Assembly: GCF_018977255.1 (NCBI RefSeq)
Contig: NW_024704767.1
Span: 1 to 64,000 of the forward strand
Length of the DNA: 64,000 nucleotides
From: Callorhinchus milii
Lineage: Eukaryota
Reading direction: 5' to 3'
The number at the start of each line of letters is the position of its first letter. Position 1 is the stretch's first letter. The notes beneath the pieces are model-generated. The model was not told the origin of the DNA and did not search any database. It saw nothing but the letters and a program-made list of their open reading frames with translations. The translations under genes and the position numbers were made by a program. This document shows positions 1-64,000 of the stretch, in pieces.

Positions 1-80
1 GGTTGGGGCTGTTGGGGGTCTGGGGGTCAGGGGGGGGGGTCTGGGGCTGGGGTCAGGGGGACTGGGGTCAGGGGCTGGAC
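1..80. repeat. G-run low-complexity repeat (GGGGT/GGGGCT units), probably MTFMT intron 1
   Basis: More than 8 runs of GGGG or longer separated by 1-4 nt. Confidence 0.75.
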
Positions 81-677
81 CTGTAAACCACTGGGCCTCC
101 AGAGATTTTAACCTGACTGTCACTGGGGGGGGGGGTGCGGGGGTTGCGATTCTTTCTACTCGGTTTCTGTTAACACTGCAAAGCCAAAGCCCCCGTTGCG
201 TTGGGTGGTTTGTGGTTGGATAAGGCAGTGCCAGGCGGTGTGCACCACCACCACAACAACAACAACAAACTACATTTGTACAGTGCCGCCTTTCACGTCG
301 CGAGCACCTTAGGCGTTCACAATGGGAAGCAATTGGAACCTATTTGGCTGGAACAAACTCCCATTAGTTCTCTCTCGCTCTCTCTCCCACCACCTCCCAA
401 CACACGTGCTGGAATCTCCCAAGCCTCCGCTCTTGCCGATCTGCGCCTAAACATTCCGGGAGCAGGGCGCGTCTCTCAAGGAATGAGCGACACGCAATTC
501 TAGACAGATAGAGATTCACCTGCATGCGTTGAATCCTCAAATCACCTGGTTTGGAGCCTCTTGAGCACGGTGCTGGTTTTCCATCTGTCCGAACGAAAGA
601 AAATCTGATGAATGACTTTTGACAATTCCCACTGTTTTCTGGCTCTGGATCTCAACGATGCATGTATTTTTCCGCAG

Positions 678-3600
678 GCATTTGGAGACCGGTGAGGTGC
701 TGATAGACAGGCTGGAAGTCGTGACCTTGTCAGCTGGTTATCCCAGTAAACTCCCAGTGAGGAAATACGCGAGTCAGAGTGACATTCCCATCCATGATTG
801 GCCAGACCTAGGACAGTGCAATGACTTTGACGTTGGAGTGGTTGTGTCGTTTGGGAGTTTGCTCAGTGAGGAACTTATTCTCCGGTTTCCATAGTAAGTA
901 ACTGTCTTTTCTGTATCACCTTTTCCTGTTAAAAAAGACACTCTATTCCAAACATAGGTACAACAACGTACGTTTCTGATTGTGACTTGTCAATTTATTT
1001 ACAACAACATGTTAAAATTCTTGTCATCAAAGTGATTTAGAGGAACGCCGAGGATAAAGTAAAAGGAATTTAGAAGCAACTGAAGGCACAATCAAACAAA
1101 TGGGTCTTTATGTTTTAAAAAGCAGAGACGGAGTAAGTGAGGCAAAGTATGGGAAAGAAGTGCCACAAGGAAAGAATGTGGTGCTGAAAGGTTGGCCTCT
1201 GATAATGAGCCAGGGACTGAGGAACAATCTAAATGTGTGGATGGGAATTGGTTATGGAAAAAAATGGACTGAGAGGATAGAACGAGGGAGTGGAGGGAGT
1301 TGAAATGCGATGACGAGGATTGGAAAAGGATCTGCTGAAGGACAGTGAGCCATTGGAACTTAATACGGCTGGAATCACAGTTTACTGGGCCACAGCTCTT
1401 GCCCTTTCCAGATATAGTTTGTTTTACACTTTGTGCGTACGCTTATTCAAGCTGCTTTCTGTCTGTATTTTTATTGCTCGTTTTTAATGCGGTCTCTCTC
1501 TTGTCCCCAGCGGAATATTAAACGTACATCCAAGTCTTCTTCGAGATGGAGGGACCTGCTCCTGTGTTTCACACCGTACTTCATGGCGATCAGGTGACTG
1601 GCGTGACGATCATGCAGATCAGACCAAAAAGGTACCTTTACCTATCAGAGACTAGTAATGCCACGAGCCGCTGAGAACAAGTAGATAAAGAGGTCAACGA
1701 ATGAGATTTCCTTTCTCCCAAGAAACCAATTTTTAACATAAAGTCCATTCAACAGACAAAGGAAAATCACTGAGATGCCACCTGTTAATAAGAGCCTGTT
1801 GTTGTTAAACCCTGTTTTCAATGCTTCAGCTATTGCTAGTTGTTCAAAGTCTGAATTGATTTGATTGATCTGAAAATGCGTTGACATACTGTATCATCTA
1901 CACAGGTTTGATGTTGGCCCCATAGTAATGCAGAAGGAATGCGCTGTACCCACACGGTGCACAGCCAACGAGCTAGGGTGATGTTGGCAGAGGCTGGTGC
2001 TGACATGGTAAGCAGTTACCTTTGGGATTCTGTGTAGGCACCCGTCCTTAATATTCAAAATACCAAAGGCTCACATGAATTAAAATACATAAAGACCATT
2101 CTTTGAGGTTGCACCAAGATCACACAACAGTTTCAGGCGAAGTAGGTCTTTCTGACTGGTCGACCTCATAATTTTCCTACAAATGTACAGTCAATGCATA
2201 CTACAGTAAATCCTGTGAAGAGCTTTGAGACATTTTACATTCTGTGCTTAATATTTGCTGAGTTTATGAAGCCATGCACACAGGCCAGTCTTTCCAGTGT
2301 AATCTTATGTGGATTCATTGTGTTTCAGCTCCTGGCGACATTGAAAAAGCTACCCGAATGCATTGAGAATAGCAGGGAACAGTCCAAGAAAGGAGCCACA
2401 TTTGGTGAGTTTCAGCTGATACTCAAGAGTCTTGCGCTAGTTCTAATGGATCATTATTGGTGGGTGTTAACAAAGAGGCAGGGAGTGGATGGATGCCTGT
2501 GGCCGTTCCTAGCATAGAGAGCTGTTGATGTGTTTTACGAAAACTCAAAATAATAATCATTGTGCAAAAGGAACTGATCTCATTACCCATTATCTTTGTT
2601 TCCAGCTCCAAAGATCAATATTGCAATGAGCTGGGTGAACTGGGAGGAACAGACATCAGAGGAAACTGGACAGACTGAACCGAGCAATAAGTTGCAGAGT
2701 AAGTGCTCTGGGGATTTCAGTGTAAGAAACTAATTTTGGTGAATTTTATCATTTTACTGCTATGGCAATGTTGATTCAAGTGTGTATTAGAGAAGGGAAT
2801 TATTGTATTTGGAATTTTTGTCTCATAAAACTTCTTATCAATCTATCTACTATTTTATGGTTAGCTTTCTGCTCTCAGGCCTGGTTCAGTGGTGCCCTGG
2901 GGACAGTAATCTTCGATCCTCGTCAGCGTCATCCTTCGGTGGACATTTGCCCCAATCTAGGCTGTCCTTCAGCAGGTCGGAGGGTAAAGACTTAAATACC
3001 TTCTAATTCTGTGGCCCAGGGAATGGAGCAGGGTGGAGGCAATGAGACAGGAAGGAAAAAAACAAATGGACAATGAAAAAAAAACTAGGGGAAGAGGTTC
3101 TGTAAACCATAGCTGTTCTATCATTGTGTGAAAAATCCAACTGACAGACGCTGGAATTATTGGTGTTTCTCAATAAGGTGCACAGATTTCCAAATAAAAT
3201 TGTTAGCTAGACTCTGAGGCCAGGTTGGGTGGTTGGCAATCTCCCTGATGTTTTGCTGTTGCTCTAGGTTCCCCTGCGGACTCTGTGGATGGGAAACACA
3301 GTGAAGCTCTTGGATTTTGTGGACTTGCGCGACCTTCCCTTTTCCCAGGTAGATTTTGTGTGTTTCGGGAGTTGCAGCTGCCAAATTGAAATGGAACTGA
3401 GGGCTGAATTTTCTTAATCCGATGGATTTTAGTCTGCGTTTCAAAATGTGAGTTTTGAGCAATCGAGAATCGCTTGATTTGCACGAAAATTAATTGTACT
3501 TCTTGAGGCATTTTTAAGTTTTAAATAGAAGTACATGGAACTGTAAAGGGCAGCCAAACTAATGGAGGTGCTCAGTTTAAAGCATATGAATGTCTGATTC

Positions 3601-4744
3601 ATTCACAAGAAATAATAAGAATTCAGCAATGAAGCCCATTCTGCAAACACTTGTGAATAGGTAAATATACCAAACACAATCAGTTATGGGACCTATTCCA
3701 GGTTCCTTTCGAATGATGGTTACTTTGTCTTCTTATTTGAAGTGCAGAGTATCACTGTTGCCTCAAAGACATGTAAAATTCAGTGTGAGACATGCCTTTT
3801 TGCTCGTTAGTAGAAAGTCTGCGTTGTTGTTGTAATGCAACAAATCCCACCTGTGCTTAAAGCACAAGGAAAATAGCTTGAAGCTGTGATTTATTGTAAT
3901 TCAATAATCCGACTAATTTTTTTGTTTTGCTTTCTGTAGCTGTGACACAGCAGTCAATTCCTGGCACCATCCAGTTCCATAAAGAATCGAATATCCTGCT
4001 GGTACGCTGCAAGGTACAGGCAAATCATTGAACAGCCCCAGTCAGGCACAGCGCTGAATCCAATCCTGCTCTTGAGATTTCTAGAGTTCACCTCTAAACA
4101 TCTGCACTCTGATCAGTGTTTGTGATCTCAGTAGTTCACATACCTGTGTGATCTGTCCATATATACTAATAATCCTTGCATTAGATATAGCGCTTTTCAC
4201 ATCTTCCAGACGTCTCAAAGTATACTGAGTTACATAAATGCTATTAAGTAAGGAATCAGTTAATTGCTACTATGAATTTGACTCACAAAAAGTTTTAGGA
4301 TTGACTAATAAGTGGAGGATATGACAGATCTTAGTGTTGGGAATAAGAAGTGGGTCACCTTCTTCTTAACCTTCACCTCGCTGCATAGCATTAAGAACAA
4401 GGTACAAACAGGTTATACCTATTCACTGCGTCTGGTGTGCAGTACTGTGGCGGTGAGGAATTCACTCATGAGGCTGGTGCCGGTTTCTCTTTGCACAAGA
4501 TTGTACTGTAAACGTAAACAAGATTATTTACTCGTTGCTTTTCTTTCTGTAGGATGATTGGGTGGGTTTCAGGCTGGTGGTTCTCAAGAAGAAGCTGTCT
4601 GCAGCTGACTTTTACAATGGCTACCTCCATCGGTACTTTCAGGAAAGGACAAATGATCACAACGTGTGGCGGTTTCAAACGCACAAACCAGAACAAAGTC
4701 TGGCAAAACGAGCCAAAAGGAACTGGGTCGCCACTCATCGATAA
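678..4744 (+). CDS. MTFMT: Mitochondrial methionyl-tRNA formyltransferase, exons 2-9 (exon 1 lies upstream of the window); 5 homopolymer indels
   Basis: GT-AG exons 678-893, 1511-1631, 1906-2007, 2329-2404, 2606-2698, 3268-3348, 3940-4013, 4553-4744 (TAA). Peptides [86 protein letters not shown] and [15 protein letters not shown] follow vertebrate MTFMT in order. Confidence 0.93.
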
Positions 4745-5308
4745 CCGAAGGAAACGTATATTGCAACTGCTTTGAAGTGTTTCTCTAAGCGTAATTATTT
4801 TTATATAAAAAAAATTGATCCGATCACTTTGTGAATCTGAAGTACAGTCAGGACGGTGGGACTTAGACAGAAAACTTCAAAGCGACTGCAAGCTTGAAAT
4901 CAATATTGCACCTCATTGGGCCTCAGGCTACTTGGATTAAGCCTTCCTACAACCTGAGATGGAGCCTCGCCCAGCACTTAAGCACCAATGCAACATGCAC
5001 GCAACATTCCTTTCAAATGGAAGACTGTGTTGCTGTGTGAAACACGCTGAGACTGACCTGGTTTTCAAATCCAGACCTAAAGGCTGGGGTGTCGAGGGAA
5101 CACCTGCAATGTCCCTGTGAGAGTGAAAACTGCTGGTGGTAAAGAGACATAGGACTACAGCACAACATTTAATTTTACTTACAAGATGGAAACGTTTTAA
5201 AATGAACACAGGTCACATTCAGTTATTATATCTTTGGAGGGAGGGAAGGACTGTAAACGGGCAAAAATGAATGGTTAATCCTCCATTACATGATTGACAA
5301 GGTTGACA

Positions 5309-6391
5309 AACAACAACAACAACAAGATTCCATTTATTGAGCGCCTTTCACGTCGGGAGGATGTCCCAAGGCGCTGTACAGTTGGGTCAGGACCCGAGCA
5401 GGGGGAAAATGGTCAGGGTGAGGGGAGGAAGGGAGGGAGCGAGGAGGGGTAGAGAGTCGAGAGGGGAGCTGAAGCACGGTCAAGAGAAAGGTCTGAGACC
5501 GGCCTTGAAGGAGGAAAGGGAGGAGGCAGGCAAAGGCACTGGGGATAGAGTTCCAGAGCCTAGGGGCTGAGAGGCTGAAGGCCCGGCCACCGATAGTAGG
5601 GCGGTTGGGGCGGGCATGTGGAGCAGACCGGAGCCAGAGGAACGGAGGGTACGGGCGGGTAGGTAGGGGGATAGTAGGTCGGAGAGGTAGGAGGGAGCGA
5701 GACCGTGAATGGCCTTGTAGGTGAGGGTGAGGATCTCGAATTCGATCCTCTGGGGGATGGGGAGCCAGTGGAGGCGAGCGAGGGTGGGAGTGATGTGGTC
5801 CCGAAGCCTGGTGCGGGACAGTACACGAGCTGCAGAGTTCTGAATGACCTGCAGTGTGGAGGGAGGGCCGGGAAGGCTGCGAGGAGAGAGTTCCCATAGT
5901 CCAGCTTTGAGGTGATAAAGGCGTGGACCAGAGTTTCAGCCGCGTGAGGGGTGAGGTAGTGCCGTAGTCTGGCGACATTCCGGAGGTGATGGAAAGTGGT
6001 GCCAGTTGTGGCGCGGATATGGGGGAGAAAGGACAGCTCAGGGTCGAACAGAACCCCGAGGTTCCTGATGGCTTTGAGAGGTGGAGAGTGCAGCCTTGGA
6101 TGCTGATGCTGTCAGCGCCTGAGGTGCGGAGGCACTAACGCGAGCCAATCAGGAGGGCCTCAGTTTTGCGTACGTTGAGCTGGAGAAAGTTATCTCTCAT
6201 CCAGGACTCGATGTCAGACAGACAGCTGTCAGGACATCAGTGGTCGTGGAGTTGAGGGTAGAGGAGGAAAGGTAGAGTTGGGTGTCATCCGCATACATGT
6301 GGAAGTTAACCCCATGTCTGCGGATGATGTCACCACAGGGGGAGCATGTAGAGGGTGAAAAGGAGGGGACCGAGGACAGAGCCCTGAGGGA
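5309..6391 (-). mobile_element. 5'-truncated, degenerate L2-clade LINE (RT C-terminus, 3' tail, (TTG)n end)
   Basis: Minus-strand translations GDIIRRHGVNFHMYADDTQLYLS (YADD RT motif) and IGGRAFSLSAPRLWNSIP (L2 ORF2 C-terminus); AATAAA at 5333-5338 then a TTG microsatellite tail; broken by stops and frameshifts. Confidence 0.88.
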
Positions 6392-6580
6392 CAAACAATA
6401 GGCAGTGATTTTATACAGAAAGTGACTTGAGTGGGAAGGTTTCCCAGGGCAGTTCTTGGTTTCAGCCAAGGGAGGGCATCAGCTTATTGAACACATTGCA
6501 CGAAAGAGGAAAATCCAGGCAGTGAGAGGGATGATTGCAGTGTCACAATGTAAAGTTCTCTGCAACAACGCTGTGCTGGT

Positions 6581-9500
6581 TCAGGGAACACCACTCCCAA
6601 GTTCTGATTGAGATGGTTTGATCAAAGGCAGATACCACTGGAATTTAAAAAAAAGAAGCACAATTAAGAGATTTCAGAGAAAGCAGTGAAATATTTTTGC
6701 CACAATTGAAAATCTGTCTGGGTAGGCAATTAAGGGTCAGAATAGATCACACCAAACTCACTTGTTCACTCATTCCAGCTATTTTTCTTCCTTCTGTGTT
6801 GAAAGGGGCTTTAAGTAGCCTTTAAAATAGGTCCGGACCAGATTGTGAAATGTGGCCAAGGTGTCCTGGGGAAAGAAAGAGAGTTTGTTTTAATGTCAAT
6901 TAACACATTTCATGTAGGGCAAATGTCTGGAATTGCTTCACAAAGAGGGAGGAAAGAGTCAGGGAGAATTTAAGGGTGTGGTGCATAAGGACACTGAGCG
7001 AGGCACAGTCACAGAGAAGGGTTTTGATTTAGTGTTGGCTCTGATTGTAGAGCAATCAAATTTACAGTAGGGAAGGAAAAGGAGTAGCCCTCCCCACTCC
7101 CCACCACACAACCTCCACCTTAGTTCCTTTGTGAATAAGGACAATTAAGAGCATATAATTCAGAGGCAAATGCTTAATACGAAGAAGCTGCACACAGCAG
7201 CTCTAGACTAATATGAGAATCGGGCATTGCACCTTTTCTTCTTCTGAGCAGATGTAAGTGAACCACCTCAAGCCTGTCGCCACGTGTGTGATTTCATCCC
7301 TGTAGATAATCTCGAGAAGCCTCACAGAGCTCTGGTCTGCCTGCGCCGCAAAGCGAGCCAGCATCTGAGGGTGCACGTCTAAACCCCTTCAGAGACAGCA
7401 ACACAGAGGTCAGGACCGAGGAAAGACAATTCATCTCAATAAAGCCCATCCCACCAGTACATTGTATATTTCGCCCACAAAATACACAGTTAATTCACTT
7501 TACAATATATTCTGTAAAGCACTTTGAGACGTCTCAACGACGTGATAAGGTGCTATATCAAATGCAAGGATTATTATTATTATTACTACATCGATTCTCC
7601 CATCAGTGCACACCCAGAGTCTTTTGCCTTGCTTGGTAAATTGTTTCAAAGCAGTTATAATTGAGTAATGAATATTTCCTAATGTTGCTTCTAAATTTAC
7701 CATTCACCACTTCTCATTTATGGCCTTACTGTGCAGCTGTCTGTCCTGATCTTATTTTACTGTATTACCAATAGGCTCCCTGCAAACCACACCATTGGCA
7801 TTACTTTCAACAGCTGCAGACAGTATATATACACACACACAGTTGCCAGAGTTTTAAAAACTAATGAGCAATCAGGTACAAAGGGAAAATGCAGATTTCA
7901 AACATGTTAAACCCACACAGACACAACACAGTGCACCTGGCCATTCAGACCTTATATTTCAGTGTTAAGGAATGTATATCCTTAATATTGACCTTCAGAC
8001 CAGATCAGTATTAAGGATATACATTCATCATACTGAAATGATTATCAATCTTCTTAATCTCAACCACATCAACAGTTGGAACCAGGAAACAGAGGGACAG
8101 TGATTCTGGGGAGATAATAGTGGGCAACTCGCCAATTCCTGCCATTCAATTAGTGAGGCACAGGTTACAGAGATGGTGTTAATGCAGAGGAAATGGAGAC
8201 CACTATTGGGAAATATTCAATGGGGGGGGGGGGGGGGGGGGGATGCTATAAGGTAAATACTTGACCCAGTTAAGAAATATTCATTACCTGGCTTCATGCA
8301 CCATGTGTACAATGGCAAGTCGTGCCAATAAGTCACTGGCCGTGTCAGACGCCGACTGCCACAAACCTGATGAAATGAATTCACACAATTAGAAAATTGT
8401 GTTTGTTACAAACAAAATTAAAAAATAAAAACACACAACATCCCCCATGCACAATCGTGGAAATTGAGATGCGATTTGCGGTATAGATTGTTCGCCTACA
8501 AAATACACAGTAAATCCTGTGAAGCGCTTTGAGACTCCCCCTGATGTGAAAGGCGCTTTACAGCATGTAAGGATTATTATGGGATATTATTGAATCTTGC
8601 CAGAACAGCGTTGCCGGGGGTCAATGCAGTAAGTATTTACAATACTGGAAGGAATTTATCAGATTCTCGGGATTCCTTAATTTCTCAGGTTTTCTTAGGC
8701 AATGATGGGTTTTGTGAAACGATCTCTGATCAGAGCGGGAGGACCCGAGGATTTACACAGGCTGACAGTGAGCTGGCTGACCGTTATGTACCGGTAGTGC
8801 TCCAAAATAACTGCCCAGCTCCTTGATCCTGTTCGCCAACAGCTTGTAATGCTGAAAATCAAAGAGAAGATTCAATGAATATGCAGCTGCAGAGACTCTG
8901 GAGGAAACGGATTCAATTTAAAACCAATGGGAGCAGTCTGGTCTGACCTTGGCCTCCTCTCCCGCCACTCTAACAAAGTCGCTGAAGAATTCTAGGGGCA
9001 ATGACCGCCCATTCTTCAGCTTCACCATGGAAAAGCGAGCGATGATGTCCCACGAGAGGTCTATAGCCCACTGCTCGATGTTGGCAAGTGAATGCAGCAA
9101 CGCTATCCGGCTGGCCTGGGAAATACACAAGCCCCACCGAGGCAGGTTAGTCCACACAACCACATCAGTCAACTCGGAGGTGTATTGGGGAGGGACTGTC
9201 TTAGACATTACGAGAGAAGGTTGGGTGAAGAAGGTTCTTCGGCCAATTTGAACTAGTCAGCAAACATGCTGCGCTCATCTCCCACCCACCCCAGCTCAGA
9301 GCAATATCCAGAGTGCCTCTTACTAACCAGGGTGCCACCTTTGCCCCTCTTGATCCTGCCCGGCTGCAGCACCTTGAGGTTCTCCTGTCTGCTGGGCTGT
9401 GGTGGGACATCTCCATGGCCAACCTCTCTGATTTTACCTGAGGTCCACCACTTCTCCACTTGGTCTGTCAGGGTTACCTGTGTCCAGGGGGAGAAGGGGA

Positions 9501-12087
9501 GAGTGTGTGTGAAAATAATAAGAATTCAAAACAATTCAAACCCCCCCCCCCTCCCTATGTCAAAAAGTCCCAAAATCAGCAGACGAGCAGAGGTTCGATT
9601 TTCCTTGATAATTCCTGACTGCTCATGAACACTTCCCTCTTCCTCTGGACCTCACCTTCTCCTCAGCGTCTGATGTACAGAGGATCTTCACAGCCCAGTA
9701 ACAGAGGGAATCCTCAGAACTTGTAGTAGTCAGAGACTTCAAGGAGAATCTCTCTATGTAAAGAAAAAAAAGGAAACACATTGATACGCCTGCTATATTT
9801 TCGAACGTGATTTTGTCATCTTTCTCCCCTCCCACTTGGGTGCCCAGTCAATTATATGAAGCGTTTTCAGATGTCCTCCTGACGCTAAATGAACGATGAA
9901 CACTTCATACTTAACAGCGAAACACTGCAATGTTTAGCGAGAGGTACTTACCGCACAATAATGTTCCAGATGCCTGCTGAGGAGCCCGGGACAGCGAGCT
10001 CTGGGTCTGAATGTAAACCTTGCCCTCGGAGATATGAACCTCATAAACCTGGTTCTGTTTGGAGAAGTACAAGTTTACAATGATGCTTTGATTTCCCCCA
10101 CCACCACACGCACTTAATTCTGAAGTCAACCCTGTCACCCATTAGACTCCCCTAAGTAAGTTTACATGGTGTTCTGTGCAATGCTGATATTACATTAAAC
10201 AGCACCCCCTACAGTGTAATGGACCAATAGAGCTCTGACAGTGCCCTGTGCAAACTAACACAAAAGCGATCTAATGCAGCTAACAAGAAGGTCTCACCGC
10301 GGTCTCAGTTTTGGTTGGTATTATAAGAATAATAAGTTTTGCTTTGTTAGTTCACCTGGAAACCTGTAGAGGAATGCCCGTCCTCCAAGCAGAAGTCAAA
10401 CTGATGCCAGGGACAAATTAATGCCAGCTTCCCTGTGCCCATGTCCTCAACATCTCCCAGTTCAAGAGGTCCCCCTGGAAAGAGCAGAGCAGAGATTCTT
10501 CTCTCAGTTACTGGTGAACACAGAGCACATTTACCTCAGTGGTCATGCTCCTGAGTTTAGCATATTGGTCACTTGCTCGCTTTGTAAATAACTATAGCAA
10601 TACCAAATTAAAAATCAATCATGTTTACTGCTGGCCCTAATATGTTCTGACATGGATGACCTGGAGATTTCAAAATAACTACGGTTCCCAGACCACATAA
10701 GCCAATGAGACATTCATTGTCACACTGCAATTCATGGGACTCTTCCCACTCAGCTCCTGTTCACCCTGCAAGCTAAAGCCCTAACATTTAGGGTGGTCCG
10801 AGCTCGACAAGCAGGTGGGAAAGCTTGCCAGACTCTCTATGTCAAGCTATGTGGTTTCAGTTGGTTAGATTCCAGCAGTTACACGAACGCACACTCTGGG
10901 GTCCCCAAGCTTTGGCTCTTGCCAACCTGTGCCTAATACTTTCTGAAATTTGGTAAGCAGGACAAGTCCCTTCAGGGAAAGAGGGCGCATTCCATTCCAA
11001 TAAACATATCCAGAATTTCCACGTGTAGGTGGGATGCATGGAATTCTCAGCTTGGTTTGGATAGCCTTAAGCACAGTGATGGGTTTCTGAATGTGTCAAG
11101 ACACCCGGCCGACCAAAATAAATTGAATCACGATGAGCAGGTGGTGAATCGGCAACTATAACCGCGCTGCCTCCATCACTAGTGTGCCTGCAGTTCAGGA
11201 CAGATTGATAATTCAGTGGGACCCAAGTCGTGTCCCCGCATACAGCGACTCTCCAGCGACAAACGCCTACCTTCGTGCGGACAGGCAGAATCCATTGCAT
11301 AGAAACGATCATTGTTGGTGCGGACCAGGACGATGTGCTCGCCATCGTCAGAATACAGCCTGGAAAACAAGGGAGCTGCTACATCTCCTCCATGACAGTC
11401 ACCTTTGCCTCGTGAGATACACTGACCCCGGGGAGGGCTCGGATTTGAGCAGATAAGGCCCTCTCCTCAGACCGTGCCCCGTCCCCCACCACCACCTGTC
11501 CCATAACCAGCCTTCAGCCCCGCCTCATTGCCCTCCCCAACCCCACAGACCCACCTCCAGCTTTATTGCCACTTCCTAGTCCCATAGCCCCGCCTCCAGG
11601 CCAATAACTCCACCTCCATTGCCCCTCCCCCCAGAGCCCCATCTCCAGGCCAATAACTCCACCTCCATTGCCCCTCCCCCCAGAGCCCCATCTCCAGGCC
11701 AATAACTCCGCCTCCAACTCCATTGCCCCTCCCCCCATAGCCCCACCCCCAGGCCAATAACTCCACCTCCATTGCCCCTCCCCCGGAGCCCCACCCCCAG
11801 GCCAATAACTCCACCTCCATTGCCCCTCCCCCCGTAGCCCCGCCTCCAGGCAATAACTCCACTCCATTGCCCCTCCCCCGGAGCCCCGCCTCCAGGCCAA
11901 TAACTCCGCCTCCAACTCCATTGCCCCGCCCCTCTCTCAGCCCACGGCTCCCTCCCCCCCCCCCCCCTGTTTACTTGGTGCAGGGGGCGGGCAGGCTGTC
12001 CAGGCGCCCCGCGCACTGCCAGCCGGTGCCGCTCACCACCTCCCTCAGGGCGGACACCAGCTCCTCGGCGAAAACCCGCTCCGACAT
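6581..12087 (-). CDS. Uncharacterised Rieske [2Fe-2S] plus DUF455 ferritin-like (di-iron) fusion protein, 12 coding exons, about 434 aa
   Basis: Phase-consistent GT-AG exons 11975-12087 (GCCATG start), 11271-11359, 10356-10474, 9952-10054, 9656-9753, 9328-9477, 8948-9115, 8782-8851, 8288-8366, 7233-7386, 6762-6865 (1-nt deletion), 6581-6637 (TGA). Rieske motifs SACPHEGGPL and ICPWHQFDF; ferritin-like motifs HSLANIEQWAIDLSWD, EEAKH, HMVHEARGLD, DEITHV. Confidence 0.9.
7956..8039. repeat. Inverted repeat / hairpin with ~35-bp arms and a 13-nt loop in intron 9 of the Rieske-DUF455 gene
   Basis: ATTTCAGTGTTAAGGAATGTATATCCTTAATATTGA (7956-7991) pairs with TCAGTATTAAGGATATACATTCATCATACTGAAAT (8005-8039). 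Confidence 0.85.
10860..11122 (-). mobile_element. Unclassified ~250-bp dispersed repeat, copy 1
   Basis: Shares the core GCATCCCACCTACACGTGGAAAT and flanks with copies near 26470-26665, 54280-54435 and 56620-56870. Confidence 0.7.
11586..11930. repeat. Minisatellite, 7 copies of a ~49-bp unit
   Basis: Unit AGCCCCRYCYCCAGGCCAATAACTCCRCCTCCATTGCCCCTCCCCC.. starting near 11586, 11635, 11683, 11739, 11787, 11836 and 11882. Confidence 0.92.
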
Positions 12088-12202
12088 GGCGCCGGCTTCC
12101 GCTCCCCCGACATGCCGGAAGTGACGCGCGAAACCCCCCGGCCACGCGCCCACGTGGGTGGTGGGGTGGGGCGGGGGGGGGAGGCGGAGGGGGCGGGGCG
12201 TG
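12088..12202 (-). promoter_or_regulatory. CpG-island promoter of the Rieske-DUF455 gene (ETS-CRE composite, E-box, GC boxes)
   Basis: CCGGAAGTGACG at 12115-12126, CACGTG at 12151-12156, GGGGCGGGG boxes near 12167-12199, directly upstream of the ATG at 12087. Confidence 0.65.
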
Positions 12203-12276
12203 GGCTGTGATGGACAGGGTTGACAGTGGTGCCCAGAGGACCTGTCAATCTGCTCACTGCACTGGTTGACTCTGCA

Positions 12277-13040
12277 GCTCTGCTCCTGCACTGCTCTGCT
12301 CCTGCACTGCACTGCTCCTGTACTGCTCTGCTCTGCTCTACTCCTGCTCTGCTCTACTCCTGCTCTGCTCTACTCCTGCTCTGCTCCTGCTCTGCTCTAC
12401 TCCTGCTCTGCTCTACTCCTGCTCTGCTCTACTCCTGCTCTGCTCCTGCCTGCTCTACTCCTGCTCTGCTACTCCTGCTCTGCTCTACTCCTGCTCTGCT
12501 CTACTCCTGCTCTGCTCCTGCACTGCTCTGCTCCTGTACTGCTCTGCTCCTGCACTGCACTGCTCTGCTCTGCTCCTGCACTGCTCCTGCTCTGCTCTGC
12601 TCCTGCACTGCTCTACTCCTGCTCTGCTCTACTCCTGCTCTGCTCTACTCCTGCTCTGCTCTGCTCCTGCACTGCTCCTGCACTGCACTGCTCTGCTCCT
12701 GCACTGCTCCTGCTCTGCTCTGCTCCTGCTCTGCTCCTGCATTGCTCTACTCCTGCTCTGCTCTGCTCCTGCACTGCTCCGCTCCTGCTCTGCTCCTGTA
12801 CTGCTCTGCTCCTGCACTGCTCCTGCACTGCTCTGCTCCTGCACTGCTCTACTCCTGCTCTGCACCTGTACTGCTTTGCTCCTGCACTGCTCCTGCTCTG
12901 CTCCGCTCCTGCACTGCTCCTGTACTGCTCTGCTCCTGCACTGCTCCTGCACTGCTCTGCTCCTGCTCTGCTCCTGTACTGCTCCTGCACTGCTCCGCTC
13001 CTGCTCCACTCCTGCACTGCTCTGCTCCTGCTCTGCTCCG
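12277..13040. repeat. Compound microsatellite of CTGCT/CTGCA/CTACT/CTGTA/CTCCTG words, about 760 bp
   Basis: Directly visible; produces stop-free low-complexity ORFs in several frames. Confidence 0.95.
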
Positions 13041-13665
13041 CCAGCAGCCAAGGCTGGAGCCGTCTCGGTTCCTCAAACCCGGAATAGTCTCACGGGATGT
13101 TTCGAACGCGGGCAATTCTGTCGTCGGCCCCCAGCGTTCTTCGCCCCACGGCCCGCAGATTTCTTTCTTTTTTTTTTCGGGGGGGGCGGGGGGGGGAATG
13201 GACTTTCCATCGATCCGTGTTAATTGGATCGCTTTAGACAAATAATAATAAATATCAATAATAGTCCTCGCCTCTCATTGCAGCGCCTCGTCGAGGCCGT
13301 CTCAAAGCGCTTCGCGGGAGATACCGTAAGATAGATTTGACTTGTGGGATTTTGTGGGCGAAGGGCGACAGCACAATCACACACGGTAAATGAAAGCTCT
13401 TTGGCCTCGTCGCTACAGAAATAACTCCCCCCCCCCCCCCCCCACCACCACACCCCCTTCCTCCCCTCCCCACCACCACCCACCCACCACAGCATCGAGC
13501 TGCTTTTTTGGAATGAGTCGCAGCGTCCTGGCGTCTCTCATCCCAGAATCAAGCTTTGCATGGAACCTCCCGCTCTCTCCCCCCACACCCCCACCCAACA
13601 CCACCCCTTGCCCTCACCTGTTTCCTTCCCATTGAAATAATTCAGTTTCAGTCAAATAAATGCGT

Positions 13666-13671
13666 TTTATT
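13666..13671 (-). terminator. Putative CILP polyadenylation signal AATAAA
   Basis: TTTATT on +, about 530 nt past the CILP stop, at the end of an AT-rich 3'UTR-like stretch. Confidence 0.55.
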
Positions 13672-14204
13672 GTTATTTGAAAGAAAAAGGGGGAAAAAAA
13701 ACATAATGTAACATAATGACAGAAGCTTCACTGTTTACATTAATAGTACAAAATGTTATAATGACCAAAAATTCAAACGATTTGTGGATTCTTTACAAAG
13801 CGTACCTTCTTGACACTACATACTGATTGACCTAAATACACAATCTTCAAAAGCACATCGGTTCAAGGAGCAATTAAGCTACACATTGTACATAAGGGAT
13901 GTTTTAATATCAGGTTCAATACAACTCTGCAGGATGGAATATCATTTGAAAGGGAGAGAGGCTCAGTGCCTGTATATCTCCAAGAGATGGTGCCAAACTC
14001 CAAAGCTCTGGTTTCAAACGCTGAAGGACATAAATATTATTCCTATTTACACGTTTCAAGTAGAATAGAATGACATGAGACATGGAAGCTCAGTGGTTGG
14101 ACAGAATTGCATTTTCTTTTCGCACCACTGTTGGAGGGCAGTGCTAATACTGGCTAAAGCAATATCTGAAACCAACTGAATGTTTCACCTGCACGTCTCT
14201 TCTG

Positions 14205-17200
14205 TTACCCTTTCAGCTGCACTCGCTGCATTCTGAATCTATTATACAATAGATTGTGCCTTTGTTGCCTATCTCTTCTCCCTCGCCCCACCTTAAAGGG
14301 ACTCACGATGGACTGACCAGGAGGGTTCCGCATGGTCTGGAATGCGCTCCGCTGACCGAGCTGCCTCTCCTCGCAGTTGAAGGTCATGGCCACGCCTAGG
14401 CTGGATCTCATGACCCTGGAAGTGGTGTCGGAACTCCCATCGAAGCACCTGCCCAGCGCAATCTCCTTGGCTGTTCTTGGGTCCTGATCGGTCACCGTGT
14501 AGATGCCATAGTTGTGACCCAGAGGATCCAGAGGGGCCAACATGGTGAACTCATTGGTGTTATTGTTGACGGCCAGCGGGAGATGGTTGACCAGGTATTC
14601 TTGGAGCATGTTATTAACGTTTTCCCTGCGGCAACTGGCCTGAGGGATGATCTTCACCAAGGTCCGGTCGACCCGTTCTTGGTCGTAGAGAACGCCGCTG
14701 CATTTGAACTCCAAGCAGACCGTGGAGACGCCATGACGGTCCATATCCCTGGCACTGCGCACATCACGGATGCCGTAAAGCCTGCCCACTGTCCTGGGGT
14801 GTGTGCCCCCCATGTTGCGGGATCTCACCGTGATCTCCTTCGGCCCGACAAGTTTGACCTTCAAATAGCAAGCTCGGAACTCCAACGGTTTTGGCCACCA
14901 GGCGAGGTAGTCCTCCGTCCAGCTCATCGGGTCATCCTCATTGAAGGGTACGGTGTTATAGTCATACCCGTCTCCCTCGACTCTGTAGAATCGGAAGTGG
15001 GCAGCGCTGAAGAGCGCTTCTTCACATTCTTTCAACTTCTCGTAAGGGTAGATGGGGCCGTTCGTCTCCTCGGGCATATTCGCCCTGGGTTTGGCCACAT
15101 TGATCTTAAAGGCCGTCTTCTTTACCTTGGGATCTTCGTGATCCGAGCGTCTGTAGTGCAGCTTGTTCAGGTAGGGCTGAGGCACGCCAATGGAGTAGGG
15201 GTTCATCTTGGGGAAGGACTCCACGGCCTCGAGTTCCTCTCCTCCCAGCGTGGCCTTCACATAGGCCGAATAAGCATCCACCCGCTGATCATCACAGAAG
15301 GCGGGCACACAGGCCCCGTTGGAGCCAGTGATGACACTGTCAAAGCGGCCCCAGGCCCTGGGGTTGGAGGAGGAGCCGGCCATGGGCTCCATGTTGATGA
15401 GTGTCACCACGACTCCCTCAACTTGCTCGCTTGGCATAAAGCGATCGCCTCGAAACGCTCTGGCCTTCAGATAGCATCTCCTGCTCTCGGGGACGTCCAA
15501 GTTGAACAGCCTCCTCTCTCGGATCTCCATATTGCCGACCAGGAAGGTCCTCTCCTCTCGCTTGCCCCGCCGCTGGCTGACAAAGGTGAAGTCTCCTTCC
15601 TCGTCCCAGTAGCCCGTCTTGGGGTTGAGGGACCACAGCTTCATCCTCTTCAAGTGCTGAGGCATCTTGACCTGAGCCGAGTCCAGGAAGACCTTGACCT
15701 GCCCGGCATTGAGACTCTCGGTCGCGGACTCATCAGTAAAATCCACAGAAAACATGCCATAGCTCCTGAGTGGGAGAGCGGCTCCTTCCTCATCGATGAA
15801 GTTCAGGTCGCTCTGGGCTGCCGAAGCCAACGAGATGTCCCTGGGATCTAAGAAGGTCACGCTGGCCTGCACTTTTGCCACTGTAGATGTCTCCATTCTG
15901 TCTGTAGAAGGAGTTGGGAGGGATTTCCAACTCGGCTACGGGGTCCTGCCTTTCTGTGCCCCCCAGAGAGATGGTGTTGCTGATGGTACAATCCAAGGTG
16001 ACCGCAGGTTGCTTCCTTAGGAGTTTAATCTCGTGAAAGACTGCACCTCCTTTTTTGTTGAACGGCAGAACTTTGGTCGTGTTGACAAACTTCTGGTAGC
16101 GATCCACAAAGGTCAGCACCAGCCGATCAATATCCATGGGAACCTGGATGGAGAACGTGCCCTTGTATCCAGTCATGCTAATCCTTTTCCCATCCATGAA
16201 GAGATACCCGAACCTCATGGGCTCCCCGTTATCAGCTGCCAATGCCCTACCCCGGACAACTGCCTTGGTTTCAACGCACCTCTGACACCCACACCTGCTG
16301 ACGGCCTTGATGGGAAGCACGTGCCCACTGCATGCCACTGTCCTCTCTTCCAGTTCCACCGCCCCACAGCAGTAAGCAGTGGTATCTTTGCATTGCAGGC
16401 CCTGGTCTCTCTCTCCGGCACACGTGGTCACAGGGCATCTGCCCACGTCATAGTAAAAGGAGCGGGACTGGTTCTGGTAGCAATCGTAAGGAAGGCGAAT
16501 TAAGTAGCTCTCGGGTTTGGGATTACAGGACGGTGAATCTTGTGCTGGGGAAACAAGAACGTCTGTTATTAATCTTCAGATCTACACGTTTCAAACAAAT
16601 GGAGTCCCATAGTGTAGTGGCTTGCACTCTCGCCTCGCAAGCGAGAGGACCTGGGTTCAATTCCCGGGAAGAATTGACAAGAATTAGGCAAGTTCCAGTA
16701 CTACACACCTCTGTTTAACTAGCAATGAGTAGGAACCCGGTTGCTAGTGCTTTTCATGGTAATAATCCCTGCAAACAAACAAACCAAAAACAAACAAAAA
16801 AATGGTCACTCTATCCATGACTGTTTGTGGGACACAATCACCCACAAAATACAGTCAATTCGCAATTCACGCTACATCTCATTTTAGTAACCCAGTAAGT
16901 ATTACAGTACAGTTCCCAACCAATAAGAATTAATATATATTTAATTGAGGTACTTGGTGAAAGGCCAAGGCCCACAGTGCAATGAACCAGCAAGGTTGAA
17001 AATAGTAGCCTGAGTCAAAACATCAAGCGTGAGCTAAATGTTATTTCTGGTTTGCATGATAGATAATTCAGGCACTGGGGAGGTGCAATTGGCTTGCGCT
17101 CTCCTCTTTATTTTCAAGGATCAATTATTTTTAATGAAGTAGCTTTAGAACGACCAAAAAATAAGAAATACGCAGGTTCAAGTTAATTATTAAACCGTGT

Positions 17201-20200
17201 TAGATGATATTACTGCTCCATTACTGTAAATATAGTGAGCTTTTTTCAGCCTGGAGGAAAATGCCTGCACTACATATGCCCAGTTGGCGGCGCCCTCTAG
17301 CTTAGATCCCTAATATCATTGTTGGCTTGTGCAATGCATAATAACTTTTTTTTAAACAAAGTTCTCCCAGTATCTGTGATCCCTATCAACACGCACTGGC
17401 TAGGCTTTCACATGACTGCATGAGATAGGTATCCAAATATGATACCATCGTGGACCTCTCCTGAACCACTTTCTTCAAGAGAAGAAACTGTTAACAAGAA
17501 AAAAATGTTTCTTATGCTGAGATAATAATAATAATTTATTTGATATAGTGCCATATCGCGTTGTTAAGACATTTCAAAGTGCTGGACAGAATTTATCGTA
17601 AAGTGAACTGACTGTGATATTGGACGTGATTCCATTGTAGACTTTAATGCCTTAAAAAACAGAACTGCTTATCTCAACAAAAAGAGCAAATGGGTTTGCA
17701 GTCCTCTGTAATCAATAGAAGTGCTGTGTCCAGATGTACAATTACCTATTATAGTAAGACTCGCAGGCCAGGACTTGATAGAGCCAGCACTGTTGCTAGC
17801 TTTGCAGTAATACTGCCCTGTGTGTCTCATCTGCAGTTGCCTCAACACCAGCATACTGTCATATCTATATTTCTTGGAGTCCAGCAAGGAGCTATTGTGA
17901 TACCTGCAAAGAGACAAAACAAAGACTATTTAAAGGGGGAGAAATCTACCAAATTTAATCGGAAAGCAAACACGTTTAATGCAACTACCATTCACCTAAA
18001 ACACTCTGCCCTAAACAATCAGCACTCCTCCATTAAAGCAAAGACAGTAACAGATACTACAGAATGGACTGCTGTGTTGTTACATTTTATCAAAGAAACA
18101 CATATTGCAAATAATCCTTCTTATACAATATAATAACGTGCAATGTATGGTTACCAACTGCACACTGCTTGTAATCTACATTGTATCCGAGCAAGCATAT
18201 CCCTTTATTCTCATGAGAACATCACAACGTTTAATATCATTGAAAAGCAGACAGGTGATTCTGTGGTGTCTGTCTCAGCTGGCTACAGAGTGTGAATGGC
18301 ATAAGGTTGAGAGGATGGCGGTGCCTGGCTGGGATGGGTCACACAGGGCAAGGGGGGGAAGCAGAGTCGAAGTTAAAGACAAACTTAAAATAAAACTGTT
18401 CTCACCACAAGTACTTGTGTGGTGGAGGGTCACTCTGAACCTTGCAGCAGAAGGTTACGCTCTCCCCTTCACGCCTGGCTTTGCTCACAGGGTGTTTGGT
18501 GATGTACGGCTTGTCTGTGAGGCAAAGAAAAGCAAACCGCTCAAATGATTGCATCCTCAGTCTTCCTGAACATCTTTTACCCTTTCCCCTAATGTCAGTA
18601 ACTGTAAATATATAAAAACTGTACACTGTAAAGTGGATTGACTGTATGTTTTGTGGGCGAAACGAGGCAGTATTAGCGTGGATTGAGTGACCAAATTATT
18701 ATTTTTTTTTGAAGGGATTAAAGTAATATAGCCATCGGCTAACAACCGTGTTACTACTTACTGCTTAGTAAACAGAAGCGTGTGGAGTAAGGAAACTTGC
18801 CTAAGGTTTCGCCCAGCCTGGGAATCAAACCCTGGTCTTGCGAGGTGAGTGCTCTAACCACTAAGCTATGGGACTCCATTTGGCCAGTTGAGCGTCCCAA
18901 ATGCTGTCTTTGCTGCGATCAGCTAACTCAGCACAGCTTGAACCTGCTCTGCACTGTTCTGTGTGAGTCAGTACTTCACAGGGCATTGCCTTCACCAACA
19001 GTGGACCATAAGAGGAGTTTTCAACCAATTATGTTGAGACTAATTTCATCAAAAAAAACACATCTGAATACCTGCTCTCTTGAGTTTCACTTCTATGGTG
19101 AAGATTTTGTTGTCACTGCGACTGAGCGTGACAATCTCTGTCCTGTACTTTTCCTTCTTGATCTTGATGGTTGTCCTGCCGTCAGGACAGAGCCCTGGGA
19201 TCCGAAACTTCCCCTTGTCATCACAGGTCATGAGGAACTTATCCGTGTTGCCCTGGAGGTAGATGGTTGCTCTGGAGGCTGGAGCCCCATCTTGCAGGTG
19301 AACCGTCCCATAGAGGAGATAGTCCTCGCACATACACGCATCGCACTGCGCATTGGCATGACCCATGGGGCATCTCAACTCACATCCTGCAACAGAGCCC
19401 ACAAAAAGCACAGTCAATTCACTTTACAGTATATCCTGTGAAGCGTTTTGAGACGTTTCAACCACGTGATAAGTCGCTATATCAAATGCAAGAATTATTA
19501 TTAACATCAAATGAGCCAAAAGGGCTTTCTTTCTGCATCTGAATCTCTCTTCTGATCTTGTACTTAAAAAGATATTTGTTAATACAATGCTAAGGCACTG
19601 ATCTCCATTAGGTCAGTGTTGAGAGTGTTGGGCAGGTTTTTATCATGCTAAGCAAACATAGGTGTTTTGAAAATATGTGTTTGGCAAAATCCTCGAGAAT
19701 CATAAATAAAAGTCACTGGTCTACATTACAAACACAAGAAAGAGCAAAATGTGTTTTATGATTTTTATATTTATCGAATGAGATCAATTGATGCATTCAA
19801 GACTGCGTTCTGGACATGCACAATTAACTCGGGCAAACAGGCTTTACATTACCGTATGGTTGTTTGACATAAGGTTTCTCAACCCAGCTGGTGACGACAG
19901 GATTGTTGAATGGCTTGGGGGTCGGCAAAGCAATAGGGGGTAGAGGAACTTTGAGCAGAGAAGAAAGAGACAAAAATAGTCAGCGAACAGAGGAAAAGAA
20001 ACAGACTTGCTACGAAACTATGACCGTTAGAGGAACGGGTACATAATTGGTCATTATTGGAATGAACACTGATGTGTGTGGTTGCCCTCACCTCTAGTGA
20101 TGGATATCTCATTATTCTGACCCGCAGTGATAATTGTTTGGCAAAAAAAAAACATTGGCTAAATGTAGGCTGGTTAGAGAGAGACAAGATTGGAGTTTAT

Positions 20201-22542
20201 CAAATCCTAACTTTGACCAACCAGGTTAGGCCATCCTTAAAAGTCGACCAGATTCACAGTAATGGACAAAGGGTTAGTGTTTACTGCAGTGATTGGATTG
20301 ACATTGAGATTGATGGAGTGTGCAATAGTAGCTTCCACTATTGATCATGATGTTCACACAAGTACTTATTTGATTGGCAAGGAAAAGCGGGATGACTGAG
20401 CCTCAAGGCTGGTGCACACACAGTGAGTGTTGGGATTTGCTGGTGGAGAAGTTATAAGAGGAAGTGGTGCCAGGGAGATTGGCAGGAACTCATGGCTGGC
20501 TCAACTTGGCTGCAGGGTCTGAAAACCTGCAGAAGGTTTGGACGCATTGAGTGGCTTAGATTGGCTCCAGAGTCTGCACATTACTGACTTAGATCTACTT
20601 AATGAACTGAACTCCCAGCTTCACTTCTGAAGCCAGTACAAAAGTGAAAGTGCACAGAACCTCCTTCAAGGCACATCTCAAGACAGTCCTCTTCAACCGT
20701 GCCTTCGGTCACCCTCCTACCCCTACTCTCTTTGCCCTCCACCACTCTTGATCCCAACCCCCTGCTCGGGTCCAAATCTCTGACTGTCCAGCACCTTGGG
20801 ACCCCCAACCGACTTGAAAGACGCTGTACAAATGTGAATAGTTGTTGTTGTTGTACCTGCACAGACTGTTCCTTTGCACATCCTGCCCTCCTCCACAGGT
20901 CCAAGACACTTCTGCTCCCATCTGCGACCCTGAGTAGAGCATGTCCTTCGTCGGTTCTGAACTCCAGTCTGGTTACAGGTCGCTGGGCATGAGCTCCATT
21001 CAGACCAATGGGACCAATAGCTCCGTGCCACAGTGGATGTGGCCCCTGAGGGAACAGTTTGGAATTTATTCCATTTCCAAATAATTACCAGCGATTCACT
21101 GGAATGTCAAAGTTATTGGCGCTCCATCCCCTGGCTTCTCCAACTCATCCATCATTCCTCTCCCAATGTTAATGTTTGGCATTAAGCCCGATGTGGGGCT
21201 TGAACCCACAACCTTCTGACTCAGAGGGGAGAGCGCTCGGACTGCACAAGGCTGACACACAGGCTTGGCAATTAATAATAAGTAAATCATCTACCTCAAT
21301 AAATTAAATGAATAAATTACCTAAGTAACGTGATTTACCTGGAGCAATATCATTTCATTAATCCAGTTACACAATTTATCTAAAAATATGATTAGGAATA
21401 AATACATTTAAAAACATTGCTTTCAAAGATGGTTGTTTATTATTGTTTTATATCGGACCTCAGACTGACACAGTACCTACCTTTTGGGCATTTGAATCGA
21501 ACAGCGTAATTGGAGCACAGTTTACCAGGACGCTGCTCCTTATTGATGCACCAGAAGCCATGCTGTGGGTCAGAGTGCACCACCTCTCTGGTGTTGGCGG
21601 CCGGCATCCAGTCTGCAGTCCGTGCCTCAAGTTCAGCCGGTCTCCGACACACTCTTTCCCGATAATAATGTCGGATTCCCTCGAGCCGTTCATAGTCTCC
21701 ACTACCACCGGGATGGTCTATATTGAACCAGGACGTCCATTCCCACTGAACTGAAGAGCGGAGAGGTTACCGTCAGCAGAGCCAAGAATTCACTGAGCGA
21801 CACAAACTTAAGAGATTGCTTGAGAGCCACGACCTGCTCCCGAGGACACTGCCAACTGTACAGCCAACTGCTGGAAATGCAAGAGGCTTGAACGTCCAAA
21901 GCACAACTGACCTCCTGATCAATGATGTGCTGTGTATCTATCATATCTATTTTGGTAGGCTAGTGCGAAATTAAAATATCACACCAATTTATGAAATAAT
22001 AATACTGTAACAATAATAGTTGCATTTGGTACAGCGCCTTATCACGTCGTAGAGACATCTCAAAGCTCTTCACAGAACATATTGTAAAGTGGATTGACTG
22101 TGTATTTTCTGGGCGAAACGCGATAGCAATAGCCAAGTGCGCACGGCAATATCCCACAAACAGTCGTGGATTGAGTAAAGTAAGTAAAGTTTTTTTTTAC
22201 TTACAATATTGAGGAAGTTTTTTGTATTAACCGACTGACCTTATTATTGCATATTAAACATCAACATACACATGTATTTGTGTTTACAGTTTACCTGATG
22301 GTGAAATAACAGATTAACATTGGGGAAACGGTATTACTTTATTCAGGTGAACTATAACTGAAGACTGCGTGTATCGGGTTTCATACTGCGTTGTCTCCTG
22401 AAACCGCTAAACTTTCAAATCAGAAATCAAGAGTCACCACAGGTCACAGGAGTGTGTGTGACCCTGCTACATACTGACCTTTTGATGTCCCGCAAACGAC
22501 TTGGAAGAAGAGAAAAAGAACCGTAGCCTTCGCTGTAGTCAT
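14205..22542 (-). CDS. CILP: Cartilage intermediate layer protein 1 (signal peptide, WxxW, TSP1, Ig, furin site, C-terminal region); one homopolymer insertion in the last exon
   Basis: Exons 22479-22542 (MTTAKATVLFLFFQVVCGTSK), 21481-21750 (WTSWFNIDHPGGSGDYERL), 20857-21045 (TSP1 WSHWSEWSSC), 19072-19386, 18406-18514, 17746-17903, 14205-16544 (SQRRGKREERTFLVGNMEIRERRLFNLDVPE ... PLDPLGHNYGIYTVTDQDP). Adjacent to PARP16 as in human, which favours CILP over CILP2. Confidence 0.93.
16601..16862 (+). mobile_element. tRNA-derived Deu-domain SINE (head plus partial body)
   Basis: GGAGTCCCATAGTGTAGTGG...GGGTTCAATTCCC head followed by TGTTTGTGGGACA core. Confidence 0.75.
18620..18877 (-). mobile_element. 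tRNA-derived Deu-domain SINE
   Basis: Family blocks GTAAGGAAACTTGCC and CTCTAACCACTAAGCTATGGGACTCC. Confidence 0.75.
20660..20854 (+). mobile_element. L2 LINE 3'-end fragment with TTG tail abutting a CILP splice donor
   Basis: Resembles the 3' end of the element at 5309-6391: CAGCACCTTGGGAC..CCGACTTGAAAGACGCTGTACAAATG..GTTGTTGTTG. Confidence 0.75.
21187..21258 (-). mobile_element. tRNA-like head of a second SINE family (shark-type)
   Basis: Minus strand GTGTCAGCC..GCGCTCTCCCCTCTGAGTCAGAAGGTTGTGGGTTCAAGCCCCAC with a B-box. Confidence 0.6.
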
Positions 22543-23185
22543 TGTGGTTTCTCCGCAAACTGGAGATTGTCTTCTGAAATCCTTCTTGACCCGTCAGCAG
22601 GTTCCTATTAAGCAACGCGTCTTATTACCATCCACAGTTTGCCACAGATCATTGCTGACAACTTGCGATCAACTCATCCCAAGTATGAAAGACAAGTTAT
22701 CTTACCACTATTTGGACAGACGTTGCTTAGCTTTCCATAACCAGTTTCTAAACGCTTTTCGAGGTCGCCATACAGTATGTACCCACTTTAAAGGGTGCAA
22801 AACGTCTGACAAAACAGGTGTAGCTCTTCCACCAAAGGTCTAACCTCTTGGCAGCTTTTATCTCTGAGCAAATTCCCTTTGCACCGTGTGACTGGAAACT
22901 GAAGCTGATCCCAGCGCTGCCTCTGAAGGCAGAGAGAGAGGTCCCAACTTCACCTTCACCTTCACCTTCACTCAGACTGACTCCCGACATCAAATTGCAC
23001 AGAACCCGATCAGCAGCTGCTGTGTCTACACCCTGAGCTCTGGACTGGAGCTGAGACTTGGAGTGAAACCCCTACTTCCAAACCAGGAGCCTCCGCCGCC
23101 TCCTCCCTGGTCCTCGGGAGCAGATCCCCAACCGCTCAGCTCCTGTTAGCGCAGTGCGCTCTTCCTCTCCTTCAGTCCTGAGCGA

Positions 23186-23192
23186 TTATATA
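23186..23192 (-). promoter_or_regulatory. Candidate TATA box of CILP
   Basis: Minus-strand CCCCTATATAATCG about 650 nt upstream of the CILP ATG, followed by a GC-rich leader-like segment and preceded by a GC box. Confidence 0.5.
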
Positions 23193-23273
23193 GGGGTCTG
23201 GGACCCCCCCCCCCACCCCCTGACACAGGGATGGGCTCATGTCCCGCCCCAAAGCAATACTCCCCCCCACACC

Positions 23274-23304
<31 letters not shown>

Positions 23305-23842
23305 ACACACAGCACTGAAACCACAGGAGTCAATACATCGACTATTAACAGGAATCAAAGAGCCCGAGTCACAGCAACAGTCGGTCTCCAGATGGAAACT
23401 TAATACAACCAAATACTACACACACACACCACACACACACACCACAAGGAGTACAGCTGAAGAACACATTTGACTTATGCATTAAGATGAATTAATTGAC
23501 TAATAGCGCTCGCTGTAGGGCGGTGGCGGTGGCGGTGGCGGTGGCGGTGATGGGGGGGGGCGGCGCGAAATTGTGTGTGGAATCGAATGGGGGGGTCACT
23601 AAGAGTTGTAAGGAGACAAGCTGGGGAATAACGAGAGGGTTCGGTCGAGAATATGGGTTAAATGTCGACTGGCGGAAACGCGTCGAGAATAGGAGCCACG
23701 TACCGTACAGGTGTTCAATTTGGTGGTGGTGGTGGTGGGGGGGGGTGGGGGGGACAGAAAAATATTTGATTTGATTTAAACCTAGTTTTGAACTTCTACA
23801 CAGTGAGGCAGTCTTCAGTGTGGTTCCCCTAACCCCTGACTA

Positions 23843-24064
23843 TAATAATATAATAATAATAATCCTTGCATTTGATATAGCGCTTCTTCACAGAATATAC
23901 TGTAAAGTGAATTGACTGTATATTTGTGGGCGAACGCGGCAGCCAATTGCGCACAGCAATGTCCCACAAACAGTCGTGGATTGAAAATGACCAATTTATT
24001 ATTGTTTTTGGTTTTGGAGGGATTATTATTAGGCTCTGTGTGGAGTAAGGAAACTTGCCCAAGG
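23843..24064 (-). mobile_element. Deu-domain SINE (short subfamily)
   Basis: (TAA)n tail plus GGCAGCCAATTGCGCACAGCAATGTCCCACAAACAG core. Confidence 0.85.
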
Positions 24065-25739
24065 TCTGGTCAGCTAGAAGACTAGTCATCTGGGTTTATC
24101 CTACGGCCTCTGAACCTATGTCCTCACTATTCCCTGAAGTTTTTAGGGTCTTGACCCAGAAATCGATCGATTCTCTGGATGGTCGGAGTTAAATCCTATT
24201 GTGCTGTGGCTCTCCTGGAGGTTGAAAGGCTAAACCTTGCTGGGATGAGCCATTGAACTCGAATGTTGCCATCATAGAAATGACAGCTGGGCAACTGGAC
24301 AGCTGGGGAGCAACAAATTGTCCAGAGATGCGTTCGGATGAAAATGTTAGACCAAAGGACCTGTTCAGACGGACATTAAAAGTCCAATTGCACTATTCCA
24401 ACAGGGAAGGGCCTTTCTCCCAGTGTCCTGGCCAACAATCCGCCAGAAAAAAAATGGTCATTCGCTTTTTCAGCAGCTTGGGACAACTGATATCAATCTC
24501 CCTGCTGGCTATGGGTTCTGTAGTCCTGATATGTAATAGCTTATTTTTACTGAAATTCTTCCTACACGTCAGATGTAAACTGTTCCTTGGGAAATCAGAG
24601 GTTTCCTCTTGTCTTACATAAATATTTTACAGAGCTATGTATGAGCAGTGTTGGTGCCACGGCAGAACACAATGATCAGAGTAATGCCAACAGCTCACTG
24701 AGCGCTTTGTTTTCATTACTTAGTCGTTTGGAGGCAGTCGCTAGGGTTACCGTCCTCACCGTTCTTTCAGCATCTATCCACGGTTTTCCATGTCTCGAGC
24801 AACAAAACAACCCCCAGGACAGTCTGCAGGTCCAAACGTTCCAGATGTGTGCTTCTTTCTAAAGCCATAACAGCATGCTGGACAGAAAACAATGCTCATA
24901 GGCCAAGGGTTAACCATCTCATACTATGATTGTCCAGAATGTTTCCTAACAAACCAAACCGTAAGTACTTAACTGTGGTTATGAAAGAACAGCTGTGTGA
25001 CGATTACTTTAGCCACGTTCCAAAAGCGGTGTTCATTGTTTAGAAAGGGTGATTAGTAGGTTTTATGTTACATTTATGGACATTCATGGACAGAGGTATC
25101 ATTTTTTTAACACAAAATGCACAATTTTTGGAGCCCCCTCCCATGGTGAAATAGAAGTGATTTCACCGTGAGTTATTTTTTCAGAACATTAAGAGGCAAT
25201 AACACAAAAAAAAGCAATTTGTACTCATACAGTGACCTTCACAAAAGAAGCACATCTCAACATGTTATACAAAGACTGAGCAGAGACTGCTTTAGAGTCA
25301 AGTATACAAGATTTTAAAAGGGATTGAGAAATTAATAATAATAATCATAACAATAACAATCCTTGCATTTGATTACAGCGCCTTATCACGTGGTTGAGAC
25401 GTCTCAAAGCGCTTCACAGAATACACTATAAAGCGAATTGTCTGTGTATCTGGTGGGTGAAACGCGGTTCACTAATACTCTCAGATACCCCAAGGCGGCA
25501 GAATAAGAGGGCACAAGCACAGGGTTGCAAATGGCAATTTCGTATCAGACACCGAGTGTTCCCTTAACCAGATGTTAATTAACGACTTAACATTTCACGT
25601 GGACTCAGCACCATACAATCAAGATTTAACATGGGATCACCCTTGATCTTAGTTAAGTTAAGATTCTTGACTCCCTCCCTTCTCTTTTCTCTAATTGTGA
25701 ACTTTTCATAACACACTTTCGACCTCGTATCAAAAAAAT

Positions 25740-25922
25740 TCAGTCACTCAATCCGCGACGTGGGACACTGTTTGCGGGACACTGCTATGCGCAATTGGCT
25801 GCCGCGTTTCGCCCACAAAATATGCAGTCCATTCATTTTATAGTATATTCTGTGAAGTGCTTTGAGACATCTCGAAGACATGATAAGGCACTATATCAAA
25901 TGCAAGGTTTATTATTATTATT
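25740..25922 (+). mobile_element. Deu-domain SINE, 3' half
   Basis: GCGCAATTGGCTGCCGCGTTTCGCCCAC core and CAAATGCAAGG(TTA)n tail. Confidence 0.8.
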
Positions 25923-26469
25923 AACTCTCCCCCACGCAAAAAAATACTCAGTCTTCAAATATAGCCAAAGCGCCTCATCTACAAAGTTACAAATAACCAC
26001 ACCACAGGGAAGATTAACAACTTGTCATGGGATGATGTGGAGAGTTGGATGAGGAGAAATTCTTTTAAAGGACACAATTATTATAAACTTGGAAACCTGA
26101 AGCTAGATGCATTTTAAAGAGTAACCACAGCAAACGTATAGTCTAGACTGTCACAGTCCAGTGAAGTTTCCTCTTAAAGACACTATAAAAATATGATTTG
26201 TTGTTATATGTGGACTTGGATGAAAAATGTAACCGAAATCAATGGAAAACTGAGCGATGCAAATTTGATGCCAAGGCAGCAATTAGCTACAAAAGATCTG
26301 AGATGGTTCTGATAATGGCCCTAAGCAAGGGGGCAAGTTAGCTGGTCCAAGTAGTCTTTTCTCATCCAACCTTCAGAACTACATTCTGGTCAACCCGACT
26401 GGGTCTCTGCCGTTATTGCTCTTGAACCAGTCGCTGAAATGCATGTACAGAACAAGCTGCGTGAGATCA

Positions 26470-26665
26470 GGCATTCGTGGTGTGGATTAGGTAAGCAGGA
26501 TGCATCCCTCCAAGGAGACAGTGTCGATTCCATTCCGACAATCTATCTTTGAAATTTCCACGTGTAGGTGGGATGCATGGAATTCTCGGTTTGGTTTGGA
26601 TACTCCTAAGCAATGGTGATGGGTGTCCGCATGCATCAGACACCATGCCGACCTCAAAATAAAAT
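26470..26665 (-). mobile_element. Unclassified ~250-bp dispersed repeat, copy 2
   Basis: AATTTCCACGTGTAGGTGGGATGCATGGAATTCTC is identical to copy 1. Confidence 0.7.
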
Positions 26666-27091
26666 TGTGGGGAGGAATGGTGGAGGAACAAAGATAATTT
26701 TGGTCACGGCTTGAGTTCAGCGGTAGTCTGAGTCAGTTTATCCTCAGAGGCTAATTGGCACAAACAGCCCCAATGATGACCACTTTTATGGATTACATGC
26801 TCTGTGCGTGTCTGACAAATGAAGTGTTTTCTGCAAATTACATTTGTTTTGTTTGGCTGTGTTGGCATCCTTGCTAGATAACAATAAAAATAAATTGGAG
26901 AATGCAGTTGTTCAGTGTCTGTTTAGCATCGAAATAGTCCAATTTTACCAACTCACAAATCAAGGAGTTTTGCGAATACTACTGGCGGCTGCAAATAATG
27001 ACTCCCTCCACCCTCCCTTTCAAACTAGGTTATGTAATCTGAAGGCTTAATGTACTACATGATTTAAACTTTGTGTTTACATGAATTATCA

Positions 27092-27410
27092 TTATAATAA
27101 TTATCCTTGATTTGATAAAGCACCTTATCACGTCGCTGAGATGTCTCAAAGCACTTCACAGAATATATTGTAAAGTGGATTGACTGTGTATTTTGTGGGC
27201 GAAACGCGGCAGCCAATTGCGCACAGCAATGTCCCACAAACATTCATGGATTGAGTGACCAAATTCTTCTTTTTTGGAAGGATTGTTTGCCCCAGAAGGC
27301 GATCTGCCAATCGACTAACAACCGGATTCCCACTTACTGCTAAGTAAACAGAGGCGTGTGGATTAAGGAAACTTGCCTTAAGATTTCACCCCACCCAGGA
27401 ATTGAATTAG
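27092..27410 (-). mobile_element. Deu-domain SINE (long subfamily)
   Basis: Tail, Deu core, CTTACTGCTAAGTAAACAGAGGCGTGTGG block and partial head. Confidence 0.85.
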
Positions 27411-28311
27411 GGTCAACAACAACAACAAGAAATTACACTTGTATAGTGCCCTTTACATCGGAAAGATGTCCCAGGGCGCTGGACAATCATGGGTCCTCTC
27501 GCTTGTGGCCAGAGTCCGCTGAGGAAAACCGTTTGCTATACACTACAGGAAGGATTGTGACTGAAGTTTGAACTGGACCAGACTGTTTTAACAATGACTA
27601 AAAAGATAAGTCATCCCGCAGCCCAAGAATAGATGCTGAATGACCCGTGGAGCCGGCTAGCAATGGCGATTGAGACATATTCCTGTGAGGCTTGTGGGCC
27701 AGATGGCAGAAGAATTAGGGATGATGTTTTCACTATGAGTGGGAAGCAGCCTTTCCATTACATAGGAAAACAGGGATTTTTTTTCCCCTAATAAAAGAGT
27801 TTCACTCCATCCAAGTTCCATTATAACATGTAAATGGCAGGATTATTGATTGTATACTGGGTTCACAGTGCTGGAGTCTGGCCTTGGCCAAGACTGACAT
27901 AGATGAGGTAGACAAGAGAGAGCCAACTGGAAACTCTTTCCCGCTGGGGGTCAAGAAATATGAAGTGGAATGAGTTGCACCTCTCAGTATTGAGACAACT
28001 TGTGCTTTCGTCACCTGTGGGAGCAGGTGACAAATGATGTGAAACAGAGTACCAAATCCCTGGGATAACATTAAAAGGAGACGGGCTGAGATCTTGGCTC
28101 AGGATTTCTGACATATAATAATTTCTGAACTGGGTTTTATTTTGTTTTTAATTCCAGAGCACCTCGGCACAAAGTGAGAGCTTGTTCGGTTCTATATGGC
28201 GTTTCACTCTTGTAGAACAAGAAAACTCATCTGACCACTTGGTCACTCTCATTTGACATATAAAACGTAATAGCAAACATAAGCGTTGCCTGGATGAATG
28301 GGTTACCAAAC

Positions 28312-28580
28312 AAATAATAATAATAATAATATAATAATAATCTTTGCATTTGATATAGCGCTTTTCACGTCTTCGAGACGTCTCAAAGCGCTTCACAGAA
28401 TAGACTGTAAAGTGAATTGACTGTATATTTGTTGGCGAAACGCGGCAGCCAATTGTGCACCGCAGTGTCCCACAAACAGTTGTAGATTGAAGTGATCAAA
28501 TTATTATTGGGTTTTTTTCTTGAGGATTATTATTAGACGTGCGGAGTAAGGAAACTTGCCCAAAGTTTCGCCCTGCCGGG
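28312..28580 (-). mobile_element. Deu-domain SINE (short subfamily)
   Basis: Tail, Deu core and GTAAGGAAACTTGCCC block. Confidence 0.85.
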
Positions 28581-30121
28581 AAGGGATAGATGAACCAGTT
28601 TCCTCTTTTACATAAGGATTAGACTCTTGGAGATCGATCGCGGCAGCTTGTATAGCATGGGGTGAGTGGGCGCTATATTGTGTCACTTTTGAACCAGTCG
28701 GTATTTGTTCTTACCATTGGATCAATGGTTGTGGATTCAAGTGCCATGTCAAGCTGTGGCTCCAGCATTGGAATAATATAAATAATAATGAAAATAGTGA
28801 AAATATGGACTACAGAACCCACAGCTTTGACGTAATGTCTGCTTCGAATCAATACAGATTTCTGGCACCATTATGCTGAACCGTGGGCTTTCTTTAATCT
28901 TCGGAAACATAATTATCTGTGGGTCTGGCTTTAATTTTCTCTTCGTTAGAAGGTTGCACCCACCTCTTTCCAGTCTTGCTTTGTGAGGAATAGAAAATTA
29001 AAACTTCCGACCCTGAAATAGCAACAAAGCTCACCGGATTTGCACCTCCGCATTTTGTTTGACTGACGCATTTCTGCACCAGGCACCTGTCTTTGAACAG
29101 CCTCCACCACACTCCGTAACAAGATCTCAGTTTCAACGAAAACATTTCCACATTCAAGATAACGAGAGGAATATAAACTCCAGAAAAGTACAGCGCATGC
29201 ATTGTGATGTTAAGCTAACGTTTTAATAAAGCAACCCAGACTTTTAGGCCATTTTATTTCGGTCAGCCGGGTGTTTGACACATGGTCAGCTTGGTGTCTT
29301 GTCCGGTAGCCCCTTCCCGTAGTTCACAAGAGTGTGATCCCATTGACTACCCTGGCCAGTGCTGCAGTGCAGGAGATGAGCTAATGTCTGCGGCTGATGT
29401 TCCACTCGCTACAACAATAATAATAACCCTTGCATTTTTACAATGCTGATATGGCCATTGCCATCCCAAACATTTCCCCTCTTCTGTTTTTGGCGTTAAT
29501 GATGTTATTACAGGGTGACACACAACCTGACAGTCTCTCTCCCTACTCATCATCATTTATGAGGATTCCAATCTTCTCACCCTGCTATACTCCTGCACAG
29601 ATCAGCACTGCCAGATGGAGCCCTGGAATCATGCCGTCACACTCAGGCATCAAACCACAAAGGATTTGGTGTCTGCAAGTGGGATGTTTTTGTTAGGCTG
29701 CACAATAATGAAAGTCTGGAAGATGCTCTGACCCTTACTGAGGTCTCGACCATCTCCTCGTCACCCTCGCTTTCCTTCTAGGAATGACTGAGGAATTGGG
29801 AAAAGGAAGACTCATCTGTTCAAACAATTGGGGGAAAATGCTCATTCATTAGCTTTGGATTGTGTATGGACTGAGAGTGTATTTAAAACAATATTATACC
29901 ACAAACCTAGAGAAACAAACAACAACAAAAAACAATACAAAGAGAGAGAGAGAGAAAGATGAAATGAGAGTACATAGGGGGAAGGCTGTAATGAGACCAG
30001 CTCTTAATGGTGTAATAATTACAGCTGCAAGTTGATGTTGGGTTCAGAACAATTGGTCAATCTCTTTGGAGAAGACCTTAATCTAAAATTAATAAATTGT
30101 CTATCTTAATTTTAAAAACAA

Positions 30122-30301
30122 TGGTAACTCAATTCATGACTGTTCCTGGAACACTGCTGTGCGCAATTGGCTGCCGCATTTCGCCCACATAATACAAAGT
30201 CAATTCACTTTACAGTGTATTCTGCGAAGTGCTTTGAGATGTCTCAACAATGCAGTAAGGCGCTATGTCAAATGCAAGGATTATTATTTATTACTATTAT
30301 T
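30122..30301 (+). mobile_element. Deu-domain SINE, 3' half
   Basis: Deu core plus (TTA)n tail. Confidence 0.8.
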
Positions 30302-31789
30302 AATCTCCATAGCAATCCCTTTGAAGAAGATCTTAATCTCCATTCTTCGAAGCCCTGGTCAATCCAGCACTCATGGTCACACAGACCTCAACGCCCTGCA
30401 CTTTTCTACAGTTCGGTTCCACAGACACCCACGTCCGTCTGAGGCAGGCTGTCTGAAGCTGCTGGAACAGTCTTACTCCTCACGCAGCTGAGGATGTTTA
30501 CAATAATACACTACCTCTAATGCACATAACATCTGCCTATTAATCACACTGCAGCTACAAAGGGATTTGTGAAGCTTTACAGTGTCTGTGTGTCTACCGT
30601 ACAAAACAGCTTTACAGTTAGTTGAGTTTGGTAGCTTCAGTGCATTTATCTCCCTTCTTGGTCTGATGTTTAATGTGAGTTGAGTGATAGGCAGCTGGGA
30701 GAGATTAGTGCTTTACTGAGAGTTGATGCATTTCTGATTCTGCCTCGCCTGTTTCTCTGAAGTTTCTCCCACTGCTACTTTAGTAGACAATGCAAAGATT
30801 TACCATGTGCGTTCAACTCCCAGCTTCTGTCTCTGAACCGGGGCGTTTAACTCAAGGAGAGTGGTAATAATAATACTTGCGTTTGATATATCGCCTTGTC
30901 ACGTCATTGAGACGTCTCACAGCTCTTCACAGTATTGTAAAATGGATTGACTATATCTAGCAATGCTTTCATTTGATGCAGCGCCTTACCACGCTGTAAC
31001 TTCGAGAAGCACTTCCCAGGTAATTGCTACTAAGTATAGCATCTGCGATTTGGTAGTCAACTCACTTTACATTATCTTCCGTGAAGAGCTTTGAGACATC
31101 TCAACAACGTGATAAGGCGATACATCAAATGCAAGGATTATTATTATTGTTATTCTGAGACCTCTAAGTTTGGGTAACCCCACAGTGCATGTGTAGGAAG
31201 CACTCAAGGAAACCCAACTCAGCTGACGAAGGAGCTTTAACTGCAGAAAATCAAAGTATCCACTTCCTTTGTCAGTTTTCCTACTCCTGTTACAAACTGC
31301 AGGTCGCTGGGAGCAGAGCAAAGTGATGAGGGTATTTAAACAGTAGGACAGGCTGTGTGTTCTCTGTGGTGGTGTAGAATCGGCGTAGAGCTAGAGCTAT
31401 TTTTAGGTTTATGGGGTTATATTAAACTGTCTGATGCTGTCTGAAGTGTTTGTTATAGAACAGGTTAACAGGGATATCCTGCACATGTAGCCTGGCTTTC
31501 AGAAACCCCATTGAACTGGACTGGAACCTGATACATTGGACATTACTTAATGTGTGGCTTTATGCCCTTCTACTTTCCCATTACATGGATAAAACTGTCT
31601 TTGTTCATTGGACACACCACTGCTGTCCATTAGGATCGTTAAATAGTGCTAGACCTCAGATTCCTTGTATCAATTCACAACTGTTGTCAAGGCCTCATAA
31701 AAAGTGAAGTTATTGCTCATAAATCCCCATTTTGTTTGCTTTCTTCAGCGAGTGGTGTATGGAATGAGCTTCGTGTGTGATTTTCTCAA

Positions 31790-32118
31790 ACCTCACCAGC
31801 CTGCCCGCTCCCTCCGCTGGCCTGCTCCATGTTTCCCACCCTGCTTGCTCCACCATTAGCGGTCAGGCCTTTAGACCTTCTGCATCCACCCTCTGGAACT
31901 CTATCCCGGTATCCCTTCGCCTCGCTCCTTCCTTCGCCACTTTCAAGTTCCATTCGAAGACCTTTCCTCTTTGACCGTGCCTTTCCCACCCCCTTCGACC
32001 CTACCCTCTTGCATCCAATCTCCAGCTCAAGTGCAAACCCTTGACTGTTCAGCGCCTTGGGACATATTCCCAACATGAAAGGAGCTTTATAAATGCAATT
32101 TGTTGTTTGTTGTTGTTA
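31790..32118 (+). mobile_element. L2 LINE 3'-end fragment
   Basis: Translates TISGQAFRPSASTLWNSIP (compare TIGGRAFSLSAPRLWNSIP near 5550-5600); ends CAGCGCCTTGGGACAT..TGAAAGG..ATAAATGCAATTTGTTGTT. Confidence 0.8.
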
Positions 32119-35100
32119 TGATTTGAGAGATCGTTACACAGGAAATGTATTCCACCTCTGCACAGCTCTCTGCTCATACTAAGAAAGAAATTGATTGAAT
32201 ATCTGTGATAATTAGTAACCAATTGGCAATGCATTCCATCATGCATTCTACACCACTCCACCAGTCTAAATCAATCTGCTGTCGCACTTCGCCAAATTAC
32301 AGAAACTAAACAGCAACATCAAAATGAAATGTTTGCCAACAAGAGTCAGATTTGGGTTCAGACTGAAAAATGGAGGCACTTGATTTTAAAGAATACATAA
32401 AATAAAACACTCATGGTAATTATTTCCTCTCAGACCATCCTTGATAATAGACTGAACAAGTGTTAGTTTCTCTGAGCTCATCCTGTTTCCAAGTAGACCT
32501 CTGATGTGGTCAAATAAATCTGTCAGCTGCAAGCTAATTCCACTTTTATAATGTCCTTACGGAGTTAGATTGTGCTGAGTGGGATCATGACTAAGGCGGG
32601 GGTGCTGTGTCTAACGGTTGCCTGGACAATGTTTACAGCTGTCCCTGACACTTCAAACTCTACACAAATTGCCAAAGTGTATTTTTTGAGTGTCTGACAA
32701 GGTGACCTTTGCGCTCAGTTTCCCCACCCACATTGGAGGCCTGATAAAGAATTGCCCACAGTCCTTCCTCCACCCACCCAGTCCTGCACACTACCTCTCC
32801 ATCTCAAGACACAACCACGTATACTCTTTCGGCACATAAATGTGGAAAAAAATCATTATGAACTGCAACAAAATATAACTCAGGCTTCAAAGGGGAAATC
32901 TCACCAAGAAGACTTTAAGAAGTGTTACTGCTCTTGTTCCTGAAGCCATGAGTCACAGTGAGCAGGTATTTAATACTGATCTACAAGCAACGTCCTGACA
33001 GGATTGGATGCACATTTCAAGAATTGTCTAGGAAACCACTGAAATGCTACTTTTTTATGTAAAACCAATTCTCACTTAGATAGCATATATCCTGTAACAA
33101 CTTGCATATATACCCCTCACACAGGGATAGCGCCCCGGAGCGCTTAACAGTGGCGGAGCACGACACAGAGTCGCGGGGAGGGAGGAGGTGACCGTAAGCC
33201 CAATAGAAGAGGAAGGTCTTTAGTTGTGATCTAATAGAGGGGAAGTCCACTTTATAGAAGCAGACGTTTCAACAGAGTGACGAGTGCTTCACGTTGAGAC
33301 TCTCTGACAATCCCCCCTGTGTTTGTGGCTTCAGGAAACAACTGAAGTAAAAGGACCGCCACACGCATAACGCCTAAGGCTCGGAGCCAGCCTGAAACTG
33401 CTCCCGCTGTGCAACTAGCATTTTGGATCCATCTGATTGTTCTACATTAAAACATTCGACATTTTATATTAAAAAACATCCCATTAGATCCTTCCCCGGA
33501 GCCTGTGGTTTGAACACATGTGTTGGACATCTAGATGTTTTAGCAAGTGAGATTTTGTTGTCTCTCTCTCTCCCTTGTTAAATAAAGCCTGACGATCATG
33601 CTGTGGGGGCCAGTGAGGGAGGCAAAGGATCTTTCTGAGGTTGAAATGTCAAGCTCTGAAAATATCATCAGCAGAATTCCTGTGATTTTGTATGATTTTA
33701 AGGGGCAGCGAGGCAGAGAGAAACTGCATTTCATCTAAGATCTTAGCAATAGAACCTGTCAGAGAACAAGTCAGAAGCAAAACAAATCTTGTTTGACATC
33801 TTTTCCATACTCAGACTTCACAAGGTTTCAGGTTTTCTACTCACAAGATTCCCATAGGATGAGACTACTTTTTCCTCCTGTCACCACTATAATCCACAGA
33901 CTTTTCACAGGCCTAATCTAAAGACCATTGTCTTGAATTTTAAGATGATGCAAGCTTCTTGCAAAATAAATAAATTCAGTCTGAATTTGAAAGCTGGTTC
34001 ACTAAACTTCCCTTGAGAACCCGCCAGAACCCACCTTCCAAAATTAAAGCTGGTATTAAGAATTCTTCCAAACTGCTACATATTAAGATAATGGTCTTAA
34101 AGTTTCAATCATGCTAAATTTTGGTACTCAGAACTCTGTTCGCATTATTACTCTTCCCTCACAGATGCTCTGGTAATCTGTAGGGTTAACACTTGTTGGG
34201 TGCAATTGCCTGCTGTGTTTGGCCCACAAAATATACAGTCAATTCACTTTACAGTATATTCTGTGAAGCGCTTTGAGATGTCTGAACGACTATGATAAGG
34301 CGCTGTATCCAATGCAAGGATTATTATCATTAGTACCTCTGAAGTTCCCGCTCTCAGGGACAATGACAATTGGTGCAAAATTGGTTAATGTTCTTCGGTA
34401 AAAGCAGAAAATCATGAATCTATTCAGCCTCAATCAGCAATAAGTATTGATGGTGTTTGCAAGGAATGTGTGTGGTTTGGTTATTTTGGGTGATTGGACA
34501 GTTTCTCATGTTGGTGGTGGCTCGGTCGACTAACTTTGAGGGTCGAGGAAGAATTTTCTAGAGAACATTTTTCCCCCCTAGAATATGCTACGGTTTTATT
34601 GGGTTTTCGCCTTCCCTGGGAAGGGATTGAATGGCCAGCAATAGCAGAGGAGTGTTGGATAGGAGGTGGAAATGGGGAGACTGGAGCTGATTGATCTCTG
34701 GAACCATTTTCACTTTATACCATCCAGAACTGCCATTTCTTGCAAAGGGAATGTTACTGTACTGCCCATATGTATTTCTGATGTTGATTAAGATTGTTCT
34801 GATTCTTATAGTGTTTTGTGCTAATATCTTATTTGAAAAGAGAAGGTAGTTTCTCCCGGTGTCCTGGTCAATAAATCTCCAGATAAAATTTAACGTTCAC
34901 TTCATACCTGTTTGTGGTACATTGCTGTGTGTAAATTGTCTCCACATTAAAAATATAGCAATTCCATATGAAGTGTTTTGAGATGTTTTGACGTTATGGG
35001 CAACATTTCAAATCCAAAGATTATTGGTCGAAGGATTATTATTCTAGTTTTTGTAGTACTGTTTAGTTAAAGATCACGTACGATGAGTGAACGAGTTCAT

Positions 35101-38100
35101 TCAAAGAAATATGGACTACGGAGGCAAACACAGCTGTACTTTAATGGTCATTTATAAAACTTTTTGTGTCATCATTAGTCTCTCGAGTGAATGTAATCCA
35201 AGGAAGGAACTGAACTTTATAGAACCCAAGCTAGTAACTACCAAGCTACCAGACTTGTCTAAGAGCTGCAATGAATTCACCCTAAATGGGTTTTTACTAT
35301 GAAACCTGTTCAATATGAATTTTGGCATTTTCACAAGCGCACAGAGAAGACATAGATACTCTGGAATGTTAACCTGTTCTATACAATGGAAACGCTCTGC
35401 TCCCTGTAGGGACTCATATTGCCGTTTACTACAGACAAACTCAGTTTGGTACCTGGTAGAGTTCTGAAGGGCTCATTCATCTCAAAACGATGCACCTCAA
35501 ACAGAAGAGAGCGCTGAAGAGGGAAAATGTGCGAATGTGAACATTTCTATCATTTGAGATGAGTCTGTCAGCACAGCCTGTAAAATATCTCAATGGGATC
35601 CCTCTTTTGAGTCTCTGTGGGCTATTTTGCCTTTGGAAACATTTGAATCATACACAGTAATTTGAGATCCAAGTCATGGCAAAGAACCCAAATAGCAGAT
35701 GTCTTTTGCCATGAGAATAGGACCAGGTTGTTAATGTTTCTCGAAATGAAGTGAGTGATTTGTCACAATCAGACTGGAGGCGGTTATAAAACAATTGATT
35801 GAGAAACACAAAGCTTTGNAAAAAAATGTGTCTTTGGCCGAGACATCGGTTACTCACACATTCTAAGTGTAAAAGTTGATTTATTCACCAACAGATGTAG
35901 AAAATATACGCTTGCTGCCAAAGGTCAAGGTCCGTACGTTTACTGAATAAGCCTTCTTTTGTCTACTCAAAATGCACAAAATGGCTGCTGCGGTTGCCTT
36001 CAAAATGCAGTTACTGTAAAACCCTTTTCGAGACATTTTAATGTGATAAAAACACAAGTTCTTCCTCTTTAAGTCCCAACAGATATATCCAACCGTATTG
36101 AAGTGAGTCCCAAAGTTACTGTAAATGACACACGAGACTGAATGTGAATCAGAGTCCATTTATCTGCCGCAGAACCACTTGTAACAACAACCTCCTCGCA
36201 GCAATTTCAAGTGATGTTAAGGCCAAGCTTTGAGCCACATGCAAATAGTTTGTGAAATGCTTCTCCGTTTTACGACAGAAAAAGGGCAACTTTTTAAAGT
36301 TGTTGCGAATGAGATTTATTGAAAAAAGAAGTTGAAAAATCCAGATGGATGACCCTGCTCAATGAGCCATATCAATTCACTTACTCCAAGTGAGTGCAAA
36401 GCCAGACTCTAACAGCCACCGAGTATGAGATGGAATGTGAAAGTGCGCGACATGTGCGGCACGCTTGAAAGCTGACACGTCTGTGAGAGTTGTGACCTGC
36501 AGGCTGGTGTTCTGTCCCACGTATAAGGAGGGCTCAGAAGAATTAAAATTTAGGGCTAAAGACAAAGGGATCTTTACCTTCCTGCTGCTTTGGTTCTCCA
36601 CTGTCAAAGCTGTACCACGTAGGGTGGTCGTGCAGTATAGTCGGCGCTACCCAGTCGAAGGCATTCTAAGTTCAGAAATGCGAGGGTACAGATATCGGCC
36701 GAGAATTATTTTTTTTTAAATGGAAATGATTACGTCGTGACTGCACTCAAATTTCGTGGTTTTAGACAATAACTTTTTTTGAACGCCGAAATGAAACTGC
36801 TGTTTCTGCTCGTTTCAGTTTATTGCAATGTTTACTCTGTGTATGAAATGTCCATTGTAACAACGGGCGATGCTAATTAAATCAGTGACATGTGCTTAAA
36901 ACAAACTGCTACTCCCCTCTCCTATACTCGGCTATTCCTTAAACGCCTTATACACCTAAGACTTTATACAGTTTAATTAGACCATGTCTAAATTCTTTTA
37001 TAATATATCACTCCCCTTACACTCAATCTGTTTGAAGTGTGTTCTGATTCCTTCACAGTAATACATATCTAGCCCCTTTTCTATTCAGACTTGTTCTTGG
37101 CCTCACCCACTGATTACAATAGTCTTGGTGGAATCATTAATCGAAATGGAATTCATTATGTTAAGTTTTTCTCGACCATGCATTGAGAGCTGGAAGACTT
37201 TTGTGAAAGTCATAGTTTATAGCTTGGATTCCACAGTGTGTTCATTGTTAGGCCAATGCAATATGATGACATTGGCCGGGAACTCATTAGAGTGCTATTG
37301 AGGCAAAAGGCACTGCAATATTCAGATTTACAATGGTGCCAGTGATTTGAAAGGATATCATTTCTAATCTTTATTCTGCGCAAATACAAATACAATTTAA
37401 CTAACTTTCAAAGTGAGCAATATCGCCAGCGTAACTTTGAAGCTGACAATGCACTTTTGTCTGTTCTTTCACAAATGACAAAAGGCTTTAGTTAGAAGTG
37501 TCAATATTATATACAGTATTAAAAACAGTTCTCATTGAGAGCGAAATGGGTGGAAATTTGAGGAAATCCAAAGATAACATGACGTAATAGTGACATTAAC
37601 TGAATGGCAGTCAAAAACAGATCAACCCAGTGCCATTTTAGAACCCTAACTCAAGTCCATTCACTGGGAGCTCATAAGTTAAATTCAATGCTGTATTTGC
37701 CTGAACATACATAGCTTTGAAACAGTTGATGTTATAGGCGCTATATCAATTTTAATGAGCATTATATTTCGGTTTACAATCTGTAGGGTGAAGATTGCCA
37801 CATGTAATGTAATAGGTATCTGCAGTGATCATTATCACATCACATGTTGGGATTTGCACTCGGACTCAAACATTTTCAAGATCAGCCGTATGGTGTCAAT
37901 GCAAAAAGCAATCCACTGACACCAAACTGCAAGTTTAAGCACAATGTGAATATTTGTGTCTCTCACACTCAGTGAAAAATACAAAGGATACAAAGAACTG
38001 GAAATGAGCCTTGGAAAAGATGCAGCAGGATTTTATTTAGCTATATATTTCTATATATTGCTCGATAAACCAGGCGAGAAGATTTTGTCTTTTTCCATGC

Positions 38101-40940
38101 AGTCACTTAACTATTCTACAAAATACAGTAGAGCAATACCAAATGTATGTGGGTGAGAAATAAAAACTTCTGTTTTCAATGTAAGCACATAACTGTGTGT
38201 AATGATATATTTCCAAACACCCCGCTGTCCCAGACTGGGCCTGTGGGACTACAAAAACATCTGCAGCTGTTGGAAGCGTTTTGGACAATTCTGGCTCGAG
38301 TTTGACTTTCCTTAAAGATTAACATACGTGCTTTATATCTCAACCCAGCAAAGGCACAGCTTGATCTTCACAGGATGCAATAAACTGCAAAGAATTCCAT
38401 CACTTTTGCCTTTAGCTAGCAACACTGAAGGGCTCAGAATGATAAAACAACCATAAAATGTATTTTGCCTACTAAATACACTACCACTTTCCTCGATTCT
38501 GTGAAGCAATTTGAGACGCTTCAACACGATAAAGTGCTGTATCAAATTCACAGATTATTATTACTGCAGACCATAGGACTGTCAGCATTCAGCAATCTTG
38601 TCCTAACCCATATTGGCTCCTAAACAGTTTAATTGGTCACTGCTCAGTCAGGACAGATGAGCTCATAAAATCAAGAAAGTTTCAGAGTGCAATAAATGGC
38701 ACCTTAACATAACAGCCTTCAGTTAACCAATTTCAAAGTTATTCAACAGTCTTTCATGTACTGAAAACATTCAGTGACGGTCAATAATCCAAAATTAATG
38801 ACCAAATCACTTCACGTTCAGATAGTGTCAACGAGTCTCACTTTGTGAGGATCTCTCATTCGAACAACAGGCATTGATGGAGAGAGCAGAGTGCATTCAT
38901 TTAGTCAAAGCTTGCAAGGTCAGACACAGAGCCAGGAACCCTGGGCAGGGTGCAATTGCTTCCATTTTACAATGCAACTGCAGCCAAGGATCACAAATGA
39001 AACAGCGGCATTAAATAACTGATTGGTGAGTCTGCTTGAGTAAGGAACCGCTCTGAGGACATTGGCATCGAACAATAAAACAGCAGTGCTCCATTTCGCA
39101 ATGGAAATGCAAAGCTAGGTTACAGTGTAGTTTCTACATAAACGTTGAAGTAATCCGGCAGATTTACCCGCAGGACATGGAGGCTGTAAAAATGGATTCG
39201 CAGGTTGTGCAAAACTAAACTTACTCTCGTGGATTAGTAATTTCTTAAATGTGGAACAATAGAACATCGGACATTTCAGCTGACCATCACTCAATTAAAT
39301 AAACAATTAAACAATCAGGCTAGAATAGGCATGTGTAAAGACAACACAATAAAGTTGCTGGGACATCTTGAGTGCTTAAAGTAACAGGAAAGTTTCAAAA
39401 GCTTCATACAGAAGTTTATTTGGTTATTTTCTGGCAAGTTACAGTGAAACCGGACTCACAATTAACATTGAACTGAAAGTAGCGGTTTTCAAAGAGATCA
39501 AAACAACTACAGGAAATAACTGTAAAGGTCTGAATAGCCTGGAAAACATCCACAATGTAGCAATCACCTGTATTTATCTTTATGTACAGTAAATATCAAA
39601 AATATTTATTCTAAGTGTTAGTGTGGCGAGGTTAGTACAATGCTTGCTCATTTTGGAGGTCTGTCTTTGAATCCAGCTTGAACAGAGTGCGCGAAAATCC
39701 TCTCTTTGTTCGCGATATAAATGGAATGAGGTTGAGGCAGTCTCATTCCGGAGAATCAAATAAAACAATTGCTCAAAAGTCATTGCAAACATTCCATCCT
39801 GCTCAGCGCTAATAAGGATGATGGAATGGACAAATGGGGGACAAAAATTCACACAGGGGGAGTGCTCGACTGAGATTTACAGTTAAGGCACCTTTTTGCT
39901 TTGGTGGCCGACATTGCCTACTCAAAACCGTCATTACACTTGACAGTAACTACCCGTGAAGCACTTTGGGATGCAGCGTTCACCAAAAAACAGTCAAGTG
40001 CGAGTTTTATTGTGCATAAAACACATGCTACGCTTCACACCTCTGTCAAGCCTTCAGAAGGCTAATCGGACTGTTTGATCGTGACAGATAGAATATGTAC
40101 ACCATCCAGAATGATGGATCCTTCAAACAATGGATGCTTCTCAAAGCTCTTTGTAAGTTCGGTAAACAGGCAAAATCTGAATAAGCAGGTATTGTATTCA
40201 AAGATAACAAGGGTTTAGGTTAACCTGTTTGGATTTAGTGTCACAAAATTGAACAACAGATCAGCAATATGAGGAACTTTGTATGACATTCAAGAAATAC
40301 ACCTTAAAATACAGTATAACAAGTGTTGAAGAACTCACACTACCCCCTCAATGCATCTCTCTCTAAACCCAATAACCGTGAATCCTTTGGTTGACATGCA
40401 TTGTCTGGTTCCTTTCTGAAACTCTTTATTGTTTTAAATACCATAGAAGATAATTATAGACCAACTCCGTTAGCAGAAACACCCTGGTTTCTGGAGCTGC
40501 AGAATCATTGCTGTCTGAGTCCCCAATCCAGCACCTGTTAAAGTTTAATCTATGTCTCCGCACAATAAATTTTTAATGCTGTTAATAAACTGGTTACTCA
40601 ATATGGTGGTATCGTGCCAGCACTTCAGCCATCAGCCAGACATCAAATTATCTTCACAGTGCAAGTCAGAGCCAAGATACAAACCATCGTCAATAATTTA
40701 TTCTCTCTCTGTGCTCACAAAATTATTTAATGCTGACTGCATTTTAAAAAGATCTGTAGAAAGGTATCGGAGTTCAGGCTCTGTGTAAAATCAGTTTATA
40801 ATTCATACTGAACAGTATAAAATTCAACATAGCCCTGCCAAGAAGAGTCTTGAATTACAAGACAACGTGGCAGGTCAAACACTCCAGCTACAGTATTATT
40901 CTGCAGCAACATGGTGGTCAGAGTTTATAGCCACACATCA

Positions 40941-41320
40941 TAATAATAATCCTTGCATTTGATATAGCGTCTTGTCACATCACCGAGACGTTTCAAAGTG
41001 CTTCACAGAATACAATGTAAAGCGAATTGACTGTATATTTTGTGGGCGAAACGGGCCAGCCAATTGCGCACAGCAGTGTCTCACAAACAGTCATGAATTG
41101 AGTGACATTATTATTTTATTGATTTATTTATTTATGAAGGGAGTATTAACCCCCGAAAACGATCCGCCAATCAATTAGCCACCAGACTTCTACTTACTGC
41201 TAGGTAAACAGAGGCATGTGAAGTAAGGAAACTTGCCCAACATTTCTCTCTGCCTGGGAATCAAACTCAGATCCTCTTGCTTGCGAGGCGTGTGCTCTAA
41301 CCACTAAGCTACATGACTCC
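40941..41320 (-). mobile_element. Near full-length Deu-domain SINE (long subfamily)
   Basis: (TAA)n tail, Deu core, middle block and tRNA head ending CTCTAACCACTAAGCTACATGACTCC. Confidence 0.88.
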
Positions 41321-42727
41321 ACAAACAGTCATAACATAGCACAAGGCTATGTAAAAGGGCTTGGTATTAAATCTGTTAGGCTTTTTTGTTTCTTTCTGGC
41401 CAATTTATTCTCCCCTGCTCTCCTGAGGGACTCAGATACTTTGCTGTTTACAGTTCTGTAACAAAAACAAATTGCATTTATAGAGTGCCTTTCACACTGG
41501 GAAGACGTCCCAAGGCGCTGAAGCTGCTATAGGCCCTAACTGTCCTCTAAAATCTTACTCAATAGTTGCGCTTCATGTGTCAACTTAATACAGGGAGCGT
41601 TGGTGGTTCTTCAACCACGAGAGTGCATCATAGCCAAGCCTAACCTTGTTGTCATCTGATGTATTGCTCTTTGGCAAGCATATTTTGAAGCTAAGCATTT
41701 ATATTTGAGCAGTGGGGGACTGCTGACCATCAAGTTAAGTAGGCTGTTCTTTCTGGCTTCTGGCTGTTTTACTGCCTGTTGATATCACTCCCCGAAAACC
41801 ATGAACATTGATGTTGATTAAAAAAATCCTGGGATGTGATGGCCTTGTGATCAATCGCACTTAAGTGTTTCAATACAATGGTACAACGATACATAACATA
41901 CTGCAATATTTCACACTGCACCCTCACTTTATTTACTCACAACACGTGTTTGTGTTACATTTGAGGTTTAGAAAGTAGCAGTGACAAAACAAACAACAGA
42001 AAGACCGATAGTGAGTTAGTGCTTCTGCTTTAACAGCAGAGTACCTGTTACATTTCATGCAGACATTGCGAAGAACAGACGAAGCAAAAACACCTTAGCT
42101 ATTCCTGTAGAAATATTTGTCAACACAAGGTGCGTCGTACAACTGAGAGGCTACAGTTGAAGGCCCAGACACTGTCCTTATCTTGGGCTGCAGTGGTCTC
42201 TCCTCTCTCCAAAGGCTGTCCTAGGCCAGAAAGCAATGAAGTGACAGTCAGTAACAGATAAACTCCCAAAACTATAGGTGTGCCATTTGGATCTGAGAGT
42301 TGTCTTCCAAGTTAAGTTACCGCCAAGGCTGGTAGTCGAAGTGCAAAAGATACATGATCCTATGCCTGAATCATGTTTAGTATAGTATTAGTACCTGACG
42401 GAAAGCTGGGGAGAAAAGAGTTCCATTTCCCAGCACAATTAGTCCTGAAACGTTAAAATACAGAAAAGTACTAAAAATGCCCTGGAATTGTGGTGGTACT
42501 TCATCTATTTCGAACTAAGTGCAGCGTAAAAGTTGGGAGCAGAACAGCTGTGGGGCTGGAAATACAAATCGATAATGTTCTTGGCACAAGAATTTGTCAA
42601 CAGAATTTGGTAAGTTATTATTGGTCCACGCACGCACCTTTCTGGAACAGTGGTATCTAAGGCATCAGGTGGAGACAGCAGTGCATGAAAAAGTCTCAAG
42701 TCAGCAGACAAAGCTGCGGGAATAAGT

Positions 42728-45700
42728 TCATCTCTTTGACTCGAGGAGTCGATTCCAGTAAAACTGGAAGGCTGGCGAGTTACAGGCACCGATAATGATC
42801 AGGAGCAACAAATACATCATCATCATGACTATGAAACGATGCCGGGAGATCCAAGAGGGTCGCTTTGTGGCTCTGGAACAACGACACAGAGAGTTATACA
42901 AACCACGGGAGGCAAATGGTTTTGTGTGTTAGATTTTTTTTAAAAAAAGAACATATTGAAGTTTTTTTCAAAAAAACATTACGTCTGAAATTGTTTGGTA
43001 TACATTACAATGGTATACGTATTTTACGGTTTATTAAAGATTTTATTTTTCTTAGGGTAAATGACCCTTTCAGTGTCACATCAAATACAACATGCAAGAA
43101 AGTGGTATTTACCTTCTTCGATGGAGTTTTTCAGAATAAATTAACAGATATTTCACTCTTAGAAGCTGGTTATTTGTGACCACAAAGTATTTTTGTGGGA
43201 CATCACCCCCTTCGCTGTTTTTCACCCTCGCTCTTCTTCTGTCAATGCCGCCTGCATCTGGACAAACGAACAGCAAAATAGGCTTGCACCTCAATGGAGA
43301 ATATACAGAACATTTCATATAATACTGCATAATTGAATATAATAAGGGACAACTGAAAAAAAAACCCACTATCTCCAACATTTCTCTTAAAATAGCGTGG
43401 AGGAGTAGGAAATTGCACATCACCTCCACATTGAATTTTTCTTTTGTCTGGAATGTATTGCATACTCACTCTCTGGAGGGACACACCCTGCTTTACCTAA
43501 TGTCCAGTAAATATTAGTTGCTGGGTTGGTAAGAGCCATGCCTTAGGCATCTCAGGTTTAATTTAAGATAAGTCTAACAGCACATCAGTCATTTTGCTTG
43601 TGAACCATGTATCTAATGATTGAAAATAAATAATAATTGCTACCTTTTCCTTTCACTTGACACTTAACATCTGGATGGTCAATTATCTCACAAACAGCGA
43701 CACAGCTAAGGAGGGGTCCCAATAGGCTCTGGTGCCATCCGTTACCATGAGGGCTGTAGAGAAGTGCCAAACTCAGATCACTGGTCAGGTAGGTTCCTTC
43801 ACCAAAAAGAGAAGTCTAGAAAGAAAAGAACAACAGTTGAAAGAGACACCACCAAGGTTTCATTTAAATCAAAAACAAAACTAAATTGAGACTTTCACTA
43901 TCAGTTTTGTTTATGGTATGGGCTGATTCTCTGGTGGATTCCTGGGGGAAGCTACATTGTCAAGATTTGCTGTTCTTGGATCAAACATTAAACTTAGGTC
44001 CAATTTGCCTGTATAGGCGGACGTTAAAGATCACATGTGAGGATTCGAAAAGAGAATGGAGTTTTTCCTGGTATCCTGGCCAACAACCTCCAAATAGAAT
44101 GGTGTCATTCACTTCATGGTTATGGGAACTTACTGTGCGTAAAACCAAGCATAAAGGATGTAGTGAAGAGGAAAGGGTCAACACTGTCTAAGCAACTGCA
44201 GATAAAGTGCGGAATAGAGGTGATACACATATTTCTACTCTTCTAATAAGTAGCATAACCTTGCAGCACAACTAAGGTCACGATGCGACCAAACCTACTC
44301 AGATTTCTGCCCAATATTTTATTCTCCACTTTTAATGGAAAGTTGCTTTAAATAAACAATGTTCACCACATGCACGGAAGTTACTATGCAAGTCGAATTA
44401 CTGACCTTGTTGAGGTGACACTGCAGGCCACTGTGAACGATGGAATAAAAGTTCTCAAGCCGGCTTCCGTGAAATGCATAGATAACACCTTGGTCTCCCT
44501 TGGTTTCCTCAAACTTGGCATTCATCTGATCACAGTAGATGATCTCAAACAGGTAGTCAGGGACAGCAGCAGTAGATGCGGTGATCCTGGTGAGTTCCTG
44601 GATTTCTTCATACTACGTCACAAAGAAAATCACAGAAAGAATATCAAACCACAAATCCTGATTTCGCAATGGTGGGGGGTGGGGGGGGGGGTTGTTAGGT
44701 TACAGACTTATTTCACTTCATGCCTCTGATATCTCCCCAAAAGTACTGTTCCCGACCAAACAGCAGTTGGAAAAAACAGACATTTCTAAGTGTTGGTACA
44801 ACAGCAGTGTTGCAAACTCACCTTTCACGTGGGTGCCTCCTTCCGACATTAAAGGCGTTGTACGAATGTAATTTTGTTGTTGTGGTTCAAGGCACTTGAC
44901 TTACAAATGCGGCCTGAAAAAAATGGTTAACCGCTTCTTCTTTTCTCTCTTCTCCTACGGTCATCCCTCCTCCACCCCACCCAACCCCAGGTGCCAATTC
45001 TAGTCTCGCTTCTTATCAAGTTTGAACAAAGCTTTCGGCGGAGGGGGAAGTGATTCTTACCTCTTCCTTTGGCAGGCTTTTGATGCTCAGATTTTTTGAC
45101 AAACAGACCCAGCTTAGAAGTTCCAGGGTTCTATCACGTGGGACAATACCAGAATGCAGCAGCTGTTTTAAGTTTGGCAGGTCCTGGGCATCGGCAAGCT
45201 ACGGAAAGACACAACTTTTAGTTCACAAACAAACGTGACCCCAATGGTGTCCTTTACAACTCCAGTGTCTTCAAGATCAACCGCTTGACAGCAACAAAAA
45301 AAAACCCACTAACAAAGCAAACTTTGTTAGGAGTAGGAGCCCGGTTGTTAGTCGGACTGGCGGATCGCTTTGCCAGAAGGCGGGGAGGGGGCAGAAGGAA
45401 TAGTTCCTTACAAAAAAATGATAACAACAAATTGGGGGTCACTCGATCCACGACTGCTCGTGGGAGGGACGTCGCTGTGCGCGGTCGTCTCGCGCACTGC
45501 GCCCGCACGTCGCGCAGTCAACTAAACTAAACTGCACGGCGCGGGACGTCCCGCGAGGCGCTTCGAGACGTCGCGGAGACCCGACGGGTGGGGCGCCCGG
45601 GACCCGTTGAACGCAGAGGAAGATTATTAGTGTCATTTGATAGACGATAATAATATTATACGATACATCTCTCCCCACACACACACACACAGGATATCCA

Positions 45701-45942
45701 TTGGGTATAACTCCCCCAAAGGCCCGAGAGAGAGACCCCTGAGGCCTTGGCCCACTCACCAGAGCATCGAAGTCCTTGCTGTCGCGGCTGATGTAGGCGG
45801 AGGGGAAGGGCCTGAGCACCGAGTCCCGCCGGTAGCTCTGCAGGGCGGAGACGAAGAGGCTGCACTTGAGGTCGGCGGCCACCAGGTCCCTCCTCAGGTT
45901 CCCCTCCACCGCCTCCCCGAGCTGCCGCCGCCGCTGCTGCAT
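42728..45942 (-). CDS. PARP16: Mono-ADP-ribosyltransferase PARP16 (ARTD15), 6 coding exons, 329 aa, C-terminal transmembrane anchor
   Basis: In-frame GT-AG exons 45760-45942, 45061-45198, 44406-44612, 43644-43815, 43113-43257, 42728-42872 (TGA). Motifs [76 protein letters not shown] (H-Y-Y triad) and tail [16 protein letters not shown]. Confidence 0.96.
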
Positions 45943-45949
45943 CGATAGC

Positions 45950-46190
45950 CCTTTGGGAAGCGGGACAGGCCGACTGCACCGCACCACCACCACCACCACC
46001 CCCCGGCCCGGCCCCGCCCCGCCCCGCCCGCGCTGACAGCACCAAAGGCCGCGGCCGCCCAGGTAACCGTCGACCATCCACCACCGCCGCCGCCGCCGCC
46101 GTACACATACGTCACGTCCGCTTCCGGCGCTAGCTCCACCCCCACCGTAACCATGGCTACGCCAAGCCACAAATGCCCCGCCCCTCTCCC
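45950..46190. promoter_or_regulatory. CpG-island promoter of PARP16, possibly shared with the divergent kinase gene
   Basis: CCCCGCCC GC boxes near 46012-46029 and 46176-46183; ACGTCACGT (CRE-like) and CTTCCGG (ETS) near 46109-46127; high CpG density. Confidence 0.65.
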
Positions 46191-46254
46191 CTCAGCTGGA
46201 AGCTCTGTGGTAATATATAGTATGGATGGAAATCATTAATATATACACATATAT

Positions 46255-46569
46255 AATAATAATAATAATCATAATCCTCGCATTTGATACAGCGCTTTTC
46301 ACGTCGGGAGGACGTCCCAAAGCGCTTCACAGAACACACTGTAAAGTGAATTGACTGTATATTTGTGGGCGAACGCGGCGGCCGATTGCGCACAGCAATG
46401 TCCCACAAACAGTCGTAGATTGAAAATGACCAATTTATTATTGTTGTTGGTTTTGGAGGATTATTATTAGGCTCTGTGTGGAGTGGACTGCCCAGGTTTC
46501 GCCTCTGCTGGAATTGACTCAGGTCTCTCCTCGCAAACGAGTGCTCTAACCACTGAGCTACAGGACTCC
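46255..46569 (-). mobile_element. Near-consensus full-length Deu-domain SINE (short subfamily)
   Basis: Tail, core and head GGAGTCCTGTAGCTCAGTGGTTAGAGC on the minus strand. Confidence 0.88.
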
Positions 46570-46689
46570 ACGAGGTATATATCTGTAGATCATCGTACAC
46601 TCGCTGAAGTTGGTCGTGGACTTTGTGGCCTTTCTTTTTCGGCGGTCGCCGCCCGCCAATAATAACAGTTCCCGATAACGATCACCATG

Positions 46690-47020
46690 ACAACAGCCCT
46701 CGCCTTTTGACGCAGCGCCTTATTCGGGTGGTCGAGGCGTCCCAAAACGCTCCCCGCGATCACACGGGTCGGGTTTCGTCCGCTCGCGCGGGTTGTGGGT
46801 CGAAAGGCGGCAGCCGATTGCCCACAGCGAGGTCCGTCCGTCCCTCCCTCCCGCCCGCCCGCGCACGGTCGCGGATCGAGTGACCAAATGATTGACTTAT
46901 TAACCCCGCACAGCGGTGCGCCAGTCGATCATCGCCCGCACCACCGGGTTCCTACTTACTGCTGGGTACGCAGAGGCGTGTGGAGTGAGGAAACTTGCCC
47001 AGGGTTTCTCCCCGCCTGGA
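46690..47020 (-). mobile_element. GC-shifted Deu-domain SINE copy
   Basis: Family blocks still recognisable (GGCAGCCGATTGCCCACAGC, GAGTGACCAAA, CCTACTTACTGC, GGAAACTTGCCCAGGG) with many A/T to G/C changes. Confidence 0.75.
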
Positions 47021-47499
47021 AAATCTTTATATATATATATATATATAAAGGTATATATCAGCAATCATCCTACAATCACAGAATTCTTCATTCACTTCAC
47101 GGCTGTTTTCACGCTGTTACTGCGCTCAAATCAGCTGCTGCGTTCGCCCACGAAACACACAGTCACTACACATTGCAGTAAATCCTCCAAATTGCTTGAT
47201 CCTGTGACAAGGTGCTAATATCAAACACAAGGATGGTCCTTATCATAATTTTACAGCACGTGGGGGTCGTAAAGGGTTTTCAATTCATTACCTCTTGCGG
47301 CAATTGCACACGGCAGTGTCCCACAAACAGTCATGGATAAAGTGGCCAAATTTTTAAAAAGGGATTATTACCCCCGGAAAAGCGATCTGCCAATCGACTA
47401 ACAACCGGGTTCCTACTTACTGCTGGGTAAACAGAGGTGTCCCGGCCACGAATTGAACCCGGGTCCTCTCGCTTGCGAGGCGAGTGCTGTAATTTCTCT

Positions 47500-47677
47500 C
47501 ACTTGTTTTTAAGAATAGATAATTATTTGGGGAGTACAGGTTTGCAGGGTTATAGGGAGAGAGGGTGGGAGGGGGGGGAGTGAGATTGAATTGGATAGCT
47601 CTTTGCAAAGAGCCGGCACAGACATGGTGGGCCGAATGGCCTCCTTCTGTGCTGTATAATTCTATGATTCTATGATG
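47500..47677 (+). mobile_element. CR1 LINE 3' end with (ATTCTATG)n tail
   Basis: GAGCCGGCACAGACATGGTGGGCCGAATGGCCTCCTTCTGTGCTGTATAATTCTATGATTCTATGAT. Confidence 0.8.
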
Positions 47678-48359
47678 AATCAATAAGCTGCAGGTCTCAA
47701 CATTTGGACTAATTGGGGTGGTGGGTGGGGGGGGGGGGGGGGAGGGACTCTGTTTAAGGACCACAAAACCAAAAGATCAATGGAAATGGAGGGAGAGGAT
47801 ATGTCCTTTATATTGCACCCTGCAGTGCTTGTTGCAATCCCCCCTGTAGGCTCTGAGTATCCGCACACACCTTGTCCTCCTGTGCTGTAGGTGCTGTACA
47901 TACCGTCTTACTTCCTGAGCGATTGACAATAACGTTGGCCCAGGCCCAGGCGGTTGCCTGTGGTAACAGGAGACGCTTTTCTTCTGTGTTGCAGGTCCTG
48001 CCGGGTCTCAAAAGCGGCTGCAGTTCGTTCCCATTGATTGGAAAGGAAAATATAAAGGGAGATGTCAGGAATGCTGTCAGTGAGTAGTGCTCAAGTGCTG
48101 CTTATTTCTCTTGCAGGCAACAGTACTAGTGCACAGTGAGCGCTAGGCATTTGCTGTTGGATGGAAAACGTAGCCCGTTGATATTGGGGGGAGTGCGTAT
48201 GTGTTTATAAAACGAGGTTAAATGCATCAATTACAAATGGCTCAGTGAACTCAAAAGTAAAATCATTTTTTTCTTATTTTTAAAATAAAAAAATGCTTTC
48301 TGGTGTTTCACACAGGGAGGATTCAGCCTTTATCCCAAACAATGAAGAACAAAGCTAGG

Positions 48360-48650
48360 TAATAATACTGTAATAATAATCCTTGCATTTGATATAGCGC
48401 CTTATCACATTGTTGAGACGTCTCAAAGAGCTTCACAGAATATACTGCAAAGTGGATTGACTGTATATTTTGTGGGCAAAAACGCGGCAGCCAATTGTGC
48501 ACATCAGTGTCCCACAAACAGTCGTGGATTGAGTGACCAAATTATTATTTTTTTTTAAGCAATTATTATCCCAGGAAAGAGATGCCCCAATCAACTAACA
48601 ATGCGGTTCCCTATTTACCTGCGAGGTAAACAGAGGCGTGTGGAGTAAGC
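48360..48650 (-). mobile_element. Deu-domain SINE (long subfamily, headless)
   Basis: Tail, Deu core and GTAAACAGAGGCGTGTGGAGTAAG block. Confidence 0.82.
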
Positions 48651-49240
48651 AAAATTGTGCTGCGTGAGTGCTGCATTGTCAGAGGTATCCTGTTTCAAAA
48701 GAGCCATTAAACCGAGTTTCTCATCTGCCTGATCTGTCCAGCATTAAAGATCCTATTTCAAAAGGGAAGAGAGTTTCTCCTGGCAACATGGCATACACGT
48801 CCACCAGATGAATTACTTCATGGTTGTTTGTGTGAACCTGCTGGCACAAACGGTTGTGTGTTTACCTACAAAAAACAGTGAGTCCACCTGACAATAATTA
48901 CCCTTGAAGCTTTGAGTTATTTCTTAACATAGTATTTCTTAAATTGAAGGTACTTACCGGAATTGTCTGAGTTTATCACATTCTCTCCTCCCAATTCCAA
49001 GAAAGGACTTCTTCATGTGCAGAGATTCACAAAGTAGATTAAATCGAGCGAGTTACACACTATCCAGAGGATGGGAATGTACAGGGAAACTTCATTTGCG
49101 ACACATTGTGCATTGTGCAAATTCTGAACGAAAGAACAACAACAACTTGCAATATAGCGCCCTTCACATGGAGCAGCATCTCAGAGCGCTTAATATGGTG
49201 AGACACATCTCAAGCCTGCAGAGAAGTTTCCTTAGGAGAT

Positions 49241-52200
49241 ATGGCCAAACCCTGTTCAGCTATTTCAGAGCTCAGGATGAACAGCACTGCCAGAAAGTCT
49301 GGCCCTAACCACATCGCTGGCAGTTATCAAGCAGGGACTGATAGGAGATCATCCATGCTCACAGACAGTGGGGTCGTCTCAGATTCTTCTGAGGACAAAA
49401 TCCGGCCACGTTGGTCCACGTTGAAGGAGACAGAGAAAGGGGAGAATGCTGACAGCACAGGGGAGGGGATAACACACAGCGGCAAAGAGAGCCAAGGCAA
49501 TGTCTCCATTGATCGAAGGATAAATGAAGAACAATGTGCGGAGGGAAAAAGCCCTATAGTGAGGCCGTGCGTACAGTCCAGTCTATTTAGACCAAGACTT
49601 CTGATACTTTCCTGCGGAGTTAAGCATTGGGCTGATATAACAGCTGCAGCATGGCCACATGTAACTGTGGTGAGTTACACACACGAGTCTACCACATTGG
49701 ATTCTATTCTAGCACAAGTCGGTGAGGCTTTAAATGGAAAGAAAGTCAGATCCATTGCCTTTGTGCCTCATAGTCAACAAGATGCGCTTCATATCTGTGG
49801 TGCTGGAGAGACCCAGACACTTACACCGCGTTCTGTTCTTGAACACAAAGCTTTACGTAGTTTCTTTCACAACATTGTCACCAGCTACTTGGATGTGAAT
49901 GATTCAGAAGCAATTCTAGACTTCCTGGGCTGCACTTCCTTACTCTCTGGGGATCTGGAGACCATCCGAAGAGAACTGGAGTCCGTGACAAGTATGTTTT
50001 GGATATTCTGATTGCAATGATATTTGTTACGATCATCATGTATGTATAATGTGTTTTGTATATATGCAATATCTTTAGAGACATAAATATAGAGCAGCGT
50101 TTATGGTATAGATAATATATAATAATTATAATAATCTTTGCATTTGATATAGCGCTTTATCACATCTTCGAGATGTCTCAAGATGCTTCAAATATATATA
50201 ATATATATATATTTCAATTAAGCATCTTTGCCTCCTTCAGACTTCTTGTCTTCCTACAGGCTTTCACAAACCCAGACTTGCCATTACCTAACCACTGCTC
50301 GACTTGTTTCACTTCTGTCCTACTCTTTCCAACTTTAATGCTGTTTAGTAACAGTGCCTTTTCCCTTCATTTAGGTTTCTCCATTTAAAATAAATTAGTC
50401 ATTCACTTCATGGTTGTTTGTGGGACATTGCTGTGCACATATTGACTGCCACATTCACCTGCGAAACATGATAAGGCATGATGCGAAATGCAGGATTATT
50501 ATTATTAATCATAATGTCATTTCTATTCTCAATATTCAGATAGTCTGCCTGTTTTAGGCAATTACCTGAATGTTGAGAATATAATTGGCTTTACTATTAA
50601 TATTATATCTTCTAGGATAAAACGTTGTTGGTGTTTAGAAATGTGTATAATCCAAATAATTACATTGGAGAGTCTCTTAATCATTTACTTGGATTATCAA
50701 AACTTGGGACAATAATTAACTGGAACATTCTGTAATGACAGGCAATAACTAACTAGTTTTTAGCAAAGAAGCTCAGAGAAAGAACTTTCATTAACACAGA
50801 GCTCATTGCAATGTTGTAATTGTGGCATTTCTGTTCAACATTGCATTTAGTGCAGTGTTAATGAAAGAACATTATAGCATGGAAACAGGCAATTCAGCCC
50901 AACTAGTCCATGACCATTTCCCTCTTAATCCCCTCTCCTCCACCCCTCTCACCTCGTTTCCCTCACACAGTCACAACATTTTCTCTTAAACACATTGATT
51001 ATTTCTGCTTCAATGAGAGCTTCTGGCAATGAGTTCCTCATTCTCACCAGTCTCTTTAGAAATAAGTTCTTCCTAAACTCCCTTTTAGATCTGCTACTTT
51101 CTTACTTTACCATTCTGATCAGTTCCCAACAAGTGTTTGTTTTTTTTAGTGGATATTCTCTCTACTTTAGTTCTATCTCTGTTTTAGCAGTCTGTGCGGA
51201 TGCTTGATAAACATATTCTGAAAACCCAATGGGATAATTAATCAGGATTTAATGAACTTTTCCCCCACTACAATTGTCTCACAATGCAATGCTCTGTCTT
51301 GATCACTTACAAACATAATTCCCCACTGATTTCAGTCCAGATGAAATATCTGGAGAGCCAAACATAATAATCAATTCATACAGAATGGTCACATTCAGGA
51401 ACCTCTGTTTGACCATTAGCTTAACAGCCTACAGATACCTTCTGTTTCAAGAATACCAAAAACGCTTCCCATATTGGTTAGAATTAATGACTGATCTGAG
51501 CTAATGATTATTTTACTCCACTGTAAACTCTTAACACCCTTTGAGCTATTTGTCCTCGACTTTCACAGGGTGTGTTGGTCCATGTTTATGTTTGAACCAA
51601 AGCCATTCAGCTCAGCACATAATAGACAGAAGGGTGGGAGGAATTCACTGTGCGCATTTGATAGCAGGGAGTCATCAACATGCAACTGAACAAATACAGT
51701 AAGACACTTAATGTTTGAGATCATTAATAATCAAAATACATGACTGTCAGATTACTGTATGTTTAGTTCCCAACAGTCAGACTGGACTCTGCATTAGTTC
51801 ATGTGTACAAGGGCATGAATTGTGGGAAAAATGATAGTAAGGGAGGGGAAAAAGCACAGATTAGTATAAGTGATCCAGTCACTGAACACTACTGTACTCA
51901 TTGAATGTTATTCCCATTGTTGGAGTTACATGGAGGGTCTCCGTCAATTGGTTTTGAACGTGTGCAGAAGCACCATTTTACGGTGAAACTGGATAATGGA
52001 ATCAGCTGAAGGTAACATAACTGGGTTTACCCCATAATGTTCTGGAAGTGGATCTTCAAAATGCCCTGTGGTTAAGGTCAGGGCTGCACTCCAGCACACA
52101 CATCCACCACCACAAAAATCCAGTGTCTTTAATAGCAAATAGGAGGTTTGTGCAGAGCTTAGTATATGAAGAGTAGCCATGCAGTTTGTCCAGGATAGCA

Positions 52201-55200
52201 TATAGTGTTTGTTGTGTATGTGTGTGTATTGGGGGTTGGGTGGGTGGGGGAGAGAGAGGGCGCGAATGCAGGAGTTTATGATGTCTGTAGTAGGATGGGT
52301 GGTTGTATATGTAATGAGTGACCAGATATTTGATTAGACTTCTACTGAAAGATAACTAAGGTGTGTCTTCCTCTCCACAGGTGTCCCGGTGTCCATGGCG
52401 AGAGACGTATTGGGGAGCGAGCTACAGGCAGCTCCGGATCAGGATGGGACAAAGCTCCACATATTGGACCTTTACTGTGACAAACTGAAGCAGCCCCACT
52501 CTCAAACCCTGGCAGAGTTTGAGAAGATACACACAGTGGGAAAAGGTGAGGTGGGAATGAGAAGCGACATTGAGGCACTATATCAAATGCAAGGATTATT
52601 ATTATTATTATATTATTACCAAATGCTTGTGCGCAGTTCATTCAAATACGTGTTTAGTGAATTGTGTAAAGAGTAGTGTTTCTGTTGCCTGAGAGCAGGT
52701 GTCTGATATCGCCTGTGTCCTTGATGTGTCAGGGGCCTACGGGACGGCTGTTTTGTATCGGAAGAAGGACGATGATTCACTGGTTATACTGAAAGAGATC
52801 AACATGCACGAGTTGAACCACATTGAGAGACAGAGGGCAATGAACGAGGTTAGCGTTTAGCTCCAATAGATTGAAACTAACCTGGTCATGTCATTACACT
52901 GCTGGCGTGCCAGTGGGTGATGCCAAGTGATAGAAGGAGATGCTGCATTTGGTGTGATTTCTATCTGGATTTGACTGTGTTATACAGCATTAGGGTGATT
53001 TTAATCCATTATAAAGTCTGTTAACCTTTTACATTCAGCTTTTGGCTTTCCTGTTGTTGCCTATTATCTCTTGCAAAATGCTGCCCTTTCATTCTTGGAA
53101 GGAAAATAAATAAGATGCATTTAGCTTCATACGTTTGCAAACACTCACCAATTTAACTGTGATTAAAATCCCATGTCGACTTCAACCACCTCCAGGGACC
53201 ATATCACCTATTATATATAGTGGTGCCCAATATCATTCCCTTGATCTCTGAGCATGTACTCCCTACCCTGATGCTGCAGTTCAGTGTGAGCGAATGTGCA
53301 GAGGCCTTAAGGTCCTGTTGTGAGTGACTGTGTGAGTGAGCCAGCCTCTGACCTACATGTTTGTTCTGGCTGCTGCTGTAGGTGAAGGTGCTTTCCATGT
53401 TAGACCATCCCAATATTATCAGCTACTACGACAGCTTCGAGGAGGAAGGCTTGCTGATGATTGAAATGGAATATGCTGACGGAGGAACCCTGGCACAGTA
53501 CCTGGCACAGCAGGTAATAATATGATATAAGAAGGTATTTACCAAGCGGCATGTTTAGAGGGGAGAGCTCCGACAGACATTTGCCAAATATAGTTTTTCA
53601 CAGTCAATCCACTTCACGGGATATCCTGTGAAGTGCTTTGAGATGCCTTGATGATGTAATAAGACTATATCAAATGCAAGAATTATTATTATGATTAAGC
53701 AAGAGTACTACCAACTGAGCCAGGCTGACCCCTGAAATGGGTGTTTCAAGACATACTTGAAAAGAGTTAAATGTGGTAAAACATGCGTTTCCGCACTGTT
53801 GTGTGAGAGCCTGATTGATGTCTGTGTGTGACAGGACGGGGAGTTGGAGGAACGGGATATACTCAATCTCTTTCACCAGATGGTGGCCGCCATCTCCTAC
53901 TTGCACGAACACAATGTGTTGCATCGAGACCTGAAAACAGCAAACATCTTCCTCACCAAAGACAGCGAGGTGAAGCTCGGCGATTTCGGGGTGGCTAAGG
54001 TGATGTCAACAGGAAGCGAGGCACACACTATTTTAGGTAAGGGTGTTGCTTGCCTCTGAGAAATGGGTTGAGGACGAGTTGGATGGGGCACAGTGGAAGC
54101 AGATTAGATGCTACATTCTAGGTATCAGAGGTTGGTGTAGGGTAGATACAGGTAGGATCGAGGCACCAAGTCAGATATAAAAGGAATAGACAGGTAGAGC
54201 TATGAATACAGTGTACATATAGGTTGGATTATGGTAAACAGTGTGGTTTTAGCTCGTTAATCTCTAACACTAACCCCAGTGCACACTCTGGAGTATCCAA
54301 ATCTTGGTTCTTGCCTCCCTGCACCTAAATTCTTCAGAATTGGGTAAGCAGGGAGCATCCCTTTGAGGAGAGAGTAATGCAATCCAAACCAGATAAACCA
54401 CACACATGTGGAACTCCCAATAGTTTGGTTTAGAGACAGGGAGGGAAAGGAAGGTTCGCTGAGGATACAGGTGGGTTGTAGTTATGGTGGTCCATGTGCA
54501 GTGTGAATTACACAGATGATGAATGTCTCTCCATGTTATTGAGGAGGATTAATCAGGTGGAGACTTTGTACCTGACAGGTACTCCCTATTACATCTCACC
54601 GGAGATCTGTGAAGGAAAGTGCTACAATGAGAAATCAGACATCTGGTCACTTGGCTGCATTCTTTACGAGATGGCCTGTCGTCGACGCACGTTCGAAGGT
54701 AAAGGGCCACAAAAATATCGACTCATTGTAACTTAAGAAAGTGCTTGAGGTAAAATAGAGAGGGGAGTTTCTTTCGGTGTCCTGGACAACAATCCCCCGG
54801 TAAAATTGGTCATTCAATTTATGGCTGTTTGTGGACCTTGCTGTGCACAGTTTAGCTACCACATTCTCCTACAACATACAGTCACTCCACTTTACAGTAA
54901 GTTCTGTGAAGCGCTTTGAGACATCCTCCCAACGTGAAAGGCGCTGTATCAAATGTCAGGATTATTATTATGACAAATGAGGTAGACATGAAAAAGACTG
55001 GAGTAAAGTAAAAATGTTATAATGTGTGTTGAATATAATGTCAGAGCTCCCCCCAGTGCCCCAGTGGATAAAACTCACCACAAAATGAAGCATTGTGTCA
55101 AGCATATGAAGGCTTTCGGTTAAAATTCTGATTGCAAGATCACAATAGAGGTGCAGGTAATAAGGGCCCTTTCACCCATTTGATCTCTTTCTCCCAATTG

Positions 55201-58200
55201 CTGTGCGCAATTGGCTGCCGCGTTTCTCCCACAAAATATACAGTCAACTCACTTTTCAGTGTATTCCGTAAAGCCCTCTGAGACATCTCAACGACATGAT
55301 AAGGCGGTATATCAAACGCAGGATACTTTCTTCTTCTCACAGGCACTAACCTGCCAGCGGTCGTGAACAAAATCATGAAGGGGCAATTTGCTCCGATCAC
55401 TGACAGGTACAGCCCTGAGTTGAAAGCGCTTGTGACGGACATGCTGCAGAAGGAACCTCAGTAAGTAGTAAACTCTTCCACCTCCTTGGGACATCCTCCT
55501 GACTTGAAAGGCGCTGTACAAATGTAACTTGTTGCAGATGGTCAGGAAGGAAAAGATGTTCCCACAAACCGGGTAACTCACCAGCTTTAAATTTCTCACC
55601 TGTTCTGTGACCCGGGTTAGGTACCGTCCTGCTGCTCACGAGCTGCTGTACGTTCGCATCCCCGAAGCCTTGGTGAAATACAAAGAAACTCCAGACGAGG
55701 AGGCAGGAGCTGGGATCAGTGACCCTCAACCTCACCCGAATCACAAGCGAAACAGGCGCTCGGCTCTTTATCACCTTCACGTGCCTGACCTGGAACTTTG
55801 CCCGATTGAGGGGTTCCCCACAAAGATCAGAATCACACAGGTAGGTGCGATCCAAACATTGTTTTCAGAGTTTATAAAAACAGCAAAATAATTTGGCCCG
55901 TTGGGACTGGTTTGTGGGACACCGCTGTGTGCACAGATTCGCTGCTGCGTTCACCTACAAAATAAAGTGATTGCACTTTACAAAAAAATCTGTGAAGCAC
56001 TTTGAGATGTCCTGATGTGACACTTGCTTGTATTTTGATATACTGAGGGGCTATATCAAGTGCACGGAATATTATTGTTTTCTTTTGTTGATAATGACTC
56101 TCTTTTTTAATCTTAAAGATATCCTGAACTGTGACTCTCCGAAAGGTTGGTTGGTTTCTTGCTATTCCTCAGCTCTGCACCATCAGAGGTCATGACAACC
56201 CTTAACTTGATCTTCCATGTGGTTTTTTTGCTGGTGGTGCAGATGTGTTCGTTCGCTCCTTTCACCACTAGAGGGTGGGTTGATTCCCTTTGACACCAAA
56301 CACAATACCAATGCGTTCAGTCAGTCATGAGCCCCTTTCACCACGAGAGAGAGCGCTGTCTCCATTTAAATCCATTCACTGCCACTGTATTCAGTCAGAT
56401 CAGTGATGGGCACAATCTGTGCTTTATACAGGAGACTGAGAGCTGCATACATGCCACCTACATATGGAAAAAGCCTTCACACAGCCTCCTGACCCTAAGG
56501 AGAGAACTGCAAGATCCCTGAACTAAGACTATGGGCTAAATTCCCAAATAGACCTGACAATTCGGATCTAAGAAAGACCAACGTGAGCGGATAAACTTGC
56601 TTCTGGATCAAGATTTTTTTTTGGTCAGCTGGGTGTCTGGTACATGCGGAAACCCATCACCGTGCTTAAGAGTATCCGAACCAAACTGAGAATTACTTGC
56701 ATCCCACCTGCAAGTGGAAATCCCGGAGAGAGATTGTTGGAATGGAATGTGCGTTCTCTCTCTCTCCCTGGAGGGCCACATACTGCTTACCTGATTTCGG
56801 AAAGCATTAGGCGCAGGTTGACAAAAGCCAAGGTTTTGGGATCTCAGAGTGTGCATTGGGGTAACTGCTGGAGGACAAGATGAAGATACAGGGGAGAAGG
56901 TGCCACTTGAGAAACACAGTCAATAAGCAGAATATGTGCATCTGAGAAATGTCTCTCTGGATCTACCCTCATGTGAAAGTGTCTCAGGATTAACACTGAA
57001 ATGTGCACAACAAGAGGAGGAACATTCCAGAACAGTGCAAGGGACTCCCTCCCTCCCTCGCAACCCGAAGCAGCAAAAACAAACCAACGCGCTTGATGCA
57101 AAACTCAAGATATTTCCCTGATAAGAATGCAGCAACATCAATGAGCATCACAACAAAAGGGAAAACCTCCGAAGAGAGAGATGGATCAAAGAATTTTCCA
57201 GGAAAATAGTATTACAAAGCAAAACTCCGACAATGAAGGAAGGGTGTGAAGATTAATGATGCAACCCCTGGCCAAGGCAAACAATCTACAGAGAGAAAAC
57301 CTCCTGCTCGCTTGTCAATCGAGGGATTAGCTCCCAGCTGGAGACGTGCAGTTACACAATAGGATGCATGAGCGAGGTTCTCTCTCTCTCTCCTTCTCTC
57401 TCTCATCCCCAACCCGCACATCCCGGCATTTATAATTTCTCCATATTAGATTGTGGATTGAGTGACACAATTATTGATATATATATATTTTTTGAAGGGA
57501 TTATTACTCCCAGAAAGTGATCCGCCCATCAACTAACTGAGGCGACCGTTTTAAAGCACAGCCTCACCACCAAGTGGACATGACCTGTTCATCATTGTCA
57601 CTGGCTAAATCCACCACATTGCCAATGCTCCTAAACCATTAGCTCACAGAAGATACTGACCACCTCAATCACTCAGGAGCTGCAAGGACTTGTACTGACC
57701 AGCCTTAGCCTAACTGAAGCAAGAGAGAGAGAGTAAGAGGCAGCTGGGCTTCAGCTAAGTGAGGTCTGAGAGTGAGCGACAAGTTTCATACTCAACTCTG
57801 ACTGACTGAATAAAAGGATTGTAAGTGCGAGAGAGAGAGGGGTATATCCCTAGGGCTCTAACATAACTTTCTGGTTGGATGCAGAGACCTCTGTTATTGA
57901 GCTGCTGATCTGGCCTCAGGGTCAAGATATTTTTTATTAAGACACTATGAAAATGCATTGTCATATTGGAGCCTGGATTATTTTATTGTCACTGGCCTTT
58001 TACCCTCACCCATCACGATGTTGGGGACAAAGGATTTTACTCTGGGAAATGCAGCCGGGAGTGGGGCAAGGGTTAAATACATTAGTTCCAGTTTTGCCTG
58101 TTCTGCAAAGATCAGGTCCTCAAAACCTAAGAGAACAGTAAAGATGGTGTCCGTACTGTGATCTATCACCCTTAATGATTTATCGCTGAGATTGAACAGG

Positions 58201-61200
58201 TTTTAGGATTGAATCTGAAGAATTTATAAAATTAGCTGGGTTTATTTATGCTTACGTTGGCCATCATGTGTTTTCGAGCTGGAGAATATTGGGGGAATCT
58301 TAATAGGAATCTGTCTTGGATGCTAAACACAAATGATGTGTAAGATGGGGGAGGGAGGGAATTCACAACTCAAACCTGCTTAAAGGATAACATTGCTCAA
58401 TCAGTCTATCCTGTTGTGGATAATGTATTGATCTAATTCCCTTACTGTTTCCCTTTAATGTTTTTTCTCACATATCTATTCCTCCCAAGGATTATTATTA
58501 TTTATTCCATTCATTTTTAAGTGTTATTATTGACTAAGCTTCAACAGCCATTTGCCATATTCTAACAACGTTCTGTGAGAAAAAAGATCTTCTAACCTTC
58601 ATGAAACTATTTAAAATCAGTCATTCATTTCATGGATGTTTGTGTTGCATTACTATGCACAAATTCACCTACAAATACAATACACATTCACTACAATTTA
58701 TAGTAAATTCTGTGAAGTTCTTTGAGACGTCCTTCTGGTGTGAATAGCTCACAGAGAGACTGACATAACCTGCAGGCGGTGTGAGGCTGTGAGGCATAGT
58801 TTATTAATATTTTATTGCACTGATCCTTTGATATAAGTAGTTATTTCAAAGCACAGGCATGGGGAATTGGATAGAGCTTGCTGGCCTTTTCCAGATAAAT
58901 AGTCGTATTAAAAGTACAATAAAACATTAAAATCATTTCCCATTTGAAAGGTCGTACAATAGGCAACTGCACAAAGGCCAGCATCGCCTTTTAAATATGT
59001 AGATAATAATTTTGCCGATTGCTCTGTGCATCGCAAATGCCCTTTTAACAGATGCATCTAATAAGTCAGGTCTCAACCTTTACATTTCACAACACCAGCA
59101 ATTTATTAACACTCCTATATTTGCTTGGGAGCTTACGATGAAAGCTGTTCTTTTCCAGAGTCCCCTTTATCCAATGTGTTTGATTCCCGTTGTGTGCGTG
59201 CCTGCTGCAGCAGTCTTAACATTTTTTAAATATATATTAAAACGTTTTTATGAAATATTGTCTGAAGGTGGGGTGGGGTGGAGCGAGAATATACAAAGAG
59301 CTGGATTCTGATGCAGGCCCCCTTTCTGTCTCTGTGATATCCAGTTATGGTTTTGCCCACAAAACATACAGTCAATTCACTTTGCAGTATATTCTGTGAA
59401 GCGCTTTGTGACGTCTCAAAGAAGTGATAAGGTGCTTTATCAAATACAAGGATCAGAATTATTATTATGGTTAGGATTAGCTCCATATCAAGGTTCTTAC
59501 CATACTCAACAGAGTTGGGGCCCTATAGTTCTTAAATTGACAAAGTTTGATGACTAATACTTTCTTTTCGAAAACCACGACATCTCTTTCCCTTCCGTCT
59601 CCTTTTCCCATTGCCGCGGCAGGTTGCTGTGAGTGATGGCCACACGGTGGCAGTGGGGATGGAGAGAGCAGTGTACACGTGGGGGAGGAACCGGAAAGGA
59701 CAGCTCGGTCACGGAGATCTGCAGTCACGCTCGCGGCCACAGCTGGTGGATGCACTGAAAGGAAAAGCCATCGTCAGGTATTAACGAGTAGAATCCTGTA
59801 CCTTAGTGGTTAGAGCGCTCGCCTCGCAAGCCAGAGGACCTGGGTTCGATTCTCGGGCAGGGCGAATGGTTAGGCAAGTTTCCTTACTCCACTCCACCAG
59901 TAATCAACTGACCACAGTCAGCAGTGGTCAGTTAAGGGTTTGCGCCTGAGCCGAGGGTTGAAATCAAGAGGGTTATTACGGTAAACGCTTTGAGACGCCG
60001 TCCGACGTGAAGGTGCTGTAGAAATGCAAGTTGTTGTTGTTGGAGGGTAGGGGGAGTGGGGTTTGGAGTCGGGCCGAAGGCACGGTCAAAGAGTCTCAAA
60101 GTTATTAAGATCCTTAGGTCACTCTGTTAACCATTTGCCTTTGCCTTCACTTGCAGGGCCTGTTGTGGAGATGTGTTCAGTGTGTTTCTCAGTGACAATG
60201 GCATTGTGATGACCTGCGGTGACGGATCCCAAGGCTGCCTGGGACACGGGGACCTCTGCAGCACCTCCAGGCCTTGTCTGATCGAAGCCCTTCTCAGTGT
60301 AAACGTGCAGGACATTGCCTGTGGCCTGCAACACGTGGTGTGTGTCGATGGTGATGGGGAGGCAAGTCATTCGTTTACAACACATCTTTTTGTTTAAAAA
60401 AAAGTTTTGCTTATTTGTATTTATATTTACCAGAAAGGATATTTCTGTTTATATTTTTTAACAGGAGCTGACTCTCCTCACCCCACACTCAGCTCCTGTT
60501 AAAACTGCAAGCCAAAGGTGTAGTGTGGTTCTAGCTTCACATGCAGAGAGAAGTGTAGTTGATTTATATATGATTTTGATACTCTTAAGGATGCTGGTGG
60601 GTTTCCACATGTCCAAAACACAATCAGGGCTAACTTGGTGTACATTGGTGTACGTATCCAGAGATACAAACAACATAGTCAGCCCATTTTACAGTATATT
60701 CTGTGAAGCGCTTTGCTTCCCGTGTCTCGATGACGTGATAAGGCGCTATATCAAATACAAGTATTATTATTACTATTATTCTTCCCCTTTCTGAGGCTGA
60801 TAATTAGGAACACCGTTGCTGTCTCTATAGCTTACACTCACCAAGGTAACGTCCTTCAGAGAGAGAATTGGAGGAGGAAGTTATGGTTTGAAAGAAGTTT
60901 TTTTTTAAACATTTCTCTTTCTAAAAACATCCGATCTTGATGGAGATTCTTTACCACATTCTTGCTGTCCAGGTGTTTTCCTGGGGCAATGGGAGACATG
61001 GAAAGCTGGGGCTTGGGAATGAGGATGATCACTGTGTGCCAGTGAAGGTGGCCTTTGAGGAACAGGTCTTCATAAGAGATGTGCGCAGTGGATCTGATGG
61101 AACCATGTTCTTAACAGGTACCTGTTTAATGGCGCAAAACCTGTAGCTGACAGTTCATTTACTGTTTCCATCAAAATGAAAGATATAATGCACAACTCTC

Positions 61201-63200
61201 CATTCTGAATCTTAAACAAGTTATTTGTGATGTGTGAAAATCAATTGTTTTCTGTTGTTATTTTTCACTAATTATAAAAAAAAGTTTCAAAATATGCAAT
61301 TGGCTGCCACGTTTCGCCCACAAAATATACAGTCACTTCACTTGACAGTGTATTCTGTGAAGCACTTTGAGACATTACAATGTCATGATATCAAATGCAA
61401 GCATTATTATTATTTGGTCAGGTACAGGGCTCACTATTTTTTCAATTAGTTAATGGCTCTCGCACTAAAAGTTCAACTGCAAAATACTCCCAGCCCTTCA
61501 GCCTTTAATTGTCCTGGCTCAGTTGTTCTGAAACTTGTTTTGTGCCCTTCAGATACTGGCAGTGTCTTGGCCTGTGGTAACAATCAATACAATAAACTGG
61601 GTCTGAATGAGAGACGGGGCCTTCTCATGCAGATGACAACACTGTTTGCACGAGTAAGTACTCTTTGTTATATTGCCCACAAGTGACCGTTTTTATTCTG
61701 TGATCCTGGAGAGAAAGAGAGAGTTTATGGCTTTGAGAGGAGAGGAGGAGAGGAGGAGGGGATGAAGGAAATTACTCATCACCTCCATCCCCCTCTGCAC
61801 TGAATTCCCACTCTCACCAAATTTCTTCCCCCACCCCCACCCTCACTCATGGCACAGTAGACATGTTAACTAAACTACCATCAAAAACACTTAGTATTGG
61901 GGTCTGCCACTCCCCAGTTGTGAAAAGATCTTCTTGTTGCTTGTTGTTGACATTGCAGTGTAGGGTCGGCACTCCCACCAGACAACTCTAACAATTGTTC
62001 AGCTTCACCACTGCGCTGTCAATCATTTGATTTTGCATCAGTGTTTGTTTCAGAGTTTACCCTTAACAGTGGATTCACACCCGGAACTCGAAACATGACC
62101 GATTTCTGTTCTCTTCCCCTCTGTAGACTGATGTTGAAGGTAGGAAGGTCCCCACAATCGTAAAGGCATTGAGGCACCATCGTGTGAGAGACGCGGTCCT
62201 CGGCCCATCTCACAGCATTGTCCTGGTGGAGCCCGGCCTTCTGTTTACCTTCGGGAAGAACACAGAGGGACAGCTTGGCACTGCCAACACCAAAGCGTAT
62301 AAAGTACCAGTGCATGTGAAGGAGCTCCAGGATAAAACGTTAACTGTGAGTGATGATACAACCATTAATGTATTTCATACACTGAACTCTAACTGTTGCA
62401 AATGAGTCTTTGTTTCAAGATCAGTAATATCTTACAAAAACCTTTGGTTGATGGTAGTGAATCTTTATTTGGTGAGTTACCAGATCTCAGTCAGGTCAGC
62501 AGTTTAGGATGTGGGCAAGAGTTGTCTTCAGTAGCCCTCAGTTACGATTGGAAAATCATCCTCCTAACTTTTAAATTTCTTTCCTTCCCCTCTCTCACTC
62601 AAGACACTTGGTTGCGGAGAGACATTTAGCGTTGTTGGGGCTGATGATAATTCCATCCTCTTCTGGGGAACCAAGCACAGATCTGCAGGATCGACAGATC
62701 AGCTGGGCCTGACCGCTGTGAATCAAGCAGCCACAGAGGTAGCAGGAGCTCCAGTCTGCCCACCCAAAGCCGAGGAGCCCAGTGTGAGGCCAGGCAACTC
62801 CACTGCGAGGAACAAAGACACTGACAGTGAAAATCATAAAAAGGAGCAAGTTGGAACCAGCCTGGGAAAAGAATCGAAGCAAGCTGGAGAGGGAAACTTG
62901 GATGCACAAGAATCATCTTCGTTGATTCCTGCAGCACAGGTATATTAATTTACATGTTATGCATATATATATTCCTTACATTTGATAAAGCGCCTTATCA
63001 CATCATTGAGATATCTCAAAGCGCTTCACAGAACATACTTTAAAGTGAATTGCCTGTGCATTTTGTGGTCGAAACGCGGCAGCCAACATCTATATTGTTT
63101 CAACGGTAAGTTTTTACTCTTCTGGTTTTGTTGCAGAGAGTGTCCAAGCCAGACTCACTGGAAGAACATGTCACGTACATGAACTCAATGTCTGTGAAAG
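49241..63200 (+). CDS. NEK8/NEK9-like NIMA serine/threonine kinase with RCC1 repeats and an N-terminal DUF4347-like domain; continues past the window end
   Basis: Phase-consistent exons 49241-49991, 52381-52545, 52733-52848, 53382-53513, 53835-54036, 54579-54698, 55343-55460, 55621-55840, 59623-59777, 60157-60361 (GC donor), 60973-61117, 61553-61653, 62127-62345, 62604-62939, 63137-63200. Kinase motifs [38 protein letters not shown]; RCC1 repeats [54 protein letters not shown]. Start codon (49241 vs 49277 or an upstream exon) is uncertain. Confidence 0.88.
54280..54435 (-). mobile_element. Unclassified dispersed repeat, copy 3 (degenerate)
   Basis: GCACACTCTGG..CCAA..CTTGG..TTGGGTAAGCAGG blocks shared with 10888-10961. 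Confidence 0.55.
55195..55330 (+). mobile_element. Deu-domain SINE 3' half, ending at the acceptor of kinase exon 7
   Basis: GCTGTGCGCAATTGGCTGCCGCG core, then tail CAAACGCAGGATAC leading into TTTCTTCTTCTCACAG. Confidence 0.8.
56620..56872 (+). mobile_element. Unclassified ~250-bp dispersed repeat, copy 4
   Basis: TTGGTCAGCTGGGTGTC..GAAACCCATCACCGTGCTTAAG..ACCAAACTGAGAATT..GCATCCCACCT..GTGGAAAT matches the reverse complement of copy 1. Confidence 0.72.
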
Positions 63201-63474
63201 GTAAGGTAAAGGCTTCGAGTATCCGTTGAATTAAGTTTTTATTTTTGGAGACTGATCTCAGTCTTTCCTTAAGTAATTAGCTAAAATATATATTCATCAG
63301 TTATTAGATATATTGTTTCCTTAGATATATCGTCAAACATTCCTTCCTTCTCACTACAAAGATATTATAAATAGCTCCAGGTGCAAATCTATGGCTAATT
63401 AACAGTACTGGGGTGGTCAAGCCATGACACAGTGTGTTCTTTCATACAATGTAACATTGTCTATGTGACAATAT

Positions 63475-63804
63475 ATTATAATAATAATAATAATCCTCGC
63501 ATTTGATATAGCGCTTTTCACTTCGGGAGAACGTCCCAAAGCGCTTCACAGAATATACTGTCAAGTGAATTGACTGTATATTTGTGGGCGAATGCGGCAG
63601 CCAATTGCGCACAGCAATGTCCCACAAACAGTCATCGATTGAAAATGACCAATTTATTATTATTGTTTTGTTTCTTTGGAGGGATTATTATTATCAGGCA
63701 TGTGGAGTAAGGAAACTTGCCCAAGGTTTCGCCCTCTGCCTGGAATTGAACTCGGGTCTCTCGCTTGCAAAGCGAATGCTCTAACCACTGAGCTACAGGA
63801 CTCC
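63475..63804 (-). mobile_element. Full-length tRNA-Ala-headed Deu-domain SINE; representative of more than 30 copies or fragments in the window
   Basis: Head GGAGTCCTGTAGCTCAGTGGTTAGAGCATTCGCTTTGCAAGCGAGAGACCCGAGTTCAATTCC (A-box, TGC anticodon loop, B-box), core TGTGGGACATTGCTGTGCGCAATTGGCTGCCGC, L2-like tail, (TTA)n end. Confidence 0.9.
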
Positions 63805-64000
63805 ATATTCTTCCTGAGAACCACACAGATTTACAGCAGAGAAGGAGGTTATTTGTCTCATCGTACGTGGGCCGACTCTATAAAAGGAGTAATCCGTTCA
63901 GTCCTATTTACCTGCTTTCCCAACCTCCCTTATATCCCGGCTAATTGCGCTCATCTTATCCTCGTAATGTAACGTTGTTCATGTGACACTGTAACTATCC

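What the first reader, a model, noticed from the sequence alone, without database searches (positions are those of the whole stretch)
6581..12087. Vertebrate Rieske [2Fe-2S] plus DUF455 di-iron fusion: a candidate self-contained oxygenase of unknown substrate
Seen: one 12-exon reading frame joins an intact Rieske cluster site (C-P-H ... C-P-W-H) to a four-helix ferritin-like domain with a full ligand set: E (ANIEQW), ExxH (EEAKH), E (HEARG), ExxH (DEITH). Established: this E/ExxH/E/ExxH pattern defines di-iron carboxylate enzymes such as RNR-R2, MiaE, COQ7 and alternative oxidase, and Rieske ferredoxins pass electrons to non-haem iron oxygenases; DUF455 proteins are functionally uncharacterised. 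Inference: an electron carrier tethered to an O2-activating centre, with no obvious targeting peptide and a housekeeping-type promoter. I know no mammalian orthologue. The architecture may already exist as unnamed loci in fish, invertebrates or fungi, so the novelty is in function.
Basis: partly seen in the sequence, partly recalled or inferred. Interest (0 to 1): 0.85.

Follow-up and report, generated by a model that had tools for sequence, protein, structure and literature searches.

The report
Expressed Rieske–DUF455 di-iron fusion gene
This is a real, expressed 12-exon gene of a cartilaginous fish that joins an iron-sulfur electron-carrier domain to a two-iron helical-bundle domain; databases already list it in many fish, amphibians, invertebrates and chytrid fungi, but its function is unknown.

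Summary
A minus-strand gene of 12 GT-AG exons runs from 12087 to 6581. It encodes a Rieske [2Fe-2S] domain (exons 2-3) and a DUF455 ferritin-like domain (exons 6-12). All four cluster ligands and all six di-iron ligands are present.

RNA-derived contigs from three studies show the predicted splice joints, including those that link the two halves. All four runs laid, and this species' own database proteins, carry the extra base.

The window is Callorhinchus milii. The gene is already catalogued there as "Si:ch73-314g15.3". In other species it is named "uncharacterized protein HI_0077". It occurs in fish, amphibians, lampreys, echinoderms, molluscs, a sea anemone and chytrids. No amniote is among the named rows of the best 120.

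The Rieske half is closest to mouse RFESD. No solved structure matches the DUF455 half by sequence. Five literature searches found no functional study.

A built-in electron relay feeding an O2-activating di-iron site is the best reading, but it is untested. A peroxide-linked role is a live rival.

The parts
11975..12087 (-). Exon 1 (113 nt): ATG at 12087 and the conserved N-terminal helix that leads into the Rieske domain
   Evidence: It aligns with the N-termini of gar, frog, sturgeon, lamprey, urchin and anemone orthologues. It is covered by X12 record 10 (11974-12102), which runs on through e2-e4.
11271..11359 (-). Exon 2 (89 nt): first Rieske ligand pair C-x-H (Cys codon 11283-11281, His codon 11277-11275)
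   Evidence: Pfam PF00355, E 6.8e-4, profile positions 23-45 of 88. Codons. Both columns are held in 40 of 40 fusion proteins.
10356..10474 (-). Exon 3 (119 nt): second Rieske ligand pair C-P-W-H (Cys codon 10415-10413, His codon 10406-10404)
   Evidence: Pfam PF22543, E 1.5e-5. The best PDB match is 3d89_A, mouse Rieske domain-containing protein, E 6.8e-5. The joint 10473/11270 is seen in X5, X8 and X12.
9952..10054 (-). Exon 4 (103 nt): end of the Rieske beta domain and start of the linker
   Evidence: The joints 10054/10356 (X5, X8, X12) and 9753/9952 (X5, X8) are.
9656..9753 (-). Exon 5 (98 nt): linker and the first helix ahead of the DUF455 core
   Evidence: No Pfam family. The joint 9475/9654 (cut +2) is seen in X5, X8 and X12. 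It holds an invariant Lys column, 40 of 40.
9328..9477 (-). Exon 6 (150 nt): N-terminal part of DUF455, including a basic glycine-rich loop
   Evidence: Pfam PF04305 positions 10-59, E 0.041. The loop is low-confidence (pLDDT under 50) in the orthologue model, residues 209-217.
8948..9115 (-). Exon 7 (168 nt): di-iron ligand E in N-I-E-Q-W (codon 9076-9074) and the E of the first E-x-x-H (codon 8956-8954)
   Evidence: Pfam PF04305, 65.1 bits, E 9.6e-18. Codons. Both columns are held in 39 of 40.
8782..8851 (-). Exon 8 (70 nt): begins with the His of the first E-x-x-H (codon 8851-8849), so this motif spans the e7/e8 junction
   Evidence: Pfam positions 109-131, E 2.9e-5. Codon. The His is held in 40 of 40. 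The joint 8851/8948 is in three runs.
8288..8366 (-). Exon 9 (79 nt): third ligand helix, with the E of H-E-A-R-G (codon 8295-8293)
   Evidence: Pfam positions 133-157, E 5e-7. Codon. Held in 39 of 40.
7233..7386 (-). Exon 10 (154 nt): second E-x-x-H in D-E-I-T-H (Glu codon 7295-7293, His codon 7286-7284)
   Evidence: Pfam PF04305, 67.9 bits, E 1.3e-18. Codons. Held in 39 and 38 of 40.
6762..6865 (-). Exon 11 (104 nt in the window, 105 nt in RNA): C-terminal DUF455 helices. The frame breaks at the run of four C (plus-strand G 6805-6808)
   Evidence: 'Put in behind 6804: G' appears in all four runs. P0245 and P0253 have one more residue at this place. tblastn of orthologues changes frame here.
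6581..6637 (-). Exon 12 (57 nt): last 18 codons and TGA (6583-6581)
   Evidence: The joint 6637/6762 is in X5, X8 and X12. It is an exact substring of P0253.
12088..12199 (-). 5' UTR and promoter-proximal CpG-rich patch, with one CCGGAAGTG site at 12115-12123
   Evidence: 12000-12199 has GC 0.775 and CpG observed/expected 0.83, against 0.50 for the window. The site occurs once, and 26 of 100 shuffles give at least one. RNA-like contigs reach 12102 (X12) and about 12193 (X5).

Best explanation
Shown: this is one expressed gene whose 434-residue product carries an N-terminal RFESD-type Rieske [2Fe-2S] domain and a C-terminal DUF455 ferritin-like helical bundle with the full di-iron ligand set.

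Inferred mechanism:
- The Rieske cluster takes single electrons from an outside NAD(P)H-dependent reductase.
- It hands them to the di-iron centre, within one chain or across a dimer.
- The reduced di-iron centre binds and activates O2 to oxidise a still unknown substrate by hydroxylation, desaturation or N-oxygenation.

This would be the Rieske-ferredoxin-to-di-iron-hydroxylase relay of the toluene monooxygenases, built into one polypeptide. The gene is old in opisthokonts, inherited vertically in animals, and apparently lost in amniotes. The confidence given is for the inferred mechanism. That the gene, the fusion and its expression are real I put at about 0.95.
For: Gene and fusion:
- The exon model has 11 GT-AG introns.
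- Ten introns are seen as exact joints in RNA-like contigs of three studies. Intron 1 is inferred from X12 record 10, whose 89 unlisted letters equal e2.
- X8 record 17, 1664 nt, spans e12 to e2.

Domains:
- Pfam matches each exon in colinear order.
- Of 20 long relatives scanned, 20 have DUF455 and 19 also have a Rieske family.
- Of the best 120 relatives, 117 have both domains precomputed.

Ligands:
- Rieske C, H, C, H are held in 40 of 40 fusion proteins. The di-iron E, E..H, E, E..H are held in 38 to 40 of 40. The window has every one.
- The six di-iron ligands also stand in 5 of 5 bacterial DUF455 proteins aligned.

Fold (model of the gar orthologue, pLDDT 86.1, pTM 0.71):
- The beta domain matches Rieske ferredoxins. 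The matches include 3d89 (Foldseek E 1.1e-6) and the toluene-4-monooxygenase ferredoxin 1vm9 (Z 12.6), which is known to reduce a di-iron hydroxylase.
- The helical half matches ferritin-like di-iron proteins. The longest alignments are to aldehyde-deformylating-oxygenase-like proteins (5ux2_B, Z 14.7, 183 residues), toluene/o-xylene monooxygenase, an R2-like oxidase and methane monooxygenase.

Inheritance: in a quick tree the animals form one clade (SH-aLRT 95) that follows the species order.
Against: - No enzymatic, metal-binding or localisation data exist for any DUF455 protein in the papers searched.
- The structural matches of the helical half are generic. Dps-like proteins and bacterioferritins score as high (Z 13-15) as oxygenases, and Z under about 13 is common for helical bundles.
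- Bacterial DUF455 proteins have no Rieske domain. Only 1 weak Rieske hit was found in 84 bacterial loci, so the family does not need a Rieske partner.
- A peroxiredoxin gene sits directly upstream in 35 of 78 bacterial loci. That fits a peroxide role at least as well.
- The distance between the two metal sites could not be measured, because the tools give no coordinates.
Confidence: 0.5

Rival explanations
1. A peroxide-handling enzyme built like rubrerythrin. The di-iron site reduces H2O2, or other peroxides, to water. The fused iron-sulfur domain supplies the electrons, so the protein serves oxidative-stress defence rather than biosynthesis.
For: - Rubrerythrin is the known case of a di-iron helical bundle fused to a small iron-sulfur electron-entry domain (established knowledge, recalled).
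- An AhpC/TSA peroxiredoxin gene lies directly upstream on the same strand in 35 of 78 bacterial DUF455 loci.
- The gene order glnE-peroxiredoxin-DUF455 has 4-nt gene overlaps in Qipengyuania and Sphingomonas, and peroxiredoxin-DUF455 occurs in Sinorhizobium.
- In Ralstonia the redox chaperone Hsp33 is a divergent neighbour.
- Symerythrin and bacterioferritins are among the structural matches.
Against: - 43 of 78 loci lack the peroxiredoxin neighbour, among them Azospirillum, Ralstonia, Neisseria and Geobacillus, and also Thioclava.
- All positive loci are Alphaproteobacteria, so shared ancestry of gene order may explain the link.
- No Pfam rubrerythrin match appears in any of the 20 relatives scanned.
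- A peroxiredoxin next to an O2-activating enzyme could equally mop up leaked peroxide.
Confidence: 0.2
2. An iron-handling protein rather than an enzyme acting on an organic substrate. The di-iron site would be a ferroxidase or iron-sensing site, as in ferritins and Dps, and the Rieske domain a redox partner or sensor.
For: - Dps-like PA4880 (Z 14.7), a mini-bacterioferritin (Z 13.7) and bacterioferritins (Z about 13) are among the top structural matches.
- One paper passage describes mammalian RFESD as iron-binding and discusses it with iron storage (10.1101/2021.10.18.462363).
Against: - The DUF455 domain is about 270 residues, with extra helices before and after the core bundle. It aligns over more residues with oxygenase-type members (183-205 residues) than with ferritins (137-155).
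- Nothing suggests a cage assembly.
- The many invariant Arg, His and Trp residues outside the ligand set suggest a substrate pocket.
Confidence: 0.08
3. The gene is a pseudogene in this genome, broken by the frameshift in exon 11.
For: - The window's own letters give a stop at about 6784-6782.
- In the DNA-like run X1 only 7.43 of 14 depth carries the extra base, so a frameshifted allele or read error exists there.
Against: - All depth in the three RNA-like runs carries the extra base: 85.6 of 85.6, 47.3 of 47.3 and 9.9 of 9.9.
- This species' database proteins have the intact frame.
- Every conserved column of 40 orthologues is kept in the window.
- The break lies in a homopolymer run, a common assembly slip, and downstream of all ligands.
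Confidence: 0.03
4. Two neighbouring genes, a Rieske ferredoxin and a DUF455 protein, are wrongly read as one.
For: - DUF455-only models exist in databases for some fish: P0269 (250 aa) and P0276 (252 aa).
- Bacterial DUF455 stands alone.
Against: - The splice joints e3-e4, e4-e5, e5-e6 and e6-e7 are seen in the same contigs of X5 and X8.
- One 1664-nt contig spans e12 to e2.
- The fusion is the rule in 117 of the best 120 relatives.
Confidence: 0.02

Closest known systems
Catalogued orthologues: Callorhinchus milii 'Si:ch73-314g15.3' (UniProt A0A4W3JRY7 and A0A4W3JU03), the zebrafish locus of that name, and NCBI 'uncharacterized protein HI_0077' in fish, amphibians, echinoderms and molluscs
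   Same: It is the same gene. Exons e2-e11 are exact substrings of P0245, and e3, e4 and e6-e12 are exact substrings of P0253. The relatives share the Rieske plus DUF455 architecture.
   Different: The database models of this species are imperfect. P0245 starts in the intron-1 tandem repeat and reads into intron 11. P0253 starts inside e2 and lacks the exact e5. The e1 found here matches the conserved N-terminus of other species. None of these entries has a known function.
RFESD, the soluble Rieske ferredoxin of mammals (mouse structure 3d89)
   Same: It is the best solved relative of the Rieske half by every test:
- exon 3 alone gives E 6.8e-5;
- the profile of 48 fusion proteins gives E 1.6e-22, against 1.5e-8 for the next entry;
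- Foldseek rank 1, 32% identity.
The best language-model look-alikes are 157- and 138-residue chordate Rieske proteins.
   Different: RFESD is 157 residues with no DUF455 domain. I could not test whether it is a paralogue or the remnant of a fusion gene. Its own function is also unknown in the papers listed (listing only).
Rieske ferredoxin to di-iron hydroxylase relay of the four-component toluene monooxygenases (T4moC to T4moH)
   Same: The same two cofactor types act in the same proposed order. T4moC (1vm9, 4p1c) matches the Rieske half (Z 12.6; E 1.3e-4). The toluene/o-xylene monooxygenase hydroxylase 1t0q_B matches the helical half (Z 13.1, 205 residues).
   Different: There the parts are separate proteins, with an effector protein and a reductase, and the hydroxylase is a large multi-subunit complex. 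Here both are in one chain of 434 residues. There is no sequence-level membership in that family.
Rubrerythrin
   Same: A di-iron helical bundle fused to a small iron-sulfur electron-entry domain (recalled knowledge).
   Different: Rubrerythrin has a C-terminal rubredoxin-type Cys4 iron site, not an N-terminal Rieske cluster. No Pfam rubrerythrin hit appears in the exons or in the 20 relatives scanned.
Rieske non-haem iron oxygenase alpha subunits (carbazole dioxygenase, KshA, SxtT, CntA)
   Same: An N-terminal Rieske domain followed by an iron-containing catalytic domain. Their Rieske domains match.
   Different: Their catalytic domain binds one iron and has a different fold. Here the catalytic half is a helical di-iron bundle. 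No match extends beyond the Rieske part (the matched profile positions lie within about the first 135).

Membership tests
Rieske [2Fe-2S] domain (Pfam PF00355 / PF22543, soluble Rieske ferredoxin type) | Ligand motif C-x-H ... C-x-x-H | tested here: met
   Cys 11283-11281, His 11277-11275, Cys 10415-10413 and His 10406-10404. These columns are held in 40 of 40 fusion proteins and are invariant in the 48 of A1.
Rieske [2Fe-2S] domain (Pfam PF00355 / PF22543, soluble Rieske ferredoxin type) | Profile match above Pfam's gathering score | tested here: inconclusive
   Single exons fall just short: e2 scores 19.9 bits against a cut-off of 20.3, and e3 scores 25.6 against 28.4. The exons were not joined. 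The same species' protein P0245, which holds e2-e4 exactly, carries PF00355, PF13806 and PF22543 in the precomputed list. Orthologues pass, for example P0015 with 62.8 bits to PF22543.
Rieske [2Fe-2S] domain (Pfam PF00355 / PF22543, soluble Rieske ferredoxin type) | Rieske beta-sandwich fold | tested here: met
   Tested on the gar orthologue's model, not on the window's protein. Matches are 3d89 (Foldseek E 1.1e-6, target TM-score 0.65, rmsd 2.4 Å over 118 columns), 3c0d_A (Z 15.2) and 2qpz_A (Z 14.8).
Rieske [2Fe-2S] domain (Pfam PF00355 / PF22543, soluble Rieske ferredoxin type) | Binds a [2Fe-2S] cluster | not testable with these tools
   Needs purified protein with UV-visible and EPR spectroscopy.
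DUF455 (Pfam PF04305) | Profile match above the gathering score (34.3 bits) | tested here: met
   e7 scores 65.1 bits and e10 scores 67.9 bits on their own. e6, e8 and e9 match the neighbouring profile positions in order.
Ferritin-like di-iron carboxylate superfamily | Ligand set E / E-x-x-H / E / E-x-x-H on four helices | tested here: met
   Codons 9076-9074, 8956-8954, 8851-8849, 8295-8293, 7295-7293 and 7286-7284. The ligands are conserved in 38 to 40 of 40 eukaryotic proteins and in 5 of 5 bacterial ones. In the model they lie on helices 221-248, 262-288, 313-341 and 345-375.
Ferritin-like di-iron carboxylate superfamily | Four-helix-bundle core fold | tested here: met
   The orthologue model's residues about 216-421 align to many ferritin-like chains at Z 12-15. 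No single subfamily stands out.
Ferritin-like di-iron carboxylate superfamily | Binds two iron ions and reacts with O2 | not testable with these tools
   Needs metal analysis, Mössbauer or EPR spectroscopy, and O2-uptake assays.
Rubrerythrin | Rubredoxin-type Cys4 domain and a rubrerythrin profile match | tested here: not met
   No such Pfam family in the exons or in the 20 relatives. The iron-sulfur domain here is a Rieske type and is N-terminal.
Rieske non-haem iron oxygenase alpha subunit | C-terminal mononuclear-iron catalytic domain | tested here: not met
   The only C-terminal Pfam family is DUF455. PDB profile hits to these oxygenases stop within the Rieske part.

The most novel reading that the evidence does not exclude
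DUF455 proteins are an undescribed class of O2-activating di-iron enzymes. In opisthokonts the enzyme became self-sufficient by fusing to an RFESD-type Rieske ferredoxin. It makes or destroys a metabolite, or modified nucleoside, that animals with an aquatic life stage and chytrids need and amniotes gave up. Mammalian RFESD would then be a surviving relative of the electron-entry module whose partner is still unidentified.
Probability: 0.4. Interest if true: 0.7.

Novelty: already known. Interest (0 to 1): 0.45.

Why it matters
The gene itself is not a discovery. It is in UniProt for this very species and in NCBI for dozens of others.

What stands out is how well conserved this unstudied two-cofactor redox protein is:
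- Every ligand is kept from chytrid fungi to amphibians.
- Animal sequences follow the species tree.
- No amniote is among the named rows of the best 120 relatives.
- There is no solved structure and no paper on function.

It is a clean target for finding an orphan enzyme activity, since zebrafish and Xenopus have orthologues. It also offers a handle on two other unknowns: the bacterial DUF455 family and mammalian RFESD.

For genome annotation it gives a corrected gene model for Callorhinchus, with the true first exon and last exon. It also flags a one-base homopolymer error or allele in this assembly.

Tried and rejected
- **Gene neighbourhood as a clue to function.** My first ORF calling on the 80 bacterial loci lost the DUF455 ORF (one search failed). 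The second try kept it in only 48 of 80 loci. I therefore counted the peroxiredoxin neighbour by tblastn instead. The result was 35 of 78, a partial link confined to Alphaproteobacteria and not a decisive clue. Other neighbours do not recur across orders: glnE, a YhdP-like protein, RF-2, an M23 peptidase, an EamA transporter, cysQ, and Hsp33 with gamma carbonic anhydrase.
- **A named bacterial family.** NCBIfam has no model for the DUF455 part in 6 of 6 proteins tried.
- **A solved structure of DUF455 by sequence.** Exon 10 alone gave 0 hits at E up to 10. The 48-sequence profile gave 55 hits. Nearly all lie in the Rieske part. The two that reach further (4i84_A, 7b9v_Z) have E 0.18 and 1.1, and none covers the DUF455 core.
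- **A specific structural subfamily.** The VIA-align wide search gave only generic ferritin-like matches. Foldseek's top 50 were all Rieske proteins.
- **Language-model look-alikes of the helical half.** Scores were 0.76-0.79 (AurF-like, phenol hydroxylase, aldehyde decarbonylase). That is below the level the tool calls more than a lead.
- **A misreading of my own.** The summed tblastn identity of 73% to P0245 came from overlapping pieces. Exact substring checks show identity.
- **Metal-to-metal distance.** Not measurable, because structure prediction returns no coordinates.
- **Rooting the tree.** The quick tree's root on the Geobacillus row is unreliable (branch length 10). I use only the unrooted splits.
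- **Papers.**
  - Passages seen through 'find': PMC6214176, where a table lists DUF455 among domains present in anemone and not in coral. PMC4520260, where DUF455 could be related to a fold only through designed intermediate sequences. PMC3877243, where a table row names HI0077 'Ferritin-like protein'. 10.1101/2021.10.18.462363, on RFESD and iron.
  - No use: PMC4554924 has 0 whole-word occurrences. In PMC5649143 and 10.1101/2025.11.19.689285, HI0077 is a strain name.
  - All other papers were seen as search listings only. Many 'DUF455' listings are really DUF4553.
  - I did not ask for supplementary files. Expression tables there may list this locus.

Full report
**1. What is in the sequence**

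The gene lies on the minus strand. Translating the three minus frames of 6400-12200 and reading the borders gave 12 exons. All introns are GT-AG.

| Exon | Window coordinates |
|---|---|
| e1 | 12087-11975 |
| e2 | 11359-11271 |
| e3 | 10474-10356 |
| e4 | 10054-9952 |
| e5 | 9753-9656 |
| e6 | 9477-9328 |
| e7 | 9115-8948 |
| e8 | 8851-8782 |
| e9 | 8366-8288 |
| e10 | 7386-7233 |
| e11 | 6865-6762 |
| e12 | 6637-6581 |

I left out the step of joining the exons into one protein. Full-length analyses were done on public proteins returned by the tools.

**2. Domains**

Pfam on ten exons gave the following.

| Exon | Pfam family | E-value | Profile positions |
|---|---|---|---|
| e2 | Rieske PF00355 | 6.8e-4 | 23-45 of 88 |
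| e3 | Rieske_4 PF22543 | 1.5e-5 | 45-76 of 119 |
| e6 | DUF455 PF04305 | 0.041 | 10-59 of 247 |
| e7 | DUF455 PF04305 | 9.6e-18 | 62-108 |
| e8 | DUF455 PF04305 | 2.9e-5 | 109-131 |
| e9 | DUF455 PF04305 | 5e-7 | 133-157 |
| e10 | DUF455 PF04305 | 1.3e-18 | 159-208 |
| e1, e4, e5 | none | | |

The first-frame reading of e11 also matched nothing.

Two motifs span exon junctions. The first E-x-x-H is split between e7 and e8. The Arg of H-E-A-R-G is a split codon between e9 and e10.

**3.

Exon 11 is 104 nt long. The frame coming from e10 therefore runs into a TAG at about 6784-6782. The conserved tail of e11, and e12, need a shift of one base. Orthologues aligned by tblastn change frame at the same place.

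**4. Reads**

One search found 24 runs of one organism. I laid four runs from four studies on 6500-12200.

- X1 shows no spliced joint and has contiguous pieces over introns, so it behaves as DNA.
- X5, X8 and X12 are labelled only 'RNA?' by the tool. They show joints with CT..AC ends, which are GT..AG on the minus strand, at exactly my exon borders.
- Ten introns are listed. X5 and X8 have 10 of 10. X12 has 9 of 10, the e4/e5 joint being absent there.
- Intron 1 is not among the listed joints. It follows from X12 record 10. This record covers 11974-12102, then 89 unlisted letters (the length of e2), then e3 and e4.
- X8 record 17, 1664 nt, runs from e12 to e2 and then continues unspliced into intron 1 as far as 11615. 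X8 has almost no depth on e1. This is intron retention, a different start, or a limit of contig assembly.

The joints e3/e4, e4/e5, e5/e6 and e6/e7 tie the Rieske part to the DUF455 part.

The same call reports 'put in behind 6804: G'. Depth with the extra base was 7.43 of 14 in X1, 85.6 of 85.6 in X5, 47.3 of 47.3 in X8, and 9.9 of 9.9 in X12. The RNA therefore has five C where the window has four, and the frame is intact: 1305 nt, or 434 codons plus stop. The window carries either a homopolymer assembly slip or one allele of a heterozygous individual.

**5. Whose gene it is**

A search of 1.84 billion cluster representatives with e7 alone gave 450 proteins at E up to 0.001. I scanned 20 long hits with Pfam. 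All 20 have DUF455, and 19 also have a Rieske family.

Their source names are:
- 'uncharacterized protein HI_0077' in paddlefish;
- LOC116941911 in sea lamprey;
- uncharacterised loci in Lytechinus sea urchins;
- hypothetical or 'Rieske domain-containing' proteins in five chytrid genera.

A word-indexed search with the paddlefish protein gave 3650 proteins at E up to 1e-10. Of the best 120, 117 carry both domains. The named ones come from ray-finned fish, frogs, salamanders, caecilians, lungfish, coelacanth, Callorhinchus milii, lampreys, echinoderms, bivalves and a sea anemone. No named entry is a reptile, bird or mammal, although echinoderm and mollusc proteins score high enough to be listed. 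About a fifth of the rows have no name.

Exact substring checks show that e2-e11 are identical to the Callorhinchus protein P0245 (UniProt A0A4W3JRY7, 'Si:ch73-314g15.3'). e3, e4 and e6-e12 are identical to P0253 (A0A4W3JU03). Both have one more residue at the exon 11 break.

The window is therefore from Callorhinchus milii or something indistinguishable from it, and the gene is already catalogued there. The database models are imperfect:
- P0245 begins in the intron-1 tandem repeat and ends by reading into intron 11.
- P0253 begins inside e2 and lacks the exact e5.
- The e1 found here aligns with the conserved N-terminus of gar, frog, sturgeon, lamprey, urchin and anemone proteins.

**6. Conservation**

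I aligned 40 fusion proteins from vertebrates, echinoderms, molluscs, a cnidarian and chytrids, and added the exon translations as separate fragments.

- The Rieske Cys, His, Cys, His are held in 40 of 40.
- The six di-iron ligands are held in 39, 39, 40, 39, 39 and 38 of 40.
- The window has the consensus residue at every column that 37 or more of the 40 share. The only two not shown in the fragments are split codons.
- The six di-iron ligands also stand in all five bacterial DUF455 proteins aligned: Azospirillum, Sinorhizobium, Ralstonia, Neisseria and Geobacillus.
- Several further His, Arg and Trp residues are invariant.

**7. Structure**

I folded the complete gar orthologue P0178 with a 48-sequence alignment, A1. 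Mean pLDDT is 86.1 and pTM is 0.71.

- A beta domain spans about residues 20-125.
- Two low-confidence stretches lie at 134-144 and 209-217.
- Helices span 155-184 and 221-418.

Foldseek against the PDB ranks the mouse soluble Rieske ferredoxin 3d89 first (E 1.1e-6, 32% identity). Its top 50 are filled with Rieske proteins.

The search that does not lean on Foldseek gives two groups of matches.
- The beta domain matches Rieske ferredoxins at Z 12.6-15.2. One of these is the toluene-4-monooxygenase ferredoxin 1vm9.
- The helical half matches many ferritin-like chains at Z 12-15. These are a Dps-like protein, aldehyde-deformylating-oxygenase-like proteins (183-201 residues aligned), MJ0754, bacterioferritins, toluene/o-xylene monooxygenase, an R2-like oxidase, manganese catalase and methane monooxygenase.

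None stands above the rest, and the tool warns that such Z values are common for helical bundles. The fold class is therefore clear but the subfamily is not.

By sequence profile, 3d89 scores E 1.6e-22, against 1.5e-8 for the next entry. No PDB entry matches the DUF455 core. Exon 10 alone found nothing in the PDB. NCBIfam has no model for the DUF455 part.

**8. Bacterial relatives**

A scan of one genome per bacterial and archaeal species found 450 stretches that encode a relative. The best 80 are 44-54% identical to the DUF455 half only. By record title, at least 75 of them are Alphaproteobacteria.

A same-strand AhpC/TSA peroxiredoxin gene ends within 400 nt upstream in 35 of the 78 loci that have enough flank.

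Annotated records show:
- glnE-peroxiredoxin-DUF455 with 4-nt overlaps in Qipengyuania and Sphingomonas;
- peroxiredoxin-DUF455 in Sinorhizobium;
- other neighbours in Azospirillum thermophilum (cysQ), Ralstonia (Hsp33 and gamma carbonic anhydrase, divergent), Thioclava and a Geobacillus plasmid.

The Neisseria record has no annotation there. Rieske halves of four fusion proteins found one weak hit (E 3.8e-4) in the 84 bacterial loci held at that point. The fusion is thus a eukaryotic feature.

A quick maximum-likelihood tree of 19 eukaryotic and 31 bacterial DUF455 parts was built from every third of the 80 loci plus the four plasmid-collection loci. It puts 30 bacterial rows on one side of a branch (SH-aLRT 99). 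The animals form one clade (95) whose inner order follows the species tree. The Geobacillus row is very long, so the root is not trustworthy.

**9. How it most likely works**

Shown: one mRNA, two cofactor-binding domains with complete and conserved ligand sets, a Rieske-ferredoxin fold and a ferritin-like fold.

Inferred: electrons enter at the Rieske cluster from an outside reductase, pass to the di-iron site, and are used there to activate O2 on an unknown substrate.

The nearest working precedent is the Rieske ferredoxin T4moC, which reduces the di-iron hydroxylase of toluene 4-monooxygenase (established knowledge). Both partners appear among the structural matches. I put this reading at about 0.5.

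The main rival, at about 0.2, is a rubrerythrin-like peroxide-reducing role. It is suggested by the fused iron-sulfur domain and by the peroxiredoxin neighbour in part of the Alphaproteobacteria. An iron-handling, ferroxidase-like role is less likely. The pseudogene and mis-joined-gene readings are essentially refuted.

The acidic, conserved N-terminus that forms a helix in the model does not look like a mitochondrial presequence. That is an impression, not a test.

**10. Promoter**

The 200 nt around the start (12000-12199) have GC 0.775 and CpG observed/expected 0.83, against 0.50 for the window. One CCGGAAGTG site lies at 12115-12123, but 26 of 100 shuffles give at least one such site. 'Housekeeping-type' is plausible but weakly supported.

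**11. Literature**

- DUF455: 21 papers, many of them really DUF4553.
- PF04305, COG2833, IPR007402, HI0077, UCP012318, PIRSF012318: 5 papers.
- The zebrafish locus name: 0 papers.
- At1g06240 and related phrases: 4 papers.
- Rieske + ferritin-like + diiron + fusion: 1 paper, on cyanobacterial heterocysts.

None of these is a functional study of DUF455 or of the fusion. The passages I read are listed under Tried and rejected. RFESD has 54 papers in the library (listing only). I saw none on its mechanism. I did not ask for supplementary files, and expression tables there may mention the locus.

**12. Verdict**

The oxygenase function remains an inference. The Rieske half does have a mammalian relative.

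The feature is already catalogued, so it is not new as an object. Its interest lies in being a well-conserved, testable orphan metalloenzyme with no amniote among its named closest relatives. Interest 0.45.

Noticed in passing
window 6804-6808: The window has four G (plus strand) where all four sequencing runs, and the species' database proteins, imply five. In the DNA-like run X1 only about half the depth has the extra base. This is either an assembly slip or a heterozygous frameshift allele.
   Followed up: partly
window 11581-11932 (intron 1): A tandem repeat of period 49 (6.8 copies; also scored at periods 104 and 152), C-rich on the plus strand. The Ensembl-derived protein P0245 takes its first 21 residues from this repeat. 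Its first 7 residues occur four times in the window.
   Followed up: partly
window 12249-13039: A long CTGCTC-rich minisatellite (periods 11, 16 and 27; up to 70 copies) directly upstream of the gene's CpG-rich start region, between this gene and the CILP gene.
   Followed up: no
window 14205-21031, minus strand: The upstream neighbour is a cartilage intermediate layer protein (CILP) gene. The Pfam matches are CILP_C and CILP_8th (E 1e-100 and 7e-82), CILP and CILP_5th, a TSP1 repeat and a CarboxypepD_reg-like domain.
   Followed up: partly
window 7455-7645, 8410-8600, 10702-11083 (introns 9, 8 and 2): Interspersed repeats with very high summed contig depth, up to 1.26 million in X1. They carry many cross-joints and loose ends in all the runs laid. 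They look like SINE-type elements, which is an impression only.
   Followed up: no
window 11270-11615: In run X8 the 1664-nt contig that spans e12 to e2 continues unspliced into intron 1, and exon 1 has almost no depth in that run. This is intron retention, an alternative start, or an assembly limit. No in-frame ATG lies upstream of e2 in that stretch.
   Followed up: partly
loci L084, L086, L087 and 35 of 78 bacterial loci: In Alphaproteobacteria of several orders an AhpC/TSA peroxiredoxin gene directly precedes the DUF455 gene. It is often preceded by glnE, and the gene ends overlap by 4 nt in two annotated records. This may be an operon and a lead to the function of bacterial DUF455.
   Followed up: partly
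proteins P0269, P0276, P0253, P0002 (public relatives): Databases hold DUF455-only models of about 250 residues for rainbow trout and zebrafish, and isoforms that skip linker exons. Shorter isoforms without the Rieske domain may exist.
   Followed up: no
protein P0131 (chytrid Blyttiomyces, 723 aa) and P0012 (867 aa): P0131 has two Rieske matches ahead of DUF455. P0012 matched exon 7 in 10 separate stretches at 30% identity, which suggests an internally repeated relative.
   Followed up: no
I did not examine it.
   Followed up: no

What the first reader, a model, noticed from the sequence alone, without database searches (positions are those of the whole stretch)
49241..63200. Three-module kinase: DUF4347-like domain, NIMA kinase and RCC1 propeller
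Seen: the 751-nt first coding exon ends A|GTATGT (phase 1) and joins exon 52381 in frame, giving ...[21 protein letters not shown]...[19 protein letters not shown]. The extra domain runs across the splice junction straight into the kinase. Its pattern ([72 protein letters not shown]) recalls bacterial DUF4347 and the related regions of ECT2L and NSMF. Established: NEK8 and NEK9 have kinase plus RCC1 with no folded domain before the kinase. Inference: a kinase architecture I have not seen described in vertebrates, plausibly ciliary or cell-cycle related.
Basis: partly seen in the sequence, partly recalled or inferred. Interest (0 to 1): 0.85.

Follow-up and report, generated by a model that had tools for sequence, protein, structure and literature searches.

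The report
Shark NEK kinase with protease-like head
This elephant-shark gene encodes a cell-cycle/cilia-type NEK kinase that carries an extra protease-like domain in front of the kinase, and it belongs to an old, unstudied animal gene family that was found in cartilaginous fishes but in no bony vertebrate.

Summary
Exon 1 (49241-49991) is an open 250-codon frame. A transcript-like contig of run X1 joins 49991 to 52381 (GT..AG); the DNA-like runs X2 and X5 lack that joint. Exons 2-15 match the public Callorhinchus milii protein "Nek8-like" (P0124) exactly. P0124 uses a small alternative first exon (51680-51698) and lacks the N-terminal domain.

Residues ~116-250 fold confidently (pLDDT >90). 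Family profiles match ECT2L residues 282-474 (E 1e-25). The best structural match is the DUF4347 protein Tce1 (Z 9.0).

The architecture, head domain then NEK kinase then RCC1 propeller, is not unique. 117 of 125 stored family proteins have it, from cnidarians to 15 cartilaginous-fish species. No bony vertebrate, cyclostome or insect appears among the best 120 hits.

The His/Cys pair of the putative bacterial proteases is present here (H177, C231) but in only 39 of 117 family proteins. I therefore favour a targeting or regulatory role for the head over proteolysis.

No paper found in the searched library describes this family. Its exact relation to NEK8 and NEK9 is unresolved. This is a new variant of a known kind, of moderate interest.

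The parts
49002..49240 (+). transcribed 5' UTR continuous with the start codon
   Evidence: An X1 contig covers 49002-49270. An in-frame TGA lies 13 codons upstream of the ATG.
49241..49991 (+). coding exon 1 (250 codons + 1 base, phase 1)
   Evidence: Open frame. Donor A|GTATGT. Joined to 52381 in the X1 contig.
49241..49585 (+). N-terminal ~115 residues, predicted disordered
   Evidence: Ten-residue block means of pLDDT run from 45 to 70 over residues 1-110, with no secondary structure.
49364..49381 (+). DSGVVS motif (residues 42-47), conserved in cartilaginous fishes
   Evidence: DSGxx[ST] is present in 11 of 96 family proteins with 25 or more residues before the domain. All 11 are chondrichthyan.
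49586..49991 (+). DUF4347 / Tce1 / ECT2L-like alpha/beta domain (residues ~116-250; its last motif continues in exon 2)
   Evidence: pLDDT 90-98 over residues 120-250. Tce1 chain 9qpe_G: Z 9.0, rmsd 3.1, 125 residues aligned. ECT2L E 1.1e-25.
49769..49771 (+). His177 codon (FVPH), at the family's 'His' position
49931..49933 (+). Cys231 codon (DFLGC), at the family's 'Cys' position
49992..52380 (+). intron 1 (GT..AG, 2389 nt), with SINE-like repeats
   Evidence: Skipped in the X1 contig and continuous in X2 and X5.
51680..51698 (+). alternative first coding exon (MQLNKY + 1 base) used by the public C. milii model P0124, which lacks the head domain
   Evidence: Donor GT at 51699. X1 has no depth here.
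52381..52545 (+). exon 2 (165 nt, in-frame cassette): end of the head domain, a linker, and the start of the kinase ([13 protein letters not shown])
52733..52848 (+). exon 3, kinase ([17 protein letters not shown])
   Evidence: Exact match to P0124. An X1 contig lies on it.
53382..53513 (+). exon 4, kinase
   Evidence: Pkinase E 2.4e-07. Exact match to P0124.
53835..54036 (+). exon 5, kinase (HRDLK, DFG)
   Evidence: Pkinase E 4.3e-20..
54579..54698 (+). exon 6, kinase (GTPYYISPE)
   Evidence: Pkinase E 3.4e-12..
55343..55460 (+). exon 7, kinase C-lobe
   Evidence: Exact match to P0124. No Pfam hit for this exon alone.
55621..55840 (+). exon 8, end of the kinase and the linker
59623..59777 (+). 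exon 9, RCC1 repeat
   Evidence: RCC1 E 5.4e-13..
60157..60361 (+). exon 10, RCC1 repeat; followed by a GC donor (GCAAGT)
   Evidence: RCC1 E 3.3e-12..
60973..61117 (+). exon 11, RCC1 repeat
   Evidence: RCC1 E 9.6e-13..
61553..61653 (+). exon 12, RCC1 region
62127..62345 (+). exon 13, RCC1 repeat
   Evidence: RCC1 E 3.5e-13..
62604..62939 (+). exon 14, last RCC1 blade and the start of the low-complexity tail
   Evidence: Exact match to P0124. No Pfam hit for this exon alone.
63137..63200 (+). exon 15, C-terminal tail; the gene continues beyond the window
   Evidence: Exact match reaches P0124 aa 772 of 1173.

Best explanation
**What it is.** This is the Callorhinchus milii member of an ancient metazoan NEK-kinase orthogroup. 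Its protein reads, in order:

- a disordered N-terminus;
- a DUF4347 / Tce1 / ECT2L-like alpha/beta domain;
- a NEK kinase domain with the expected catalytic motifs;
- an RCC1 beta-propeller;
- a long tail that lies outside the window.

**What is shown.**

- Exon 1 is transcribed and spliced to the kinase exons.
- The head domain is a confident fold, homologous to ECT2L's central domain and to bacterial DUF4347.
- The whole architecture is conserved from cnidarians to cartilaginous fishes, and was not found in bony vertebrates.

**What is inferred.**

- The kinase is active. The glycine loop, the VILK lysine, HRD, DFG and SPE are all present.
- The RCC1 propeller acts as a protein-interaction or autoregulatory module, as described for NEK8 and NEK9.
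- The head domain acts mainly as a non-catalytic targeting, oligomerisation or regulatory module, possibly at centrioles or cilia. Two observations support this. The His/Cys pair that defines the putative bacterial proteases is kept in only about a third of family proteins. And the homologous ECT2L domain lacks both residues, while ECT2L has been assigned as a dimeric microtubule-associated protein of the ciliary transition zone.
- This species keeps both His177 and Cys231, so residual protease or self-processing activity remains possible.
- A shorter isoform without the head, from an alternative first exon, may coexist.
For: **Splice and transcription**
- the X1 contig shows the joint 49991>52381 (GT..AG). 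The joint is absent from X2 and X5, and X1 has no depth in unique intron sequence.

**Identity of the gene**
- exons 2-15 match C. milii P0124 exactly.
- kinase motifs and RCC1 repeats are present, exon by exon.
- the best solved kinase matches to the family profile are NEK1 (1.2e-35), NEK2 and NEK7.

**Head domain**
- pLDDT is above 90 over residues 120-250.
- family profiles hit ECT2L at E 1.1e-25 and 2e-19.
- 23 of 48 aligned homologues match DUF4347.
- Tce1 at Z 9.0 is the only match with Z >= 8 among 48,161 chains; the next is 6.2.
- PMC8262886 (one passage read) says PA0256 carries DUF4347. PMC13323088 (passages read) equates PA0256 with Tce1.

**Conservation of the architecture**
- 7 of 7 long hits scanned have Pkinase plus RCC1 after the head.
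- the best 120 of 2054 hits all belong to this family and include 15 chondrichthyan species.
- 117 of 125 stored family proteins have the head.

**Non-catalytic reading**
- His and Cys are both present in only 39 of 117 proteins. His is Ser in 23 that keep Cys, and Cys is Ala in 12 that keep His.
- ECT2L has Asp at the His position and no Cys.

**Ciliary lead**
- bioRxiv 10.64898/2026.06.11.731632 (three passages read): an ECT2L dimer was assigned as a microtubule-associated protein on the B-tubule of the transition-zone doublet.
Against: - X1's RNA status is the tool's guess, and only one contig from one run shows the joint.
- Exon 1 alone does not reach Pfam's DUF4347 threshold.
- Foldseek found no PDB match at E <= 0.001.
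- No experiment bears on localisation, kinase activity or the head's role.
- The ECT2L assignment in the preprint rests on docking predicted models into a cryo-ET map. It does not say which ECT2L domain binds.
- This species and most sharks keep both His and Cys, which could equally argue for a catalytic head here.
- Absence from bony vertebrates rests on a list cut at 120 rows and a 0.55-1.75x length filter, and on names looked up for only 20 of the 79 hits.
- The relation to NEK8 and NEK9 was not resolved by a tree.
Confidence: 0.8

Rival explanations
1. The head domain is an active clan-CD-like cysteine protease. It might self-process or cleave substrates to control the kinase, making this a protease-kinase fusion enzyme.
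For: His177 and Cys231 sit at the two positions that carry His and Cys in 29 of the 99 non-family domain instances and 39 of the 117 family proteins. In the model each lies just after a beta strand. The only outstanding structural match is Tce1 (Z 9.0). Its authors propose Tce1 as a cysteine protease with a His186/Cys240 dyad like the TcdB protease domain, and they show that the paralogue Tce2 is toxic to yeast in a Cys115-dependent way (PMC13323088, passages read). All 8 shark rows in the table that cover both positions, plus the window's own protein, keep both residues.
Against: The pair is lost in 78 of 117 family proteins, including Mobula birostris and skates (Tyr for His), many molluscs (Ser for His) and crustaceans (Ala for Cys). 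The ECT2L homologue lacks both residues. Tce1 itself showed no activity or toxicity in the paper. The TcdB protease domain was not among the top 50 structural matches, and caspases reach only Z 5.1-5.3, which is the noise level. I could not check residue-level superposition on Tce1's dyad.
Confidence: 0.2
2. The functional product in this species starts after the head, from the alternative first exon 51680-51698 or the Met at 52395. On this view the exon-1 form is a minor or non-productive transcript.
For: The public C. milii model P0124 starts with MQLNKY from 51680-51698 and lacks the head. Headless isoform models are also stored for Mobula hypostoma (P0121), Pristiophorus japonicus (P0122) and Mustelus asterias (P0123). 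A 97-codon upstream ORF (49015-49308) overlaps the exon-1 ATG.
Against: X1 has no depth at 51677-51813 but does hold the exon 1 to exon 2 joint. The head is conserved in 117 of 125 family proteins across phyla. The domain's last conserved motif is encoded in exon 2, so the short form would start inside a domain. The 6-codon first exon could be an annotation device to supply a start codon.
Confidence: 0.25
3. The gene is simply the cartilaginous-fish NEK8 or NEK9, with a lineage-specific extra exon, and not a separate family.
For: NCBI's automatic names for family members are 'Nek8-like' or 'Nek9-like'. The nearest named clusters in the protein atlas are NEK8 clusters (score 0.99).
Against: The best 120 hits to kinase plus RCC1 are all long proteins of this same architecture, at 45-100% identity, from cnidarians to chordates. 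None carries the name of a bony-vertebrate NEK8 or NEK9. The atlas lists a separate arthropod NEK8 cluster of 577 aa beside a 1498-aa 'uncharacterized' cluster. The head is present in cnidarian members too (for example P0160, P0170, P0204), so it is not lineage-specific.
Confidence: 0.07

Closest known systems
NEK8 and NEK9 (the two human RCC1-containing NIMA-related kinases)
   Same: A NEK kinase domain is followed by an RCC1 beta-propeller. Automatic names and atlas neighbours point to this clade. The review PMC11974183 (abstract and passages read) describes the RCC1 domain as a protein-interaction module, autoinhibitory in NEK9.
   Different: This family has a folded ~150-residue domain before the kinase and a ~400-500-residue tail after the propeller. 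It forms its own set of orthologues from cnidarians to sharks and was not found in bony vertebrates. Parker et al. 2007 (PMC2031824, passages read) state that, with rare exceptions all in Tetrahymena, Nek kinase domains lie at the N-terminus.
ECT2L central domain (PDB 11xu, residues ~282-481)
   Same: Significant profile homology over the whole head domain (E 1.1e-25; E 2e-19 with alignment).
   Different: In ECT2L the domain is embedded in another protein, named 'epithelial cell-transforming sequence 2 oncogene-like' in PDB 11xu and treated as a Dbl-like RhoGEF in PMC5499878. It is not fused to a kinase. ECT2L has Asp at the His position and no Cys at the Cys position. A 2017 survey found no ECT2L orthologue in C. 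milii, a skate, the whale shark or lamprey (PMC5499878, figure legend read). That is the opposite distribution to this kinase.
Bacterial DUF4347 (PF14252), e.g. Pseudomonas aeruginosa Tce1/PA0256 (PDB 9qpe)
   Same: Same fold: Z 9.0, rmsd 3.1 A, 125 residues aligned. 23 of 48 aligned homologues of the head match PF14252. His and Cys occupy the two hallmark positions.
   Different: 13% identity. Tce1 was not found by sequence with the eukaryotic profile. Tce1 is a secreted effector loaded into Hcp3 rings, while many other bacterial members are giant repeat proteins with cadherin-like, Big_9 or FG-GAP domains. Exon 1 alone is below Pfam's threshold.

Membership tests
NIMA-related kinases (NEK) | Eukaryotic protein-kinase domain with intact catalytic motifs, closest to NEK kinases | tested here: met
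   Pkinase was found in 3 of 5 kinase exons scanned singly. The motifs GKGAYG, VILKEI, HRDLK, DFG and GTPYYISPE appear in the exon translations. The family profile's best solved kinases are NEK1 (1.2e-35), NEK2 and NEK7.
RCC1-containing NEKs (NEK8/9 group) | RCC1 repeat propeller C-terminal to the kinase | tested here: met
   RCC1 repeats at E 3e-12 to 1e-12 in 4 of the 5 RCC1-region exons scanned. RCC1 and WD40_RLD are present in 7 of 7 orthologues and homologues scanned.
NEK8 or NEK9 orthologue | Groups with vertebrate NEK8 or NEK9 in a phylogeny; kinase at the N-terminus | tested here: inconclusive
   No tree was made, because no NEK8 or NEK9 sequences could be fetched: the best 120 rows were all this family. 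The N-terminal-kinase feature is not met, since the head domain precedes the kinase. Names split between Nek8-like and Nek9-like. Atlas neighbours are NEK8 clusters.
Pfam DUF4347 (PF14252) | Score at or above the gathering threshold (24.6 bits) | tested here: not met
   Exon 1 scores 14.5 bits, E 0.03, over residues 121-187. Members of the same family do pass, for example P0017 at 33.9 bits, and 23 of 48 aligned homologues match at E <= 0.01.
DUF4347 / Tce1 fold | Same three-dimensional fold as a solved DUF4347 protein | tested here: met
   9qpe_G (Tce1): Z 9.0, rmsd 3.1, 125 of ~135 residues aligned. It is the only chain of 48,161 with Z >= 8, and the same result came from pdb_via. Foldseek alone gave nothing at E <= 0.001.
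ECT2L-type domain | Profile-level sequence homology across the domain | tested here: met
   E 1.1e-25 (profile positions 62-253 against chain 282-474). E 2e-19. A single-sequence search gave only E 0.26.
Clan-CD-like cysteine protease (as proposed for Tce1/Tce2, TcdB protease domain) | Conserved catalytic His and Cys after adjacent strands | tested here: inconclusive
   H177 and C231 are present in this protein, but both are kept in only 39 of 117 family proteins. Residue-level equivalence to Tce1 His186/Cys240 could not be checked, because the tools return no coordinates. Caspases reach Z 5.1-5.3 only, and the TcdB domain is not in the top 50.
Clan-CD-like cysteine protease | Proteolytic activity | not testable with these tools
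   This needs biochemistry. Even for Tce1 no activity was shown (PMC13323088, passages read).
   No NSMF sequence was available from any tool. None of the 5 papers that mention DUF4347 concerns NSMF.

The most novel reading that the evidence does not exclude
The last common ancestor of eumetazoans had a third RCC1-NEK. Its N-terminal clan-CD-like domain is a working, possibly self-processing, cysteine protease or a cilium/centriole-docking module that gates kinase activation. Cartilaginous fishes are the only vertebrates to keep it. Bony vertebrates lost it while keeping the same domain in ECT2L at the ciliary transition zone, so the two proteins would be alternative carriers of one targeting function.
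Probability: 0.12. Interest if true: 0.8.

Novelty: new variant of a known kind. Interest (0 to 1): 0.55.

Why it matters
Reviews describe vertebrate NEKs as eleven kinases with the catalytic domain at the N-terminus, two of them (NEK8, NEK9) with RCC1 propellers. This gene shows that cartilaginous fishes keep a further RCC1-NEK with a folded, protease-like domain ahead of the kinase. It belongs to a family present from cnidarians to amphioxus that has no published description in the library I searched.

The finding matters in three ways:

- **Annotation.** It corrects the public elephant-shark model, which lacks the head.
- **Domain biology.** It links three poorly understood things: eukaryotic DUF4347, the ECT2L central domain and the bacterial Tce effectors.
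- **Experiments.** It offers a tractable system, in sea urchin, Nematostella, amphioxus or shark cells, to ask what this domain does next to a ciliary or mitotic kinase.

The family is missing from human, mouse and zebrafish, so its function has escaped the standard models.

Tried and rejected
**Single-sequence searches with exon 1 were weak.** Pfam DUF4347 gave E 0.03, below threshold, and ECT2L gave E 0.26. Only family profiles made the links significant.

**Structure searches were mostly uninformative.** Foldseek against the PDB gave no match at E <= 0.001; the list was generic alpha/beta proteins. The all-against-representatives structural search was needed to find Tce1. A second look added only caspases at Z 5.1-5.3, which I treat as noise. 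The TcdB protease domain was not recovered.

**A universal His-Cys catalytic dyad was considered and rejected as a family-wide feature** (39 of 117).

**A NEK8/NEK9 tree was not possible.** The best-120 cut was filled by the family itself. No stored protein had a length that would admit NEK8 and NEK9 while excluding the family. I therefore did not spend the third large protein search, and the relation stays unresolved.

**The protein-atlas search gave leads only**: NEK8 clusters, with no ids.

**Literature searches.** Searches for 'DUF4347' (5 papers, none on NEKs) and 'Nek8-like' (2 papers, both listings only and irrelevant) found no description of this family. The search 'Nek9-like OR RCC1' was badly posed and returned only RCC1 papers. 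Supplementary tables S2 and S3 of PMC5499878, on ECT2L presence by taxon, could bear on the complementary-loss idea and were not seen.

I did not fold a full-length orthologue, because the tool returns no inter-domain error map or coordinates. The NSMF link was not tested.

**Limits of the name look-ups.** Names were looked up for 20 of the 79 hits. In one search, 9 of the 10 clusters held named animal proteins. In one search, 4 of 10 carried names, all invertebrate.

Full report
**The observation**

Positions 49241-49990 translate into 250 codons without a stop. An in-frame TGA lies 13 codons upstream of the ATG. The exon ends A|GTATGT, and an AG at 52379-52380 precedes exon 2. Exon 2 reads (S)[11 protein letters not shown]...[13 protein letters not shown]. 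Exon 2 ends at 52545 (165 nt, so it is an in-frame cassette), and exon 3 is 52733-52848.

**Transcript evidence**

The look-up of sequencing runs listed 12 runs, of which 5 hold the exon. One of these, X1, is guessed to be RNA; the kinds of X2-X5 are unknown. I laid X1, X2, X5 and X6 on 48800-52900.

- X1 has a 914-nt contig on 49244-49991 that continues at 52381-52546. This is a GT..AG joint skipping 2389 bases, with 166 letters on the shorter side.
- X2, X5 and X6 have no contig with that joint.
- X2 and X5 cover the intron continuously, for example with contigs on 48800-50097 and 51069-52589.
- X1 has zero depth in every bin from 51129 to 52224.
- A further X1 contig covers 49002-49270, giving a continuous 5' UTR. 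Another carries exon 3 inside a 467-nt record.

X1 therefore behaves as a transcriptome, although its label is only a guess and the support is one contig of one run.

**Identity of the gene**

The public protein P0124, 'serine/threonine-protein kinase Nek8-like [Callorhinchus milii]' (1173 aa), matches the window's exons exactly and contiguously from aa 8 to aa 772. The window is therefore elephant-shark DNA, and the gene runs off its 3' end.

P0124 begins MQLNKY. That sequence is encoded at 51680-51697, inside intron 1, and is followed by one more base and a GT donor. So the public model uses a 19-nt alternative first coding exon and lacks the 250-residue head. X1 shows no depth at that place.

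By exon-length arithmetic, the exon-1 form would be 244 residues longer than P0124. Searches were exon by exon or used public full-length orthologues.

Scanned singly, 3 of 5 kinase exons hit Pkinase and 4 of 5 RCC1-region exons hit RCC1. The exon translations carry GKGAYG, VILKEI, HRDLK, DFG and GTPYYISPE.

**The head domain**

Alone, exon 1 gives only weak hits:

- Pfam DUF4347 at E 0.03 and 14.5 bits, against a 24.6-bit cut-off;
- ECT2L at E 0.26.

A full HMMER search of 1.84 billion representative proteins found 79 proteins at E <= 0.001. Of 7 long hits scanned, all 7 had Pkinase and RCC1 after the matched region, and one (P0017) passed the DUF4347 threshold.

I aligned exon 1 with 47 homologues (A1).

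- As a profile, A1 hits ECT2L (PDB 11xu) at E 1.1e-25, profile positions 62-253 against chain residues 282-474.
- A domain-only alignment (A2) gives E 2e-19.
- Of the 48 members of A1, 23 match DUF4347 at E <= 0.01 (best 2e-46). Among these are bacterial giants with cadherin-like, Big_9 and FG-GAP domains.

AlphaFold2 with A1 gives pLDDT 90-98 for residues 120-250, with alternating strands and helices. It predicts no structure for residues 1-110.

- Foldseek found nothing in the PDB at E <= 0.001.
- The exhaustive structural search found one outstanding match among 48,161 chains: 9qpe_G, Tce1 in the Hcp3-Tce1 complex, at Z 9.0, rmsd 3.1 A and 125 residues aligned. The next match is Z 6.2, and pdb_via gave the same result.

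PA0256, which is Tce1, is the protein described as carrying DUF4347 in PMC8262886 (one passage read). PMC13323088 (passages read) proposes Tce1 and Tce2 as cysteine proteases with a His/Cys dyad like the TcdB protease domain. That paper shows Cys-dependent yeast toxicity for Tce2 but no activity for Tce1.

The family consensus continues past exon 1 as L-E-x-L-x-G-V-x-V-x-x-S-x-x-x-x-G. Exon 2 supplies [11 protein letters not shown], so the domain does cross the splice junction.

**The family**

A search with the head region of the Mobula orthologue found 14 proteins, all from 12 elasmobranch species. Exon 1 is 49-60% identical to them over near-full-length alignments, best with Heptranchias at 59.7%.

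A search with kinase plus RCC1 of the Amblyraja protein found 2054 proteins at E <= 1e-30, of which the best 120 are listed. By my reading of the names, those 120 rows comprise:

- 15 cartilaginous-fish species, including C. milii;
- hemichordates, amphioxus, tunicates and echinoderms;
- molluscs, annelids, nemerteans, a brachiopod and a priapulid;
- chelicerates and crustaceans;
- cnidarians, an acoel, a flatworm and a nematode.

No bony vertebrate, cyclostome or insect is named among them.

Of the 125 family proteins I had stored (all and hits plus 11 long hits, isoforms included), 117 have the head. The 8 without it include truncated or alternative models such as P0121-P0124.

Names looked up for 20 of the 79 hits gave no vertebrate other than Mobula. 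In one search only 4 of 10 had names.

NCBI's automatic names are mostly 'uncharacterized' or 'Nek8-like', and a few are 'Nek9-like'. The protein atlas puts NEK8 clusters nearest. It also shows a separate 577-aa arthropod NEK8 cluster beside a 1498-aa 'uncharacterized' cluster. This suggests, but does not prove, that the family is distinct from NEK8 proper. I could not fetch NEK8 or NEK9 sequences for a tree.

**The His/Cys question**

In this protein the two hallmark positions are His177 (49769-49771) and Cys231 (49931-49933). Across the 117 family proteins:

| Residues at the two positions | Count |
|---|---|
| His and Cys | 39 |
| Ser and Cys | 23 |
| His and Ala | 12 |
| Ser and Trp | 7 |
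| Tyr and Cys | 6 |
| Other combinations | remainder |

The shark rows keep both residues. Mobula birostris and the skates have Tyr for His. ECT2L aligns Asp at the His position and has no Cys. These counts are of sequences, not independent events.

The pattern argues that whatever the head does for this kinase family does not generally need the dyad. It leaves open activity in lineages that keep it, including this one.

**How it most likely works**

- *Shown:* a transcribed gene encodes head, kinase and RCC1 in one frame, and the architecture is ancient.
- *Inferred from established knowledge of NEK8 and NEK9 (review PMC11974183, abstract and passages read):* the RCC1 propeller is a protein-interaction or autoregulatory module, and the kinase is regulated through its activation loop.
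- *Inferred here:* the head is a targeting, oligomerisation or regulatory module.

The only functional hint for its eukaryotic homologue comes from the preprint 10.64898/2026.06.11.731632 (three passages read). There an ECT2L dimer was assigned, by docking predicted models into a cryo-ET map, as a microtubule-associated protein at one end of the transition-zone linker of bovine cilia. This makes a ciliary or centriolar role plausible but untested.

PMC5499878 (two passages read) reported no ECT2L orthologue in C. milii, a skate, the whale shark or lamprey. That is the mirror image of this kinase's distribution. I note it as a lead only, since it dates from 2017 and I could not re-test it.

**Novelty**

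Parker et al. 2007 (PMC2031824, passages read) state that, apart from rare exceptions all in Tetrahymena, Nek kinase domains are N-terminal. The review PMC11974183 counts two human RCC1-NEKs.

The searches 'DUF4347' (5 papers), 'Neks+RCC1+phylogenetic+Nek8+Nek9' (8 papers) and 'Nek8-like' (2 papers) found no description of this family in the library searched. Subscription journals are mostly outside that library.

The gene models themselves are public. What is new is the recognition of the family, of its head domain's relatives, of its vertebrate distribution, and the correction of the C. milii model. I rate it a new variant of a known kind, with interest 0.55.

Noticed in passing
window 51680-51698: A 19-nt alternative first coding exon (MQLNKY plus one base, GT donor at 51699) is used by the public C. 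milii model P0124. It has the same phase as exon 1. Run X1 shows no depth there. It may be a real alternative promoter or an annotation device.
   Followed up: partly
window 49364-49381 (residues 42-47): A DSGVVS motif sits inside a conserved block ([16 protein letters not shown]). The block is shared by 11 chondrichthyan family proteins and by no invertebrate one (11 of 96 with enough N-terminus). From memory, it resembles a DSGxxS phosphodegron of the beta-TrCP type. This was not tested.
   Followed up: partly
window 52381-52545; Mobula birostris P0001: Exon 2 is 165 nt, an in-frame cassette. Mobula isoform X4 (P0001) lacks the equivalent segment. That would remove the end of the head domain and the start of the kinase glycine loop.
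   Followed up: partly
window 60362-60367: The intron after exon 10 starts GCAAGT, a GC-AG intron, judged from the exact match of flanking exons to P0124.
   Followed up: no
window 59793-59864 (+) and 63731-63801 (-): Two tRNA-Ala-like sequences (anticodons CGC and TGC) lie in introns. They are probably heads of tRNA-derived SINEs.
   Followed up: no
window 50033-50443: A repeat in intron 1 has summed contig depths up to about 227,000 in the DNA-like runs and about 46,000 in X1. It is a very abundant interspersed element. Similar 'TATCAAATGCA..ATTATTATTATT' units recur in other introns.
   Followed up: no
window 49015-49308: A 97-codon upstream ORF starting at an ATG at 49015 overlaps the main start codon in another frame. 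From 49002 on it lies within the transcribed 5' UTR.
   Followed up: no
window 49312, 49482, 49557, 49567: Four single-base differences between runs lie in exon 1. By my reading of the codons, two are synonymous (His24, Pro109) and two change residues (Gly81Asp, Ile106Thr). All lie before the folded domain.
   Followed up: partly
PMC5499878 (paper), not a window place: A 2017 survey found no ECT2L orthologue in C. milii, Leucoraja, Rhincodon or lamprey. ECT2L carries the homologous domain in bony vertebrates, which were not found to have this kinase. This may be complementary retention.
   Followed up: no
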